Part shown: positions 1 to 64,000 of the stretch, in pieces
Layout of the letters: each line of letters begins with the position of its first letter
How positions within the stretch are numbered: position 1 is the stretch's first letter
Assembly (NCBI GenBank): GCA_965215005.1
Contig: CBDCCZ010000018.1
Span: 224,001-288,000, forward strand
From: Kofleriaceae bacterium
Lineage (GTDB): Bacteria > Myxococcota_A > Polyangia > Haliangiales > Haliangiaceae
DNA length: 64,000 nt
Direction of reading: 5' to 3'
The notes under the pieces: generated by a model
Databases searched by the model: none
What the model was told of the DNA's origin: nothing
Seen by the model: only the letters and a program-made list of their open reading frames with translations
Translations under genes and position numbers: made by a program

Positions 1-2
1 TC

Positions 3-767
3 GGTCAGCTCGGTACGCGCCACCAACACGTTGACCGCTGCGTCCTTATCGGCTGCAGAGACCGTGGTGCGAGCGGTGCGGTAGAGCTGCGAGAGCGCCG
101 ACTCGAGCTCGGCTTTCGCCGCCTCCGGCGTTGCAGCCGCGGCCGCCTGCTCGAGCTGGCCCGGCACTGCATCGAGCCGTTGCTGAACCGCTTCCGGTTG
201 TAGCTCTGGCGCCTTGGTCTGCCGCAACAGCTCCATCGCTTCCTGCTTGACCTGCTCCCACTGCACGTCGGGCGCATTCGCTCCCTCCGCCAGTCCCGGC
301 ATATCGAGCTTCGCGATGCCACTACCGACCGCGCGCACGCCCTGCGCCGCCACCGAGGCGCCGGTTCCCACCACGCGGAAGGCACCCGAGATCATCGCGC
401 CGACCACCGTGGTCATGAGCGCCACGATTGCCACCGTCGCCAGGGCCCATACCACCAGGCCGTGCAGCGTGCCCTCCCACTTGCGCCGCAGCCCCGCCAA
501 TCGCCCAGCAGCGGCGCCACCGGCCAACAGCGCCAAAATTCCGCTCACCAGCCACCAGATGCCCGCGCCGATCCCCAGTGCCTTGACGCCCGGTGTGTCA
601 CCTGTGGCCGGGTCGATGGTCGTGGCGCCGATCGCCACACCGAGCGCACCGAGCAGCGTCATTACTGCGACCGCGATGAACGCGCCGCCAAAGATCGCGC
701 CCCACGAGGCGCGCTTGAGCGGCGCTAGTTCGTATTCCCTTCGCTCTACCGTCCGTTCGAGTGCCAT
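3..767 (-). CDS. Multi-pass membrane protein, 3' end runs off the window (not in the ORF track)
   Basis: Manual translation from ATG at 767: MALERTVERREYELAALKRASWGAIFGGAFIAVAVMTLLGALGVAIG...; several hydrophobic helices then a helical soluble region; GGAGG RBS at 776-780; no stop seen before the window edge. Confidence 0.8.
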   Translation of the reverse strand, partial: MALERTVERREYELAPLKRASWGAIFGGAFIAVAVMTLLGALGVAIGATTIDPATGDTPGVKALGIGAGIWWLVSGILALLAGGAAAGRLAGLRRKWEGTLHGLVVWALATVAIVALMTTVVGAMISGAFRVVGTGASVAAQGVRAVGSGIAKLDMPGLAEGANAPDVQWEQVKQEAMELLRQTKAPELQPEAVQQRLDAVPGQLEQAAAAATPEAAKAELESALSQLYRTARTTVSAADKDAAVNVLVARTELT

Positions 768-793
768 GATCGTCACCTCCGCGGGACGGCGCT

Positions 794-809
794 TGCATTC
801 ACTGTGCCT
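794..809 (-). promoter_or_regulatory. Putative sigma54 (-24/-12) promoter of the membrane protein gene
   Basis: Minus strand AGGCACAGTGAATGCA = GG-N10-GC with GGCAC and TGCA, placed just upstream of the RBS. Confidence 0.6.
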
Positions 810-869
810 TACCTCACAGGAGAGGCATTTACGGTCGCACAGCTTGCAGCGATTGCAGCCCTCTTCCTG

Positions 870-2927
870 CTAGCGTCTGGCGCGATTGGACAGGCCCGTG
901 TGCTCGAGCAACGCGCGCACGTCGGGCCCGCGACCGCGAAATGCCTCGAAGACCTCGCTGGGCGGGCGACTGCCGCCCAAGGCCAAAACCGTCTCGCGAA
1001 ACCGCCGCCCGGTCGCCGCCACCGCCTCGGGATCGTCGAGGCCGGCTTCCTCGAAGGCGGCAAAGGCGTCGGCCGACAGCACTTCGGCCCATTTGTAGCT
1101 GTAGTATCCGGCGGCGTAGCCACCGGCGAAGATATGCCCAAAGCTGCACAAGAAGCGATCCTCGGCCAGCGGCGGTAGCGGTGAGCTCTCCGCGGCGACG
1201 CGTCGCTGCACCGCAAGGAAATCGGCGATGGGGCCATTATGGAGCTCGAGGTCCAGGGTCGCGAAGTAAACCTGCCGCGCGGTTTGATAGGCGGCGCGGT
1301 AGTTCTTGGCGGCAAGGATCTTGGCGAAAAGCTCCTCGGGCAGGGTCTGGCCGGTATCGACGTGCCGGGCCATCGGCAGGATGACCTCGGGCCTGTAGCA
1401 CCAGTTCTCCATGAACTGGCTCGGCAGCTCCACCGCGTCCCACTCGATGTTGCGAATGCCGGCGGCCGCGGGATGGTCAACCTCGGTGAGCATGTGCTGC
1501 AGGCCGTGACCAAACTCGTGAAACAGCGTCTCGACCTCGATGAAGGTCATCAGCGCCGGCCGCTCGCCCACCGGCGGCGTTGCATTGCAGATCAGGTAGG
1601 CGATCGGCGCGCGCACCGAGCCATCGACGCGTCGCATCCGGTCCAAGGCGGCATTCATCCAAGCTCCGCCGCGCTTGTCTCCGGGGCGACTGAACGGATC
1701 GAGATAAAAGCCAGCGAGCTCGGTGCCGTCGGCGTCGGCGACGCGAAAAAAGCGCACGTCGGGATGCCACACCGGCGCCTGCCCATCAGCGGCGGTGATG
1801 GTGACCTGGAACAAGCGCTGCGCCGTGGCAAACAGGCCTTCGAGCACGCGTGGCTGCGAGAAGTATGGTCGCAGGTCCTCTTCACTATAGGCGTAGCGCT
1901 CTTCACGCAGCCGCTCGGCCCAGTACGGCACGTCCCATAATGCGAGCTCGAGCCCGGGCTCGCTAGTGCGGCGAGCAGCCAGCGCCGTGAGCTCGTCCTG
2001 CTCGGCACGCGCCGCCGGCAGCGCAACCTGTCGCAGCTGCTCGAGGAGAAGCTCCACGGCAGCGACATCCGGCGCCATTTTCACCGCCAAGCTCATAGCC
2101 GCAAAGCTCTCGAAGCCGAGCAATGTGGCTTTCTCGTGGCGTAGCTCGAGGATGCGCTTGATGATCGGTTGGTTGTCGTGGGGCTCGCTCGATGCGCGAC
2201 TTATGAAAGCGCGATAAATTTGCTCGCGAAGGTCGCGACGCGTGCTGTGCTCGAGAAACGGCACGAAGCTCGGCGCATCGAGAGTGATCTTCCACGGCCC
2301 GAGCTCGGGATCCTCGGCTCCGGCGGCCTGCGCCGCGCGAGCCCGCGCGCTCGCGGGCAGCCCCTCCACATCCTCGACCGACGATAGCTCGAGGGCGAAC
2401 GCCTTGGTCGCGTCGAGGACGTTGTTGTTAAAACGCGTCGCCAACTCAGCGAGCTCGGTCGCAATGGCGCTGAAGCGCAGCTTGGCGCTGCCTTGCAGCC
2501 CTACACCGGCTCGCTCCGCCGATTGAATCGAGCTCTCGAGGATGCGCCGCTGCGCTGCATCGAGGCGCTCCCACTGCAGGCCCGTGGCCATCGCCTTCAT
2601 CGCCTGATAGATCGGTGCGCTCTGCTCCACGCGCATAAGTCCCTGCACCACGTCCGATTGGACTGCATCGTGCGCGCTGCGCAGCTCGGGGCGGTTGCGC
2701 ACCGAGAGCAGGTGCTTGACCACGCCCCACGCTCGGCTCACCGGCTCGATCAGGTCCTCGAGGGGAATCATCAGCGTCTCCCAGCTGGTGCCTGGAGTCG
2801 CCTCGAGAGCCGCAAGTCGCTCAGCCATGGTCGCCAGCAGTGCGCGCATCGCGGGCTCGACGTGGGCGGGCTCGATGACATCGAAGGCCGGCAGCTCAGG
2901 TAACTCGAGAAGAGGATTTTGCGACAT
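870..2927 (-). CDS. prlC: Oligopeptidase A (M3A zinc peptidase)
   Basis: FHEFGHGLQH zinc motif, EWDAVELPSQFMENW, GGYAAGYYSYKWAEVL; start MSQNPLL chosen (TACCAT 7 nt upstream). Confidence 0.93.
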   Translation of the reverse strand: MSQNPLLELPELPAFDVIEPAHVEPAMRALLATMAERLAALEATPGTSWETLMIPLEDLIEPVSRAWGVVKHLLSVRNRPELRSAHDAVQSDVVQGLMRVEQSAPIYQAMKAMATGLQWERLDAAQRRILESSIQSAERAGVGLQGSAKLRFSAIATELAELATRFNNNVLDATKAFALELSSVEDVEGLPASARARAAQAAGAEDPELGPWKITLDAPSFVPFLEHSTRRDLREQIYRAFISRASSEPHDNQPIIKRILELRHEKATLLGFESFAAMSLAVKMAPDVAAVELLLEQLRQVALPAARAEQDELTALAARRTSEPGLELALWDVPYWAERLREERYAYSEEDLRPYFSQPRVLEGLFATAQRLFQVTITAADGQAPVWHPDVRFFRVADADGTELAGFYLDPFSRPGDKRGGAWMNAALDRMRRVDGSVRAPIAYLICNATPPVGERPALMTFIEVETLFHEFGHGLQHMLTEVDHPAAAGIRNIEWDAVELPSQFMENWCYRPEVILPMARHVDTGQTLPEELFAKILAAKNYRAAYQTARQVYFATLDLELHNGPIADFLAVQRRVAAESSPLPPLAEDRFLCSFGHIFAGGYAAGYYSYKWAEVLSADAFAAFEEAGLDDPEAVAATGRRFRETVLALGGSRPPSEVFEAFRGRGPDVRALLEHTGLSNRARR

Positions 2928-3058
2928 CGGTCTCATGGTACCGCCGCCCTCGATGCTGTGCAGGGGCCGGTGTGTGAGGTCCCACTGCGACCGGCGAAGG
3001 CTCCAGTGCGGCACCCGCGCCGTGGGCGCAACGAGGCGAGATCACGAGTGAGAAGCTG

Positions 3059-3074
3059 CGGCATGCGGTTTGCG
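3059..3074 (+). promoter_or_regulatory. Putative sigma54 promoter
   Basis: CGGCATGCGGTTTGCG = GG-N10-GC with TTGC, about 13 nt before ATG 3087. Confidence 0.5.
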
Positions 3075-3086
3075 AATGCCCCGAGC

Positions 3087-3680
3087 ATGCGACGTATGGC
3101 GAGCTCTCTGTTGTTAATCGGCGCTCTGGCGCTCTCGCTTCCTGCTTGTGTGGTCGGCGAGGGCATGACCCCGATGGGAAGTCCGGGCACCGACGCCGGT
3201 GGCCCTGCCGGCGACGGTAGCCCGACAGGCGGCGCGGTTCCGACGCCTGGCGATCCCAACGCGCCCACAGGCGGTGCCGATGCCGGTCCAGCGGCGGTCG
3301 ACACCCTGGCCGCTTTCGGCGCGTGCATGACGCTGGCCGATTGGGACGCGGCCAATCTCGGGCAGATCGCGCTGATTCAAAGCAATCAAGGCGCCTGCAC
3401 GACCTGCCACGGCGCCGGCACCTACGGCGTCTATCTCAACGCCGACAACGTGCTCACCTTCGAGCAGTCGAAGGTCCGCCCGTACGTGCTGCAATACGCC
3501 GATTTAGGCGTGCAGGACGAGTTCGTTCTGCCCGATACGTTGGTAGTCAAAGGTCAAGATCCTGCCCACCCGAGCTACACGATGCCGGCGGCGTTGCAGC
3601 AGGGCCTACAGCAGTTCTTCGACGCCACCAACGCCCGCTACGTCGCCAATGGCGGCAACTGCCCGGCGGAAGCACTGTAA
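3087..3680 (+). CDS. Lipoprotein with a single CxxCH (putative monoheme c-type cytochrome)
   Basis: Signal peptide with lipobox LPAC, Gly/Pro-rich linker, CTTCH motif. Confidence 0.7.
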   Translation: MRRMASSLLLIGALALSLPACVVGEGMTPMGSPGTDAGGPAGDGSPTGGAVPTPGDPNAPTGGADAGPAAVDTLAAFGACMTLADWDAANLGQIALIQSNQGACTTCHGAGTYGVYLNADNVLTFEQSKVRPYVLQYADLGVQDEFVLPDTLVVKGQDPAHPSYTMPAALQQGLQQFFDATNARYVANGGNCPAEAL

Positions 3681-3812
3681 ACCTCGCCGGCAGCGACGCC
3701 GGTGATGTGGCGACGCTGCTGGTGCGACCTCTTCCCTCGCCCTGTCGGTTTTCCCGCGAGTTCGGCAACTCTGGCCGGCAACCACTCGCCGGCAAGCAGC
3801 TACAATGGCTGC

Positions 3813-5018
3813 GTGGCGCTGCTCCTGGACATCGCGAAGCTCTTGCGCTGGCAAGACATCGTCGATGTCGCGATTCTCACCCTGCTGCTGTTTCGCGCGT
3901 ATCTGTGGCTTCGCGGCACCGTCGCGCTGCAGGTGCTGATCGGCATGCTCATCCTCGTCGGCAGTGGCTTCGTCGCTGCCGAGCTCGGACTGATCCTCAC
4001 GGCGTACGTGCTGCAAGCGCTGGGCGCGGTAGTCACGCTAACCGCGGTGGTGCTATTTCGGGACGAGATCCGCCAGGGCCTGCGGCAAGCCAATCCACTG
4101 CGCTGGTGGCGCTCGCGTAAGAGCAGCGGCGAGCAGCGCGATCAATACGTCGAGCTTGCCGAGAGTGTCTTTGCGCTGGCACAAAAGCGCATTGGGGCAC
4201 TCGTGGTGCTCCCTGGGATCGATCAGGTCGACGAGCACGTCACCGGCGGCACCGAGCTCGACGCGCGCCTCTCGCCGCTGTTGTTCGAGGCCATCTTCCA
4301 CACCGGCTCGCCCATCCATGATGGCGCAGCCGTGGTTGATGGCGCATGCGTTCGACGCGCCGGTGCGTTCCTGCCGCTCAGCACGTCGGCGCAGCTGCCC
4401 AAGCGCTATGGCACGCGGCATCGCGCGGCCGCCGGTCTCACCGAGCAGTGCGACGCCGTGGTGCTCATCGCCAGCGAGGAAAGCGGCAACGTCTCACTCG
4501 CAGCCGCCGGGCGCATCGCCGTTGCACCCACGCCGGAGGTGCTCGCTGAGCGCATTGCGCGGACGGTGGGACGCGGCAGCTCACCCGCACCACGAAGAGC
4601 CACGATGATGATCGCGGCCACAGCCACGCCGTCGCGGCGCCGGCTCATCGACACCGCCTGGTTCTCCGGAATCTTGGTGTTCGTGTTGACCGCCTGGTAC
4701 TCGGTCGCCGGCGACCGCAACACCATCATCACGCCCACGGTCCCGCTCGAGCTGCGCAATCTGCCCGCAGGACTCGATGTCGATCCACCGCAGCCGGCGC
4801 AAGTGACGCTGCACCTGCGTGGACCTCGCAAGCTGCTCCTCGAAAGCGATCGCGATGAGCTGGAGACGTGGGTCAATCTCGATAAGCTCGAGCCCGGTGT
4901 CCGCCGCATGAACGTTTCCGCGGCGGCTCCGGCCGGCGTCGTGGTCGAGAAGGTTCAGCCCGACACGGTCGTGTTGCGCGCTCGCAAGGCGCCGCCTACG
5001 CCCAAGCTCAAGCGTTAA
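3813..5018 (+). CDS. cdaA: Diadenylate cyclase (CdaA/DacA type) fused to a C-terminal TM + YbbR (CdaR-like) domain
   Basis: Three N-terminal TM helices, HDGA and GTRHRAA catalytic motifs, SEE-G motif; then a TM and VPLELRNLP...VTLHLRGPR...V-PDTV YbbR-like pattern. Confidence 0.85.
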   Translation: MALLLDIAKLLRWQDIVDVAILTLLLFRAYLWLRGTVALQVLIGMLILVGSGFVAAELGLILTAYVLQALGAVVTLTAVVLFRDEIRQGLRQANPLRWWRSRKSSGEQRDQYVELAESVFALAQKRIGALVVLPGIDQVDEHVTGGTELDARLSPLLFEAIFHTGSPIHDGAAVVDGACVRRAGAFLPLSTSAQLPKRYGTRHRAAAGLTEQCDAVVLIASEESGNVSLAAAGRIAVAPTPEVLAERIARTVGRGSSPAPRRATMMIAATATPSRRRLIDTAWFSGILVFVLTAWYSVAGDRNTIITPTVPLELRNLPAGLDVDPPQPAQVTLHLRGPRKLLLESDRDELETWVNLDKLEPGVRRMNVSAAAPAGVVVEKVQPDTVVLRARKAPPTPKLKR

Positions 5019-5024
5019 CGGGCA

Positions 5025-5843
5025 TCACTGCCGCGCCAGGGCCAGCAGCTGCTCGGCGCGCGCTGGCGTATCGGCCAGCGCATAGGCGCCAAGTCCCACG
5101 CCCACCCCGGGATCCCGTCGCTGCCACGGACCGTCGGCAAGTAGCACAGCGCCGCCTGCTTCGGTCACCGCCAAAAAGCCGATGGCACGGCGGCGGTCGG
5201 TGTCGCCGAGGTGAACCGAGCCGAGGCCGCGGCCCAGTGCCGGTGCTGCACTATCGACCGCTGAGCACCGCGACAGCTCGACCTCGTACTGCTCCGCGAG
5301 CCGCTCGCGCAGCCGTCGCGGCGTTCGCGGCGGCACCAAGATCCGCGGCGGCAGCTCGGCCACGTGCACTCGCTCGGTGCGACCACCATCGGCGCAGCGA
5401 TAGCAACCACCACCCGCGATAGCCCAATACGTCACGCGCCACGCCGGATAGTAGAGAACCACCGCATCGAAGCGAGCCTGCTCGACCCACGCGCCCATCA
5501 CCGCGTAGTCCTTGGAACCGCGCAGATAGTTGAAGCTGCCGTCGATCGGATCGACCACCACGAGCGGCTGCGCGACGTCGGGCGGAGCGAAGCGAGCAAC
5601 GCTTTGCGTATCCTCTTCGGCATCCATGGCGACATCGCCAAAGCTCTCGGCCAGTCGCAGTAGCAGAACGTCCTGCGCCGCCAGATCGGCCGCCGAGAGT
5701 GCTTCTCCTTCCGGACACGAGAAGCCCTCTTTGCCGACGTTCTCCACTTCTCCTTGCAGGCGACGTGCAACGGCACCGGCTTGCGCCGCCGCGGCGCGAA
5801 ACACCTCGACGAACTTCTCCGCGCGCGGTTGAGCAGCTGCCAT
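5025..5843 (-). CDS. Inositol monophosphatase family protein
   Basis: AEE and VVDPIDGSFNY metal-binding motifs. Confidence 0.8.
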   Translation of the reverse strand: MAAAQPRAEKFVEVFRAAAAQAGAVARRLQGEVENVGKEGFSCPEGEALSAADLAAQDVLLLRLAESFGDVAMDAEEDTQSVARFAPPDVAQPLVVVDPIDGSFNYLRGSKDYAVMGAWVEQARFDAVVLYYPAWRVTYWAIAGGGCYRCADGGRTERVHVAELPPRILVPPRTPRRLRERLAEQYEVELSRCSAVDSAAPALGRGLGSVHLGDTDRRRAIGFLAVTEAGGAVLLADGPWQRRDPGVGVGLGAYALADTPARAEQLLALARQ

Positions 5844-5888
5844 CCTCGCAACGTACGCTGGCGCTAGGCGCGCTGCAAACCCGTGAGC

Positions 5889-8054
5889 TCAGCCATCGAG
5901 CCGCGCCAGCGGTAGCCGGACGAGCGAGCCATCGGCAGCAAACGACTCGAGCCACTGGTCGGCGCCGGGATCGGCGCTGCCATCGAGCTCGCCGCTCTTG
6001 CGCGAAGCTCTCGCGTGGCGCCACCGCCCTGCTTCCCAGCCGTCGCCGGCATCTTCAAAGACCGCGCCGCGGGCGGTTTCTGGCTCCATCCCGGCGCGCC
6101 AGATCAACGGCTGCCACCAGGCGCTGCCGGTGTGCGCGCGCGGTTCCGTCATCGGCACCAGCGAGCCGCCGCGTTGCAGCAGTGGACAGCGTTCAAGCGG
6201 CGCCGACACCTGCACCCGCGCCGGCCCGCGATGCAGGCTGCCGGTCCAGAAATCTGTCCACCACCCTTCCGGCAGGTACACCTGCCGCTCGCGGATCCCC
6301 GGCGCCAGCACGGGCGCGGCCAGCAACGCATCCCCCAACATCAGCTGCGAGTCGAGTGCACCGACCTCGGGATCTTCAGGCCACTCATAGACCAGCGGTC
6401 GCAGGATCGGCTGCCCTTCGGTGGCGGCGAGGCGCGCCAGCGTATAGAGATACGGCAGCAGTCGATAGCGCAGCCGCAGTGCCTGGCGGCTCGCGGCCAG
6501 CACCTGCTCGCCGAATCGCCACGGCTCTTGCCGGCAGGTGTCGTGAGCGCTGTGATTGCGCAGAAACGGATAGAACACCCCGAGCCACAGCCAACGGGCC
6601 AGCAGCTCTCCGTCAGCATCACCGGAAAAACCACCGACATCCGCACCGCAGAAGGGCATGCCGCTGAGGCCGAGGTTGCATAGCATTGGAATGGATTGCG
6701 CCAGGTGCTCCCAATTGCTTTCGTTGTCACCTGTCCAGATGAACGCGTAGCGGTGAAGGTCCGCGTAGCCAGCGCGACTCAGCACAAACGGGCGTCGCTC
6801 CGGCCGCTGCGACGCGAGCGCCGCTTGCGTCGCTTCGCACATGCGCGAGCCGTAGAGGTTGTGGACCTGGTCGTGCGAGCCGCTCTGGTGAACGACATCG
6901 GCGGGAAAATCACAGGGAGCGCCCTTGCTGTCGTGGCTCACGGGCTCGTTCATGTCGTTCCAGAAGCCCGCAACACCAAGGTCGGTATAGAAACGGTGTT
7001 GCTCGCCCCACCACGCGCGGACCCGCTCGGAAGTGAAATCGGGCCACACGGTTCGTCCTGCCCAAAGACGCCCGTGCCACACGTGCCCGCGCCGGTGCAC
7101 GAAGACGTCCTCGGCCAAGCCGGCTTCGTAGAGCTGCACACCTGATTCGGCTTTGACCGCGGGATCGACGATTACCACCGTGCGGATATCATGCTCGGCG
7201 AGCGTGGCGATGGTCTGCGCCGGCTCGGGAAACGCGGCGCGATCGAAGGAGAACACCTCGAACGCGTCCATGTGGTCGATATCGAGCCACAGCGCGTCGA
7301 GGGGCAGCTGCCGGCGGCGATGCTCACGCGCCATCGCCACCAGCTCCTCGGCGCTCGCCTGGCCCCAGCGACTGTGATGATAGCCAAACGCCCACAGCGG
7401 CGGCATCGGTGCGGTTCCCATGAGCGCCGCGTACCGAGCCAGAATATCGGCTGGCCGGGGGCCCGCGAGCAAGTAGACGTCGAGCCGAGGAGACTGGGCG
7501 CACACTCGCACGTCGGCGCCGCGCAGGTCGATGGTGGTGCGGCGAGGCTCGTCGACGAACATCGCCGTGCAGTGGCCGTTGTCTTCGACGATCATCGTCA
7601 AGGTATGGGTGAGATACAGCGGGTCGTCCTCGGGTCCATACGCGGGCTTGTCGCTGTTCCAGTTGCTCCAACGCCTGCCGCGTTTGTCGAGACCACCGGT
7701 GCGCTCACCGAGCCCGTAGCAGCGATAGCCGCGGGAGGGCGTTAGCCAAACCTCGATGCCCTCGCGCTGATGCCACTGCAGCCGACTCTGATGCCACTGC
7801 AGCTCCGCAGCGGCGCCGCAAATGTGAACGACGTCTGAGTCGGCTTGCAGCTCGAGCCAAGGCGGCTCGTGGCGACAACGGACCGGGCGACGCGCTGGGC
7901 GAGCGACGCCTAAGGCCGCACCACCTCCCGCAGCAGCCCACGCCAACCGCCAGATTCCTGGCCCCGGCGAGCTCACCGTCAGAGCGCCGGCCAAGCCTGC
8001 GAAGTGCCATTGATCATGTTCTGCCGTGCACTGCGGCAGCGCCAAACGCGTCAC
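5889..8054 (-). CDS. Glycoside hydrolase family 31 (alpha-glucosidase-like)
   Basis: WLDIDHM, FWNDMNEP nucleophile motif, WTGDN, GADVGGF, PFLRNH. Confidence 0.93.
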   Translation of the reverse strand: MTRLALPQCTAEHDQWHFAGLAGALTVSSPGPGIWRLAWAAAGGGAALGVARPARRPVRCRHEPPWLELQADSDVVHICGAAAELQWHQSRLQWHQREGIEVWLTPSRGYRCYGLGERTGGLDKRGRRWSNWNSDKPAYGPEDDPLYLTHTLTMIVEDNGHCTAMFVDEPRRTTIDLRGADVRVCAQSPRLDVYLLAGPRPADILARYAALMGTAPMPPLWAFGYHHSRWGQASAEELVAMAREHRRRQLPLDALWLDIDHMDAFEVFSFDRAAFPEPAQTIATLAEHDIRTVVIVDPAVKAESGVQLYEAGLAEDVFVHRRGHVWHGRLWAGRTVWPDFTSERVRAWWGEQHRFYTDLGVAGFWNDMNEPVSHDSKGAPCDFPADVVHQSGSHDQVHNLYGSRMCEATQAALASQRPERRPFVLSRAGYADLHRYAFIWTGDNESNWEHLAQSIPMLCNLGLSGMPFCGADVGGFSGDADGELLARWLWLGVFYPFLRNHSAHDTCRQEPWRFGEQVLAASRQALRLRYRLLPYLYTLARLAATEGQPILRPLVYEWPEDPEVGALDSQLMLGDALLAAPVLAPGIRERQVYLPEGWWTDFWTGSLHRGPARVQVSAPLERCPLLQRGGSLVPMTEPRAHTGSAWWQPLIWRAGMEPETARGAVFEDAGDGWEAGRWRHARASRKSGELDGSADPGADQWLESFAADGSLVRLPLARLDG

Positions 8055-8115
8055 CGCTGCAGTATGCGTTCACGCAGCGGCGCTGGCTCGATGCACCGCG
8101 GGGCCGGAGGCGCAC

Positions 8116-8415
8116 TCACCGCAGCCGCGGCAGGCCGCTCATTCCTGCGCGGCAAAGATACTGGCGCACGCGGGCGATGAGGATGCCGACCGCTTGCCCC
8201 TCGACATCATCGCCGGCCGGCATTTCGTGCGCCATGGCATCGAGATGGCACACGGCCTCTTCCATGGTGTGGAGCTGGGTGCCAAGAGCGGCTGCCAAGT
8301 CCAAGGTGCGGCGCCGGAATGGCTCTAACAAAGGGCCACGCAGCGGCGCGGTGACGGCTTGCTCGCGCAGCCAGTTCCGCAGGGTAGGAAGGTCAATGGT
8401 AACAGCATTGTTCAT
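8116..8415 (-). CDS. Small hypothetical protein
   Basis: Fills the gap between genes; helical, protein-like composition; start uncertain. Confidence 0.45.
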   Translation of the reverse strand: MNNAVTIDLPTLRNWLREQAVTAPLRGPLLEPFRRRTLDLAAALGTQLHTMEEAVCHLDAMAHEMPAGDDVEGQAVGILIARVRQYLCRAGMSGLPRLR

Positions 8416-8620
8416 AGGGAAGGCGAGCCGGTCATCCATGACCGGCTGACCACGCCAGCATAGGCAACCAACGGTGGCGGGTGGTGGCAGGACTAGGCAA
8501 AGTTCTGACACCGGGAGGCGCCCTACCCGGGCCGCGACGCCACCTGCAATCGATAACATTCTGGCGTTCCGCCTTTCCCTCCCGCGCCGAGCGCGCTAGC
8601 GATCATGAAAGGAGGTTTCG

Positions 8621-8911
8621 TTGACGGGAGACATCGCCACCGAAGACGCGTTGGTCCAACGCCGCATCGAGCGCGACTTGCGTACCGGGCTCATAGACAC
8701 CGCCGATCTCGACGTCGAGCCGCCCGAGGAGCTCGCTCCGGGCTGCTACCGCATGCTGGTGCGCGCGTTCGTCGAGGCGGGCCCCGGGGATGAGGCCAAA
8801 GCCGCACTCGAGTCTTACTACCTCTATGTCCGCAATCGCCGGCGCCGACGGCGGGCCGCTCCCGAGGCAGAATCCAGTGCGGGTCCCGACCTATCGCGGT
8901 GGATCCGCTGA
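8621..8911 (+). CDS. Small hypothetical protein
   Basis: Strong AAGGAGG RBS before TTG start; plausible composition. Confidence 0.6.
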   Translation: MTGDIATEDALVQRRIERDLRTGLIDTADLDVEPPEELAPGCYRMLVRAFVEAGPGDEAKAALESYYLYVRNRRRRRRAAPEAESSAGPDLSRWIR

Positions 8912-10573
8912 CGGCGGCGCATCGGTCGAAGCCGCGGCAGCGGCGGCGCATCGAGCCGACTCTGGCGGCACCAGCGGCGACCGCGCGAGCTCGTCGCGAC
9001 AACGCAATCGCCATTGGCGCGCCGGACCGTAGGTAGCCTCGATCGCGAGCGAGGCCTCGAATTGCTCGAGCGCTTCGTGCACCTGCCCGAGCTTGTAGTG
9101 GCAGAGGCCCATGTTGAAGTAGGTCACCTCATGCGGCCCGGTCGCAGCAAGCGAGTGCTCATATAAATGAAGCGCTTCGCTGTGACGCCCAATGCCGTAG
9201 AGCAGCACCGCAAGCTCGAACGGCAGGTCCTCGCCATCGTCGGCTTGGTAGTGCAGTTTCCAGACCTCGGCCAACGCATCTCGGAGGCGATGTTGCTGCT
9301 CTTCCGTGGCCTCAGCGAGGACCTCTTGCAGTCGCGGCGCCATCGCCAAGAGCGTCTGCGGATCCCAGCGGGCGATGCGAAGCAGCGCCAAGAGCTGCGC
9401 AAGCGGCGTGTTCTCCGCGAGGTCGCCGCAGCTGAGCTCGAACACCTCGAGAGGGCCGACCTCATCCATGAGCTCCCCGAAGCCGGCACGCGCGCGCGGC
9501 ACCAGGGCCGCTGGCAAGGTGGACAGAGCCACCAACTCCAACGCGGCGTCGCGGCCCGCCGTGCGCTGCCAAAACCCGCCGCGCCCGGTCACGAATCGGC
9601 CTAGCGCGTCGAAGTTGACCATCATCGAGACGCTGCCGTGGCTCACGATCTCCGGCTCCGACTGCTCCGAGAGCTGGTGCAAGCCGGTGTAGCCTTTGTC
9701 GGCGGCAAGAACGAACAACCGGCCGTTGGCGATGCCATCGAGACGACTTAGGCAACGAAGCGCGCCGAGCGGAAACGGCACGGCGGTGTTGCCGAGCGAT
9801 CCGATATAGGCGGCGAGGATCGCGTCGAGCTCAGCGTCATCGTAGGGCGCCTGCGAACACGGTCGCCAGACGTAACGCACTCGCAGGTGATCGAGCGAGT
9901 CATCACCGCTCACGCGTTTGGGGTCGGAAAGAAGCTCGGCGAGCCCCTCTTCTAGACACCCGCGGCGCACCCGAAATACGTCGTGGACGATGCTATCGAA
10001 GACGTAGTTGGCGATCACCACCATCGGCGTGGTCTGGCTTCCCGGTTCCAGACACTGCCCCGAGATCGCCAGCTCGAGACGAGTGTCGCGCTCGGCGTCG
10101 AACTGAGCAACATCGAGCAGGCCCTCGCGCACCAGCGGCGCTAACTGCGGATGAGAACGCCAGTGCTCGAGGTTCGTGGCAGTGAAGTCGGTGACCACGT
10201 ATTGCACCGGCGGCAGCGGCATCGGCGCCCTCGCCCGCCGCTCTTGCAGCTTGCGCAGAAAGAGGAACGCAAAGTAGCCGCTGCCGCCGCCGAGCTCGAC
10301 GATGGGAATCGGCGTGTCATCCACGAGCTCCTCGATCACGAGATCTTCCAAGAGCCGGCACACCACGGAGGCGTAGGCCTCGGCCATGAACGCGTTTGAC
10401 GTGGCGTGGGTGGGAACCAGCCGCTCACTCCACGCTCGCGCCCCCCGCTGGTCATAGAACCGGCGCTGCAAGCTCCAAAGCCGCGAGCGCGATAGCCGTC
10501 TGGCAGCCTCGATCAGAACCTCATCCTGGGGCGGGGAATCGTCGGGATCGGCCACGAGGGCGGAGGCTAGCAT
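8891..10573 (-). CDS. Class I SAM-dependent methyltransferase-like domain (MidA/NDUFAF7-like) with C-terminal TPR repeats
   Basis: IVELGGGSG motif I, VVTDF, VIANYVFDSI; TPR-like helices (ALHLYEHSL, YFNMGLCHYKLG...ALEQFEASL). Confidence 0.75.
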   Translation of the reverse strand: MLASALVADPDDSPPQDEVLIEAARRLSRSRLWSLQRRFYDQRGARAWSERLVPTHATSNAFMAEAYASVVCRLLEDLVIEELVDDTPIPIVELGGGSGYFAFLFLRKLQERRARAPMPLPPVQYVVTDFTATNLEHWRSHPQLAPLVREGLLDVAQFDAERDTRLELAISGQCLEPGSQTTPMVVIANYVFDSIVHDVFRVRRGCLEEGLAELLSDPKRVSGDDSLDHLRVRYVWRPCSQAPYDDAELDAILAAYIGSLGNTAVPFPLGALRCLSRLDGIANGRLFVLAADKGYTGLHQLSEQSEPEIVSHGSVSMMVNFDALGRFVTGRGGFWQRTAGRDAALELVALSTLPAALVPRARAGFGELMDEVGPLEVFELSCGDLAENTPLAQLLALLRIARWDPQTLLAMAPRLQEVLAEATEEQQHRLRDALAEVWKLHYQADDGEDLPFELAVLLYGIGRHSEALHLYEHSLAATGPHEVTYFNMGLCHYKLGQVHEALEQFEASLAIEATYGPARQWRLRCRDELARSPLVPPESARCAAAAAASTDAPPSADPPR

Positions 10574-10688
10574 GGCCGACGCAACGGAGTGGGTGCCGGC
10601 GGCTGGTGTAGGCGCAGCAGTGAAGATCGCAAGCGCCTCACGAAGGCAGTTAGGATTTGCTTCAAAGTGGCCGATGGCAGGAATCGCT

Positions 10689-11549
10689 ATGTCGCACCGC
10701 CACCCGTTTCCCGCCGCCAGCGCCTCCAATCAGAACCACGGGGAGCCGCGGCAAGGACGCCGGGCGGGCGACTGGTTGGCTACCTGCCGCGCCCTGGCCA
10801 GCGGCGGAGATCCGGTGGCGCGCCTGCGAGCGCGCGGCGCGGAGCACGGCGCGGGCGACCTCGCCAGTGCCATCGCCCGGCTGCTGCCCGAGATTGAAAT
10901 TCGCGAGGAAACGCTGCGCGGGCCGCATCAGGGCCGCATCACCTTCTTCATCGCCGGGCCGATCATCAGCCTGGCGCCGGGACTCGAGGCGCATCAGCGC
11001 GAGCGCGTGCTCGCCCGCGCGCTGCGACACATCGCTCGCGCGGCGGCGGTCGAGCTTGCCGGCATCGACACCGGCGAGACCACGGTGTGCCTTTGGCCCG
11101 AGCGTGGCCAACGGTTCTTAGACGATGCCCTTCCCGCCGGCAAGAGCCCCAACGCACGGCTGGCGCAGAGCCTGTGGCGACGCGTGGTGCTCGATTTCGA
11201 CGAGCCGAGCCTGGGCTCGGAGATCACCATGAGTCTTGACGATCTCACCGACAACGAAGCCACCTGGGCCGGGCACGCTGCGCTGCGCGACGCAACCACC
11301 GTGGAAGCGGTGTGTGCGGAGGCGCTCGAGCGCGTGGTTTGGTGCAAGTGGCTGCGCTGGAAGGAGCATCGCACCGAGCTGTTTGCGCGACTCGAGGGCA
11401 TGACGCTGCTCTCGTGGTCCGAGCTGCCGGCGCACCTGCAACGCTGGCTCGAGGTCGGTGCGGAGTTTCGTGGAGTCGCGACCGAGGAATTGTTTGCGGC
11501 GTTTGCGGCGGCGAGCTGCGAAGCAGCGCCACGCCCTTTCAATCAGTAG
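10689..11549 (+). CDS. Hypothetical protein
   Basis: Long ORF occupying the space between the divergent and convergent neighbours; no motif recognised; start uncertain. Confidence 0.6.
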   Translation: MSHRHPFPAASASNQNHGEPRQGRRAGDWLATCRALASGGDPVARLRARGAEHGAGDLASAIARLLPEIEIREETLRGPHQGRITFFIAGPIISLAPGLEAHQRERVLARALRHIARAAAVELAGIDTGETTVCLWPERGQRFLDDALPAGKSPNARLAQSLWRRVVLDFDEPSLGSEITMSLDDLTDNEATWAGHAALRDATTVEAVCAEALERVVWCKWLRWKEHRTELFARLEGMTLLSWSELPAHLQRWLEVGAEFRGVATEELFAAFAAASCEAAPRPFNQ

Positions 11550-11573
11550 AGCGGCGAGCGTCACGCGACGCGG

Positions 11574-13310
11574 TTACATCGACATGGAGCCTTTGCGAAA
11601 CTCGCTGGCGCCGATGTGCACGTTGATGACCACCGGCTTGCCGCCGGCAGCGAGCTCCTTGGCTCGATCGATGGTTTCGTCGATCTTGCTCGGGTCATCG
11701 AGCAGCAGACCCACGCCGCCGTAGCCTTCGGCCACCGTTTGATAGGGGCAGCGCTCGAGCACCGTGCCAACGTCGTCGCCGAGGATCTCCACTTGCTCGC
11801 GGGCGATCTGCGCCCACGCGCCGTCACTGCCAATCACGGCAATTGGCGTAAGACCGTGACGAACGCAGGTGTCGAACTCGGCGAGGCTGTAGGCGCACGA
11901 GCCATCTCCATAGATGAGCCACAGCTCGGCGGCGGGACGGACCGTCGCGGCGCCCACCGCGAACCCGCCACCCACGCCCAAGGTGCCAAACACGCCGGGA
12001 TCGAGCCAAGAAAGCGGCGAGCGCGGCTTGAGGATGTAAGCGGCAGTTGCCACGAAGTCGCCACCGTCGACGATGAGCACCGCGTCGTCTGCCATCTTCT
12101 CCTCGAGACGCAGAAAGAACGCCAGCGGGTTGACGAGCTCACCCGGCTCACGAGATTGCCGCTCGATTTCCGCGTCGCGCTCGCGCTCGCGCTCGCTTAG
12201 GAGCTCGCGCCAGGTGGGCCAAGGCCCAAACGAGCCGGCGGCGGCAAGCTCCTCGAGAAGCGCTCCCGGGTGCATCTGCAGAGCGATGTCGGGACGGCGG
12301 TTCTTGCGCAGGTCGGTCGCGTCGAGATTGGCGGCAATGAGCGTTGCTCTGCTGCTGATGCTGCGGCCATAGCCGAGGCGAAAGTCGAACGGAAAACCGG
12401 CCACGACCACCACATCGGCTTCCTTGAGCGCTTTAGAGCGCTTGTGGCGAAACTGAATGGCCGAGTCGCGCCCCAGCAAGCCGCGGGCGGTGCCACCGAG
12501 AAACGTCGGAATGCCGAGCTTCTCCACGGCACGCGCCAGCGGCCGAGCGTCGCGAACGTTGACCAGCGCCTGGCTGCCGATGACCAAGGCCGGCTTCTCG
12601 GCGTGGGCAAGTCGATCGACCACGTCATCGAGGCTGGCGCTCGAGCTCAGGCGCGGCAGCTTGACCTGCGGCAGCGGCAGGCTCAGGTGCGGCGCGTGGA
12701 ACTGCTTGAACAAGTGGCCCCGCAGATACAGCTGCAGCGCTTTGGCACCCATTCCCACCGGGTCCTCCACCCCGCTCTCCTTCATATACCAGTCGCGAAC
12801 GACCTCCTCGGGGTATAGGAGATCGACAGGCACCTCGATGAATACCGGCCCCGGAACGCCTTCCACGGCGATATCGAACGCTTTCTCCACCGTCGGCCCC
12901 AATGCCGCAAGATGTTTCACCGTCGTGCACCACTTGGTGATCGGCGCCATCAGCGAGAGCTGATCGATGTCCTGCAGGGAGCCGCGCCCCTTGAGAATGG
13001 TGGCCGTCGCACCCCCAAAGATGAGCACCGGCGACTGCGCCATCTGCGCGTTCTTCACCGCCGTCACCGTGTTGGTCACCCCGGGCCCCGCGGTCACCGC
13101 AGCCACGCCCGCAACGCCGGTCATCCGCGCCACTGCATCGGCCGCAAACACCGCGTTCTTCTCATCGCGCATATCCACGACGCGGATCCCGCGCGCCTTC
13201 GCCCCCACCAATATCGGCGAGATATGCCCACCGCACAGCGTAAACAGCGATTGCACTCCACGCCGAGCCAGAACCTCAGCGATGATCGAGCCCCCATCAG
13301 ACTGCGCCAT
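11574..13310 (-). CDS. Thiamine pyrophosphate-binding protein (acetolactate synthase/ILVBL-like)
   Basis: [43 protein letters not shown] motif. Confidence 0.9.
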
Positions 13311-13576
13311 GCCGCGACCATCGCACACCCGCGCCCGCCGACAAAGCGCGGCTCACCGCCGAGACTGACTCAACCTACTCTTCGAGCAGCGCGCGCGTTC
13401 ACCCACGGCTATGGCCTCCTCGACGAGCGCAGCGTCCACCAGCGGATCGCGTTCTACGAGCTCCTCCGCCAGCTTCGCTTGGCGCGCGGCAAGGTCTTGA
13501 TACACGACCAGCCGCAGGCGTTCGTGAGCGATATGGCGCGTCTCCATCAGCTGCTCGAAGCGTATGTCAGGAACTT

Positions 13577-14275
13577 CTAACGCGCGTTTAGGAGGTTGTT
13601 TGCGGCGGCGACGGCGTCGGGTGGGATCTCATGGCCGCCGGTGAACGGCACCCAATCGACGCCGAGACCCGCGCCACGGAGTCGATCGCGCAGCAATTCG
13701 GCGGCGCTGAAGGAGAGCAGCGGGTCCTGTCGACCGTGGCTCTGCACGACGGCTAAGCCAGCGCGCGCGGCCATGCGGGGCACCCACGTCGACTGCGATA
13801 TCAGCGCGCCGCTCCACAGGATGAGCCCGGAAAGCCGTCGCTCCGTGTGGAGCGCAACGTCACAGGCAAGGACGGCGCCCTGCGAGAATCCGCCTAGAAA
13901 CAGGCGCTCGGGCGCATTGAGCGCGTCGAGAAGCTTGCAGACGCTCAAGCGCGCGCTCTCGAGCCCTTCAGGATGTTCATCCTGCAAATCGCGCGGCGTG
14001 CCGGTCATGAGCGCGCGCTCGAGCATCGCCTGCTCAATCCTCCACCAGGCCCGCGCTGACGCCGGAGCGAAGGGGATAGAAATGGCCATTGGCGCTTCTG
14101 GGAAGGCGAATCGGGTTCCCTCTGGCCCCCGAAGCACCTGCGCCAGCGAAACCAAATCGTCGCCGGGCGCGCCAAAGCCGTGCAATAGAACCACGAGCGG
14201 TCCATTGCCGCCGCCTTGGCCGTCATCACCGCCGAGCAGCCGCACACGCAGGTCGGCAATCACTGTCTCTTGCAT
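13577..14275 (-). CDS. Phospholipase/carboxylesterase (alpha/beta hydrolase)
   Basis: LLHGFGAPGDD, GGFSQG nucleophile, HGRQDP, GGH catalytic His. Confidence 0.9.
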   Translation of the reverse strand: MQETVIADLRVRLLGGDDGQGGGNGPLVVLLHGFGAPGDDLVSLAQVLRGPEGTRFAFPEAPMAISIPFAPASARAWWRIEQAMLERALMTGTPRDLQDEHPEGLESARLSVCKLLDALNAPERLFLGGFSQGAVLACDVALHTERRLSGLILWSGALISQSTWVPRMAARAGLAVVQSHGRQDPLLSFSAAELLRDRLRGAGLGVDWVPFTGGHEIPPDAVAAANNLLNAR

Positions 14276-14432
14276 CGCTAGCTCTTCCTCCTGTGCCGGC
14301 TCGAGTGTCCTGTCGACGTCGAGCCCCAGGGGATCTTATCAGCTTCGCCCTCTGCACCACCCCTTCGCACCCCACCCCGCTAGCGACGAGCCGGAGAGCC
14401 GCTGGCACGAGCGGCTACGTTAGAATGCAGCG

Positions 14433-15770
14433 ATGAGCGCGAGCGAGTCAGGTATTTGGGTAACACGTGACGGAGGGCAGCCGCGTGTCGTCCTGCGCGC
14501 TGTGCGCATCGAAATCGTCAATGGACCGGGCTCGGGCACCTCGATGACGTTTCAGCAGCCACGCATTCGAGTGGGCGCGCTGCCGGAGAATGACATCGTG
14601 CTCGAGGATCCTCGCGCCTCCGGCGTGCACTTCGAAGTGATGCTCACCGAGACCGGGCTGCGCGTGCGCGATCTCAACTCGACCAATGGCACCGTGGTCG
14701 AAGGGGTTCGTATCGTCGATGGCTACGTTCAGCCGCTACAGCGGATCACCGCCGGACGAACGCAGCTGATGATCGTGCCGACCGGCGCAAGCCACGAGCT
14801 GCCACTCGCCACAGGCGCTGAGTTCGCCGACATCGTCGGTAGCAGCATCGCGATGCAGCGCGTGTTCGGAATGCTCGGCCCGGTGGCGCCAACCGATGCG
14901 ACGGTGCTGCTAACCGGCGAGACGGGCACTGGCAAAGAGGTCGTCGCAGAAGCGATCCACGGCGCCTCGCCGCGAGCCAATGGACCGTTTGTGGTCGTCG
15001 ATTGCGGCGCCATCCCCGCGACGCTGTTCGAAAACGAGCTCTTCGGCCACAAACGCGGCGCGTTCACTGGCGCCGACAGCGACGCTCCTGGGGCTTTCGA
15101 GCGCGCTCACGGTGGCACTCTCATGCTCGACGAAATCGGCGAGCTGCCACTCGACCTTCAGCCCAAGCTGCTTCGCGTCGTGCAGTCGCGGACGGTGCAG
15201 CGCGTCGGCGGGAGCAAGCGCGTGCCGTGTGACGTGCGCATCATCGCCGCGACCAACCGCGATCTACTGCGCGAAATCAATGGCGGCGGGTTTCGCGCCG
15301 ATCTCTACTATCGGCTCGCGGTCGCCCACATCGAGCTGCCACCGCTGCGTGAGCGCGATGGCGACATCGCGCTGCTCGCCCACTACTTTGCCAACGCCAT
15401 CACCGAGGATCCTGGGAGACAACTTCCAGCGGAGCTGATCGAGCAGTTCGAGCGGTACTCGTGGCCCGGCAATATTCGCGAGCTTCGCAACGCGGTCGAG
15501 CGCGCTCTCCTGCTTCCGCACCTGCCCCCTAAGCTCGGCCACGGCGTCTCGGCCGCGCCCGACGGCCCCGGATTTTGGGTTCCGGTCGACACCGCTATCG
15601 GATTCAAAGAAGCGAAACAACAACTCATCGATGAGTTCGACCGGCAGTACGTCACGCAGCTGCTTGATGAGAATCAGCGGAACGTTGCCCGTGCCGCGCG
15701 TGCCGCCGGAATCGACCGCGCGTCATTGCACAAGATCATGGCCCGCGTTGGCATCCAGCGGCCCCAATGA
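14433..15770 (+). CDS. FHA-domain sigma54-dependent transcriptional activator (bEBP)
   Basis: FHA ([12 protein letters not shown]), GETGTGKE Walker [22 protein letters not shown]-terminal Fis-type HTH. Confidence 0.95.
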
Positions 15771-16679
15771 TCCTGCTGCATCCAGCTCCTGCGCCGGCGG
15801 CTGAACCTCAACCACGGTTCCCACAGGGGGAAGCTCAGTCGTCGCCGCGTTGCCAATCTGCGCTTGCACGAAGATCAGCTGCGAAGCGGAATCGACCACC
15901 GCGGCCACCGAGGTGATCGAAGCCTGCCAAGACGTCGCGCCAAGATGGGCCGTTACCGGGGCGCCAACGACAAACGCGGGCGCCCGCTCTGGCCGCACGG
16001 CGAAGCGCAAATCGCGCTCCTGGGACATCAGCTCGACGATGGGCTGCTCGGCCGCAACGGTTGCGCCAGCATCGAAGCGCCGTGCCGCGACATGTCCGGC
16101 CAACGGCGCGCGTAAGGTTGCGCGCTCACGCAGCTGCGCGAGCTGATCGCGAACCGTGCGGTGACGCTCGATTCCCGCGAGGCTTCGCTCGAGCTCCGCC
16201 TGCCCTTGCGCCCGCGCCGACCGCGCATCGCGCAGCTGATTGCTCGCCGCCGCCTGCGCGCGCACCAGCTTCTCGACCGCCCTCACCTCTTGACGTGCCG
16301 TGCGCAACGCGACCCGAGCTTGGGCGGCAATTGCTTGCGCCTCACGCAATGCGCTATCGGCCGCTTCGAGCTCAGCATCGAGCTCTTCGGTCTGCAGGGT
16401 CGCCAATACCGCTCCCTCGGCGACGAAATCACCGACCTCGACGCGCATTTCTTCGACCCGTGCTGGCACCGGCAACGAGACGGCTACCTGGCGTCGCGCC
16501 ACGATGACGCCGATGAATCGCTCCACGCCCCTGCGCGCCGTCGTGGCCACAGGTCGCATCTGCCGCGTCGTAGGTGCCTCGAGCGGAGTGGCCTCACACC
16601 CGGCGATCATCGCGCAGCCGAGCAGTATCGGCAGGTGCCGCGCCACGCCATACCACGGTGAGTCGATGATCCTCTTCAT
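15723..16679 (-). CDS. Periplasmic adaptor (membrane fusion protein), lipoprotein
   Basis: GGAAGGA RBS, lipobox IAGC, lipoyl half motifs [13 protein letters not shown] and LRAPLAGHV around a coiled coil. Confidence 0.85.
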
Positions 16680-18939
16680 TGGCTTCCTTCCAGTCATGCT
16701 CGGGCGCCGTCGGACGAGACCGTCCAGGAGGTGCAGGGTTTTTGCGAGAAGCGCCGAGCTGCGCGCGCACGAGTCGGGCGTAGCGTCCTCCCGCGGCCAG
16801 CAGCTCATCGTGGGTGCCTCGCTCGACGATGCGACCGCGATGCACCACCACGATGAGGTCCGCATCGACCACCGTGCTGAGGCGGTGGGCGATCTGGATG
16901 CGGGTCATGCGGAGCCGCTTGAGCTGACGCACCACGCGCGCCTCCGTCTCCGCATCGAGCGCGCTCGTGGCTTCGTCGAGCAGCAGCGCCACGGGGCGAG
17001 CGAGCAGTGCCCGCGCCAGCGCCAGTCGTTGCCGCTGACCGCCCGATAGCGACTGCCCGCGATCAGCGAGCGGAGTCTCGTAGCCCATCGGCAACTTGGC
17101 GATGTCATCGTGAATGCAGGCGGCCTTGGCCGCCGCAACGACGCGATCGAGGTCCGCATTCGGATCGGCCAGCGCGATGTTGTCGCGAATCGAGGTATCG
17201 AAGAAGTAGGGGTCTTGCGGCACCGTCCCCAGCTGCGCCCGAACCGCACGAAGATCGAGGCGTTCGAGCGGGTGCTCATCGAGCAAGATGCGTCCCGCGG
17301 TTGGCGCGTACAAGCCGAGTAGCAGCGCCGCAAGGGTTGATTTGCCCGATCCAGACTCACCGACGATGGCGACGTTGGTGCCCGCGGGAATCTGCAGCGA
17401 CGTGTCGCGGATGACGTCGGGACCGGCATCGCGATAGCGAAATGAAACCTGGTCGAGCTCGATTGCCCCCGTGAGCCGCGTGATCTTTCCCGGCTCCGAC
17501 TGTTCGGGCTCCACATCGAGAACGTCCTTGAGTCGGTCGAGGTGACCTCGTACCTGTTGCAGGGACAGCGCGCTCGCCACCAAGTTTCCAAGTGGCTCGA
17601 GGAACGAGCCGGCGAGCGCGTTGACCGCCAGCATGGTGCCAAGCGACAGCTCGCCGTGGACCACGCGCACCGCGCCGACGCTGAGGATTGCCAGCGGCGC
17701 GGCCGTGCGGAGGGCGCCGAGCAGCGCATCTACCGTGGCGCGCGACCGGCTCATGTCCAACCCGGCGTTGAGCATGTCAGCCAAATCATGGCTCCAACGC
17801 TCCACCGCCCGCTGCTCGGCTCCTGCTAGCTTCAGGGTGCCGATTGCCGACAGCGCTTGCACCAAGTACGACTGCGAGCGTGCGTTGGCATCGACCACAC
17901 TCGCCTCGAGATCCTCAAAGCGGCGCCGCGTCACGAGAAGGATCACGAGCTGCAGGATTCCAAATCCCGCCACCAGCGCGGCCACGATGGCGTCTGCAAT
18001 CAAGATGATGATCAGATAGAAGACGACGAGCCCGCCGTCGATGAGCGCCGACAACGTCTGCGACGTGAGTAGCTCGCGGATGGTTTGATTGCTGGCGATG
18101 CGCGACAGCAAATCTCCGGTCGAGCGGCGCTGAAAAAAACTATACGGCAAGCTCACCAGATGGCCGACGAAGCCGAGCGTCATCCGGGTATCCAAGTCGG
18201 TGCGCATTTGCAGCAGCAGATGCGCGCGGACCAGCGACGAGAGCATCTTGAACACGACCAGCGTTGCGAGGCCGAGGCCGATCAGGGTGAGCATGTCGAG
18301 ATCGCCCTGGGGAACCACGCGGTCGACGATCAAGCCGGTGAGCAGCGGGACGGCGAGCGCGAACACCTGCAGCAGTGCTGACATCGCAAGGATTCGCCCG
18401 AGTCGCGCGTTCATCTGTCGCAAGAACGCGCGCACCAGGCCGCCGCTCGGCAGCCGGCGCACGAAGGTGTCACCCGGCGCTAGCTCCAGAGCGATTCCGG
18501 TGAATGAACGCGACACCGCCTCGCGGCTCAGCGCGCGCCGCCCGCGCGCCGGATCCACGACGTGCACAAGGCCCCGAGCCACCCGCTCGAGCACCACGAA
18601 GTGATTGAATTCCCAGTGCAGGATGGTGCCCGCCGGCGCATGTTCGAGCTCGTCGAGCTCGAGCGACACGCCGCGTCCGCGCAAGCCGAATCGCTCACCG
18701 GCGGCAACGATGCCGCTGGCGCTGGTGCCCGCGTCGCTGGTCCCCGCCGCAACCCGCACCTCCCCCAGCGGTACGTGGCAGCCGTGATGCGCCAGCACCA
18801 TTGCCAGACACGCGGCGCCGCAGTCGGCAGCCTCCATCTGCCGCACAATCGGAATCCGCCGCCGGCGCGGCACGAGCTTGGTGAGAGCGGGAAATCGCTT
18901 CGTATCGACAGGCGCCAAGGCAGGCGGCGAATTGGCCAT
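16594..18939 (-). CDS. Peptidase C39-containing ABC transporter (PCAT, bacteriocin/RiPP exporter)
   Basis: QMEAADCGAACLAM (catalytic Cys), HWEFNHFVV (His), VVDP (Asp), TM domain, GESGSGKS, LSGGQ, LLLDEATS, IAHRL. Confidence 0.95.
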   Translation of the reverse strand: MANSPPALAPVDTKRFPALTKLVPRRRRIPIVRQMEAADCGAACLAMVLAHHGCHVPLGEVRVAAGTSDAGTSASGIVAAGERFGLRGRGVSLELDELEHAPAGTILHWEFNHFVVLERVARGLVHVVDPARGRRALSREAVSRSFTGIALELAPGDTFVRRLPSGGLVRAFLRQMNARLGRILAMSALLQVFALAVPLLTGLIVDRVVPQGDLDMLTLIGLGLATLVVFKMLSSLVRAHLLLQMRTDLDTRMTLGFVGHLVSLPYSFFQRRSTGDLLSRIASNQTIRELLTSQTLSALIDGGLVVFYLIIILIADAIVAALVAGFGILQLVILLVTRRRFEDLEASVVDANARSQSYLVQALSAIGTLKLAGAEQRAVERWSHDLADMLNAGLDMSRSRATVDALLGALRTAAPLAILSVGAVRVVHGELSLGTMLAVNALAGSFLEPLGNLVASALSLQQVRGHLDRLKDVLDVEPEQSEPGKITRLTGAIELDQVSFRYRDAGPDVIRDTSLQIPAGTNVAIVGESGSGKSTLAALLLGLYAPTAGRILLDEHPLERLDLRAVRAQLGTVPQDPYFFDTSIRDNIALADPNADLDRVVAAAKAACIHDDIAKLPMGYETPLADRGQSLSGGQRQRLALARALLARPVALLLDEATSALDAETEARVVRQLKRLRMTRIQIAHRLSTVVDADLIVVVHRGRIVERGTHDELLAAGGRYARLVRAQLGASRKNPAPPGRSRPTAPEHDWKEANEEDHRLTVVWRGAAPADTARLRDDRRV

Positions 18940-20940
18940 CTAGAAGATCCTCTCGAGTCCTGGGAACAAGCTAATGAGGAGCGACTCCGACCGAACCTCG
19001 ATGTCGACGGTGGCTGCCATCCCGTGATGAAAACGATGGGTGACGCCGTCGATCACGAATCCTTCGCTCGGCAACGCCACCCGCACGAACACCACCGCGG
19101 TGGTGATCGGAACGGCGTCGCCGAGCAGGCTGCCGAGACGACGAGCAGCCGCCCCCGGACCAAGCGCCTCATCGCCAACTTCGACGATCGGCAGCTCGAG
19201 ACGAACACCGCGATGGCCAGCAAGGGAAACACGGGCGCGATCGCCAAGCTCGATGAGAGGACGACGAGCGGCGGGAATGGCCGCCAAGACGCTCATTTCG
19301 GGGTCGGCAGCGACAACGGAGAGGATGGGCGCGCCGGCGGCGACGGTAGCTCCGCTGCGCAAGAGCACTTCGCCGGCCACGCCCGAACGAGGAGCGCGAA
19401 TCGAGTGTCGCTCTACCGCGCGTTCGGCCTGCTCACGCCGTGCACTCAGCTCCACGAGTGCCTGGCCTGCAACCGCGTCTCGCGGATCCATGAGACGCTC
19501 GATGAGGCGACGGTCGAACTGATGCTGGAGCGCGGCAAGCTCGGCTCGGGCACCCTCGTCGCGCAACTGCGCGACCACCTGCCCTGCTTGCACGCGCTCG
19601 CCCGGTTCGACGACGACAGCTTCGAGAACGCCGCTTAGCTCGGCAAGCGCGTCGCTGCGCTCATCAGCGACGACGACGGCAACGCCGCTCGCATACTCGC
19701 CGACCCGACCGACGCATAGATAGACCGCCGCGGCGGCGAAGAACGCGACGATGATCCAGTAGACGATGTTGACCCACGGTGAGTGCACGCGAACAACGTG
19801 CCCGCGGTCCCGCCGGCGCCGGTGCGCGTCGATCGCCTCAGGTCGAAACACGCTGGCTTCGGAGGCGACCGGTTGCGCCTCCAGCCCCCAGGAAAGCGCA
19901 TCGAGGAGAGGCCCACAGGCGGCGGCGAAATCGGCCGCGATGGCACGTTCGCGCGCATCGAAAGGAGCGCCACGCCCGTCTCTAGCCGCGATCCACACCG
20001 CGTGGAGCTCTTCGGCGCCATGGACCGGCTGCACCAGTAGCCGCGCCTTTGGGCCGAGGCCGAGGTCGTCGACCGCCGCGCAATATTGCGGCGCATCACC
20101 GGCCCGTTCGACCGCAAGGCAAACGCCTCGCCGGAGCGCCTCGCCAGCGAGACCGAGCAGGCCCTCGACCTCGAAATCATCACCGGGCTCATCTGCCTCG
20201 TACGCCAGAGTTGCTGCCTCCGCATCGACATAGAGACAACGCGCGCGATCGGCATCGATCAGTTGGGCGAGCTCACGGGCCATGACGCCGCTGCTGTCGC
20301 GCGTGCTTGGCTGCATCGCGACACGCCGCAGCGCAGCGCCGATCTTACCGCGGCCCCGGTCGGCTGGCGGTACCGCATCCACAGCCGTGGGGCTCCATTC
20401 TGCAACCGGGTCGACGCGCACCAGCGGCGCAGTGGGCTGCTCGGCGATCGGTAGCAGCTCGAGTGGGTTTGCGCTGGGGGCCGATGGCCACGATCTCGCT
20501 GCCGCGATGGCGCCGGCACCTGCCACTTGGCCGAACGGTGGGGACGGCTGTCTCACGCTTGGGAGTCCGCTAGAATCCATCCCGCGGTCGCTTGCGGCTT
20601 CGAGCAACGCGCTGCGAAGCGCGTGCGGCGACAAACTCCGGGACAACGGCCGCGCGCGCCGGGAGGGAAGCACCCCAGCAGCGTCGATGAGCGCGAACAC
20701 CGGGCCACACTGCCGCGTGCACAACCACTCAATCAGCGCTGCAGCGTGCTCGGTGGGCGCGCCGACGACGATGGCGTTGAACCCACGCTGACCGACAGCG
20801 GCAACGGCTTGCGCGGCGGTCTCGACGCCAACGACCTCACACGGCGCGAGGCGCTCGCGTAGCCACGACCAGGTTCTTTCGTCAGCGTCGCACACCAGAA
20901 ACGAAGCGAGCGGAGCCGGTGGTCGCGCCGGACGAGCCAT
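18940..20940 (-). CDS. HlyD-family secretion adaptor fused to N-terminal receiver-like and GAF domains
   Basis: N-terminal FLVCDAD...VETAAQAV...IVVG (REC-like); GAF pattern (ADRARCLYVD...GLAG...DAPQY...LLVQPV...PFDARERAIA); SVFRPEAID, TM helix, VEPGERVQAGQVV, IRAPRSGV, GMAATVDIEV; its stop abuts the PCAT ATG. Confidence 0.8.
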   Translation of the reverse strand: MARPARPPAPLASFLVCDADERTWSWLRERLAPCEVVGVETAAQAVAAVGQRGFNAIVVGAPTEHAAALIEWLCTRQCGPVFALIDAAGVLPSRRARPLSRSLSPHALRSALLEAASDRGMDSSGLPSVRQPSPPFGQVAGAGAIAAARSWPSAPSANPLELLPIAEQPTAPLVRVDPVAEWSPTAVDAVPPADRGRGKIGAALRRVAMQPSTRDSSGVMARELAQLIDADRARCLYVDAEAATLAYEADEPGDDFEVEGLLGLAGEALRRGVCLAVERAGDAPQYCAAVDDLGLGPKARLLVQPVHGAEELHAVWIAARDGRGAPFDARERAIAADFAAACGPLLDALSWGLEAQPVASEASVFRPEAIDAHRRRRDRGHVVRVHSPWVNIVYWIIVAFFAAAAVYLCVGRVGEYASGVAVVVADERSDALAELSGVLEAVVVEPGERVQAGQVVAQLRDEGARAELAALQHQFDRRLIERLMDPRDAVAGQALVELSARREQAERAVERHSIRAPRSGVAGEVLLRSGATVAAGAPILSVVAADPEMSVLAAIPAARRPLIELGDRARVSLAGHRGVRLELPIVEVGDEALGPGAAARRLGSLLGDAVPITTAVVFVRVALPSEGFVIDGVTHRFHHGMAATVDIEVRSESLLISLFPGLERIF

Positions 20941-20951
20941 GCAGCGGCCCT

Positions 20952-20968
20952 TTGCACCGGTCGTGCCT
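20952..20968 (-). promoter_or_regulatory. Putative sigma54 promoter of the export operon
   Basis: Minus strand AGGCACGACCGGTGCAA (GG-N10-GC), 15/17 identical to the site at 25565-25581. Confidence 0.7.
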
Positions 20969-21110
20969 CGCTAGATGTCGTGTGATTTCGCTCGCCAAGC
21001 GCGAAACGTGACTGCGCGGCGTTGCCGGCTCGCAACGACTGTAGGCGCGCGGCGACGCCCACTGCGCGCGCCAACGACGAGCGGTATAGTCTTTGCTCAT
21101 TGCGGTCGCG

Positions 21111-24100
21111 ATGCGATGGGAGTCCCCGAAAGGACGCGTAACTGCTGAAGAGCTGGCCGAAACTGTAGCTACCTCGGATACACAAGGTGTAACCAAAGAC
21201 CCAGGTCAGGGTCATCATCCCCCGCCGGACCTACCTAATCCTGGGGATCGGGTCGGCCGCTACCGGCTGGGCTCGGTCATCGGTAGCGGCGGCATGGGCT
21301 GCGTGATGCGCGCCGAGCACGTCGATCTAGGTCGCCAGGTGGCGATCAAGTTCATGCTCACAGCCAAAGAGCAGGCCGAGGCAAACGTCGTGCGCTTCTT
21401 TCGCGAAGCACAGCTCGTCAACCGCATTCGCCACCCGCACGTCGTCGACGTCACCGATATCGACTGGCTACCCAGCGGCGCCGTCTACATCGTCATGGAG
21501 CTGCTGCACGGGCGCTGCCTGCAACGGGCGATCAGCACCGGACCACTGCCGCTGGGTCTCATTCAACGCATCGCGCACCAGTCGGCGGCGGCGCTATCGG
21601 CGGTGCACGCGGCGGGCATCATTCATCGCGACATCAAGCCCGGCAATTTGTTTCTCTGTGATGATCAGGCTGAACCACACCTAAAGATCCTCGACTTTGG
21701 TGTCGCCAAGCTCGGGGCCGACAGCGTTGCAAAGGCAGACGTTCTCACCGTGGCGGGCGGAGTCGTCGGCACGGTCGCCTACATGGCTCCAGAACAAGCA
21801 CGCGCTGAAGAACTCGATGCCCGCGCCGACCTGTTCTCGCTCGCTGCGACGCTCTACGAAGCAGCCACCGGATATCGGCCGTTTCGCAGTCATGCGCTCG
21901 GCGCGTTGGTCCACGAGCACACCACGTACGTGCCGCCGCGGCTTTCACAGGTTTTAGGCGCCGGCGTCGTGCCGGCGGCCCTCGATGAGACCATCGCCAG
22001 TGCGCTTCAGGTCGATCCCCACCGACGCCCCCCCTCCGCCGCCGCATTTGCCGATGCGCTCTCCGGATCCACCCCGCCAGCACGCTCGCTATCGCTGCCG
22101 GCGCCTCGGCCGCGGGCTGCCCGTAGCTCCCGACACACCGCAGTCGCCGTATGCCTTCACGCGCATGGCGCTGGGGCGGCGTTACGTGCGATCGCCGAGG
22201 CCACCGAGGCTGCCGGCGGGCTCGTGCTCGAGCGAAAGGCGAGCGCGCTCACCGCACTATTCGGAGTTCCCGACGTCGACAGCAGCACGTTTGCCCGCGC
22301 GCTCGAGGTTGCCGAAAGCGTTCGCGACGTGAGCATCGTGCTCGAGCTCGGTCGTGTGCGGGTCCGGCGAGCTCCCACAGGCATCGTGGCGACAGGCTCG
22401 CTGCTCACGCGGCTAGCGCGGCTAGCTAGCATCACGTGCCCAGGCCTGCGACTTGGTCCCAACGCGCACCGCTGGGTGTATCCGCTCGCGAGCGGTGATG
22501 CCGAGATGCCGCGGCCCGACGCACGGCCATCGCATCACGGTGAGCTCGTTCGTATGGTCAGCGCCGCTCTGGCTGGCGATGACACCGCCTGCCACATCGT
22601 CATCGACGGGCCGCCAGGCGCGGGCACTACCTACAGCTTGCATACGGCGCGGGAGAAATTCGACGCCTCGGCCCGGTGGCACGCCGCTCGCGCGCGACCG
22701 GGCGATCGCGGTTTCTACGCCACTCTGACGCACCTCGTCCCTGCCCTGGCCGAGCAGCTGCGGGCAGCGCCGACGCGACACGATGAACGAATTGATGCGT
22801 GGCTAACCGCGGAGGTGAGCTCCGGGCCGTTGGTCATTGCCCTCGATGACGCCGAATACGCCGATGAAGCCAGCATGGCGACGCTGCGGCGCCTCGCGGA
22901 GCTCGGCCGTGGAAAGCCGATTGCCGTGATCGTGGCGGGTCACCAACTCGACCACGACGGCGGTCAGCGACTCTCACTCGAGCCGCTCGCCGACCGCGCA
23001 GCAACGCAGCTCGCCGCCGCCCTCGCTCCAGCGGCCTCACGCGCCGAGATTGATGCGGTCGTAGCACGCGCAGCGGGCTGTGCTCGTTACGTCGTCGAGC
23101 TCGCGCGAGACCTCGATGCGAATGGCTCCGGCGCCGAAGAGTCAGCAACATCCCCGGCGCTCGAGCTGGCGACACGAGCGCATCTCGACGCCATGCTTCC
23201 CCACGCCCGACGCATCTACGAAATCGTAGCGATTGCGCAACAGGCGGGCTGGGCGGAGCTATTGGTCGCGCTGGCCGTCGCCCGCGGCTCGACCGCCGAC
23301 GAGGCACGCGAAGCGCTCTGGGAGCTCGAGGAGTGCGGCGCGATCGTGGCGGCGGAGGACGGACCTGCGACTTCTGAGCGATTCGTCGCCGCTGTGCCGG
23401 TTCTCGCCGAGACGGCGTATCGCGAGCTCAGCAGCGAACAGCGCCGCGCCCTGCACCTCGATTTGGCCACCCGCCTCGAAGCGGAGGGTGAGGCCGAAGC
23501 AGTTCCCGCAATTCCGTCTTTGCTCGCCGCGGCCCGCCAGTATGCTGCCGCTGGCGCCATCGATCACGCCGCTCGCTGCGACCGCCGCGCAGGGGCCGCA
23601 CTGCTGGCCGCCGGCGATCATCGCGGTGCGCACGCTGCACTGGTGCGCGCCATCGACGCCAGCGCGCCGTCGAGCGAGCTGCTCGAACAAGCCGGCGACG
23701 CGGCGATGGTTGCCGCCGGTCTGGACGCTGCGCAAGACCTCTATGCGCGGGCCCTCGACCTATCGGAACCCGACGAGCTCACCCGCGCACGCCTATGGCG
23801 CAAGCTCGGCGACTGCGCGACCCAGCGTGGAGACAACGCTGTGGCGGCGGCGTACTACGAGCGGGGGATTGCAGCGCTGGCTCCCGATGGCGAGCTCACG
23901 CCGAGAGCAGAAGCCGACGCGGTGACCGCGGCAGAGCTTTACGCCGCGCTGGGATGGCTGCGCGGCTATCAGCTCGGCGATTTCGAGATTGGCTCGCAAC
24001 TCGGAGCTCGCGCGCTCGAGCTATTGGAGGGAACCGAGCACCAGCAGGCGCTCGCGCACGCTTTGTCGCGGTTGGGTGGCTGCTACATGCGAGGGGGGCG

Positions 24101-24797
24101 CTACGCGGAACAGCTCGCGTGCAACGAGCGGACTCTCGAGGTGTCCATCGGCCTCGGTGATACCTGGATGGAGATGATCGCTCGACTCAACCTCGGAATT
24201 ACCTACTTGACCACCGGAAGGATTACCGAAGCGCGCGCTCAAACCACCCGCGCCTTGGCAATGGCGCGACGCACCGACTCGGTTCGCGTCGAAACCGTGG
24301 CCACCAACAACCTTGGCGCCATCGAGCTCGAAGCCGGAGATCCGTATCGCGCACTCGCTCACTTTGAACGCGCCGCAGAGCTGGTGCTCCGCTCGGGTTA
24401 CCGCTCGGTGCTACCAGAGCTCCACCGCGTCCGCGCTCGCGCCTACGCAGCCATAAACGATCTCCACCGCGCCAACCGCGACGCCCGACGCAGCCGCGCG
24501 CTAGCAACGCAACTCGAGGCCAGCTTCGAGGCCGGGCTTGCCGCGCGCGTGTTGGCGCTGATCGCGCTCCGGCTCGACAACCCGCAGCGGGCGAGCGCGT
24601 TACTCGACGAAGCGGCGGCACAAATCGGCACGCGCGACCCGCTCGAGTGCGCCAGGCTGAGCGTCGCGCGGGCGCTGCTTGCGCGCGCGGAGGGCGCCCC
24701 CGACGCCGATGACCAACTCGCCGCCGCGCACTCCGAGCTCGAGCGCCTCGGCCTCGCCCATGAGATCGCCGCGTTTGCAGCCAACAGCATCCGCTGA
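21111..24797 (+). CDS. Ser/Thr protein kinase with degenerate cyclase-like, P-loop (STAND-like) and TPR domains
   Basis: GSGGMG, VAIK, HRDIKPGN, DFG, YMAPE; ALFGVP cyclase-like segment; DGPPGAGTT and IALDD; TPR-rich C-terminus; start uncertain (21093 TTG or 21111 ATG). Confidence 0.88.
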   Translation: MRWESPKGRVTAEELAETVATSDTQGVTKDPGQGHHPPPDLPNPGDRVGRYRLGSVIGSGGMGCVMRAEHVDLGRQVAIKFMLTAKEQAEANVVRFFREAQLVNRIRHPHVVDVTDIDWLPSGAVYIVMELLHGRCLQRAISTGPLPLGLIQRIAHQSAAALSAVHAAGIIHRDIKPGNLFLCDDQAEPHLKILDFGVAKLGADSVAKADVLTVAGGVVGTVAYMAPEQARAEELDARADLFSLAATLYEAATGYRPFRSHALGALVHEHTTYVPPRLSQVLGAGVVPAALDETIASALQVDPHRRPPSAAAFADALSGSTPPARSLSLPAPRPRAARSSRHTAVAVCLHAHGAGAALRAIAEATEAAGGLVLERKASALTALFGVPDVDSSTFARALEVAESVRDVSIVLELGRVRVRRAPTGIVATGSLLTRLARLASITCPGLRLGPNAHRWVYPLASGDAEMPRPDARPSHHGELVRMVSAALAGDDTACHIVIDGPPGAGTTYSLHTAREKFDASARWHAARARPGDRGFYATLTHLVPALAEQLRAAPTRHDERIDAWLTAEVSSGPLVIALDDAEYADEASMATLRRLAELGRGKPIAVIVAGHQLDHDGGQRLSLEPLADRAATQLAAALAPAASRAEIDAVVARAAGCARYVVELARDLDANGSGAEESATSPALELATRAHLDAMLPHARRIYEIVAIAQQAGWAELLVALAVARGSTADEAREALWELEECGAIVAAEDGPATSERFVAAVPVLAETAYRELSSEQRRALHLDLATRLEAEGEAEAVPAIPSLLAAARQYAAAGAIDHAARCDRRAGAALLAAGDHRGAHAALVRAIDASAPSSELLEQAGDAAMVAAGLDAAQDLYARALDLSEPDELTRARLWRKLGDCATQRGDNAVAAAYYERGIAALAPDGELTPRAEADAVTAAELYAALGWLRGYQLGDFEIGSQLGARALELLEGTEHQQALAHALSRLGGCYMRGGRYAEQLACNERTLEVSIGLGDTWMEMIARLNLGITYLTTGRITEARAQTTRALAMARRTDSVRVETVATNNLGAIELEAGDPYRALAHFERAAELVLRSGYRSVLPELHRVRARAYAAINDLHRANRDARRSRALATQLEASFEAGLAARVLALIALRLDNPQRASALLDEAAAQIGTRDPLECARLSVARALLARAEGAPDADDQLAAAHSELERLGLAHEIAAFAANSIR

Positions 24798-24887
24798 TCT
24801 CTCATATTACTACTGGTCCAAAGAGCACCTAGCGCTAGCGCGGCACGAAGCGAGGCTCCAGACGGCATGTTCTCGCAAATAGGGCTA

Positions 24888-24914
24888 ATGCCCTCGCACT
24901 AAGCGCGAGGGCAT
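24888..24914. terminator. Stem-loop between the convergent kinase and peptide genes
   Basis: Perfect 10-bp inverted repeat ATGCCCTCGC / GCGAGGGCAT with a 7-nt loop; U-tract weak. Confidence 0.55.
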
Positions 24915-24931
24915 CAAAGGACAGATTTCTT

Positions 24932-25138
24932 TTAGAACTTGCCGCCGCTGTAGAGGCCAGTACCGGTAACTTCGAAGTGAGCTTCCGCCGCCCGGCCGTG
25001 AGCCGCGAACGCCTCGCCACGGTTGTCCCACGCCCAGTCAGCCGCGCCCGTGATCGCTTCGCTAGCCGCGAGCTCGAGCAAGAACCTACCGACACCTCCG
25101 CCGGCGACATTTACAGTATTCAGATCGATGGTCTTCAT
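24932..25138 (-). CDS. Putative double-glycine-leader precursor peptide A (68 aa, bacteriocin-like)
   Basis: MKTIDLNTVNVAGG|GVGRFLLELAASEAITGAADWAWDNRGEAFAAHGRAAEAHFEVTGTGLYSGGKF; GGGAG RBS; downstream hairpin; near a PCAT. Confidence 0.72.
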   Translation of the reverse strand: MKTIDLNTVNVAGGGVGRFLLELAASEAITGAADWAWDNRGEAFAAHGRAAEAHFEVTGTGLYSGGKF

Positions 25139-25202
25139 TGCTATCTCCCGTTCCTTTAGAAGGTTTGAGCCGCGACACATTCGCGACGTTGACCAAAGCC
25201 TT

Positions 25203-25218
25203 TGCGAACAACGGACCA
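25203..25218 (-). promoter_or_regulatory. Possible sigma54 promoter of precursor A
   Basis: Minus strand TGGTCCGTTGTTCGCA, GG-N10-GC; weaker match to consensus. Confidence 0.45.
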
Positions 25219-25564
25219 ATCGCCTACCTCGTAAACATCAGTCGTCCCGTCCCCTCCCTCCAGACTCGATGTTGCCCGCAAGCCTCAGATGTCGCCAGCC
25301 GATGACGTAAATGAGAGTCTGCACCGGATGCGTGATGAATAGTCCCTTCTCCTTATTAACGCGTGATTATGAAATTCGACTGGATCCTCAAACGGGCATA
25401 CGAGTGGTCTACGAATCTTCAGCCTTGGGCGAGGTGAATGGTGACGGCACGCACTGGCGCCGTCTCACCTATCGCGAGTTGCCAGGCGGCGACAGTCCGT
25501 CGCTCACCTGCAACATCCCACGCCGCTAGAACGGCTAGAGGGGCTTACGAATAGGCATTTCGCC

Positions 25565-25581
25565 TGGCACAACCGGTGCAA
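25565..25581 (+). promoter_or_regulatory. Putative sigma54 promoter of the precursor B-JmjC operon
   Basis: TGGCACAACCGGTGCAA, close to the TGGCAC-N5-TTGCA consensus, about 40 nt upstream of the ATG. Confidence 0.75.
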
Positions 25582-25622
25582 TCCCCCAACTCGTTCAATC
25601 CACACCTTCAGAGGAGTAAACT

Positions 25623-25838
25623 ATGAAGAACCAGCGAAAGTCTCTCTCTCTCCAAGATCGCGCGCAGCTCCACGATGCCGCGCTCGATACCGTCTCCGGT
25701 GGCACGACGATGCCGCGCATGCCACCGGTCGGTCCAGAGCCGTTTCCGTGGGGCATCATCATCGAGCCTCCTCCGACTGGAGGGCTGCCGTTCCCCACGC
25801 CTCCCGGATTTCCCTACGGCATACCGGGACTGGGCTAA
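25623..25838 (+). CDS. Double-glycine-leader precursor peptide B with proline-rich core (71 aa)
   Basis: GAGGAG RBS; leader ends LHDAALDTVSGG (L-12, L-7, V-4, GG); core TTMPRMPPVGPEPFPWGIIIEPPPTGGLPFPTPPGFPYGIPGLG. Confidence 0.82.
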   Translation: MKNQRKSLSLQDRAQLHDAALDTVSGGTTMPRMPPVGPEPFPWGIIIEPPPTGGLPFPTPPGFPYGIPGLG

Positions 25839-25841
25839 CCG

Positions 25842-27080
25842 ATGGTCGCGGGTTCGTCCGTCGGAGCTCGAGAAGCGCACGATGAGGCTCCGGCGGCGGC
25901 CCTCGCCGCCCTGTTCGGTAGCGACGGCGCACGAGCTTTCGCCGGCCCACATTGGCCGCATCACCCGTTCGTCGTCCATCGCACGCTCTCGCAGCTGCCG
26001 AGCGCACTGCGGGCACCGCTGCTACTCGACCCGCGCGCCCTTGCTGCCGTCTACCGCGGCACCGTCGAGGTAACGAACGGTCGCGCGGGCCAATTTCGCC
26101 TCAGCGGCGTCGATCCGAATGTCTACTTTGAAGTATTAGGCCTTGCGACTCGCTTTAGCGAGCTCCAGCAATACGTGCCCCAAGCAGCATCGTACTTGCG
26201 CGAGCTCGAGGCCGCCCTGGGCGCGCCGAATGGCTGCGCGAGCCTTCATGCGTTTGTTAATCCGGCTCATGTGGGTCTCGCCGCGCACTGCGATCCGGCG
26301 GAGCATATCGCTGTGCAACTCGCCGGCAAGAAGCGGTTCAAGGTGCTGCGCAACGAGGTTCCCTATGCGGCAGTCTCCCATGGTGCTCGTCGCCCCCCTT
26401 CACGCCGCACACTAGCGACGATTGGTGGTCATCTGCCGCGCTGGGAGCGACTTCCCGAGACCGCAGAGACCATTGACCTCGAGCCGGGCTCGGTCCTATT
26501 CATGCCGCGCGGCACGTATCACGAGACTCTCGGCGGTGAAGGCGAGCCATCCGTCACGCTCGTCATTCAACTCGCAGTTCCCAGTGCAGCAGACGTCTTC
26601 TTAGACTATCTACGCGACTATTTGGCGCAGGCAACACCTTGGCGCCAGCCGCTCTTACACACCTGGCGCGGCGCCTCTCCGGCCGCACAGGCGCACCTTC
26701 GAGACAGTCTCGATGACCTTGCCGAGCGACTCCTCCGCCTATCGCCTCAACAAATGATCGATGCGCGCTCTCCTGCACTCACGCTCGATTACGCACGATT
26801 GGTTCGCGCGCCGGGCGTCGAGGTCCGCGTCACAATCGACGACGACCAAATGTGCGTCCAGTTCGTAGCCGACGATCGCAGAGCCAGCGCCCCGGTCGAG
26901 CTGGCAGCCGAGCTGAGCAGCGTCTTCGACTGGCTGCTCGCACAAACCGACCCATTCTCGCTCGCGGCCGCGCAACAGGCCCTCCCAGAGTGGGAGCCGG
27001 ACGCTATCGAGGCAGTGGCGCAGTTTCTGCTCGCGCGTGGTGCGTTGCTCTCGCTTCCCATCGAGCCGTTCAATGCGTAA
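25842..27080 (+). CDS. JmjC/cupin-4 Fe(II)/2-oxoglutarate oxygenase (RoxA/YcfD-like) with C-terminal winged-helix
   Basis: LAAHCD (HxD), QLAGKKRF, LEPGSVLFMPRGTYHET (distal His); starts 3 nt after the precursor B stop. Confidence 0.88.
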   Translation: MVAGSSVGAREAHDEAPAAALAALFGSDGARAFAGPHWPHHPFVVHRTLSQLPSALRAPLLLDPRALAAVYRGTVEVTNGRAGQFRLSGVDPNVYFEVLGLATRFSELQQYVPQAASYLRELEAALGAPNGCASLHAFVNPAHVGLAAHCDPAEHIAVQLAGKKRFKVLRNEVPYAAVSHGARRPPSRRTLATIGGHLPRWERLPETAETIDLEPGSVLFMPRGTYHETLGGEGEPSVTLVIQLAVPSAADVFLDYLRDYLAQATPWRQPLLHTWRGASPAAQAHLRDSLDDLAERLLRLSPQQMIDARSPALTLDYARLVRAPGVEVRVTIDDDQMCVQFVADDRRASAPVELAAELSSVFDWLLAQTDPFSLAAAQQALPEWEPDAIEAVAQFLLARGALLSLPIEPFNA

Positions 27081-27201
27081 CTCACGCACCATTCAAACGT
27101 GCGCCCGTTTAGCGGTTTCGCTCGGCCCCGTCGTTTTCAGCACGAACCGCGATGAGTAGATAGCCTACCGTGCGCCGCTCGAAACCTAGACGAACAGAAA
27201 C

Positions 27202-27600
27202 TTGAAACAGCGCACGGTATTCGTACTGGACGGCCTCGGCGCGTCTGTCAGCGCCATCCTTTTAGGTCTGGTGCTGCCCCGTCTTCAGCATTGGATCGGG
27301 CTTCCCACCGTCCTGTTGTACGTTCTTGCGGAGAGTGCAGCGGTGCTGGCCCTCTATTCGTTGAGCTGCGCCCGTTTCGCCAATGCGTCAGACGAACGCT
27401 GGCTGCGGGCGCTCGTTGTCGCCAACCTTCTCTACTGTGCCGCCACGGCCGGGCTCGTGCTCTGGTTCTGGAAGGCAATGCATCCCCTCGGCTTCGCGTA
27501 TTTTGCTGGCGAGATCTTCATCATCCTTGGGCTCGTTCAACTCGAGCGACGAGTCTTGGCAAGGCGAAGGGAACGTCGGCGCGCTCGACTGGCGCTATGA
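27202..27600 (+). CDS. Small membrane protein (about 4 TM)
   Basis: Four hydrophobic segments; TTG start. Confidence 0.7.
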   Translation: MKQRTVFVLDGLGASVSAILLGLVLPRLQHWIGLPTVLLYVLAESAAVLALYSLSCARFANASDERWLRALVVANLLYCAATAGLVLWFWKAMHPLGFAYFAGEIFIILGLVQLERRVLARRRERRRARLAL

Positions 27601-27639
27601 GCTAGCTGACTTGGGCGGCGAGGACGCAGGAGTGCTAGC

Positions 27640-28971
27640 GTGCTGCCGATGCGTCTCGTCGTCATCGTCGCGATCGGTTTGGCGATATCTGTTCCGGCCC
27701 TGGCCGACCCACTATTGGACGCGCTTGGTGCGGAGGAGCCGGCGGAGGAGGCGGTGGAGGAGGCGATCCCGCTCGATCCGCCCAGTGATGTGGCTATCGC
27801 GACTCGCCTGCAGGCAATTTATGCCGAAATAGAAGACTTGGCGGATATCGAGGCCGTGGTCAGATCCGGGGTCGTGCACCTAACAGGCTCCGCGCCTACG
27901 GCTGCTGCCAGTGAGCGCGCCACCGCTATCGCCGATGCGTTGCCTGGGGTGGTGTACGTCGACAATGGCATCGACGATGCCCCGCCTGCGAGTGCGCGGG
28001 TCGCGCCGCTGCTAGATCGCGCCGAGGCTCGCGCTCGCGAGCTCCTGGCGCATCTGCCGATCCTTGGGCTGGCCATCTTGGCGGCGCTGCCATTCTTCGT
28101 CTTGGCGGCGGTGCTGCGGCGCTGGGAAGCACCGTTCAAGCTGTTCGTGCGACGCCAGTTGATCCGCAGCATCGTGCAGCGCATCGTCGCCAACGTCGTC
28201 ATCATCGGCGGCATCTTGGTGGCGCTCGACGTGTTAGAAGCGACCGCCATCGTCGGTGCGGTGCTCGGCGCCGCCGGGTTGGCCGGCATCGCGATCGGCT
28301 TTGCGTTTCAGGACATCGCCGAGAACTACCTCGCCAGTATTCTTCTCAGCGTACGGCGGCCCTTCGCCGCCGGCGATTCGGTGAAGATCGGCGAGCAGGA
28401 AGGCGTGGTCGTCGGCCTCAACACCCGCGAGACGCTCCTGATGACCTACGAAGGAAATCACCTGAGCCTGCCGAACGCGACCGTCTTCAAGAGCGAGATC
28501 TTGAACTACACCCGCAACCCCCGCCGCCAGTTCAACTTCTTAGTGGGCATCGGCACCGAGGTCGACTTGACGGCGGCGCAGTCACTCGGCGTTTCTACCC
28601 TGCGGCAGACGCCGGGCGTGGTCGTCGATCCGCCGCCGTTCTCGCGCGTCGAGGAGCTTGCCGACTTCACGGTCAACGTGCGGTTTCATGGCTGGGTAGA
28701 CCAGACGAAGACCGACTGGAACAAAGCCCGCAGCGAAGCGATCCGGCGCGTCAAAGTTGCGTTCGACGATGCCGGTGTCGATATGCCAGTGCCCACTTAC
28801 AACGTGCTCACGCGTGCTGCCGAGCCACCGAAGCCTTCTCCCGTGGCCACGGGAGGTCAGCTCGATGCCGCCGCTCACGACGTCGCCGCCGACGATAATC
28901 TCGCCCGCCAAATCGACGAAGAACGCGCCCACCAGACCGATGATCTGCTGCGAGAGCCGGGCGCTAACTGA
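27640..28971 (+). CDS. BON-domain small-conductance mechanosensitive channel (MscS family)
   Basis: Signal peptide, BON (VRSGVVHLTG...LPGVVYVDN), GIAIGFAFQDIAENYLAS, PFAAGDSV, LPNATV. Confidence 0.9.
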   Translation: MLPMRLVVIVAIGLAISVPALADPLLDALGAEEPAEEAVEEAIPLDPPSDVAIATRLQAIYAEIEDLADIEAVVRSGVVHLTGSAPTAAASERATAIADALPGVVYVDNGIDDAPPASARVAPLLDRAEARARELLAHLPILGLAILAALPFFVLAAVLRRWEAPFKLFVRRQLIRSIVQRIVANVVIIGGILVALDVLEATAIVGAVLGAAGLAGIAIGFAFQDIAENYLASILLSVRRPFAAGDSVKIGEQEGVVVGLNTRETLLMTYEGNHLSLPNATVFKSEILNYTRNPRRQFNFLVGIGTEVDLTAAQSLGVSTLRQTPGVVVDPPPFSRVEELADFTVNVRFHGWVDQTKTDWNKARSEAIRRVKVAFDDAGVDMPVPTYNVLTRAAEPPKPSPVATGGQLDAAAHDVAADDNLARQIDEERAHQTDDLLREPGAN

Positions 28972-29133
28972 GGCGCCCGGTGCGCAAGCCCGAGCAGCTC
29001 CGCTCGAAGGTGAGCGAGTGCAATGGGCCTAATGGAAAAGCCGCCTTGCTGCCCCGTGAAGGAGAGCAAGGCGGCGGGCGGAATGCGCGGCAAGCGCGAA
29101 GGCGAGCCGACCGCAGAAAAGCGATCGCAGGCG

Positions 29134-30984
29134 TTACTGCGGCGTCTGACCCGGATTAAGGGCGCCAAAGGTGGAGTCGCCCTGGGTCCAGTCGCTCGAG
29201 TCGTTCGCGTCGGTGTCGCTTAGCCGCTGCAGCGAGGGTCCCGTCGATTCGGCTGGCGCGGCATTGTTGTTGTAGACCGCGTGCGGGTGGAAATCGCCAT
29301 CCACGAAGCCCATCGCTGGGACTCCGCCGCCGACCATCTGCCACTGCGCCGCCGCCGCCACCACCGCTGCCTGTGCTTCGGTGCCTGCAGCGGTATTGGG
29401 CTCGTACATCGGATCATCGACCGCTTGATCGGTCACGAAAACGGCGTCGAGAATCGCGCCAGCAGCGTCATAGAGGGTAAACACGTTGTTGGTGCGGGTG
29501 AGGCCGCTATCTGCCGACCACCAGTCGAACGCGGTGTCGTAGTTGCCAGCGTACTCCGCAGCCGGCTGGGCAGCGATGCCGTCGCGCTCGTCGACGACGC
29601 TAGCTGGGGCACACCTAGCGGTATCGAGGTGAACGACGATGAGGTCATTGGTAGCGACCTCGAAGTCGCTGAAGGTGATGAGCGTTTCGCGATCGCGTTC
29701 CTGCAGCACGACGCCGTTCATCGTGCCTCCGCTGAGCACGCGGAGCTCGATGAGGTCGCATTGGCCATTGTTCTCGCCAACGATGTTGGACTTCACCTCG
29801 TTGATGCGCACAGCGGCCACCGCGGTGTAGCCCGCAAAGGTAGCGGTGTTGGCGTCAGCTGCCACGGGCTCGCCATCGCGATCGGTCACGGTGTCGGCCA
29901 CGGTAACGGTGTAGTCGGCGGCGGTTTGCGCGGCGGTCGTGAGAACCACGGTGGTGTCATCGGCGGGGTCGAGCGCGGCGCCGGTGACGGCGAGCGCGGT
30001 GCCGCTGCTATCGATGATGCTGAAGCCAGCGGCTACGACCGAGTCAGTCGCAAGTGGCCGGCTGAAGGAGAGCCGCACCTCGGTGGCGGAGGCGGCAACC
30101 GCCGTGTTCAAGCGCGGCGAAGCGCATTGAGTGATCGTCACGTCCTCGGCGACGAACGCGGCGAGCTGCAGTCGGTCGCGGAATCGACCGACGGGCGTTG
30201 CTCGAAGTGAAAACATGCAGCCTTCGGTGAGACCGAGCTCGTCATCGAGCTCCTCGGGTACACGCAGCAAGAAATTTGCCTCACCCGTGATACCCGGGGT
30301 TTCGATCGTAGCGGCCTGAAATCCACTACCGGCGAAATCGAAGGCCGAGGTAACGGTGCCGCTCATCGTGATCAGCTCGCTCTCGTAGTCGTCGATGTTA
30401 GTCACCAGGTCGGTGGCGCTGGAGAGATCCTGCACGAGCGGCATGAGGTCGTTTGCTTCGCTGCTGCGAGCCCAGTCGGTGAGCGCCGTGGCTTGCCGCA
30501 ACCCATTGACGGTGCCCATCGAGGTAATCGTGAAGCTGACGGCATCGCCCACCGCGGGAGCTGGTGTCAACGTGGTCGGATCAATGGCGACGAAGAGCGC
30601 CGGCCCGGTTGCATCGACCTGCACGGTGAACCCGGCGACGTCACTGCCGATGCTCGGCTTTAAATAGGTTACGAAGGCGTTGACGATGGCGATAGAGAGG
30701 CCTTCGCCGTCGGCGGCCGCACGCGCAGCAGCGATGCCTTCTGCGCCGGGGTCCGTGGGATCGGTCGGGTCCGTGGGATCGGTCGGGTCCGTGGGATCGG
30801 TCGGGTCCGTGGGATCGGTCGGGTCCGTGGGATCGGTCGGGTCCGTGGGATCGGTGGGATCCGTTGGGTCCGTGGGCATCGCGTCGGGCATGTCATTGCC
30901 GGACGAGCCTTCGTCGTCGCCACAAGCGGCAGCCATCATCGCTGCCACAAACAAGAGCAGTCCAAACCATTTCAAGCGGAGCAT
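29134..30984 (-). CDS. Acidic surface lipoprotein with PTD repeat linker, Ig-like and lamin-tail-like domains
   Basis: Lipobox AAAC-GDD, (PTD)n, VRLSFSRPL...YTVTV (Ig-like), VRINEV...DLIELR...TFGALN (LTD-like). Confidence 0.8.
   Translation of the reverse strand: MLRLKWFGLLLFVAAMMAAACGDDEGSSGNDMPDAMPTDPTDPTDPTDPTDPTDPTDPTDPTDPTDPTDPTDPTDPTDPGAEGIAAARAAADGEGLSIAIVNAFVTYLKPSIGSDVAGFTVQVDATGPALFVAIDPTTLTPAPAVGDAVSFTITSMGTVNGLRQATALTDWARSSEANDLMPLVQDLSSATDLVTNIDDYESELITMSGTVTSAFDFAGSGFQAATIETPGITGEANFLLRVPEELDDELGLTEGCMFSLRATPVGRFRDRLQLAAFVAEDVTITQCASPRLNTAVAASATEVRLSFSRPLATDSVVAAGFSIIDSSGTALAVTGAALDPADDTTVVLTTAAQTAADYTVTVADTVTDRDGEPVAADANTATFAGYTAVAAVRINEVKSNIVGENNGQCDLIELRVLSGGTMNGVVLQERDRETLITFSDFEVATNDLIVVHLDTARCAPASVVDERDGIAAQPAAEYAGNYDTAFDWWSADSGLTRTNNVFTLYDAAGAILDAVFVTDQAVDDPMYEPNTAAGTEAQAAVVAAAAQWQMVGGGVPAMGFVDGDFHPHAVYNNNAAPAESTGPSLQRLSDTDANDSSDWTQGDSTFGALNPGQTPQ
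30749..30875. repeat. Coding tandem repeat, 18-bp unit GGGTCCGTGGGATCGGTC (about 14 x 9 bp), encoding (PTD)14
   Basis: Directly visible: five perfect 18-mers followed by degenerate copies. Confidence 0.95.
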
Positions 30985-31240
30985 GCGCGCCTTATACACC
31001 ACTTCTGGGGCGATACCGTCTCGTCACTTCACTCGCTCGTTGCAAACGAACATAAGCGGAATTCCTTGGCATTTGCCGAACCAGCGACCAAAGCTCGGCG
31101 GCCGATGAGTCCTCCCATAACCTCCTGCGACCGAGTGAGCTGCCGATCTCTACGAACGGCATTCTTTTGTTGCAGCAGGTAGTCGATGGTCCTACTCCAG
31201 CGTTTGTAAGCAACACTTTGATTTGCAAGGAGTAACTGGA

Positions 31241-32299
31241 ATGAACTGCAACAAACGTTCAAACGCGATGAAGACTCTTTTGATGGTTGGGACCATAGGC
31301 ACGCTCGTCGGATGCGTCGATGCCGGCCCGCAAGCGCCTGCCGCGACCCAGAGCGCCGTCACTAGCGATGGCTTGGCGATGGTCAGCGGCGACTTCGACG
31401 GCGATGGCTCGCTCGACGCCGCGGTCGCCGCGATTGATTCGGACACTGGCGCTGGAGCGCTATCAATACTTGCCGGCGCGGGCAACGGCTACCGTCAACC
31501 GCGCGCTTTAACGGTTCCAGAAGCGGCACTAGCGTGCGACCAGCTGGCGCTCATCATCACCAATGGCAACACCGCGCGAGCCAACCTGAACCTCGTCTCG
31601 CCGTGCACTGGCGAGCATTGGCTGTATCGCGGCAGCGCCGATGGCCTCATGACCGATCCCCAGGCCGGAACGGAAGGCCCCGCGCTGCTCGCGGAGCTGG
31701 CCGCCCCCGAGGGCGTTGCAACGCTCGAGCAAAGCGTCCGTCAGCCGCCCGCAATCGATTGGGACGACATGACTGCGCTACAGCGGCACGTTGCGTTCTT
31801 CGATTACGACGGCGACGGCTACGTGACATTAGGCGAGGACTATCGCGGTCTCCGCGCTCTCGGGCTCGACCCCGTCAGCTCAGCAGCCTTTGCAACCATC
31901 ATCAACGGTGCGCTCGGAACCTCGACCATCGGCTACCCATCGCTCACGATCAGCATCTACGGCATCGCGGGGGCAGTGCACGGCAGCGACACCGGCATTT
32001 ACGACAGCCAAGGCCGTTTCAATGAGGAGCAGTTCGATCGACTGTTCGCCGATTGGGACAAGAACGGCGATGGCGGCTTGAACGCACTGGAGCTGGCCCG
32101 GCGAACCGTGGTGGAAGCGGATCTTTGGGATGTCTTCGGAGTCGTTGCCTCGACTGGCGAGTTTGGCCTGCTGTTCGCCGTCGCCGCGGAAGATGGCAAG
32201 CTCAGCCGCGACCGTATGCGCGCGTTCTACGACGGAACGCTGTTCTATACCTTGGCGGAAGAGCGCGAAGGGCAGCCCTGGTGGGGATGGTGGTGGTAG
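31241..32299 (+). CDS. Lipoprotein with FG-GAP-like segment and caleosin/peroxygenase domain
   Basis: AAGGAG RBS; lipobox LVGC; GDFDGDGSLD; LQRHVAFFDYDGDG, HGSDTGIYDSQGRF, EFGLL, FYDGTLF are hallmark caleosin blocks. Confidence 0.85.
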   Translation: MNCNKRSNAMKTLLMVGTIGTLVGCVDAGPQAPAATQSAVTSDGLAMVSGDFDGDGSLDAAVAAIDSDTGAGALSILAGAGNGYRQPRALTVPEAALACDQLALIITNGNTARANLNLVSPCTGEHWLYRGSADGLMTDPQAGTEGPALLAELAAPEGVATLEQSVRQPPAIDWDDMTALQRHVAFFDYDGDGYVTLGEDYRGLRALGLDPVSSAAFATIINGALGTSTIGYPSLTISIYGIAGAVHGSDTGIYDSQGRFNEEQFDRLFADWDKNGDGGLNALELARRTVVEADLWDVFGVVASTGEFGLLFAVAAEDGKLSRDRMRAFYDGTLFYTLAEEREGQPWWGWWW

Positions 32300-32314
32300 T
32301 CCAGTAGCAGCGGC

Positions 32315-33337
32315 TCACGGCTCGCTCGAGCTTGGATGCACTTGCCGTTTGAAGACTGCATACAAGTAGATGAAGGCGGGAATGACCGCAACGGCGCCGA
32401 TGCCGAGGATGACCAGCGAGTTGGCCAATGCCTCCGGCGGCGCCGCGCTATCGTAGATTGTTAGATGGGGCGCAAGCACGTAAGGATACTGCGCCAGGCC
32501 CCAACCGAGAAGAATGAGAACCGTTTGCGCGACCGCGAGGGCGCGCGCCCAGCGGTATCTCCGCTTCCACAGCGTCAGCAGCGCTGCCACCGCTACCGCG
32601 GCGGTGATGCTGTGGAAGCCGACCGCCCAGCCACTACTCGTCAAGCTCTCGAAGAGCCGCGGCGCATCGCGAAACGCAAGCGCCGCGCTCGCTGCCGCGC
32701 ACCCACCCACCGCGACGGCCGCCCCAATCGCGCGACGACGAAAATCATCGACGAGCGCGGCGGTGTCGGCCTCCACCGTCATGTAGACCGCCGACAAATA
32801 ACCGCACAACGCCAGCGTGAACGCCCCAATCGCGAAGGGAAATGGCGCCAGCCAGGGCGCGACGAACAGCGCGTAACCGTCGAGCCGATCGTGCATCAGC
32901 GGAATGGCGCCGCGAGCGACCGCTCCGGCCACGACGCCGAGCATCAGCGGCGTGACCACGCTGCTGATCGCGAAAACGTGGCTGGCGCGCCGCTGCAGCC
33001 CTTTGGCGCCGGCCGCATAGGAGCGGAATGCATAGGCAGAGCCGCGCAAGACGATGCCAACGAGCATCGCGGCGATGGGAATGTGCAATGCCGTCATCAC
33101 CACCGCGAACGGCTGCGGAAAACACACGAACAGCATCACCACCACCACGATGAGCCACACGTGGTTGGCTTCCCAAATTGGCGCCACTGCGTGGTCCAGA
33201 GCGCGTCGCTGCTCGCCGACCCGCGGCCCCCACGCCAGAAGCTGCCAGATGCCGCCGCCAAAATCGGCGCCACCCGCCAACAGGTAGAGGATCATGCTGA
33301 GGAGGATGACGCCGGCGCACGCCAACTCAAGCGACAT
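32315..33337 (-). CDS. cydB: Cytochrome bd quinol oxidase subunit II
   Basis: GGADFGGG, PIWEANHVWLI, LRGSAYAFR, multiple TM helices. Confidence 0.92.
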   Translation of the reverse strand: MSLELACAGVILLSMILYLLAGGADFGGGIWQLLAWGPRVGEQRRALDHAVAPIWEANHVWLIVVVVMLFVCFPQPFAVVMTALHIPIAAMLVGIVLRGSAYAFRSYAAGAKGLQRRASHVFAISSVVTPLMLGVVAGAVARGAIPLMHDRLDGYALFVAPWLAPFPFAIGAFTLALCGYLSAVYMTVEADTAALVDDFRRRAIGAAVAVGGCAAASAALAFRDAPRLFESLTSSGWAVGFHSITAAVAVAALLTLWKRRYRWARALAVAQTVLILLGWGLAQYPYVLAPHLTIYDSAAPPEALANSLVILGIGAVAVIPAFIYLYAVFKRQVHPSSSEP

Positions 33338-34655
33338 CGCTCGATGCTCCTGTCACCGCGGTGGGCGCCTGAAACACGTGACGTCGGAGCAGGAACACGA
33401 CGATGACTGCCAAGACGAGGTAGAGAAGCGTGAAGACCGTCAGCGGTACCACTAGAGCCGGCATCGACGTCACTGCGTCCGACGTGCGCATGACTCGATA
33501 GATGATCCACGGTTGTCGACCGACTTCAGTGACCACCCAGCCGGCTTGGATCCCGAGAAATCCCAGCGGGCTGCTCAGCACGAGGAGCCACAAGAACCAG
33601 CGCTGATCCGGCACGCCACGTCGCCGCCTCGCCAAGACTGCCGCGATCACCGAGAGCATGACCAACACCCCGCCAATCGCAATCATGAGCTGAAACGCGA
33701 CGTGGACGATCGCCACCGGTGGCCACTCGTCGCGCGGAAATTCCTTCAAGCCGGCGATTTCCGCTCCGATGTCACCGGTCGCGAGGAAGCTGAGCAGGCC
33801 GGGCAGCTCGAGCGCCCAAGGCGTCTGCATTGCGCCCTCATCGGGCCATCCGCCGATTCGCAGCGGTGCTGAAACCTCGGTGTCGAATTGCCCCTCCATC
33901 GCCGCCAGCTTCACTGGCTGATACCGCGCCACGTCTTTGGCCAGGACATCACCACTCAGCGGCATGAGCAACGCTGCGCTGCCACCCACCCACAGTGCAA
34001 TTGCTAGCGCGGCGCGGTCGAGCTCACTACGCGGCGCGCGCAGGAGCCGGAGCGCGTGAATACCTGCCGCGGCAAACCCGATGGCCACGAACGCAGCAAT
34101 GGTCATGTGCAGCGCCTGGCTCGCCCACATCACGTTGAACATGGCTGCAACCGGATCGATGCTGGCGAAGCCGCCCTCGGCGGTGAGCTCAAAGCCGCTC
34201 GGGGCGTTCATCCACGAATTGGCGGCGATGACGAGAACCCCGGAAGCGGTGCCGGAAATCAGCACCAACACGCCTGCCAAGAGGTGCACCCGACCAGATA
34301 CTCGATCCCAGCCGTAGAGATAGATGCCGAGGAAAATGGCTTCGAGGAAGAATGCCAGTCCCTCCAGTGAAAACGGCATTCCTATCACGGGGCCCGCATG
34401 CTCCATGAACGTCGGCCAAAGCAGCCCGAGCTCGAACGACAGCACCGTTCCCGACACCGCCCCCACCGCGAACAGAATCGCGGTGCCGCGGGCCCAGCGC
34501 CTCGCCAGCTCCAAGTGCACGCGGCTGCCGCGGCGTAGCCACCGTGCTTCCGCCAGCACCATGAGCAGCGGCATCGCGATGCCAGCCGCGGCAAAAACGA
34601 TGTGGAACCCCAGCGAGATCGCCATCTGAGATCGAGCTGCGAACAGATCCGACAT
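33327..34655 (-). CDS. cydA: Cytochrome bd quinol oxidase subunit I (short Q-loop type)
   Basis: GFHIVF, GAVSGTVLSFE, AFFLEA, QPVKLAAMEG, GWVVTEVGRQPW. Confidence 0.95.
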   Translation of the reverse strand: MSDLFAARSQMAISLGFHIVFAAAGIAMPLLMVLAEARWLRRGSRVHLELARRWARGTAILFAVGAVSGTVLSFELGLLWPTFMEHAGPVIGMPFSLEGLAFFLEAIFLGIYLYGWDRVSGRVHLLAGVLVLISGTASGVLVIAANSWMNAPSGFELTAEGGFASIDPVAAMFNVMWASQALHMTIAAFVAIGFAAAGIHALRLLRAPRSELDRAALAIALWVGGSAALLMPLSGDVLAKDVARYQPVKLAAMEGQFDTEVSAPLRIGGWPDEGAMQTPWALELPGLLSFLATGDIGAEIAGLKEFPRDEWPPVAIVHVAFQLMIAIGGVLVMLSVIAAVLARRRRGVPDQRWFLWLLVLSSPLGFLGIQAGWVVTEVGRQPWIIYRVMRTSDAVTSMPALVVPLTVFTLLYLVLAVIVVFLLRRHVFQAPTAVTGASSDVA

Positions 34656-34794
34656 GTGCGTCAACCGTACCTCAGATGCGCCTACTCAGCGTTCGACGCA
34701 TGCAATTCGCTCAGCCAACGCCTTGCCACAGCGGCAGCCGACAATCGTTCTACAGCTTTCCCGAAGTTGGCCGAGTCTCAGATCCACGGAAATC

Positions 34795-36480
34795 ATGGGA
34801 GCACCAGCAACGCAACTTGCGCCCTCGGACATCGACGGCATCATCACAGAGCGCATCGCCAGCGAGCGCATCAACGTCCCCGCCTTTCCCGAGGCGGTAG
34901 CGCGCCTCCACACGCTCGTGGGTAGCGACCGCTACACCAATGCGGAAGTCGCCAAGATCATAGGAACCGACCAAAGCCTCACCGCTTCGGTTCTGCGCTA
35001 CGCCAATAGCGCCAGTGTGCGTGGCGGTCGCGAGGTGGCCAGCATTCAAGACGCGGTCGCCCGACTCGGCGCCCGCGAGGTGCTCTCGCTGTGCATCGCC
35101 GTTGGTGTAGGCAGTAAGTTTGCCGCCGACGGTCCACTCGCCGAGATTCGCTATGAGATCTGGCGACGTTCGACGTTCAGTGCCGAGTTCTCTCGACGCG
35201 TGGCGCCAAAGCTCGGGGTAGAGCCCGATACCGCGTTTCTGTGCGGCCTGCTGGCGGACTTCGGAAAAGCCATCGCCATTGCATGCGTCGAGGAAAATGT
35301 TGCGGCCGAGTCCACCGAGGCGCAACCCGCTGAGTTCTGGTGGGCCGTCGCCGAGCGTCACGCACATCCGCTCGGCCAGCTCATGGCGAGTAAGTGGCGC
35401 CTTCCGGCCGCGGTCGCCGCCGTGGTCGGAGGCACGGCCAATAGCACGAGCGCTCCCGAGGTAGTGACGCTGGTGCGGCTCGCGCAGATGGCTCACGAGG
35501 TCGCGGAGCTGCTGGATCGCCGTGCGGGTGTAACTGCAGCAGAGCTCGCGGCGCTGCCGAGCATCGCCAACGCGCAGCTCGCCGCGCACATCGAAGCCAT
35601 CGTGCCGACGTTGCCGGAGCTGGTGGTCAACTTGACGCCGGTCATCGAGCCGAGCAAGCGCAAAGGCGGCAAGCTCTCGCTCGTAGAGCCGCCCGACACC
35701 ACCGTCAAAGGCAAGCGATTCGCCGCGCAGATGCCCGTGCACTACCTGCGCGCCGCCAGCGAGCAGCGCTTTACCTGCACCGTGGTCGCGCGCACCGGGA
35801 TGGTCTTCACCGGCGATGCGGCGCTCCCCATCAACATCGTCGCCAAGCTGCGAGTCGAGCACGCACCGAGCTTCGAGTGCTTTGCCCATATCACCCGCTG
35901 CGTCGGTAAAGGCGCCGTAGCCTTCGAGCTCGAGGCCAAGCCGATGGCGCTCGACGGCGCCCTGCGCGAGCGCTGGAACCAAATGGTCGAAGAGCACGTC
36001 CCCGCACAGGACGATACGCTGGGCGCGCCGGTGCGCGATGAATGGTCGGAAACGACCGGTGAGACGCGCCCGATCCGCCCGCGAGCTGCGCCGTTTCCCG
36101 CCATTGCGGCTCACGCGGCGCGAACCGTCACGCCCACACCTTCCGCCAACGACGCCGCGCGTGCCGCTGCCGAGCTGCATGCGGTGCGAGCGTCCCAACC
36201 CGCAGTCAACGATGAGCCACTCGATGAGCTGCTCGCCGCACCGCTCGAACGCGATGTTTCACTTGGCAGCCAGCCCGTCGTCATCAGCGACGGCGGTGCT
36301 GCCCAAGACGCCAAACCCTCGCCTGCCATGACCGCGAAGATTCCGCGAGGCGGCGAGCAAACCGCACAGCTCCGCGGATACGTGACTCTCAACGAGGGCA
36401 AGCGCAAGTCGCATCTAGTGATTGTGCTCGTGGCGATGGCGCTGCTCGCGATCGCGGCCGCAGGCGCTCTCGTCCTATAG
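34795..36480 (+). CDS. HDOD-domain signalling protein with C-terminal TM anchor
   Basis: PAFPEAV, DQSLTASVLRYANS, AVARLG, AFLCGLLADFGK, KWRLP. Confidence 0.82.
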   Translation: MGAPATQLAPSDIDGIITERIASERINVPAFPEAVARLHTLVGSDRYTNAEVAKIIGTDQSLTASVLRYANSASVRGGREVASIQDAVARLGAREVLSLCIAVGVGSKFAADGPLAEIRYEIWRRSTFSAEFSRRVAPKLGVEPDTAFLCGLLADFGKAIAIACVEENVAAESTEAQPAEFWWAVAERHAHPLGQLMASKWRLPAAVAAVVGGTANSTSAPEVVTLVRLAQMAHEVAELLDRRAGVTAAELAALPSIANAQLAAHIEAIVPTLPELVVNLTPVIEPSKRKGGKLSLVEPPDTTVKGKRFAAQMPVHYLRAASEQRFTCTVVARTGMVFTGDAALPINIVAKLRVEHAPSFECFAHITRCVGKGAVAFELEAKPMALDGALRERWNQMVEEHVPAQDDTLGAPVRDEWSETTGETRPIRPRAAPFPAIAAHAARTVTPTPSANDAARAAAELHAVRASQPAVNDEPLDELLAAPLERDVSLGSQPVVISDGGAAQDAKPSPAMTAKIPRGGEQTAQLRGYVTLNEGKRKSHLVIVLVAMALLAIAAAGALVL

Positions 36481-36554
36481 GCGCAGAGATTGACTAATTC
36501 GCCAACCGCAATGCGATCAATGCAGGGCCCCATGCGGGCTCAGCGAGGTGCCCG

Positions 36555-37751
36555 TTGACCAGACTGCCAGCCGAGCTCGATCAGCGCTTCGTACAGCTCG
36601 TGAGCTCCGACCGCGTATCGCTGCCGCCCTACCCGGCTACCGCGGCTCAGCTCTCCCAGCTCGTCGCCACCGATACCTACTCGCTAGCCGACGTCACGCG
36701 TATCGTATCGGCTGATCAAGTTCTCACCGCTGCAGTGCTGCGACGAGCCAACTCCGCAGCAGCCGGCGCCGCGCAACCCACCTCGTCGATCGATCTCGCG
36801 GTTGCTCGACTGGGCGCGCGCGGGGTCTCGTCGTTGGCGATGAGCGTCGGCATCGGTGCGCAAGCCAAGAAGGATGGCCCGCTGATGGCGCTGCGGCGGC
36901 TGGTGTGGCGCCAAGCGCTGCTGGCCGCCGAGTTCTGCTCGCAGCTCGCGACCCATCGCCACTTGCCGCCCGACGAAGCGTTCGTCTGCGGCTTGCTGCA
37001 TGACTTCGGCAAGGTGATCGCCCTCGGTTGCATCGAGACCATCATCGCCAGAAATCCCGCGCCAGCGCTCGCCGCCGACAAGCTGATGGAAGTGATGGAG
37101 GCGTATCACGTCGAGCTTGGATTGGTGATGGCGGCCAAGTGGCGACTGCCGGATGAGGTCGCTCGCGTTATCACCGAGCACCACGCGCCGCCGAGCAGCA
37201 TCGCGCGCTCTGCGATGTCTGAGCTGGTGATGGCAGCCGACTTCGTCGTCGCGTTGCTCGACTCGGCCCCGCGGATCGAGGCCGCCGATTTGCGAGATAT
37301 GCCGTCGCTTCGCGATGACCGCGAGCTCGACTTCGTTACGCGCTCCGCCCTCGAGCTGCCCGCCGTGCTGAGCGAATACGATGCCGACGAGGGGCCTCTG
37401 CGACGCAAGAGCGAGCCGCAACGCGTGGAGCGCGACGCCAGCACGCTGACCACGCCACAGGTTTCGGTGTCGCTGCGAGCGGAATGCAAGAACACGGAGC
37501 TGCGTGCGACCTGTCTCGCCGCCAATGGCGTTGCCCTCAGCAGCCCGGTGCGTCTGAGCGAACAGCAGGTGCTACCGTTCTCGCTCGAGACCGAGCTCGG
37601 TCCGATCGAATTTTTCGCCACCATCACGAGATGCGTGAAAGAAAAGCGCGCTTTCCTGGTCGAGGCGCGGCCCGTGGCGCTGCCCACCCTAGCGCACGAG
37701 CGCTGGCAAGCGCTGCTCAATCGCCATCAAGCAACGCATGCCGTCGCGTAG
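36555..37751 (+). CDS. HDOD-domain signalling protein
   Basis: LPPYP, DQVLTAAVLRRANS, AFVCGLLHDFGK, KWRLP...EHH. Confidence 0.85.
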   Translation: MTRLPAELDQRFVQLVSSDRVSLPPYPATAAQLSQLVATDTYSLADVTRIVSADQVLTAAVLRRANSAAAGAAQPTSSIDLAVARLGARGVSSLAMSVGIGAQAKKDGPLMALRRLVWRQALLAAEFCSQLATHRHLPPDEAFVCGLLHDFGKVIALGCIETIIARNPAPALAADKLMEVMEAYHVELGLVMAAKWRLPDEVARVITEHHAPPSSIARSAMSELVMAADFVVALLDSAPRIEAADLRDMPSLRDDRELDFVTRSALELPAVLSEYDADEGPLRRKSEPQRVERDASTLTTPQVSVSLRAECKNTELRATCLAANGVALSSPVRLSEQQVLPFSLETELGPIEFFATITRCVKEKRAFLVEARPVALPTLAHERWQALLNRHQATHAVA

Positions 37752-37766
37752 CGCGGCGCTCGAGAC

Positions 37767-38960
37767 TCAGCCCCCGTGCTGGGTCTCGATGAACGCGGCG
37801 TGAAGGGCGCGTACGAGCGCATCGACCCGCTCTTCGGCGCAGAACAAGCTCACCCGCAGCGGCGACGTGCTCATCGCGACGATCTCGATGTCGACCGAAC
37901 GTGCGACGGCGCGCGCGCGCTCGAGCTTGTTGGGATCGCCGCCAATCCCATCGCCCACCACCGACACCGCGCCGACGCCTTCGAAGATGCTGAGCTCGAG
38001 CTCGCGCTCGAACCGCGCCCGAACGCTCGGCCAGTCGGGCACGTCCGCCAGTCCAAACCACAAATCAGCAGAGGACATGTCGGTATCGAGGTGCAGCGCC
38101 GGAACCCGCGCCGCTGACGCCGCCGCGAGCACGCGATCGACACAGCTCTCGCCTTCGGCCCGCACCCGCACAAGCTGTTTTTGCCCGGTGACGCCCACCG
38201 CGTCGACGTCGGCTCCCGCACCCGCGAGATCGATGCGCGTGCCGCCGCCCATTTGCGCCGTTGCTCGCGCGTATAGCGCGATGCCCGTGCGGCGAGCGAT
38301 CTCGACGCAGCCTGCGTGCAGGACTTTGGCGCCGTGCGCCGCGAGCTCTAGCATCTCATCGTGCGAGATCGCCTCGAGCATCTGCGCTGCGTCCACGACG
38401 CGCGGATCGGTGGTGTAGACGCCGGCGACGTCGGAGCAGATCTCGCAGTAGTCAGCCCCAAGCGCCGCGGCAAGCGCCACTGCGGTGGTGTCGGAGCCGC
38501 CGCGCCCGAGGGTGGTGACCTCGCGCTTGTACGACACGCCTTGAAAGCCCGCGACGATCACGATTCGCCCTTTTTCGAGCTCGTCTTGGACGCGAATCGG
38601 CCGCACCTCGATGATGCGGGCCCCCGAATGGCGATCGTTGGTGATGATGCCGCACTGGGAGCCGGTGAGCGAGATGGCTTCGTGGCCGAGCTCGCTCACG
38701 GCCATGCTGAGGAGCGCCATCGACATCCGCTCGCCACACGAGAGCAACATGTCGAGCTCGCGCCGCGAGGGCGCTGCGGAGACTTCGCGCGCCTTTGCCA
38801 GCAGCTCGTCGGTGGTCTTACCCATCGCAGAGACCACCACGACCACGTTCTTGCCCTCGGCCTTGGTAGCGACGATTCGCTCAGCAACCCGCTGAAGCTT
38901 ATCGGCGTCGGCCACCGACGAGCCGCCATATTTCTGCACGACGATAGGCTGCACCCGCAT
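37767..38960 (-). CDS. lysC: Aspartate kinase
   Basis: [40 protein letters not shown]-terminal ACT domain. Confidence 0.93.
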
Positions 38961-39082
38961 CTCCTTGCTGGTGACCAGCATATCGCAGTCGCCGCTGCGC
39001 TTCACGTCTTCGCCGTGAGCCACGTGAACACCGCCGCGCGAGTCGTGACGTGGTTGGCGGCCGCCCGGTGATGGCTACAAGC

Positions 39083-40000
39083 TCACGGCAGCTCGCTTGC
39101 CAGGCCGTCTTCGCGCCAAGTTTGCCAGTAGCGCTTGAACCGGCGCTGCAGGTGCTTGGGTCGCTCGGCATAAATCCGCGCTCCGAGGGAAAACGCCTCG
39201 CTGCGCAACACGCGCTGTCGCGCCGTAATCACGCCTGCGAGCAGCTCACGTTCGCGCTCACTGCCGAGGTCACGGCCATCGCCGTCGAGCAGCGCCCGTA
39301 GCTCGACGAGATCGTGATCGTCACCGAGGCATTCGCCCAGCGTCTTCACCTCGGCTGCCCACTTCTTCAGCGGCGCATCCCAAATATTGCGCACCAGCCG
39401 CAAGTGATAGAGATGGTACTTCACGCGCTTGCGCCACTCGTGGAACTGCTCGCCGCCCTCGTCCCGGGTGCAGCGCTCCATCGCCTCGCGGCCGCGCGCG
39501 TACGTCTTAATCAGCCCAGGTCCCACCGCGGCAAAGCGTTTTTCGGAGAGCCGCCAGGTAGCAACCCGCTCGCGGGCGAGCACGAGCGCGTCCTTGGCGA
39601 CGGACAGTTGATCGGCAGGCGATGGCCCGCCAGCAACCACCTCATCGCGGTACTCCTGCAGATCGCCTCGAAGCTCAGAGAACCCATCCCCCAGCTCGCC
39701 CGCAAACCGCGTTTCCAGCGCCGCCACCGTCTCGACGAAGGCGGCTGCATCGCGCGCGTCGCTGAGCTTACGAGCGATATCCCGCAGGCACGCGTTTTCG
39801 TGGTCGTAGCCGTCGAAGCCAGGACGCACCAGGCGAAGCAAGCCGCGCAGCTTCTTGCACCGCTTGCGCACCTGATGCACGGTTTCGTCGACGTTCAATT
39901 CTTCATCGGCTAGCTCCGCCAGCGCCTTGTCCAGCTGCTCGCAAGCAATGCGCCGCAGGCCCTCGGCGACCGACTCGTCCACTTCGAAGCGATAACTCAT
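39083..40000 (-). CDS. CHAD domain protein (polyphosphate-binding family)
   Basis: VHQVRKRCKKLR, RD, FHEWRKRVKYH, LGDDHD. Confidence 0.9.
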   Translation of the reverse strand: MSYRFEVDESVAEGLRRIACEQLDKALAELADEELNVDETVHQVRKRCKKLRGLLRLVRPGFDGYDHENACLRDIARKLSDARDAAAFVETVAALETRFAGELGDGFSELRGDLQEYRDEVVAGGPSPADQLSVAKDALVLARERVATWRLSEKRFAAVGPGLIKTYARGREAMERCTRDEGGEQFHEWRKRVKYHLYHLRLVRNIWDAPLKKWAAEVKTLGECLGDDHDLVELRALLDGDGRDLGSERERELLAGVITARQRVLRSEAFSLGARIYAERPKHLQRRFKRYWQTWREDGLASELP

Positions 40001-40047
40001 AAACTGCCTTCGTCCTTTCTCACCATGGTGGCACGCTCCTAGGCAGC

Positions 40048-41427
40048 ATGATCGATGATTCCCGAGTTCGCGAGCTCAGCGATGCACCACTAGCCGATGG
40101 CCGCTACGTGCTCTACTGGATGCAGCAATCACAGCGGGCGCGATTCAACCCCGCCCTCGAGCTCGCCGTGCGCCGCGCTCGCGACCTGGGTCTGCCCGTG
40201 CTCGTCGGCTTTGGCCTCATGGACGATTATCCCGCAGCCAACGCGCGTCATTACCTATTCCTCCTGCAGGGTCTTCGTGAGGTCGCGCGCGACCTTGCTC
40301 GCCGCGGCATCGGCTTCGTCATTCGCCGAGGCGCTCCGGCCCGCGTCGCTCTCGAGCTGGCTCGTGAAGCCGCACTCGTCATCTGCGATCGCGGGTATCA
40401 GCGGCACCAAAAAGCGTGGCGACGCGAGGTCGCGGCGGGGGCAGAGCGACAAGTCCTGGAGGTCGAAGGCGATGTCCTGGTTCCGGTGGAAATCGCCTCG
40501 CATAAAGCTGAATACGCAGCGCGCACCATCCGCGGCAAGCTGCGCGACGCCTGGGATTTTTATCTCGCCGGGCTCAGCGAGAGCAAAGTAGGCAAGAGAG
40601 CCGACTCTCTGGCGCTCCAAAGCGACCTCGACCTGCGTGATCCCGCTGCGTGCCTAAAGACCCTCTCCGTCGACCACAGTGTTCCGCCCGTATCGCGGTT
40701 CGTCGGCGGCTATTCGCAAGCACGCAATCATCTAAGGTCCTTCCTTCGCCAGCGTCTGGATGGATACGCCGAAGGCCGCAGTGAGCCTGCTGCCTATCAA
40801 GTCTCGTACATGAGTCCTTACCTGCACTTTGGGCAGATCTCTCCTGTGGAAGTCGCCCTTGCCGTCAAAGAGGCCTCTTCAGGCAGCTCCGACGATCGCG
40901 CCAGCTATCTCGAGGAGCTTCTGGTTCGCCGGGAGCTCGCCGCCAACTTCGTCATGTTCACCGACAACTACGACAGCTACGACTGCTTGCCGAGCTGGGC
41001 GCGCAAGACCTTGGCCGAGCACGCCGATGATGACCGCCCGCACCGGTATAGCCGCCGCCAGCTACAAGCTGCCGCCACTGCCGACGAGTACTGGAATGCA
41101 GCCATGCGCGAGATGACGCAGACGGGATACATGCACAACTACATGCGCATGTACTGGGGCAAAAAGATCATCGAGTGGTCGGGCACGCCGCGATATGCCT
41201 ATGCAACGGCGCTAACCTTCAACAATACGTATTTTATCGACGGCCGCGACTGCAACTCATTCGCCAATGTCGCGTGGTGCTTTGGTCTCCACGACCGAGC
41301 GTGGGCCGAACGCGACATCTTCGGCAAGATTCGCTATATGAACCACCGTGGGCTCGACCGCAAGTTCGACATGCCCGCCTACGTAGCCGCCGTCGATGCT
41401 CTGGTAGCTGCCGAAGCGCACCAGTAG
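40048..41427 (+). CDS. phrB: Deoxyribodipyrimidine photolyase (class II CPD type)
   Basis: YVLYWMQ, SPYLHFGQIS, YLEELLVRRELA, GYMHNYMRMYWGKK, DGRD, GLHDR, FGKIRYMN. Confidence 0.93.
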   Translation: MIDDSRVRELSDAPLADGRYVLYWMQQSQRARFNPALELAVRRARDLGLPVLVGFGLMDDYPAANARHYLFLLQGLREVARDLARRGIGFVIRRGAPARVALELAREAALVICDRGYQRHQKAWRREVAAGAERQVLEVEGDVLVPVEIASHKAEYAARTIRGKLRDAWDFYLAGLSESKVGKRADSLALQSDLDLRDPAACLKTLSVDHSVPPVSRFVGGYSQARNHLRSFLRQRLDGYAEGRSEPAAYQVSYMSPYLHFGQISPVEVALAVKEASSGSSDDRASYLEELLVRRELAANFVMFTDNYDSYDCLPSWARKTLAEHADDDRPHRYSRRQLQAAATADEYWNAAMREMTQTGYMHNYMRMYWGKKIIEWSGTPRYAYATALTFNNTYFIDGRDCNSFANVAWCFGLHDRAWAERDIFGKIRYMNHRGLDRKFDMPAYVAAVDALVAAEAHQ

Positions 41428-41476
41428 CGCGCAATCCCGCGTCGGAGGTAGTGTCCGATCCGGTCGTGGCGCAGCG

Positions 41477-42568
41477 CTAGCGAACCGCGAGCGTCATCCG
41501 GCCACCGATGCTGAAAGCGACGTCGCGACGCGGCGCCGCTGCAAGCCAGTCCAAAGCCGCCGCGTCGAACGCCTCGATGGGTGCCGTCCGGATGCGCAGC
41601 TCGCTGCGTCCGGCTTTGATCAGCGACACGATCGCATCGAACACTTCGGCCATGGCGTCGCGGGCATCGTCGCCCGGTTCACCAGCGGCGAGTTGCGCAG
41701 CAATGTCTTCATTGGAGAGAGTCATGAGCAAGCTGCCGATCCGAATCGCCGCTTCGTTATCGCAGATGAAGGCGCCAACCTGCTCGCCAAAACCATCGAC
41801 CACCATACACACCATGCTCATGCCGCTGTCGTCAGCGTCTGCCGCCACTACCTCCAGAGCCGCGCCCTCGACCAGCTCCTCCAGGCACGCCGCGAGCTCC
41901 TGCTGCGAGGGAAGGCGCCAGCCGCTGCGCTCGGCGGCCTCCGAGCCGCGACGTTGCGGTTCATCATCGCTCGGTGCCGAAGCCGACGCGCCCTCAACCG
42001 TCGCCGGCGGCTCGTCGGCTGCATTGGCCGGCGATTCGAGCGGCGCTCCGCCGCGTGCTGCCCCTTCCGCATTGCGCGGCGCTCCTTCCAGCACCGCAAG
42101 CCGCGCCACGAGCTGCTCATACGCATTGGTCATCGTCTCGAGCTTGCTCAGTAGCTCCGGCCCCGCCAGTCGCTCGAGCCGCGCCAGTCGACTGGTGAGC
42201 TGCTCATTCTGCCGCCGCAGCTCGGCGAGCTCGCCGCTATCGCTAGGCGCAGGCGCATTCGCCGCCGCAGGCGCTGGCAGTGACTCCTCGTCGCGCACCG
42301 CGCGCAAGCAATCACTGGCGGTCCATGAGCCATCGAAGGGCTCGTAGCTGTCTTCGCAAGCACTGCCTTCGAGAATCATCCGCGCGCCCTGCAGCAGCGC
42401 AGGGTCGCGCGACCAGCGGTCGAGATGCTCGAGAATCCGCTGCGGCCCCTCGACCTCCACGGTTCGCGGTAACAGCAGCGCCCCGGTCGCGATCAACCGC
42501 TCGACCTCGAGCACCCAGGTCTGGCCGCGCCGGTGCAGGCGCTTTGGCGTCGTAGGTAATGAGCGCAT
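41477..42568 (-). CDS. Hypothetical protein with coiled coil and C-terminal CheC/CheX-like domain
   Basis: Coiled coil ELAELRRQNEQL; C-terminal DAMAEVFDAI resembles the CheC/CheX ExxN helix; GGGGA RBS. Confidence 0.6.
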   Translation of the reverse strand: MRSLPTTPKRLHRRGQTWVLEVERLIATGALLLPRTVEVEGPQRILEHLDRWSRDPALLQGARMILEGSACEDSYEPFDGSWTASDCLRAVRDEESLPAPAAANAPAPSDSGELAELRRQNEQLTSRLARLERLAGPELLSKLETMTNAYEQLVARLAVLEGAPRNAEGAARGGAPLESPANAADEPPATVEGASASAPSDDEPQRRGSEAAERSGWRLPSQQELAACLEELVEGAALEVVAADADDSGMSMVCMVVDGFGEQVGAFICDNEAAIRIGSLLMTLSNEDIAAQLAAGEPGDDARDAMAEVFDAIVSLIKAGRSELRIRTAPIEAFDAAALDWLAAAPRRDVAFSIGGRMTLAVR

Positions 42569-42702
42569 GATTCCCCGAGCAAGCGCGCCAGCTCAGCTTG
42601 CTGCGCGCCTTCTCGACCTGATTCGACCGCCTCGCCCATGGCTTGAGGCAGGTGCACGTTACTCACTCAACCGGCATCGCTGAGGCGGCACACACCGCGG
42701 CG

Positions 42703-43425
42703 CTAGAACCGCTTGGCGTCTTCGGCCGCGTAGGCAGCGACCGCTCGATCCGCGGCGGCCGCACGCGCCAGCGCCGCGAGCACCTCGCCTACACGCGCGC
42801 CAGGAATCGCGCAGGTCATCTCAGTGGACTTCATCCCGGTGCGCACCCGGCTGAGCATGCAGCCGACGCTAATCGCCACCTGCCCGTGCTGCTTGGCCAT
42901 GGCGACGATGTGGCACTGCGGTTTGCCTTCGAACCGCACCTCGGGCAACGCATCGGAAAGCACCATCGCCTGCTTACCATTAATACGCAGGAGCACCACA
43001 TCTGGCGCCGTGGTGGCAGCGGCCAAAGGGCCATACACCACGGCCTCCGGGCGCTCCTCCACCACCGGAATCTGCGGAACCATCGCCATCGTCACCCAGC
43101 CGCTCGCGAGCAGCGCAGCGACATCGGCGTTGCCAGCAACCTCGGCCATTGTCTTGAAGCCATGGGTCATGCTGCCGACGCTGCAGTTGCCATGATCGGC
43201 CGCGACCGTCGAGAACGTGCGCTCGGTGGCTTTCATCCAAAACACGCAGCCGGCCGGTACCGCGCCGGTGCGGCCATCGGCGGTCGGTTCGGGATGCGTG
43301 CCGCCGTAAGGCGTCACTGCCGTGGGCGCACTGGCAGCAAAGGTGATGGCAATGGGGGGCGTAGCGAGCCCGAGAGCGTCGGTCAGGGCCGATGCGTTGG
43401 TGTGGTGGTTCTGCGGTTGGTTCAT
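42703..43425 (-). CDS. DUF169 family protein
   Basis: PIAITF, AGCVFW, NCSVG, VYGPL...PDVV, QCH, SVGCMLSR. Confidence 0.75.
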   Translation of the reverse strand: MNQPQNHHTNASALTDALGLATPPIAITFAASAPTAVTPYGGTHPEPTADGRTGAVPAGCVFWMKATERTFSTVAADHGNCSVGSMTHGFKTMAEVAGNADVAALLASGWVTMAMVPQIPVVEERPEAVVYGPLAAATTAPDVVLLRINGKQAMVLSDALPEVRFEGKPQCHIVAMAKQHGQVAISVGCMLSRVRTGMKSTEMTCAIPGARVGEVLAALARAAAADRAVAAYAAEDAKRF

Positions 43426-43440
43426 GGTCTCGAGCGCACG

Positions 43441-44619
43441 CTACGCCGAGGCAGGCGCGTCGCGCAAATGCCCTCGCCCCGCTTCGCCTACGAATGCATA
43501 AATCTTGCTTCCACCGTGATCGGTGAGGAAGCGGCTCGCGAGCGCGAGCCCCGTGGCGCTGGCGAGCGCGCGGTGCGGCGTCACCAGCGCCAACGTCGAT
43601 CCCTCTGCCAGCTCCGCGCAACGCTGCCCGAGACGGTGATACAGCGGCTCGAGCGGCTTTCGGCGATCTCCGACGCGGTTGCCATAGGGAGGGTTGGTGA
43701 CGACCGAGGCGCGCTCGGCGCCAAAGTTCGACGCGCCACCCACGGTAGCCGTCTCCAGCGCGAGAACGATACCGGCGCGTTCTGCGTTGCGTGCCGCCGC
43801 TTCGATAGCGCCACGGTCACGGTCGCTGCCGCGTAAATCCAGGCGCGGCGACTGCATCTGCCGCAGCGCTTCGGCACGCACTCGGCGCCAGATTTCTGGC
43901 TCGAAGCACGGTGCGGTTTCAAAGGCGAAACGTCGCGCATGCCCGGGTGGAACGCGGCGCGCCAGCAGCGCGGCTTCTATCAATATGGTTCCCGCACCGC
44001 AAAACGGATCGATCAGTGGCTCACTGCCGTTCCAACCGCTGGCAACCACCAGCGCCCGCGCCAGATCTTCGCGAAGAGGTGCCTTGGCGGTGATTTGGCG
44101 ATAGCCACGCCGATTGAGCAAAACCCCCGACACATCGATCGATAAAGTGCAGACATCACGCTCCAGGCGAGCGGCCACCGCCGGCGTGCTCGCCTCGAGC
44201 GGGTCATTGCATTCGGCGCTTTCTCCCAGCGCGCCACCGAGTCGCGTCGCGATTGCCTCGCGCACCCGCTCGGTGATCGCTCCGGTGTGATAGAGGCGTG
44301 ATTTTCGTGCGCTCGCGCGCACCGGCGCCGGCGCCCCCGGCCACAGCCAATGCTCCCACGGCACGCGCGTCGCGCGTTTCACCAGCGTCTCGAACGAAGA
44401 GACGCGAAACTGCCCAACGCGCACCAACACTTTGAGCGCCAGCCCGAGCTCGAGATTTGCTCGGTATAGAAGCGCGAGCGGACCACGCAGGGTGACTCCA
44501 CCTGGCTCCGCTCGCAGCTCGTCAGGCTCGAGCGCTGCGGCCTCCGCCGCGAGCATCGACTCGAGCCCTGGCGCACAAGCAACGAATAGCTCGAAGAGCC
44601 GGCTCGATGAATCCATCAT
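43441..44619 (-). CDS. THUMP-domain RNA methyltransferase (RlmL-like)
   Basis: CAPGLE, LNRRGYR, APLREDLA, DPFCGAGTILIEA, VTNPPYG. Confidence 0.9.
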   Translation of the reverse strand: MMDSSSRLFELFVACAPGLESMLAAEAAALEPDELRAEPGGVTLRGPLALLYRANLELGLALKVLVRVGQFRVSSFETLVKRATRVPWEHWLWPGAPAPVRASARKSRLYHTGAITERVREAIATRLGGALGESAECNDPLEASTPAVAARLERDVCTLSIDVSGVLLNRRGYRQITAKAPLREDLARALVVASGWNGSEPLIDPFCGAGTILIEAALLARRVPPGHARRFAFETAPCFEPEIWRRVRAEALRQMQSPRLDLRGSDRDRGAIEAAARNAERAGIVLALETATVGGASNFGAERASVVTNPPYGNRVGDRRKPLEPLYHRLGQRCAELAEGSTLALVTPHRALASATGLALASRFLTDHGGSKIYAFVGEAGRGHLRDAPASA

Positions 44620-44750
44620 GCCCGTACCTACACTGAGTGTTCGCGTCATGCACCGAAGTGATCTCCTTTTTGACGTCGCGGCCGATCAGCGCGCCATTCC
44701 ATCCCGCCGAATTCTGGACTTCACGAGGACGGCTCCGATAATGCGAGGAT

Positions 44751-47129
44751 ATGTCTTCAGTGCCAGCTTGGTCGGAGCGCGGAGTCGATGCGACACCAGC
44801 GCTCGCACGGCCCACGCCAAGCATCAAGCTGCTGGCCGAGCGTATCCTCGTCGACTGCGGCAGCGGTTTGGCGACTTCCTATGAAGAGGTCGAAGCGCCG
44901 GTCATCCAGCTGCGCTTTCTCTATCCGGGTGGGCTATGGGTTGCCGCTGCCGATCCTTCGGAGCGGATCTTTGGCCACGATGGCGACCGAGTGTTCGTTC
45001 ACGACCGCGATGTCGCGGCCGAAGCGCAAGCGAGGTATCTCCTCGAAAGCTTCGGTGCCGTCGAAGCAGGTTGCATCGATACCGTGGGCACGCTGCCCGA
45101 CAGCCGCGCCGACTACATCCTTCACACCAACGCGGACCTCCACGCCATCGTCTCCTTCAGCGCCTACGCGCTGCCGCAGCTCGAAGCGCTCGGATGGCAC
45201 GTGGAGATCGATACGGAGTTTCCGTGGAGCATCACCACGCACACCAGCCCGTGGTATGCGCGGGTCGCGCCGGATGGCGAAGAGGACGATTGGTTTAGCC
45301 TCGAGCTGGGAATCGAGGTCGACGGCCGGCGCATCAGCTTACTGCCGGCGCTCGTCGAGCTGCTCGATGGCAGCCCCGATCAATCGAGCCTCGCTTCCCT
45401 CACTCGCATCGCCAAGAAGTTCGTCGCGTTGCCGTTGGAAGATGGCCGCTACGTCCCGGTCCCCACCGAGCGGCTGCGATCGGTGGTCAAGGTGTTGCTC
45501 GAGCTCTATCAAGAGGGCGGCTGGACGGGTGACGGCGTTCGCTTTGCGGGCGCGGGCGCCGCAGCGCTCACAGGACTCGATGCGGCCTTCACCGATGAGG
45601 CCGATACGCTGCCGCTGCGTTGGGAAGGCGACACTGAAATCCGCGATCGAGGTCTAGCGCTGGCCGCCGGACCTGTCATCGCGCCCGTGACGCCACCGGC
45701 GCTGCTACGAGCCACGCTGCGCCCTTATCAGGAAGAGGGGCTGAGCTGGCTCCAACATCTGCGGGCGCACGATGCCGGCGGCGTTCTCGCCGACGACATG
45801 GGTCTTGGCAAGACGTTGCAGACCATCGCCCACCTCGCCGCGGAGAAAGCAGCGGGCCGCATGGATCGCCCCTCGCTGGTGATCGCGCCAACCAGCTTGG
45901 TCGGCAACTGGAAGCGCGAAATCAAAAAGTTCGCCCCGCATTTATCGGTGCTCGTTCAGTATGGACCCAAGCGCCATCGCCATTGGGGCGAGCTCGTCGA
46001 CCACGATATCGTCATCACCACGTACCCGCTGCTCGTGCGCGATCAAGAACTCTTCGCCGAGCGCGCGTTCCACTACCTCATTCTCGACGAAGCGCAGACG
46101 ATCAAAAACACGAGGAGCCTGGCACACCGCGCGGTGAAGCGAGTGCCATCGCGACACCGCTTGTGTCTCACTGGAACGCCGGTGGAGAACAACCTCGAGG
46201 AGCTCTGGGCGCTGTTCGACTTTCTCACGCCTGGCTTGCTCGGTGACGCCGAGCGCTTTCGCTCCTCGTTTCGGATCCCGATCGAACGCGACGGCAAGAC
46301 CAAGCGCCTCGAGGCGCTGCGGCAGCGGGTGGCGCCCTACATCCTGCGACGAATGAAAGACACCGTCGCCAAAGATCTGCCTCCCAAGACCGAGATTGTT
46401 CGACCCGTCGAGCTCGATGGGGCGCAGCGCGAGCTCTATGAGAGCATTCGCGTGGCTGCTCACGCCAACGTCCGGCGAACGATCCGTAAAAAAGGCATGG
46501 CCGCCTCGACCATCACCATCCTCGATGCACTGATGAAGCTGCGGCAAGTGTGCTGTGATCCGCGGCTGGTTCGCGTGCAAAGTGCCCACGAGGTCAAAGA
46601 ATCTGCCAAGTACGCGATGCTCTTCGAGCTTCTGGCAACGCAGCTCGAGCAGGGCCGCCGCGCGCTCATCTTCTCGCAGTTCACCACCATGCTCGAGCTC
46701 ATCAGCGCGGGGCTGCAGGAGCGCAGCATCCGCCACGTGTCGCTCACGGGCTCGACCCCCGATCGCCAAAAGATGTGTGACATCTTCGAATCGGGCGCGG
46801 TCGACGTGTTCTTGATCAGTCTCAAGGCGGGCGGCACGGGCCTCAATCTAACCAGCGCCGACACCGTGATTCACTACGACCCGTGGTGGAATCCCGCGGC
46901 GCAAGCGCAAGCGACGGATCGTGCGTATCGCATCGGCCAAACCAAGCCGGTCTTCGTCTACAACCTCATCGTTGCCGGCTCGGTCGAGGAACGGATGCTC
47001 CGTCTGCAGCGCAAGAAGCGCCACTTGGCCGACAGCATCTTGGGGCAAGCGAGCGAGGGCGCAACCGGAAGCTTTACCGAGGGCGAGCTCGAAGAGCTGC
47101 TGGCGCCGCTAACGGCTGATTGTGAGTGA
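44751..47129 (+). CDS. SNF2-family helicase/ATPase
   Basis: LRPYQ, LADDMGLGKT, ILDEAQ, TGTPVEN, LIFSQF, SLKAGGTGLNL, QATDRAYRIGQ. Confidence 0.95.
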   Translation: MSSVPAWSERGVDATPALARPTPSIKLLAERILVDCGSGLATSYEEVEAPVIQLRFLYPGGLWVAAADPSERIFGHDGDRVFVHDRDVAAEAQARYLLESFGAVEAGCIDTVGTLPDSRADYILHTNADLHAIVSFSAYALPQLEALGWHVEIDTEFPWSITTHTSPWYARVAPDGEEDDWFSLELGIEVDGRRISLLPALVELLDGSPDQSSLASLTRIAKKFVALPLEDGRYVPVPTERLRSVVKVLLELYQEGGWTGDGVRFAGAGAAALTGLDAAFTDEADTLPLRWEGDTEIRDRGLALAAGPVIAPVTPPALLRATLRPYQEEGLSWLQHLRAHDAGGVLADDMGLGKTLQTIAHLAAEKAAGRMDRPSLVIAPTSLVGNWKREIKKFAPHLSVLVQYGPKRHRHWGELVDHDIVITTYPLLVRDQELFAERAFHYLILDEAQTIKNTRSLAHRAVKRVPSRHRLCLTGTPVENNLEELWALFDFLTPGLLGDAERFRSSFRIPIERDGKTKRLEALRQRVAPYILRRMKDTVAKDLPPKTEIVRPVELDGAQRELYESIRVAAHANVRRTIRKKGMAASTITILDALMKLRQVCCDPRLVRVQSAHEVKESAKYAMLFELLATQLEQGRRALIFSQFTTMLELISAGLQERSIRHVSLTGSTPDRQKMCDIFESGAVDVFLISLKAGGTGLNLTSADTVIHYDPWWNPAAQAQATDRAYRIGQTKPVFVYNLIVAGSVEERMLRLQRKKRHLADSILGQASEGATGSFTEGELEELLAPLTADCE

Positions 47130-48026
47130 CGGCGCGACCGGCGCCAGGTCCGCCGGCATTAGCGCCGCGTGCAGCGCAGTAGCGATGAGCTCGGCCCGCC
47201 CCGGCGAGTGCAGAGTAGCGCGATGAACGACGGCCCAATGCACCGGCGGCAGCGCCAACCCCACCTCGACGGCAACGAAGCCGGCGGCGTCGCCAACGCA
47301 GCGCGGCAGCACCGCCGCTAAGCACCCGAACCGAACCAGCTCCAGTACTGCCGCGCCACTGGCAACACAGATCGTCACCCGCCGCGGAACATCGCTCGGA
47401 AAGCCATCGCAGGGGCGATTGTCGCCGGTCACCGCCACTGCGAAGTCCAGCGCCTCGAGCGCGGCTGCACCACGAGCTGCCGCTGGGTGAGACGGCGCCA
47501 CGAACACCGCGCGCTGATGCGGCGCAAGTGGGGTGAACGTGAGCCCCTCATCGCTGCCGATCACACCTTCTTCGAGCAGCGCCACGTCGACCTCGCCGCG
47601 ATGCAGTGACGCAACCGCCTCTTGCGGCTCGAGCGAGCGAAGCGTCAACGCGAGATCCGGATGCTCTTGCCAAAGCGGAGCCAACGCCGCCAGCAGCCGA
47701 GGCGCCAGCTCACCCGGCGCGACCAGGTTGACGGGCCCGGTCCACGTCATGTTCTTGGCGCGGGCGACGCCATCATCGAGTAGTCGCATCGCCTCGCGAA
47801 CGGAGGCCAGTAGGTCATGACCTCGTTGGTTGAGCTGTAGGCCGCCCGGGTGGCGATCGAACAGCGGATGGCCGATGCGGTCCTCGAGAAGCTTCACTGA
47901 CCGTGACAAGGCGGAGGCAGCAACGTGCAGACGCTTGGAGGCTTCCGCCAAATTTTGCGTCTCCGCAACCGCCCGAAATGGCACCAACCAGCTCCACAGC
48001 CCGTAGAGATTGCGCGCATATTCCAT
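47109..48026 (-). CDS. LysR-family transcriptional regulator
   Basis: FRAVAE...ASKRLHVAASALSRSVKLLEDRIG..LFDR HTH; GEVDVAL; GGAG RBS. Confidence 0.88.
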   Translation of the reverse strand: MEYARNLYGLWSWLVPFRAVAETQNLAEASKRLHVAASALSRSVKLLEDRIGHPLFDRHPGGLQLNQRGHDLLASVREAMRLLDDGVARAKNMTWTGPVNLVAPGELAPRLLAALAPLWQEHPDLALTLRSLEPQEAVASLHRGEVDVALLEEGVIGSDEGLTFTPLAPHQRAVFVAPSHPAAARGAAALEALDFAVAVTGDNRPCDGFPSDVPRRVTICVASGAAVLELVRFGCLAAVLPRCVGDAAGFVAVEVGLALPPVHWAVVHRATLHSPGRAELIATALHAALMPADLAPVAPSLTISR

Positions 48027-48334
48027 AGCGTCTCCGCGACTAGCGGCGACCGTATCACGCGCGGGAAGTGAGCTGCAGCGTTCTGGTCTTCGAGCCCGCT
48101 CCCTCCGCACGTAGGTTGCTCCTCCATTTTCAAAGAACCCGAGTTTGGCAGCCGCCGTTACCGTTCGTAGGTTCGTGACTGCGAGGCCAGAAATTCGGCT
48201 CGAGGGATCTGCCGCCTCGCACCGAAGGTTTCGAACGACGGCTTCGAATAGTTGCTGATCCGTTCGGAGTGCGAGGCAACGTAAGGAGGGTGGGGGCGTT
48301 CTCTCTCTGCGCCCATCACGGAGGAACACACACG

Positions 48335-49756
48335 ATGCAGCACTTTCAAGATTCTCTTCTTTGGCTAGCCGTGGGCGCCGTCGCGCTGACCGGCTGCGAG
48401 ACCATCGTCGTCGATGGCGGCAACGAGCGTCCGTCCAGCGGTGAGCTCGCCGACGACGAGCCGGCGCCACCGCCGCCGATGGGGCCCCTCACCTTTGAGG
48501 AGCTCAAAGAGCTGCTCAGCGCGGAGAAGCCGCAGGTCATGGCGATGGCGCTCGAATTGCTCGAGAGCCGCTACGACCTGCGCAATGACCCGAGCCAGGT
48601 AACGATGACCCGCGGCAAGCCGGTCCAGAGCGGCATCCGCGTGCTCCCGCCCGCGGGGTATACGTGGGCCCAGCTAGGCGCTCTCAGCCCCGCCGAGATC
48701 CATCAGCAGGATCTATTTCCGCGCGGCTTCATGCCGCTACCGCACATCAAGCATGCCGAAGGCGGAATGGTCTTTCCGCATTTCCATATCGACGAGGTGC
48801 TGTCACAGACCGGTCGCGACCTCGAGCGGTTCGATCTCGACTTCGACATCCCGGACCATTTGCTGCCCGAGTTCCCACCCGCGATCTTCCTGACCACGCG
48901 TCCGGATCTCGGTGACGTGTCGCAGGGCGAGGTCGTCACCACCCATAACTACTACCGCCTGTTCAAAGACATCCTCAACACCAAGCAGCTCGATGGCTTG
49001 CGCCTTTTGGTGTCGCCGTTCGCGCAGCAGCAGTTCAACCTTATCGATGATCGCCGCTCGTGCGAGCCGAGCCTAGGCGTCTCGTGCCTCGACTGCCACG
49101 TCAACGGTCACACCAACGCCGCCACGCACTTGGTGGGTGACATTCGCCCGCAGGAATTCCGCAACCGCATCGACACCCCAACGCTGCGCGGCGTCAACAT
49201 TCAGCGCAGCTTTGGCTCGCAACGCGCGCTCACCTCAGTGGAAGACTTCACCGAGTTCGAGCAGCGTGCCGCGTACTTTGATGGCGATCTCGTGACTGCG
49301 GCGCTCAAGGGCGTCAACCCGCTCGAGCGCGCCAGCCAAGTTCACCACATGTCTGAGATGCAGAAGCTCTTCGACTTCCCACCCGCGCCCAAGCTCGACG
49401 TGTTCGGCCGGCTCAATGACTTGGCCACCGCCACCGAGCTCCGTGGCGAGAAGCTGTTCTTTGGCAAAGCGCAATGCAGCAGCTGCCATACCGGTTCCTA
49501 CTTCACCGACAACTCCATGCACGATCTCGGCCTCGAACGCTTCTTCGAGCCGCGGATGATCAACGGCATGCTCGCCGACGGCGACGGCCCCATTAAGACG
49601 TTCCCGCTGCGCGGCATCAAAGATTCGCCGCCTTACCTGCACGACGGCCGACTGCTCACCCTCGAAGACACCATCGAGTTCTTCAACTTGGTCCTCGAGC
49701 TGCGCCTCACCAGCCGCGAGAAGGCCGATTTGCTGGCCTACCTGCTCGTTCTCTGA
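48335..49756 (+). CDS. Di-heme c-type cytochrome lipoprotein (CcP/MauG-like superfamily)
   Basis: GGAGG RBS, lipobox LTGC, CLDCH and CSSCH, DTPTLRG, PPYLHDGR..TLED. Confidence 0.85.
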   Translation: MQHFQDSLLWLAVGAVALTGCETIVVDGGNERPSSGELADDEPAPPPPMGPLTFEELKELLSAEKPQVMAMALELLESRYDLRNDPSQVTMTRGKPVQSGIRVLPPAGYTWAQLGALSPAEIHQQDLFPRGFMPLPHIKHAEGGMVFPHFHIDEVLSQTGRDLERFDLDFDIPDHLLPEFPPAIFLTTRPDLGDVSQGEVVTTHNYYRLFKDILNTKQLDGLRLLVSPFAQQQFNLIDDRRSCEPSLGVSCLDCHVNGHTNAATHLVGDIRPQEFRNRIDTPTLRGVNIQRSFGSQRALTSVEDFTEFEQRAAYFDGDLVTAALKGVNPLERASQVHHMSEMQKLFDFPPAPKLDVFGRLNDLATATELRGEKLFFGKAQCSSCHTGSYFTDNSMHDLGLERFFEPRMINGMLADGDGPIKTFPLRGIKDSPPYLHDGRLLTLEDTIEFFNLVLELRLTSREKADLLAYLLVL

Positions 49757-49833
49757 TCCCACGCGTGAGACTGCCCGCGGCACAAGCCCGCGGGCAGCTC
49801 CATCCGCATCCGTTCTCAGAGCAGCCGTCGCGA

Positions 49834-51381
49834 TCAATTCCTCTTTCGAGTGAGCTCAGAGCTCTGGAATATCGCCGTCGGCGCGCCATCATCATCGTAG
49901 CCAACCAATCGCAGCTCGACTGCCGCGGTGTCTCCGCGGTCGATGACATCGACGATGCCCACGTTCAGCCCCCCGTACGGGTTCTTGTCGTGACCGGCCA
50001 CGCCGGGCAGCATCGATACCGCCGCTGTCGGGCCGTTCTCGATCTTGAGCTCGCTCACGCTCGCCGCGACCCTCTCGGTCAAGTAGTCGAGCACAGCGCT
50101 TTCGTGATTGGAAACCGCGCTCGAGATCAGCTGGTACATCGTCGGCCCGCCCTCGAAGTCCACGCGGTACGCGCCGCCACTGTGAACATCGCCGCCAAGC
50201 AAGAGGATGTTTTGGTGCGGGCAGCGCTGTCCGTGCTCGATCAACACCCGCAGCAAACGGTCGCGAGATTGCACGCACTGGGGGTGCCCCCAGCGCTCAT
50301 GCAGATCGCTGCCTTGGGAGAGCAGGCTCGCGGCAGCCGTTAGAACCATGCCATCTAGATAGATCAGCGGGATGCTGGTCATGAGCACCAAGAGCTTGGC
50401 CTCGGCGTTGGCCGCAAGGAAGGTGCGGAAGTGCTCGAGCTGCGTGCGCGAGTACACGTGGGTAGTGCCGTCGGTCGTCCGCCGCTGCGAGCGCACGTCC
50501 ATGACGTAAATCGCCGCCTGTGCCCAGCGAAAGCCGTAATCGAGCTCGGAGGGGCGCTTTCCGGCGGCCGAGAGCCGCGTGACGCGACTGCCTTGATAGT
50601 CAAAGTACGCCTCGAGCGCGCCCTCCCGCAGCCGCTCCCAGCGGGGGCTGTCGTGGTCGGGATGGGTGCCGAAGTTATCAACCACCTCGTGGTCGTCGAG
50701 CATCGGATAGCACGCAAAGGAGCTCTGCACTCTTTGAAATGGCGTTAGTCCCCAAAACTGCCGATGGCGTCGCTGATACAGTGCCCGCACCTCCTCCACG
50801 GTGCAGTCGAGGATCGATTGCCGACCGGGAGGAGCAATCGTTGCGAAATAGTCATCGACGAAGAGCGAGCACTTCGGCGGGTAGTCCGCATACATTTGGT
50901 CGCCCATCAGAAGCAGAAACTGCGCCTGCGCGTCATCCAGCGCTCGATGCGCCGCAGACAGCATGCTCACGCCGAAATCGCGAACGCTCGAGTCGCGATT
51001 GGAGAACGGCTGATGGCACGAAAACGCTCCGAAGCTCCAGCGCGGAGGCATCGGCGCATCGCCTGCCGGTGCGGTGCGGAAGCGCGCTTCGGCGAAACTG
51101 CGTTTGCTGTCGCCATCGAGGAGCGTGACCAGGTAGGCGCGCTCCGGCGCCAGCGGCGGGCTGGCGCCAAAATCATCAGGATACGTCCACGCGCTGGTTC
51201 CGTCGGCCGCGGCATCCTCGACCGCAATCGCGACCTCGGCGTGCTGCATTCCATCGTCGCTCTCGATCGCGAGTCGGTAGCTACCGAGCCGCTCGACCCG
51301 CACCCAGATGCGTGCCGAACGAGACGTTACGCATCCCACCGCGATGGTGGTTCCGAGCTCGAGCTCTCCAAACTGCGTCAT
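49834..51381 (-). CDS. PhoD-like alkaline phosphatase
   Basis: FSCHQ, MGDQMYAD, LDDHEVVDN, DVRSQR, GGDVH. Confidence 0.85.
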   Translation of the reverse strand: MTQFGELELGTTIAVGCVTSRSARIWVRVERLGSYRLAIESDDGMQHAEVAIAVEDAAADGTSAWTYPDDFGASPPLAPERAYLVTLLDGDSKRSFAEARFRTAPAGDAPMPPRWSFGAFSCHQPFSNRDSSVRDFGVSMLSAAHRALDDAQAQFLLLMGDQMYADYPPKCSLFVDDYFATIAPPGRQSILDCTVEEVRALYQRRHRQFWGLTPFQRVQSSFACYPMLDDHEVVDNFGTHPDHDSPRWERLREGALEAYFDYQGSRVTRLSAAGKRPSELDYGFRWAQAAIYVMDVRSQRRTTDGTTHVYSRTQLEHFRTFLAANAEAKLLVLMTSIPLIYLDGMVLTAAASLLSQGSDLHERWGHPQCVQSRDRLLRVLIEHGQRCPHQNILLLGGDVHSGGAYRVDFEGGPTMYQLISSAVSNHESAVLDYLTERVAASVSELKIENGPTAAVSMLPGVAGHDKNPYGGLNVGIVDVIDRGDTAAVELRLVGYDDDGAPTAIFQSSELTRKRN

Positions 51382-51383
51382 CG

Positions 51384-51959
51384 TTACTCCGCCGGCGATG
51401 CGAGCGCCGCACAATCAATCTCGGTCACTGACACGGTATCAGCGTCGCACGCCTCAGCTAGGAGTGCGAGGCTGCGCTGCTGTCGGCCTTCGGAGATGCA
51501 CGCGCAGGCATCGCGGGGCACCCAGAGCTCGAAATTGCGCACTCGCGCATCGCTGGCAGTCGCTAGCACACACATATCGGTGGTAATGCCAGAGAGGATC
51601 AAGCGCTCGGTGCCGAGCAACGTCAAGAGTTGGTCGAGCGGAGTTTGATAAAATCCGCTGCGATGCGGCTTGAGGATGAAGAAATCGCGCTCACGCGGCC
51701 GTAGCTGCCTCACGATATCGGCGCCTTTGGACTCAAGACACTGCTCGACCGTCTCTCGAAAGCTCGACCGCCAGCGGCCAAAGTTATCGTTGACGTAGAT
51801 GACCGGCACCTCCGCTTCATCGGCGCGCTCGCGCAAGGCCAAGACGTTCTCAACAATGGCCTTGGTGTTGGCCAGAAGCTCCTCGGCGCCGGGGTAGGCG
51901 AAATAATTGATAAAGTCGATGAGAAGGAGAGCCGCAGGGCAGCGCTGGCCATCGTTCAT
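51384..51959 (-). CDS. Isochorismatase-family cysteine hydrolase
   Basis: LLLIDFIN, KPHRSGF, GITTDMCV. Confidence 0.9.
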   Translation of the reverse strand: MNDGQRCPAALLLIDFINYFAYPGAEELLANTKAIVENVLALRERADEAEVPVIYVNDNFGRWRSSFRETVEQCLESKGADIVRQLRPRERDFFILKPHRSGFYQTPLDQLLTLLGTERLILSGITTDMCVLATASDARVRNFELWVPRDACACISEGRQQRSLALLAEACDADTVSVTEIDCAALASPAE

Positions 51960-52023
51960 GTCGGAGAGGGTAGCGCGGTTGACGCCTCGCTGCCGCGGCG
52001 TCGGGATCCGCTACAGTAAAGAC

Positions 52024-52893
52024 GTGCGTGCGCGAATCGAGCTTCCGATCGTCGCGTTGTTAGCGCTGAGCGTCGTGGCCAGCAAGCCAACACGAGCTGA
52101 CAGCCGCAGCGCGCAAAGCGAGATTTGGAGCGGGTTTACGCGCCCGCACGCGGGTCCCGCGCAGGCCATTGGCTCGTACGGCAACGGGTGCTTGCAAGGC
52201 GCCGCTCGCGTCCCGCGCCGCGGGAAAGGCTTTCGCGTGGTGCGGCCATGGCGCAACCGGCATTGGGCGCATCCGCAGACCATTGCGTTGCTTCGCGATC
52301 TGGGTCGCCGACTCGCGCGCCGCGGGTTGGGCGCAATGCTCATCGCCGACGTCGCGCAACCGCGAGGCGGTCCCGCGCCCAGCGGACACGCCAGCCATCA
52401 AACCGGTCTGGATGCCGACATCTGGTTCGCCACGCCGGCGCAAGCGCGACGCGCCGGCTCGCGGCGGCTCCTGCAACCGGTCTCCTTGATCGACGGCACG
52501 CGCAAGACCACCAGCAAGCACTGGCGACGACGCACCGAGCTGCTGCTGCGTTGGGCGGCCGAGGATGCGCGCGTCTCACGTATTTTCGTTCACCCGCTGA
52601 TCAAGCAGCGGCTGTGCCACAAGACCCGCGGCGACCGCACCTGGCTGCGCAAGATTCGTCCTTGGTGGGGACATCACGAGCACTTCCACGTGCGTCTGGT
52701 GTGTCCTGCCAGGAGCACCGACTGCACGCCACAGGCGGACATCCGCGATGGCGATGGCTGCGACAAGCTGCAGTGGTGGCTTGCCGAGCGCGCCAAGCGC
52801 GACCGCACGAGCGGCCAAGCGAGCTACCAAACGCGGATTCGTGCCCGGCCGCCGATGCCCACCGGTTGCGCCACCGTGCAAACGAAGCAGTAG
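52024..52893 (+). CDS. mepA: Penicillin-insensitive murein endopeptidase
   Basis: IGSYGNGCL, PRGGP..SGHASHQTGLDADIW, RPWWGHHEHFHVRL.CP. Confidence 0.9.
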   Translation: MRARIELPIVALLALSVVASKPTRADSRSAQSEIWSGFTRPHAGPAQAIGSYGNGCLQGAARVPRRGKGFRVVRPWRNRHWAHPQTIALLRDLGRRLARRGLGAMLIADVAQPRGGPAPSGHASHQTGLDADIWFATPAQARRAGSRRLLQPVSLIDGTRKTTSKHWRRRTELLLRWAAEDARVSRIFVHPLIKQRLCHKTRGDRTWLRKIRPWWGHHEHFHVRLVCPARSTDCTPQADIRDGDGCDKLQWWLAERAKRDRTSGQASYQTRIRARPPMPTGCATVQTKQ

Positions 52894-52900
52894 CGGCGCA

Positions 52901-54295
52901 TCACGCGAGATGCTCGGCGGCGCGCCGCAGGTCGGCGGCCAACTCGCGGAGCCGCCGCGGATCATCGCCGGCGCGGAGGATCGCTGCCGGGTGCCAGGTG
53001 ACAGTGACGCTGGTTTGTCGCGGGCCGGGATAGAGCAAGCCACGACCGCCGCTCACCGAGATGCGGCGCCCAAGCAACGACAACGCGGCGCTCTGTCCCA
53101 GCGCCACGACCGCCTGCGGTCGCACCAGCTCGAGCTCGAGCTCGAGCCACGGCCGACAACGCTCAATCTCGCCGGCGTCGGGCCGTTGATGCAAACGACG
53201 CTTGCCGCGCTGGCTAAACTTGAAGTGCTTCACCGCATTGGTGACGTAGATGGCGGATCTGTCGATGCCTGCGGCGGCCAGCGCGGTATCGAGAACTCGC
53301 CCCGAAGGACCGACGAACGGCCGACCGGCCAAATCTTCTTCATCGCCCGGTTGCTCGCCTACCAGCATTAGCGCCGCCGGCGCTGAGCCCTCACCAAACA
53401 CGGTTTGATTGGCGGGCGCGAACAACTCGCAGCCACGGCAGCTTGCGGCGCATTGCTGGGCTAGAGGCAGACTCGACTGCGCAGGCAGAAAGTCGCGCGC
53501 GCTGGGCTGGCCGCTCAACATCATGGTGGTGCGCTCTTGCGCCTGTTGTACCAGCTTCGGAATCAGCGGCGCCTCGGGCAGCGTCGACCAATGCTTCTTG
53601 GGCATCTCCGTGCGCATGGCGGTCAGGTTGAGCCGCGCCGGGTTGAATGTGGCCGCGTAGTAGGTTCGCCACAACGCATCCAGCTCATCGCCCGCGGGGG
53701 CTCGCGAACGCGGCGCTCCGGGGCCGAATCGCAATTGTTGACCATCCCACGCCACCGATTCGTCCGGGGTCATCAGCATCCAGCGCATGGCGGCAAAGCG
53801 CTCCGCGAAAAACGGCGCGACCAGCGGCAACACGCGGTGCTCCGCGCGATGCCACGCCACCCATCGCTCCCCAACATCATCTTCTAGGCGGCAAAATCGC
53901 ACGAACGCTTTGGTCTTATGGGCGTCGCGGCGAACCGCGTCGGCAAGCGCACGCGCGGTCGCGACGTCGCGATCGGCGGCATCCTCGAGGAGCTCGGGGC
54001 TCACGCGGCACAGCCGCCAGAGCAGCCGGTACAGAAGCTGCCAACGAGATGGATCGCGATGCTGAGCGACGAGCCGCGCCATCGCCAGAAATCGCCGCGG
54101 AACCCGCGCATCGCGTGTTGCGCCAGCACTGCACGCATTGGCCCGCAGCGCGGTCGGCGCGGCACTAGCAAAGAGGTCGGCTTGCGCGGCGCTCGGGTCA
54201 CACAGCTGGAGCATCTGGGGCGCTTCGCCCGCCGCTAGCAGAGAGCGCGCGCGCTTCCTCCAATCGGCATAATTTTCGACCTCGATGCGCCTCAA
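52901..54295 (-). CDS. DUF4130 (TIGR03915-like) domain fused to UdgX-family uracil-DNA glycosylase
   Basis: RDAHKTKAFVRF, LWRTYY..FNPAR, EMPKKHW; CRGC, GEQPGD, NAVKHFK, KRRLH, WHP. Confidence 0.9.
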   Translation of the reverse strand: MRRIEVENYADWRKRARSLLAAGEAPQMLQLCDPSAAQADLFASAAPTALRANACSAGATRDARVPRRFLAMARLVAQHRDPSRWQLLYRLLWRLCRVSPELLEDAADRDVATARALADAVRRDAHKTKAFVRFCRLEDDVGERWVAWHRAEHRVLPLVAPFFAERFAAMRWMLMTPDESVAWDGQQLRFGPGAPRSRAPAGDELDALWRTYYAATFNPARLNLTAMRTEMPKKHWSTLPEAPLIPKLVQQAQERTTMMLSGQPSARDFLPAQSSLPLAQQCAASCRGCELFAPANQTVFGEGSAPAALMLVGEQPGDEEDLAGRPFVGPSGRVLDTALAAAGIDRSAIYVTNAVKHFKFSQRGKRRLHQRPDAGEIERCRPWLELELELVRPQAVVALGQSAALSLLGRRISVSGGRGLLYPGPRQTSVTVTWHPAAILRAGDDPRRLRELAADLRRAAEHLA

Positions 54296-55545
54296 AGCTG
54301 CCCATCCCGCGCGCTTGCGCCCGCTTCAAACAGCTCGAGCTGCCGTGCCTTAGGCCGCAGCCGCGCTGCGAGCTTGGCGCTCTCGAGCTCGCCGGCGCCG
54401 GGGCCGTGACCGACACAGACGATGAACGGCAGCGCGCGCTTTACCGCCAACCGAAGCCGCCGCAAATCTTCGAGTCGGATGGCGCGCTGCCGGCGAATCG
54501 CCAGCAGCCGCGTCACGCTGCGCGCGCCGATGCCGGGAATGCGCAGCAGCATCTCGCGGTCGGCGCGATTGAGGTCGAGCGGGAACACGTGGCGGTGGCG
54601 CAGCGCCCACGCCAGCTTCGGATCCATCTCGAGCGATAGGTTGGGAGATTCGTCGGTGGTGAGCTCTTCGGCCGTAAAGCCATAGAAGCGCATCAGCCAA
54701 TCGGCTTGATACAGACGATGCTCACGAACCAGCGGCGCGGGCTTGCTCGGCAACAGCGGGCTCGCCGAGGGGATCGGACTGAATGCGCTGTAATAGACTC
54801 GCCGCAGCGCGTGCTCGGCGTACAGCGCCGACGAGCGGTGCAACAGGCTTCGGTCAGGGCTGGGGGTCGCGCCGACGATCATCTGGGTGGATTGACCTGC
54901 CGGCGCAAACGCCGGCGCCGCCGTTCCACGTAGGGAGCGATCGTTACTCGCGCGACAGCGACGATGTATTTCGCCCATGGTGGAGTCGACCGCAGCCATG
55001 GTCTTGGCGGGCGCCAACCGTTGCAGATCGGCATCGCTCGGCAGCTCGACGTTGGCGCTGAGGCGATCGGCGTGAACGCCGGCGGCGGCCACGGCTTCCG
55101 CAGAGGCGCCTGGAACCGCTTTGAGATGGATATAGCCGCCAAAGCCCTCCTCCACCCGCAGCCGGCGCGCCACCTCAGTGAGCTCGGCCATGGTGTCATC
55201 GGGGCTTCGCACGATGCCGGAGCTGAGAAACAAGCCTTCGATGTAGTTGCGGCGATAGAAGTCCATCGTGAGCCGAACCAGCTCGGCCACCGAGAACGCC
55301 GCGCGCGGCACCGACGACGAAACCCGGTTCACGCAGTAGCGGCAATCGTAGATGCAGGCGTTGGTGAAGAGCACCTTGAGCAGCGAGACACATCGGCCAT
55401 CGGGGGTGTAGCTATGGCAAATACCCATGCCTTGGGTGCTGCCGAGCCCGGTTTTCGTGCCCGCACGGCGCGAGCCGCTAGAGGCGCACGAAGCATCGTA
55501 TTTGGCCGCGTCGGCCAGCACTCGCAGCTTCTCCGACAGTTGCAC
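54292..55545 (-). CDS. Putative DNA modification/repair radical SAM protein (TIGR03916-like)
   Basis: AKYDASC, CIYDCRYC (CX3CX2C), GQSTQMIVGA, REHRLYQADWL, HhH LLRIPGIG; GTG 55545 preferred over 55560. Confidence 0.92.
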   Translation of the reverse strand: MQLSEKLRVLADAAKYDASCASSGSRRAGTKTGLGSTQGMGICHSYTPDGRCVSLLKVLFTNACIYDCRYCVNRVSSSVPRAAFSVAELVRLTMDFYRRNYIEGLFLSSGIVRSPDDTMAELTEVARRLRVEEGFGGYIHLKAVPGASAEAVAAAGVHADRLSANVELPSDADLQRLAPAKTMAAVDSTMGEIHRRCRASNDRSLRGTAAPAFAPAGQSTQMIVGATPSPDRSLLHRSSALYAEHALRRVYYSAFSPIPSASPLLPSKPAPLVREHRLYQADWLMRFYGFTAEELTTDESPNLSLEMDPKLAWALRHRHVFPLDLNRADREMLLRIPGIGARSVTRLLAIRRQRAIRLEDLRRLRLAVKRALPFIVCVGHGPGAGELESAKLAARLRPKARQLELFEAGASARDGQL

Positions 55546-55552
55546 CAGCTCA

Positions 55553-55568
55553 CTGTACACAGTTTCAG
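55553..55568. promoter_or_regulatory. Putative LexA (SOS) box overlapping the -10 hexamer of the radical SAM/UdgX operon
   Basis: CTGTACACAGTTTCAG = CTG-N10-CAG; overlaps TACAGT (minus strand, 55552-55557). Confidence 0.55.
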
Positions 55569-55610
55569 GTACCGAGCAACGAGCTGCGAGAATCGCTGAG
55601 AGGCGGCCGT

Positions 55611-55898
55611 TCAGCTATCGACGCGCATCCGCGCCGGCCAATACACCACGTGACCGGCGCGCACGATGGTGTCGAGAAAGTGGATGAGCTCCATCGCCTT
55701 GTTGGGCTCCTCGAAGAACTCCACGACCACAGGACCCGTGGTCGCCGAGTCCGATGGACCTACGCCGCGTTCGCCGCGAAAGGTGGTGAGGCCAGAGACT
55801 TTGCCCCAACCAAGGAGTCGCTCTTCGAGCTTCGCGGCTCTGGCGTCGTCTTCGGACATGTACACACGCACCACCATCACATCAATCGAACGGGGCAT
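55611..55898 (-). CDS. DUF190 / PII-like small protein
   Basis: VRVYMSE, G.SGLTTFRG..G.G, PVVVEFFE. Confidence 0.75.
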   Translation of the reverse strand: MPRSIDVMVVRVYMSEDDARAAKLEERLLGWGKVSGLTTFRGERGVGPSDSATTGPVVVEFFEEPNKAMELIHFLDTIVRAGHVVYWPARMRVDS

Positions 55899-56011
55899 TG
55901 CGCCCATCCTAGTTCAGAAGCCGGGTCCGTGGGTCGCTGCGTGCGCTGGCTGCTTGCGAGTTGCCGGGCCCGCGCTTGCTCGGGTGCGCATGCTGAGCAA
56001 TCATCGCGCCG

Positions 56012-58288
56012 ATGCACGCCAGATCCTTTCGTCTCGCTGGGCTACCGCAGCCCCACTACAGCGCTGCGCTGGCGCTGCTGCTAGCAATTGCGGGCCCCGG
56101 ATGCGGCGATAAGCGCCGCGCCAGCGATACCGGCAGCGCCGCCACCACCTCGGCGACGTCACCAGCAACGGCAGTGACGGCAGCCCGAGCTCCAACAACT
56201 CCGCCGCTGGCGATTGACGGCCCAGTCTTTGATTTAGCGGCAAACGAGTTACTCGTTCACACCTACGACCGCGACGGCGCCCTGGTGGTTCCCGTTGCTA
56301 GCGAGGCGCTGCGCAAGTACGTCACCGAGTATAAGAATCCGTGGGGCGCCGTCGTCCGCGTCGATGCCCACCCGGGGCGGGCGTTGACGAGTCGCAGCGC
56401 GCGCTTGCAGCTGCCGTGGCTCGCCTCTGGAGAGGCGACCCTGCGCCTGCGCGTTCACGGCGTCGCCGCCGGGCAGCGCGTATCGGTCTTCGTCAACGGC
56501 ACCAACGTCGCCAACGAGAGTCTGCAAGCCGATTGGCAGGTGGCCACGATAGCGCTGGGCACCCTGGCAGCCGGTGAGGTCGAGCTCCGCCTCACCTTCG
56601 GCAAGCGCGGCAGCGCCGGCGATACCTCTGCCTACGCGCTCGTGCATTCCTTAGACGTAGCCCCGGGCGCCCCGCAGGCAACCGATGCCAGTGAGTACCC
56701 GCCGCTGTCGCCAGTCGCCGAGGTCGAGGGCGTCCCCGCTCTCACCGGCTTTGCCAGCTATGCCATGTACTTGGAAGCGCCGCCCGATGCATTCTTGACC
56801 CTGCGTACTCGTGGCAGCGGCGGCTTCGCGGTCCGTGCACGTCCAGCGGTCGGCGAGGCCGTCACGCTTCTCGAAGCAGAGCAATCCAGCGGCGACACCG
56901 AGCGGCGCATCTCGCTAGCGCCGATCGCTGGCGAATTGGTGCGCCTGGAGCTCACCGCGCCCGCACCAATCGCAGCGCTGCTCGAGCCAACGATTGCGCT
57001 GGTGGAGGTGGATGAGCGCCCGGCCCCACCACCCGTCGAGAACGCGATTCTTTGGGTGGGCGATGCGTTGCGCTCGGACAAGCTCGCGCTCTACGGAGAG
57101 ACTCGCGTGCAGACGCCGCGCATCACGGCGCTCGGCAAACAGCGAGGCATCGCGTTTCTCAACAATCAAGCAGCTTCGCCCTCGTCCCCGCCCTCGCATG
57201 CCAGCATCCAAACCGGCATGATTCCGCGCGTGCACGGCATCGTCGGCGACTCCTCCAAGGTCGCAGCCGGCACCCCGCTACTATCGAGTCAGCTCGAAGC
57301 AGCCGGAGTCAAGACCGCCTACGTCGGCAACAATCCCTTCGGCATGGCTCGGCTCGAGGAGCCAGGAAACTGGACCTGGTTTCGGCAGCCGGGTCGCGAA
57401 GGCAAGAGCCACGACTGCTCAGTGATGGTCGAGCTCATGCTCGAGTTCGCCAAAACCCAGCACGATGCCGGCAAGCGGTTCTTTATCTCGTCGCTCGCCT
57501 ATGAGCCGCACACCCCCTATCGATTTCACGAAGGCATTACCGAGAAGTACTTTGCAGGACCGTACCCGCCGCCGATCGGCACCAGCGCGAGTACCGTGCT
57601 CGACGACATCAACGCCGGCCGCCTCAAGCCGACGCCCGAGCAGTGGAAGCAGCTTATCGCCCTTCACGACGGCGAGATCGAGTACATGGACGGCTGCGTC
57701 GGCAGCTTGCTCGATGGGCTCGAAGAGATGGGGGTGCTCGAGAACACCGCCTTCATCCTCACCTCCGACCACGGCGAGGGATTCTGGGAGCATCAGCATC
57801 TGGGGCACGCATGGGGGCACAATGCTGAGGTTGCCAACGTGCCGCTGGTGATCGTTTCGCCGGGGCTGACGAGTGAAGGACGCACCATCGACACCGTCAC
57901 CAGTCACCTCGACATCACGCCAACGATCCTGGCGCTGATGGGCGTCGAGCCGGCGCCGCAGATTCAAGGACAGAGCCTGCTGCCGCTGATCGCGCGCAAC
58001 GGCCCGTGGACGCCCCGGGTGGTGCCGCTCGAGTACGGCCGCAGCTTTTCGCTGCGCGCGCGCGACTGGCGCTACATCACCGACTACGCCGGCGGCGAGA
58101 CCCTATTTCATCTCGCCGAGGATCCCGGCGAGCAGCGCGAGCTTGGGGCAGAGAGGCCCATCGCGCTGCGCTACTTTCGCGACCTCACCGGCGTATTTCT
58201 CGCGCACCGGCAGGATTGGCGGATGGCGAGCTGGGGGCCACTGAACAACCACCAGTCGGCGTTTCTCGAGCACCTTGGGATCCGCTAG
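56012..58288 (+). CDS. Sulfatase-like (alkaline phosphatase superfamily) lipoprotein
   Basis: Lipobox [45 protein letters not shown]. Confidence 0.85.
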
Positions 58289-58501
58289 TGGTTTACGGCG
58301 CAAATCCTAAACGGCTAGCCAAGCAACCATCGCTTGGAGAGACGCCGAAGGGAGCACAGGGCAGCAGAGATGCCGCCTTTGCCGCGCATCCGGGCGGCGG
58401 AAGTGTCATGGAGCCCGCAGCTTGGTACCGATTCGCGCGCTTGCTCGAACTGCAGCGAGCTGCCATAACAGCGCCCTTCGGCGGCGCCAAGTGAGATCTA
58501 C

Positions 58502-60820
58502 GTGAGCGACACACCTTTGCAAGAAGAGTCCACCGACTTCATTCGCGAGATCGTCGCGCGCGACGTTCGCGAGGGCACCTATGGGGGCCGCGTCGCTACT
58601 CGCTTCCCCCCCGAGCCCAACGGCTATCTGCACATCGGCCACGCCAAAGCGATCTTCATCGATTTTGGCATCGCAGAAGAGTTCGGCGGCGTCTGCAACC
58701 TGCGCTTCGACGACACCAATCCCACCAAAGAAGAGCGCGAGTACGCCGAGGCGATCGCTCGCGACGTTCGCTGGCTCGGCTGCGACTATGGTGAGCAGGT
58801 GTTCTATGCCTCGGACTACTTCGAGCGCATGTACGAGCTCGCCGAGAAGCTGATCGAAAGCGGCAAAGCCTACGTAGACGAGTCGACCGAGGCCGAGATC
58901 CGGCAGCTGCGCGGCTCCCTCACCGAGCCGGGCCGCCCGAGCCGCTATCGCGATCGCCCATCCGCGGACAGCCTGGCGCTGTTTCGCCGCATGCGCGCCG
59001 GTGAGCTCGCCGACGGCGCCGCGGTGCTGCGCGCCAAGATCGACCTCGCCGCGGCCAACATGAAGATGCGCGATCCGCTGCTCTATCGGATCCGCAAGGC
59101 TCACCACGATCGTACCGGCGATGCCTGGTGCATCTATCCTATGTACGACTACGCGCATCCACTATCGGATGCGTTCGAGCGCATTACCCACTCGCTGTGC
59201 ACTCTCGAGTTCGAGAACAACCGCGAGCTCTACGACTGGGTGGTGCGCGAAACCGGCGTCGAGTGGACGCCACGGCAGTATGAATTCGCCCGCCTCGCCG
59301 TGGGTTACACCATCACCAGCAAGCGCAAGCTCTTGCATCTGGTGAAAGACGGCCATGTCACCGGCTGGGACGATCCGCGCATGCCGACCATCGCCGCAAT
59401 GCGACGGCGCGGCTATACGCCCTCGGCGCTGCGACGGTTCTGCGATCTAGTGGGCGTTGCCAAGCACAACAGCTTGGTCGATATCGGCAAGCTCGAGTAT
59501 GCGCTGCGCGATGATCTGAACCCCGTGGCACCGCGGGTGATGTGCGTTCTCGAGCCGCTCAAGGTGGTGCTGACCAACCTGCCAGAAACGCACCGCGAGG
59601 AGTTGCAGGCGCCCTACTTCCCCCGCGACATCGGCAAAGAAGGCGAACGTGCGGTACCGTTTGGCCGCGAAATTTACATCGAACGCGACGACTTTCGCCG
59701 CGAGCCCCCCGCCAAGTTTCGCCGCTTGGCGCCTGGGCGTACAGTGCGACTGCGCTACGGCTACTGCATCACCTGCGAGGACGTGATCGAAGATGCTCAG
59801 GGCGCGGTGGTGGAGCTGCGAGCGCGCGTTCACCTCGAGACCACCCGCGGCGCCAATCCAGAGGGCCTCGAGGTCGCGGGCGTCATTCACTGGGTGGATG
59901 CTGCGAGCTCCCTGCCGGCAGAGGTGCGGCTCTACGACCGTTTGTTCACTGTTGAGAAGCCGGACGCCGGCGATGACTTCCTGTCGTACCTCAACCCCGA
60001 CTCGCTGCGCGTCTGCACCGGCGCGCGCATCGAGCGCAGCGTTGGCAGCGATTCGCCTGAGCTGCGCTATCAGTTCGAGCGTCAGGGCTACTTTTGGCAA
60101 GACCCCAGCGATTCACGTCCAGAGGCGCTGGTGTTTAGCCGCATCGTCACGTTGCGTGACTCGTGGGCGGCCGCTGCCACGCAGCCGCCGGCAGTCACGG
60201 TGGCCAAGAGCGAGCGTTCCAAGACTCGCCCGCCAAAGCGCTCGCCCCTCGAGGTGCGCACCGAAGCCCGCAGCCGCGATTCGCTCTTGGCCGACCGGTT
60301 TGCCCGCTATCAAGCCGAGCTCGGCCTTAGCCGCGACACAGCGGATCTCCTCACCGGCGATCGCGACGCCGGGCAGGTGTTCGAGCAAGCCATCGCCGTG
60401 ACGCCCAAGCACGAGGCGGTGGTCAACTGGATCATCAACGAGCTGCCGCGTGAGCTCGGTAGTCGCTCGCTTGCCGACACCGCGCTCACCGGCGGCGCGC
60501 TTGGCGCTTTGGTGGCTCTCGTCGAAGAAGGCACCATCAATGCGCCCGCGGGACGCGAAGTGTTGGCCGAGCTGGTGGCGCGCGGCGGCGAGCCGGCAGC
60601 GATCGTAGAGGCGCGTGGCCTTCAGCAAATCGATGACGACAGCGCGCTGCAAGCCATGGTCGAGGAGGTCATCGCTGCGCATCCCAGCGAGTGCCGCGCC
60701 TACCAGGACGGCAAGAAGGGCCTGCTTGGCTTTTTCGTCGGCCAGGTGATGAAGAAGTCGCGCGGCAAGGCCAACCCGCAGCGAGTCCAAGCGCTCCTCG
60801 CCGACCATCTCGACAACTAA
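58502..60820 (+). CDS. glnS: Glutamine-tRNA ligase with C-terminal YqeY/GatB domain
   Basis: TRFPPEPNGYLHIGH, TSKRKL, WDDPRMPT, QFERQGYF; C-terminal GFFVGQVMKKSRGKANP. Confidence 0.95.
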   Translation: MSDTPLQEESTDFIREIVARDVREGTYGGRVATRFPPEPNGYLHIGHAKAIFIDFGIAEEFGGVCNLRFDDTNPTKEEREYAEAIARDVRWLGCDYGEQVFYASDYFERMYELAEKLIESGKAYVDESTEAEIRQLRGSLTEPGRPSRYRDRPSADSLALFRRMRAGELADGAAVLRAKIDLAAANMKMRDPLLYRIRKAHHDRTGDAWCIYPMYDYAHPLSDAFERITHSLCTLEFENNRELYDWVVRETGVEWTPRQYEFARLAVGYTITSKRKLLHLVKDGHVTGWDDPRMPTIAAMRRRGYTPSALRRFCDLVGVAKHNSLVDIGKLEYALRDDLNPVAPRVMCVLEPLKVVLTNLPETHREELQAPYFPRDIGKEGERAVPFGREIYIERDDFRREPPAKFRRLAPGRTVRLRYGYCITCEDVIEDAQGAVVELRARVHLETTRGANPEGLEVAGVIHWVDAASSLPAEVRLYDRLFTVEKPDAGDDFLSYLNPDSLRVCTGARIERSVGSDSPELRYQFERQGYFWQDPSDSRPEALVFSRIVTLRDSWAAAATQPPAVTVAKSERSKTRPPKRSPLEVRTEARSRDSLLADRFARYQAELGLSRDTADLLTGDRDAGQVFEQAIAVTPKHEAVVNWIINELPRELGSRSLADTALTGGALGALVALVEEGTINAPAGREVLAELVARGGEPAAIVEARGLQQIDDDSALQAMVEEVIAAHPSECRAYQDGKKGLLGFFVGQVMKKSRGKANPQRVQALLADHLDN

Positions 60821-60856
60821 CGCCGAGGGGTGCGGCTTCGGCGGTGACCAGATTGG

Positions 60857-61951
60857 CTAGCGCCGCTGCAGCTCGCGCGGCACCGTGGTGACGTGCAGCA
60901 TCACCGACTCGTCATAGTCCGAGACGTAGTACCAGCGGCCATCATCGCCGAGCGCCATCCCTTCGACGTGCTGCCGATCTTCGAACACCCGAACCCGCCG
61001 CGGCTCGATCGGCCCCGGGCTCTGCATCGACTCCAGCGACACCGACCAGTGGCCACAGAGCGTGCTCTTCGAGCCCGGATAATCCATCGTGATGGTGCTG
61101 TCTTTGCGCGCCGTGCCGATCGGCCCCGTGAGCACGTGCAGCTCATCGCCGATGCGCTCGAGCCCGCGCACCCCCGCTGATCGATCCCGCGCCCCGACCC
61201 CCGCGAGCCACCACACTTGCGTCACCCGCGGCGGCAATCCGTCTTCTTCGAAGAGTCGGTCGAAACCCTCGAGCTCGACCAGCAGCGGCTCACCGTTATC
61301 AGTCAGCGGATACCGCAGCCCAACGATCGCGCGGCCGTCCTCGAGAAACGCCAGACCTTCGACGTTGATCGGCCAGTCCTCGACGCGCACCAGCGGCGCC
61401 CATGGCGAATCCTTCTTGGCACCGACGCGCAACGTCTGCGCCAGGTAGACATCCCGCGAGTGCGGTCCCATCGGGATGAGCGTCACTCCACTGTCGCGCA
61501 AGCCATCGTTGATCGCTCGGTGCAACACGAACGGCCGGCGTGCGATCTCCAACGGCGAGCTCGTCTTATGGACCTTGCCGTCGACGTCCTGCTCGCGAAA
61601 CCGAGCCACGAACGCCCGCTTGGGCTGCAAAGGGCCATCCTTGGAACCAAACTGCGAGCCCAACACGTACAGCCATTCGCCAGCGCGGGCCAAACACTCG
61701 GCATCGTCGGTCTTGTCCTCGCAGCTCGGCTCCGCCGACAGCACCTTGAGCTTCCAGCCACTCGCGAGGTCTTTATCGCGCTTATGCCCGAGCAGCGCCA
61801 CGGACTCCTCAACTCGGCCTTCGTCGAGCACGACCCAAAAGCCGCGATCAAAGCCATGGGCTTGCAAGATCTGCGAGCTCTCGCAGCGAACCAACGCTGA
61901 AGCCTCGGCGGGCCCGTTTTCGAGCTCTACAGTGATAAGGGCGTCGCTCAC
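60857..61951 (-). CDS. Beta-propeller protein (DUF3616-like)
   Basis: DAECLA...LYVLGS, NVEGLA...VGLRYP, EGMA...VSD blade-like motifs. Confidence 0.65.
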   Translation of the reverse strand: MSDALITVELENGPAEASALVRCESSQILQAHGFDRGFWVVLDEGRVEESVALLGHKRDKDLASGWKLKVLSAEPSCEDKTDDAECLARAGEWLYVLGSQFGSKDGPLQPKRAFVARFREQDVDGKVHKTSSPLEIARRPFVLHRAINDGLRDSGVTLIPMGPHSRDVYLAQTLRVGAKKDSPWAPLVRVEDWPINVEGLAFLEDGRAIVGLRYPLTDNGEPLLVELEGFDRLFEEDGLPPRVTQVWWLAGVGARDRSAGVRGLERIGDELHVLTGPIGTARKDSTITMDYPGSKSTLCGHWSVSLESMQSPGPIEPRRVRVFEDRQHVEGMALGDDGRWYYVSDYDESVMLHVTTVPRELQRR

Positions 61952-62476
61952 AGCCGCCCAGGGTACTACAAGAAGTTGAGTGATGCGCGATCCGCGTACG
62001 GGTCAGCCTGCGGGGATGGCTGGAGGAGGCTCTGTTCGTGCGACATGCATCCGCGATCGATTAAGATGTAGCGCCTCCGAACGCCTGCTCACGCTTTCAT
62101 TTCGCGCGGCTGCGGCGCTGCGGCGCTGGTTCGTGTTCGGGCAATGATCCACGCGTTGCGTACGATCCGCTCGTCCATCTCCTCGAGCGAAAGGGGGCGA
62201 GTGAAGAGGATCTGGCTCAGGAAGTAGGATAGCGAGCGAATGAGGACCAGAAGGGTTGCGAGCTGGCCGGGGACCGATGCGGCCTGCCATAGCAAGTTCG
62301 ACCAAGCGACCGAGGCAGAGTGCGATGATGCGACCATAGAGAAACGCCCGAATCGCGCTGGGGTGCCACGCGAGGACGGCCGATAGGCCATTGCAGGCGC
62401 TTTTTTGAGCTGCGCTAACCTCCAATTCCGGCAGCGTCCGCGAATCTTCTACCTGCGCGCAACCTGGGGGAAGTAT

Positions 62477-64000
62477 ATGCATTTCCGTTCTAAACTTGCA
62501 TTTTCCATCGCACTCCTTGCACCGGGCTGCAGTCTTAGCACGGGTGGATCTGCTCCCTCCGTAGCCACGACTCCCTCCGTAGCCACGACACATACCCCGG
62601 TGGATGCGGAGAGGGATGGAGCGCATGAAGATCCTTATCGATGGATGGAGCAAGATACTGCGCGTCTCGCAACCTGGGTGCACGAACACGCTTCGAACGA
62701 TGTCGAGCTACCCGCAGAAGCAGCACTACGGCGCCGAATCTTAGAGCTGTCGGGTAGGACCTCCTACGAGGGAAGAGTGACCCCTTTTGGGGGTGGGGAA
62801 CTCTTTCTGCAGCTTGCTGCCGGATCGGATGCAGCGACGCTTGCCTATCGTACGAAGGACGGGAAGAAGCGATCCATTCCCGCCGTTGACGAATCAGTTG
62901 CCGAGGGCAAGCGAATAACGCAATTCATTCCGTCCCCGCGAGGGCGGTGGATTGCCGTTCAATACGTCGAGTCGGGTAGCGAGCTAAGTGAACTGCGTTT
63001 CCTCGATTTTGAACGGGGGCAGTTCCTACCGTCCACGTTTGGCCCTGTGTGGGCGGAGTTTGCTGCGGCCTGGCACCCCAACGGTGATGGCGTCTTCTTC
63101 ACGCAGATGGACCCAAGCGCGAAAGATCCTATGCAGGGCATGCGCCTCCGATACTGGAAGTTCGGCGCGCCCGAGAAGAGCGTCACCGATTTGGTGGTGG
63201 CCGGCGAAGACGGCATTCTTCCGCAGCAGTTTCCCCTCGCTTACGCGCCACGTGGGTCGAAATGGCTGATCGTTGTGGCGGCGAACGCCAACCCGGCTTG
63301 GGAACTTTACGCTATTCGACTAAGTGATGCGGTAAGCGGGCGCCCGCTACAATTGCGCAAAGTGGTCGGTAAGGAAGATCTAGTTGGAAGAGATGCCTTC
63401 GCTGTGCGTGGAGACGAGCTATTCATCATCTCCGGAAAGGAAGCGCCGAACGGACAAATAGAAGTTGTCAACCTGGAAACGGGCACGCGAGAGACAGTGC
63501 TTGCAGGTGAAGAGCATGCCTTGAAGAAGCTGAGTGCAACCCGGGAACACGTCTATGCGCACGCACTGCAGGACGGCGCTTCGGTGTTGTTCAGATGCGA
63601 GGGAAAACAATGTCGTGCGCTGCCGATGCCACTGGAGGGTGCGTGGGTGGAGCGTCTCTTCTCCTGGGAAGACGCATCGGAGCTCATTCTCAGCCAAGAG
63701 GGACTTGTGGAGCCCAGAACTTACTTCTCTATTCCAGACCGTGGCCCAACACGTCCGCTCGGCATCGGCTCGACCACCAGCGTAGACCTTTCGCAGCTTC
63801 ACACGCGGCGACTCGAGGCAACTAGCTTCGATGGCGCTAGAGTTCCCATGACGATTGTGACCACAGATGCCCGCAGGCCACAACCGACCCTTATGAAAGC
63901 CTACGGCGCCTACGGTATCTACCTGCAGCCTTCGTTCGTTCCGAGCACGCTGGCTTGGGTGGAGGGCGGACGCAACATCATTTACTGCCATGTGCGCGGA
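62477..64000 (+). CDS. Prolyl oligopeptidase (S9A), lipoprotein, partial (runs off window; not in the ORF track)
   Basis: MHFRSKLAFSIALLAPGC lipobox; EDPYRWME; propeller region; SFDGARVPM, AYGAYG, HVRG at the window edge. Confidence 0.88.
   Translation, partial: MHFRSKLAFSIALLAPGCSLSTGGSAPSVATTPSVATTHTPVDAERDGAHEDPYRWMEQDTARLATWVHEHASNDVELPAEAALRRRILELSGRTSYEGRVTPFGGGELFLQLAAGSDAATLAYRTKDGKKRSIPAVDESVAEGKRITQFIPSPRGRWIAVQYVESGSELSELRFLDFERGQFLPSTFGPVWAEFAAAWHPNGDGVFFTQMDPSAKDPMQGMRLRYWKFGAPEKSVTDLVVAGEDGILPQQFPLAYAPRGSKWLIVVAANANPAWELYAIRLSDAVSGRPLQLRKVVGKEDLVGRDAFAVRGDELFIISGKEAPNGQIEVVNLETGTRETVLAGEEHALKKLSATREHVYAHALQDGASVLFRCEGKQCRALPMPLEGAWVERLFSWEDASELILSQEGLVEPRTYFSIPDRGPTRPLGIGSTTSVDLSQLHTRRLEATSFDGARVPMTIVTTDARRPQPTLMKAYGAYGIYLQPSFVPSTLAWVEGGRNIIYCHVRG
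62553..62588 (+). repeat. Perfect 18-bp tandem duplication CTCCCTCCGTAGCCACGA x2 in the lipoprotein linker
   Basis: Directly visible; encodes PSVATT twice. Confidence 0.9.

Follow-up and report, generated by a model that had tools for sequence, protein, structure and literature searches.

A putative two-gene RiPP cassette that pairs a JmjC oxygenase with precursor peptides sharing a Gly-hydrophobic-Pro motif

In the window, by which the whole 64,000-nucleotide stretch of DNA analysed here is meant, a short precursor gene is followed directly by a gene for a JmjC Fe(II)/2-oxoglutarate (2OG) oxygenase, and the two genes probably constitute a RiPP cassette in which the oxygenase would oxidise a Gly-x-Pro (G-x-P) motif of the precursor core. 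Comparison of homologous loci indicated that the precursor and the oxygenase form a real pair. The family that they represent is probably undescribed, since neither a G-x-P/JmjC family nor a JmjC prolyl hydroxylase was found in the literature searched, the coverage of which was incomplete. The features of the cassette are as follows:

25610..25616, + strand: Shine-Dalgarno sequence of the precursor gene (AGAGGAG), assigned from the sequence
25623..25703, + strand: precursor leader, 27 aa, double-glycine type with L-12, L-7 and V-4, the GG ending at residue 27
25704..25838, + strand: precursor core (44 aa) and stop codon, assigned from the sequence
25752..25760, + strand: degenerate motif copy GII in the core
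25782..25790, + strand: G-x-P copy GLP
25806..25814, + strand: G-x-P copy GFP
25818..25826, + strand: G-x-P copy GIP
25842..27080, + strand: JmjC Fe(II)/2OG oxygenase, 412 aa, of the YxbC/MINA53/NO66/RoxA structural lineage

Reading of the open reading frames gave a precursor of 71 aa (25623-25838, +), and the description of this peptide in the original prediction was confirmed throughout, including the canonical GG leader, the length and make-up of the core, and the position of the oxygenase ATG (25842) 3 nt past the precursor stop. The core contains 15 Pro, 8 Gly, 2 Glu and a single Arg, which falls outside the G-x-P motif, and it lacks Cys, Ser, Asn, Asp, His, Lys, Ala and Gln; FPWGII (at 25743), FPYGIP (at 25809), two PFP units and one internal TGG (at 25776) are all present. 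The leader aligns as a homologue with those in loci L002, L003, L034 and L035, and among the homologous precursors the double-glycine consensus is kept while the core varies, as in RiPP leaders. The precursor had no match in Pfam or NCBIfam, and its best score in the ESM Atlas was 0.87, which is a lead only. A candidate paralogue on contig C58 (tblastn E 0.006) lay inside other open reading frames and was judged a chance match. At L031:11957-12158, directly after the closest orthologue of the oxygenase, there is a second GG-leader peptide without G-x-P whose core begins PEPVPW (PEPFPW in the window core), and the window core may be a hybrid of the two types.

Proline-rich antimicrobial peptides have a Pro- and Arg-rich cationic core. 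The window core, with one Arg, no Lys and two Glu, does not conform to this type, and the Pro content of the 14 motif-bearing cores ranges from 9 to 34%. Pro-richness is thus not a trait of the family, and the likeness to these antimicrobial peptides that had been suggested for the window core is therefore weak.

The placement of the oxygenase was examined on a tree of 153 JmjC sequences, from which matches below 230 bits or shorter than 280 aa and duplicate loci were left out. The oxygenase fell into a clade of 30 rows (support 0.998), about half of which are proteins without DNA context. Sixteen distinct clade loci have DNA, namely the window, L002, L003, L004, L034-L042, L092, L195 and L203, the last of which (486 bits) was found after the tree. 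A candidate precursor was present in 15 of these 16 loci, the remaining one (L039) being cut 57 nt upstream, and the coupling of precursor and oxygenase first noticed in the window is thus a recurrent arrangement. The clade is rare and patchy, occurring in 4 of 147 genomes of the order and accounting for six high-scoring sequences among 11 matches in 401 genomes of the class. Searches for further members yielded 2 of 73 genomes in the family of G353, both already in the set, and none among 182 genomes in the class of G393; a search with the L042 precursor returned one near-copy only.

L002 (49% identity) and L003 (44%), the nearest orthologues detected in the order, each have a leader-homologous peptide gene directly upstream. 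In the branch that includes these loci (branch A), the GG-leader genes lie just upstream of the enzyme, and their cores contain N-G-I-P twice (L002, L034), D-G-I-P and Y-G-L-P (L003), or Q-G-I-P (L035). In the sister branch (branch B), five loci (L042, L038, L203, L041, L195) combine a GG leader with one or two copies of I-G-F-P-P, and four (L036, L037, L040, L092) have another leader, ending in VRAG; in these four the precursor gene is downstream of the enzyme and the core of 10-11 aa carries Q-G-W-P-P. Two precursors known without DNA context, P0163 and P0164, also have G-I-P. L004/L033 is an exception inside the clade and counts against a role of the motif throughout it: its candidate core lies approximately 2 kb upstream of the enzyme, in a larger cluster that holds a second JmjC gene and a methyltransferase gene, and has neither G-x-P nor Pro.

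A blind rule, which required a ribosome binding site, an ATG and an open reading frame of 30-130 aa adjoining the enzyme and containing G[ILFW]P, was positive in 10 of 15 clade loci versus 6 of 178 outgroup loci, and none of the latter six was leader-like on inspection. The five clade loci missed by the rule were three with visible precursors whose ribosome binding site did not match the pattern, one truncated locus, and L004. A strict leader-pattern scan, run with no positive control, gave one candidate in the 178 outgroup loci. Reading of the open reading frames in the window, L031, L032, L035 and L208 identified no second modifying enzyme adjoining the pair.

The most conserved feature of the cores is the motif itself. 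G-[I/L/F/W]-P was found in 14 of the 15 candidate cores, under two unrelated leader types and in cores from 10 to 62 residues long, and it was absent from all 15 leaders. With the core of L004 set aside, no residue pair (gap 0-4) other than G.P occurs in every one of the 14 remaining cores. In shuffles that kept composition, some pair was common to all seven representative cores in 218 of 3000 trials, and a residue-class-residue triplet was common to them in none of 20000 shuffles, or in one of 20000 when seven of eight cores were required with L004 included; in the real sequences G-hydrophobic-P is the only such triplet that the seven cores share. Because the cores are related and not fully independent, these counts overstate the significance. 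FP[WY]G, on which attention had originally been focused, occurs in two of the 15 cores (two copies in the window, three in L003), and since FP[WY]G, Pro-richness and the internal GG all vary among the cores, the conserved unit is G-[I/L/F/W]-P. The pairing and the motif together suggest that the precursor core undergoes a post-translational change, although G-x-P may instead serve recognition or activity without being modified itself.

The oxygenase scored above the Pfam cut-offs for PF08007 (Cupin_8; 35.5 bits vs 22) and PF13621 (JmjC_2; 36.6 vs 27.4) and had no match in NCBIfam. Its metal triad, H149-D151-H227, and K164 are invariant in 20 of 20 aligned clade rows, and alignment to MINA53 and YxbC suggests that K164 is the basic 2OG-binding residue. 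In a search with the single sequence, B. subtilis YxbC was the only solved relative (E 1e-15), and a search with the clade profile returned YxbC (E 6e-44), MINA53 (5e-11), NO66 (approximately 1e-8) and RoxA (7e-6). The predicted structure (pLDDT 91.9) gave fold matches with YxbC at Z 26.7 (rmsd 2.5 A over 289 residues), NO66 and MINA53 at approximately 21.6, and RoxA at approximately 18. As in NO66 and MINA53, a JmjC core, a helical middle and a C-terminal domain align over residues 18-405, and the HxD...H and PRG-x-x-H motifs are shared with RoxA/YcfD, MINA53, NO66 and YxbC; however, identity to these four proteins is 16-23%, and polar target-binding residues are replaced (Tyr by Phe138, Ser/Thr by Val241). 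The C-terminal beta/alpha domain spans approximately residues 315-405. In an RRE check the order of elements fitted at residues 319-398 of the full model, whereas the isolated domain was poorly modelled (pLDDT 59), and fold searches with this domain alone gave no clear match.

The gene content is myxobacterial, and the genes on the upstream side of the cassette include candidates for its regulation and for export of the peptide:

14433..15770, + strand: FHA-sigma54 activator, candidate regulator of the promoter at 25565
15723..16865, - strand: second membrane-fusion (RND/HlyD-type) adaptor
16594..18939, - strand: C39-peptidase ABC exporter (PCAT), with the Cys/His/Asp motifs present
18940..20940, - strand: HlyD-type adaptor with a long N-terminal extension
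21093..24797, + strand: Ser/Thr kinase-AAA-TPR protein, candidate upstream regulator
24932..25138, - strand: second double-glycine peptide, 68 aa, with its own ribosome binding site, a very short leader and an Ala/Gly-rich, Pro-free core
25565..25580, + strand: sigma54-type -24/-12 promoter-like site, 58 nt before the precursor ATG, putative in function

The promoter-like site has one mismatch to the sigma54 consensus, and the pattern matched twice in the window versus 0.26 matches expected. Similar TGGC-N8-TGCA-like sites are located 79-91 nt upstream of the three nearest precursor homologues, those of L002, L034 and L003, and sites with up to two mismatches were found in 4 of the 13 upstream regions examined, the background being 0.3% per 120 nt. 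A scan for sigma70 promoters and terminators detected nothing above chance.

The PCAT is the likely candidate for removing the leader and exporting the core. It lies 6.7 kb from the precursor on the opposite strand and is one of three C39 matches in the genome. A PCAT was found near only two of seven long homologous loci, so that export by the neighbouring transporter appears no more than plausible; at the branch B locus L209, the adjacent PCAT is 51% identical to that of the window and is accompanied by the kinase and adaptors, a set similar to that at 14433-24797 of the window. A kinase also flanks L033. The leader consensus and the nearby PCAT with two adaptors resemble those of double-glycine peptides exported by C39 ABC transporters; unlike such peptides, the window core does not resemble a bacteriocin, and an oxygenase gene accompanies it. 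The second double-glycine peptide (24932-25138), which has no family match, is encoded on the same strand as the exporter genes and is probably a client of the exporter and not a substrate of the oxygenase, because its core has no Pro. On the other side of the cassette, tandem T-D-P repeats are encoded at 30680-30870, in the N-terminal part of a secreted protein (29134-31002, -).

The most probable interpretation, in which we have fair confidence, is a scheme in which the cassette would be expressed from the sigma54-type promoter, the JmjC enzyme would bind the precursor, probably via its leader, and, with Fe(II), 2OG and O2, would oxidise Gly-hydrophobic-Pro, of which the window core has three copies; a C39 exporter, probably that at 16594-18939, would then cleave after the leader GG and secrete the modified core. 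A prediction of the enzyme-precursor complex scored 0.47 versus 0.05 for the best control, with a partner pLDDT of 45 and agreement between runs in at least 30% of contacts. Of 157 solved pairs 116 reach the mark for this score, as do 2 of 215 mismatched pairs; at 0.60 or below it is reached by 18 of the 157 solved pairs and by both of the mismatches, so that the prediction gives weak support for precursor binding.

What would be done to the motif can be stated only tentatively. A bolder reading, to which we give somewhat less than even confidence, is that the clade represents an undescribed RiPP family in which a stand-alone JmjC enzyme installs a class-defining change at every Gly-hydrophobic-Pro, either prolyl hydroxylation or chemistry that goes further than hydroxylation, such as desaturation, ring closure or cleavage of the backbone at Gly. 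As to the site, beta (C3) hydroxylation of the middle residue of G-x-P, which is Ile or Leu in the window and Phe or Trp in the sister branch, is the leading single candidate, though well below even odds. C3 hydroxylation is the reaction described for related ribosomal oxygenases (PMC5862942), and Y167 and S257 of MINA53, to which F138 and Q243 of the oxygenase align, are described as binding the target side chain (PMC9994133). In the window's sub-branch, positions 104/136/243 hold R/H/Q; the seven sister-branch loci that have Phe/Trp cores show G/(A,T,S)/A there. Position 104 presumably also contributes to the pocket. Pocket residues that are smaller where the middle residue is aromatic would be expected if that residue sits in the pocket; on the tree, however, this difference corresponds to one switch only, and the residues were mapped through alignments at 16-23% identity. 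Against the middle residue, the R/H/Q pocket is polar for an Ile or Leu side chain. Hydroxylation of the Pro of G-x-P, which had been put forward originally, is the competing candidate and is judged slightly less probable than the middle residue; in its favour, only two core residues are invariant, of which Pro is one, and a 2OG enzyme of another fold makes 3-hydroxyproline in a RiPP (PMC13060819). Desaturation, ring formation or backbone cleavage at G-x-P, taken as a separate outcome, appears unlikely.

The possibility that G-x-P serves for recognition only, and that a promiscuous enzyme beta-hydroxylates the residue before Gly (Trp/Tyr in the window; Asn, Asp, Gln or Ile in relatives), was judged distinctly unlikely. 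In the window's branch W, Y, D, N and Q are frequent at this place, and each of them is a known or plausible target of C3 hydroxylation. The polar R/H/Q pocket would also suit this possibility, FIH is described as promiscuous (PMC4543633), and CgnC oxidises a Tyr-Trp core (PMC10070186). Yet R104, H136, F138 and Q243 are identical in the window, L002 and L003 while the residue before Gly spans Asn to Trp, and MINA53 and NO66, the close structural relatives, are reported to be narrow in selectivity (PMC9994133). Even less support was found for the original suggestion of an oxidised or cross-linked Trp/Tyr in FP[WY]G, with the internal GG freeing two sub-cores, which is most improbable. The repetition of FP[WY]G in the window and L003 is compatible with it, and 2OG-dependent macrocyclisation in RiPPs was reportedly the subject of a study by Xia in 2025, to judge from its title. 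However, as FP[WY]G occurs in only those two of the 15 cores and neither Trp nor Tyr is present in five of them, a Trp/Tyr cross-link is not the conserved reaction; in L002, the closest orthologue, Asn takes that place. The internal TGG is not conserved, is preceded by three Pro at -4 to -6 with no leader consensus, and shares its second Gly with a G-L-P copy, which argues against the release of two sub-cores.

It was also considered that the enzyme might be a RoxA-like protein hydroxylase, acting on L16 or another cellular protein, with the peptide an unmodified bacteriocin-like neighbour. RoxA, MINA53 and NO66 share the fold, a 42% relative is named L16 Arg81 hydroxylase in one database, and a small open reading frame with the motif is missing from 172 of 178 outgroup loci, so the wider family may act on proteins. 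Nevertheless, the clade-profile match to RoxA is weak beside that to YxbC (E 7e-6 vs 6e-44), BLASTP against E. coli RoxA gave a 49-residue match only (E 0.004), and the ROXA winged-helix domain (PF20514, WHD_ROXA) is absent from the oxygenase and was not found in the 92.8% complete genome. The Arg-binding residues of the RoxA-type enzyme are D118 and S208 in R. marinus numbering (PMC5862942), which would correspond to D110 and S199 of E. coli RoxA; in the oxygenase the Asp is matched by A133 or S134 and the Ser by V241. With no orthology-level match and with the Arg-binding Asp and Ser replaced, the sequence comparison indicates that the oxygenase is not RoxA. Unlike ribosomal oxygenases, moreover, the clade is patchy and precursor-linked, with precursors on either side of the gene, and the possibility of a RoxA-like hydroxylase is accordingly highly improbable. 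It is very unlikely, finally, that the pair is only part of a pathway, with the oxygenase depending on a partner or an earlier modification from genes located elsewhere. PhaI, BipG and PbsQ are described as acting only after an arginase, and CgnC as needing CgnB/CgnE; some sister-branch loci have an ATP-grasp gene (L041, L209) or a small Cys-rich open reading frame (L037, L092). On the other hand, no partner gene is common to the clade loci, and the window, L031, L032 and L035 have the pair only.

The closest known parallel is CzlI of the curacozole cluster, a JmjC enzyme with YxbC as its closest structure, which is reported to turn Phe into Tyr (PMC11575548). As in the window, the czlI gene is directly beside the precursor gene and YxbC is the top structural match (Z 23.7 for CzlI), and CzlI hydroxylates a hydrophobic residue of a RiPP precursor, the class of target proposed here. 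CzlI differs, in a comparison made by description, in that it is an optional tailoring enzyme of a Streptomyces YcaO azole pathway that hydroxylates one Phe ring, whereas the window oxygenase is apparently the sole modifying enzyme, acting with a GG leader and a repeated G-x-P. PhaI (PMC8784127), BipG (PMC12707348) and PbsQ (PMC12257519) are likewise PF08007/JmjC or cupin-like 2OG hydroxylases of RiPP precursors, and they are described as hydroxylating ornithine at C4; the PhaI precursor also has a GG leader-core junction and a peptidase exporter. Unlike in these systems, no arginase is near the window pair and the core has one Arg. JmjC peptide hydroxylases with non-canonical targets are thus already known, and the earlier premise that the JmjC family targets only Arg and His did not hold.

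Among other 2OG enzymes, PesO of the nitrilobacillins, a 2OG-HExxH prolyl 3-hydroxylase, makes 3-hydroxyproline in a bacterial RiPP (PMC13060819), but with an HExxH and not a JmjC fold, another motif and another pathway. CgnC of the crocagins, a functional analogue, is a myxobacterial Fe/2OG dioxygenase that oxidises a ribosomal core (PMC10070186); it differs in acting on a C-terminal Ile-Tyr-Trp core. No clade core ends in Tyr-Trp, the genes flanking the window pair are accounted for, and the pair does not conform to the crocagin type. A link between CgnC and YxbC was considered and dropped, as the main text of PMC10070186 neither connects CgnC with YxbC nor describes it as JmjC. A 2010 paper noted genes of the MINA/YxbC type in bacterial peptide clusters (PMC2938197), a 2025 paper noted JmjC proteins in RiPP-like contexts (PMC12710340), and according to a review prolyl hydroxylases lie outside the JmjC subfamily (PMC4543633).

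In the literature covered, the JmjC enzymes of RiPP pathways are optional tailoring enzymes that act on Phe or ornithine, whereas the window oxygenase seems to be the sole modifying enzyme and to follow a motif of three residues through leaders that are unrelated and cores of widely different length. Prolyl hydroxylation by a JmjC enzyme, or a reaction on the backbone, would be new chemistry. If Pro were the target, JmjC chemistry would extend to a residue otherwise handled by other 2OG folds; if the middle residue were the target, the two branches would provide a pair of beta-hydroxylases (Ile/Leu vs Phe/Trp) with a readable specificity switch; and if every Gly-hydrophobic-Pro were modified, the motif would be a portable three-residue tag for site-specific peptide oxidation. 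The chemistry is testable with two short genes, and the clade is the closest lineage found with a candidate substrate for the orphan structure YxbC.

Several other loci with peptide or JmjC genes were observed. At L033:6430-11926, a short GG peptide with a 9-aa Pro-free core is grouped with a TylF methyltransferase gene, a kinase gene, two JmjC genes and an acetamidase-family gene. A conserved Cys-rich open reading frame of approximately 130 aa with no Pfam match is located between the G-W-P precursor and the HlyD/PCAT genes at L037:7439-7885 and L092:958-1539. Directly after a JmjC gene just outside the clade, L117:6279-6818 encodes 167 aa with eight hydrophobic-hydrophobic-G-R-hydrophobic repeats, a candidate multi-site substrate. 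Three more JmjC genes surround a long-leader precursor (start 134005) at G000:C14:131643-137846; the 23-aa core of this precursor has no Cys and two ENWG repeats, and a 631-aa open reading frame in the same region looks, on visual inspection, like a LanM dehydratase domain. G000:C31:37945-38121 (-) encodes a further GG-leader peptide, whose 23-aa core is bacteriocin-like and lacks G-x-P, and weaker candidates were found at C31:31568, C39:3724 and C23:6633.
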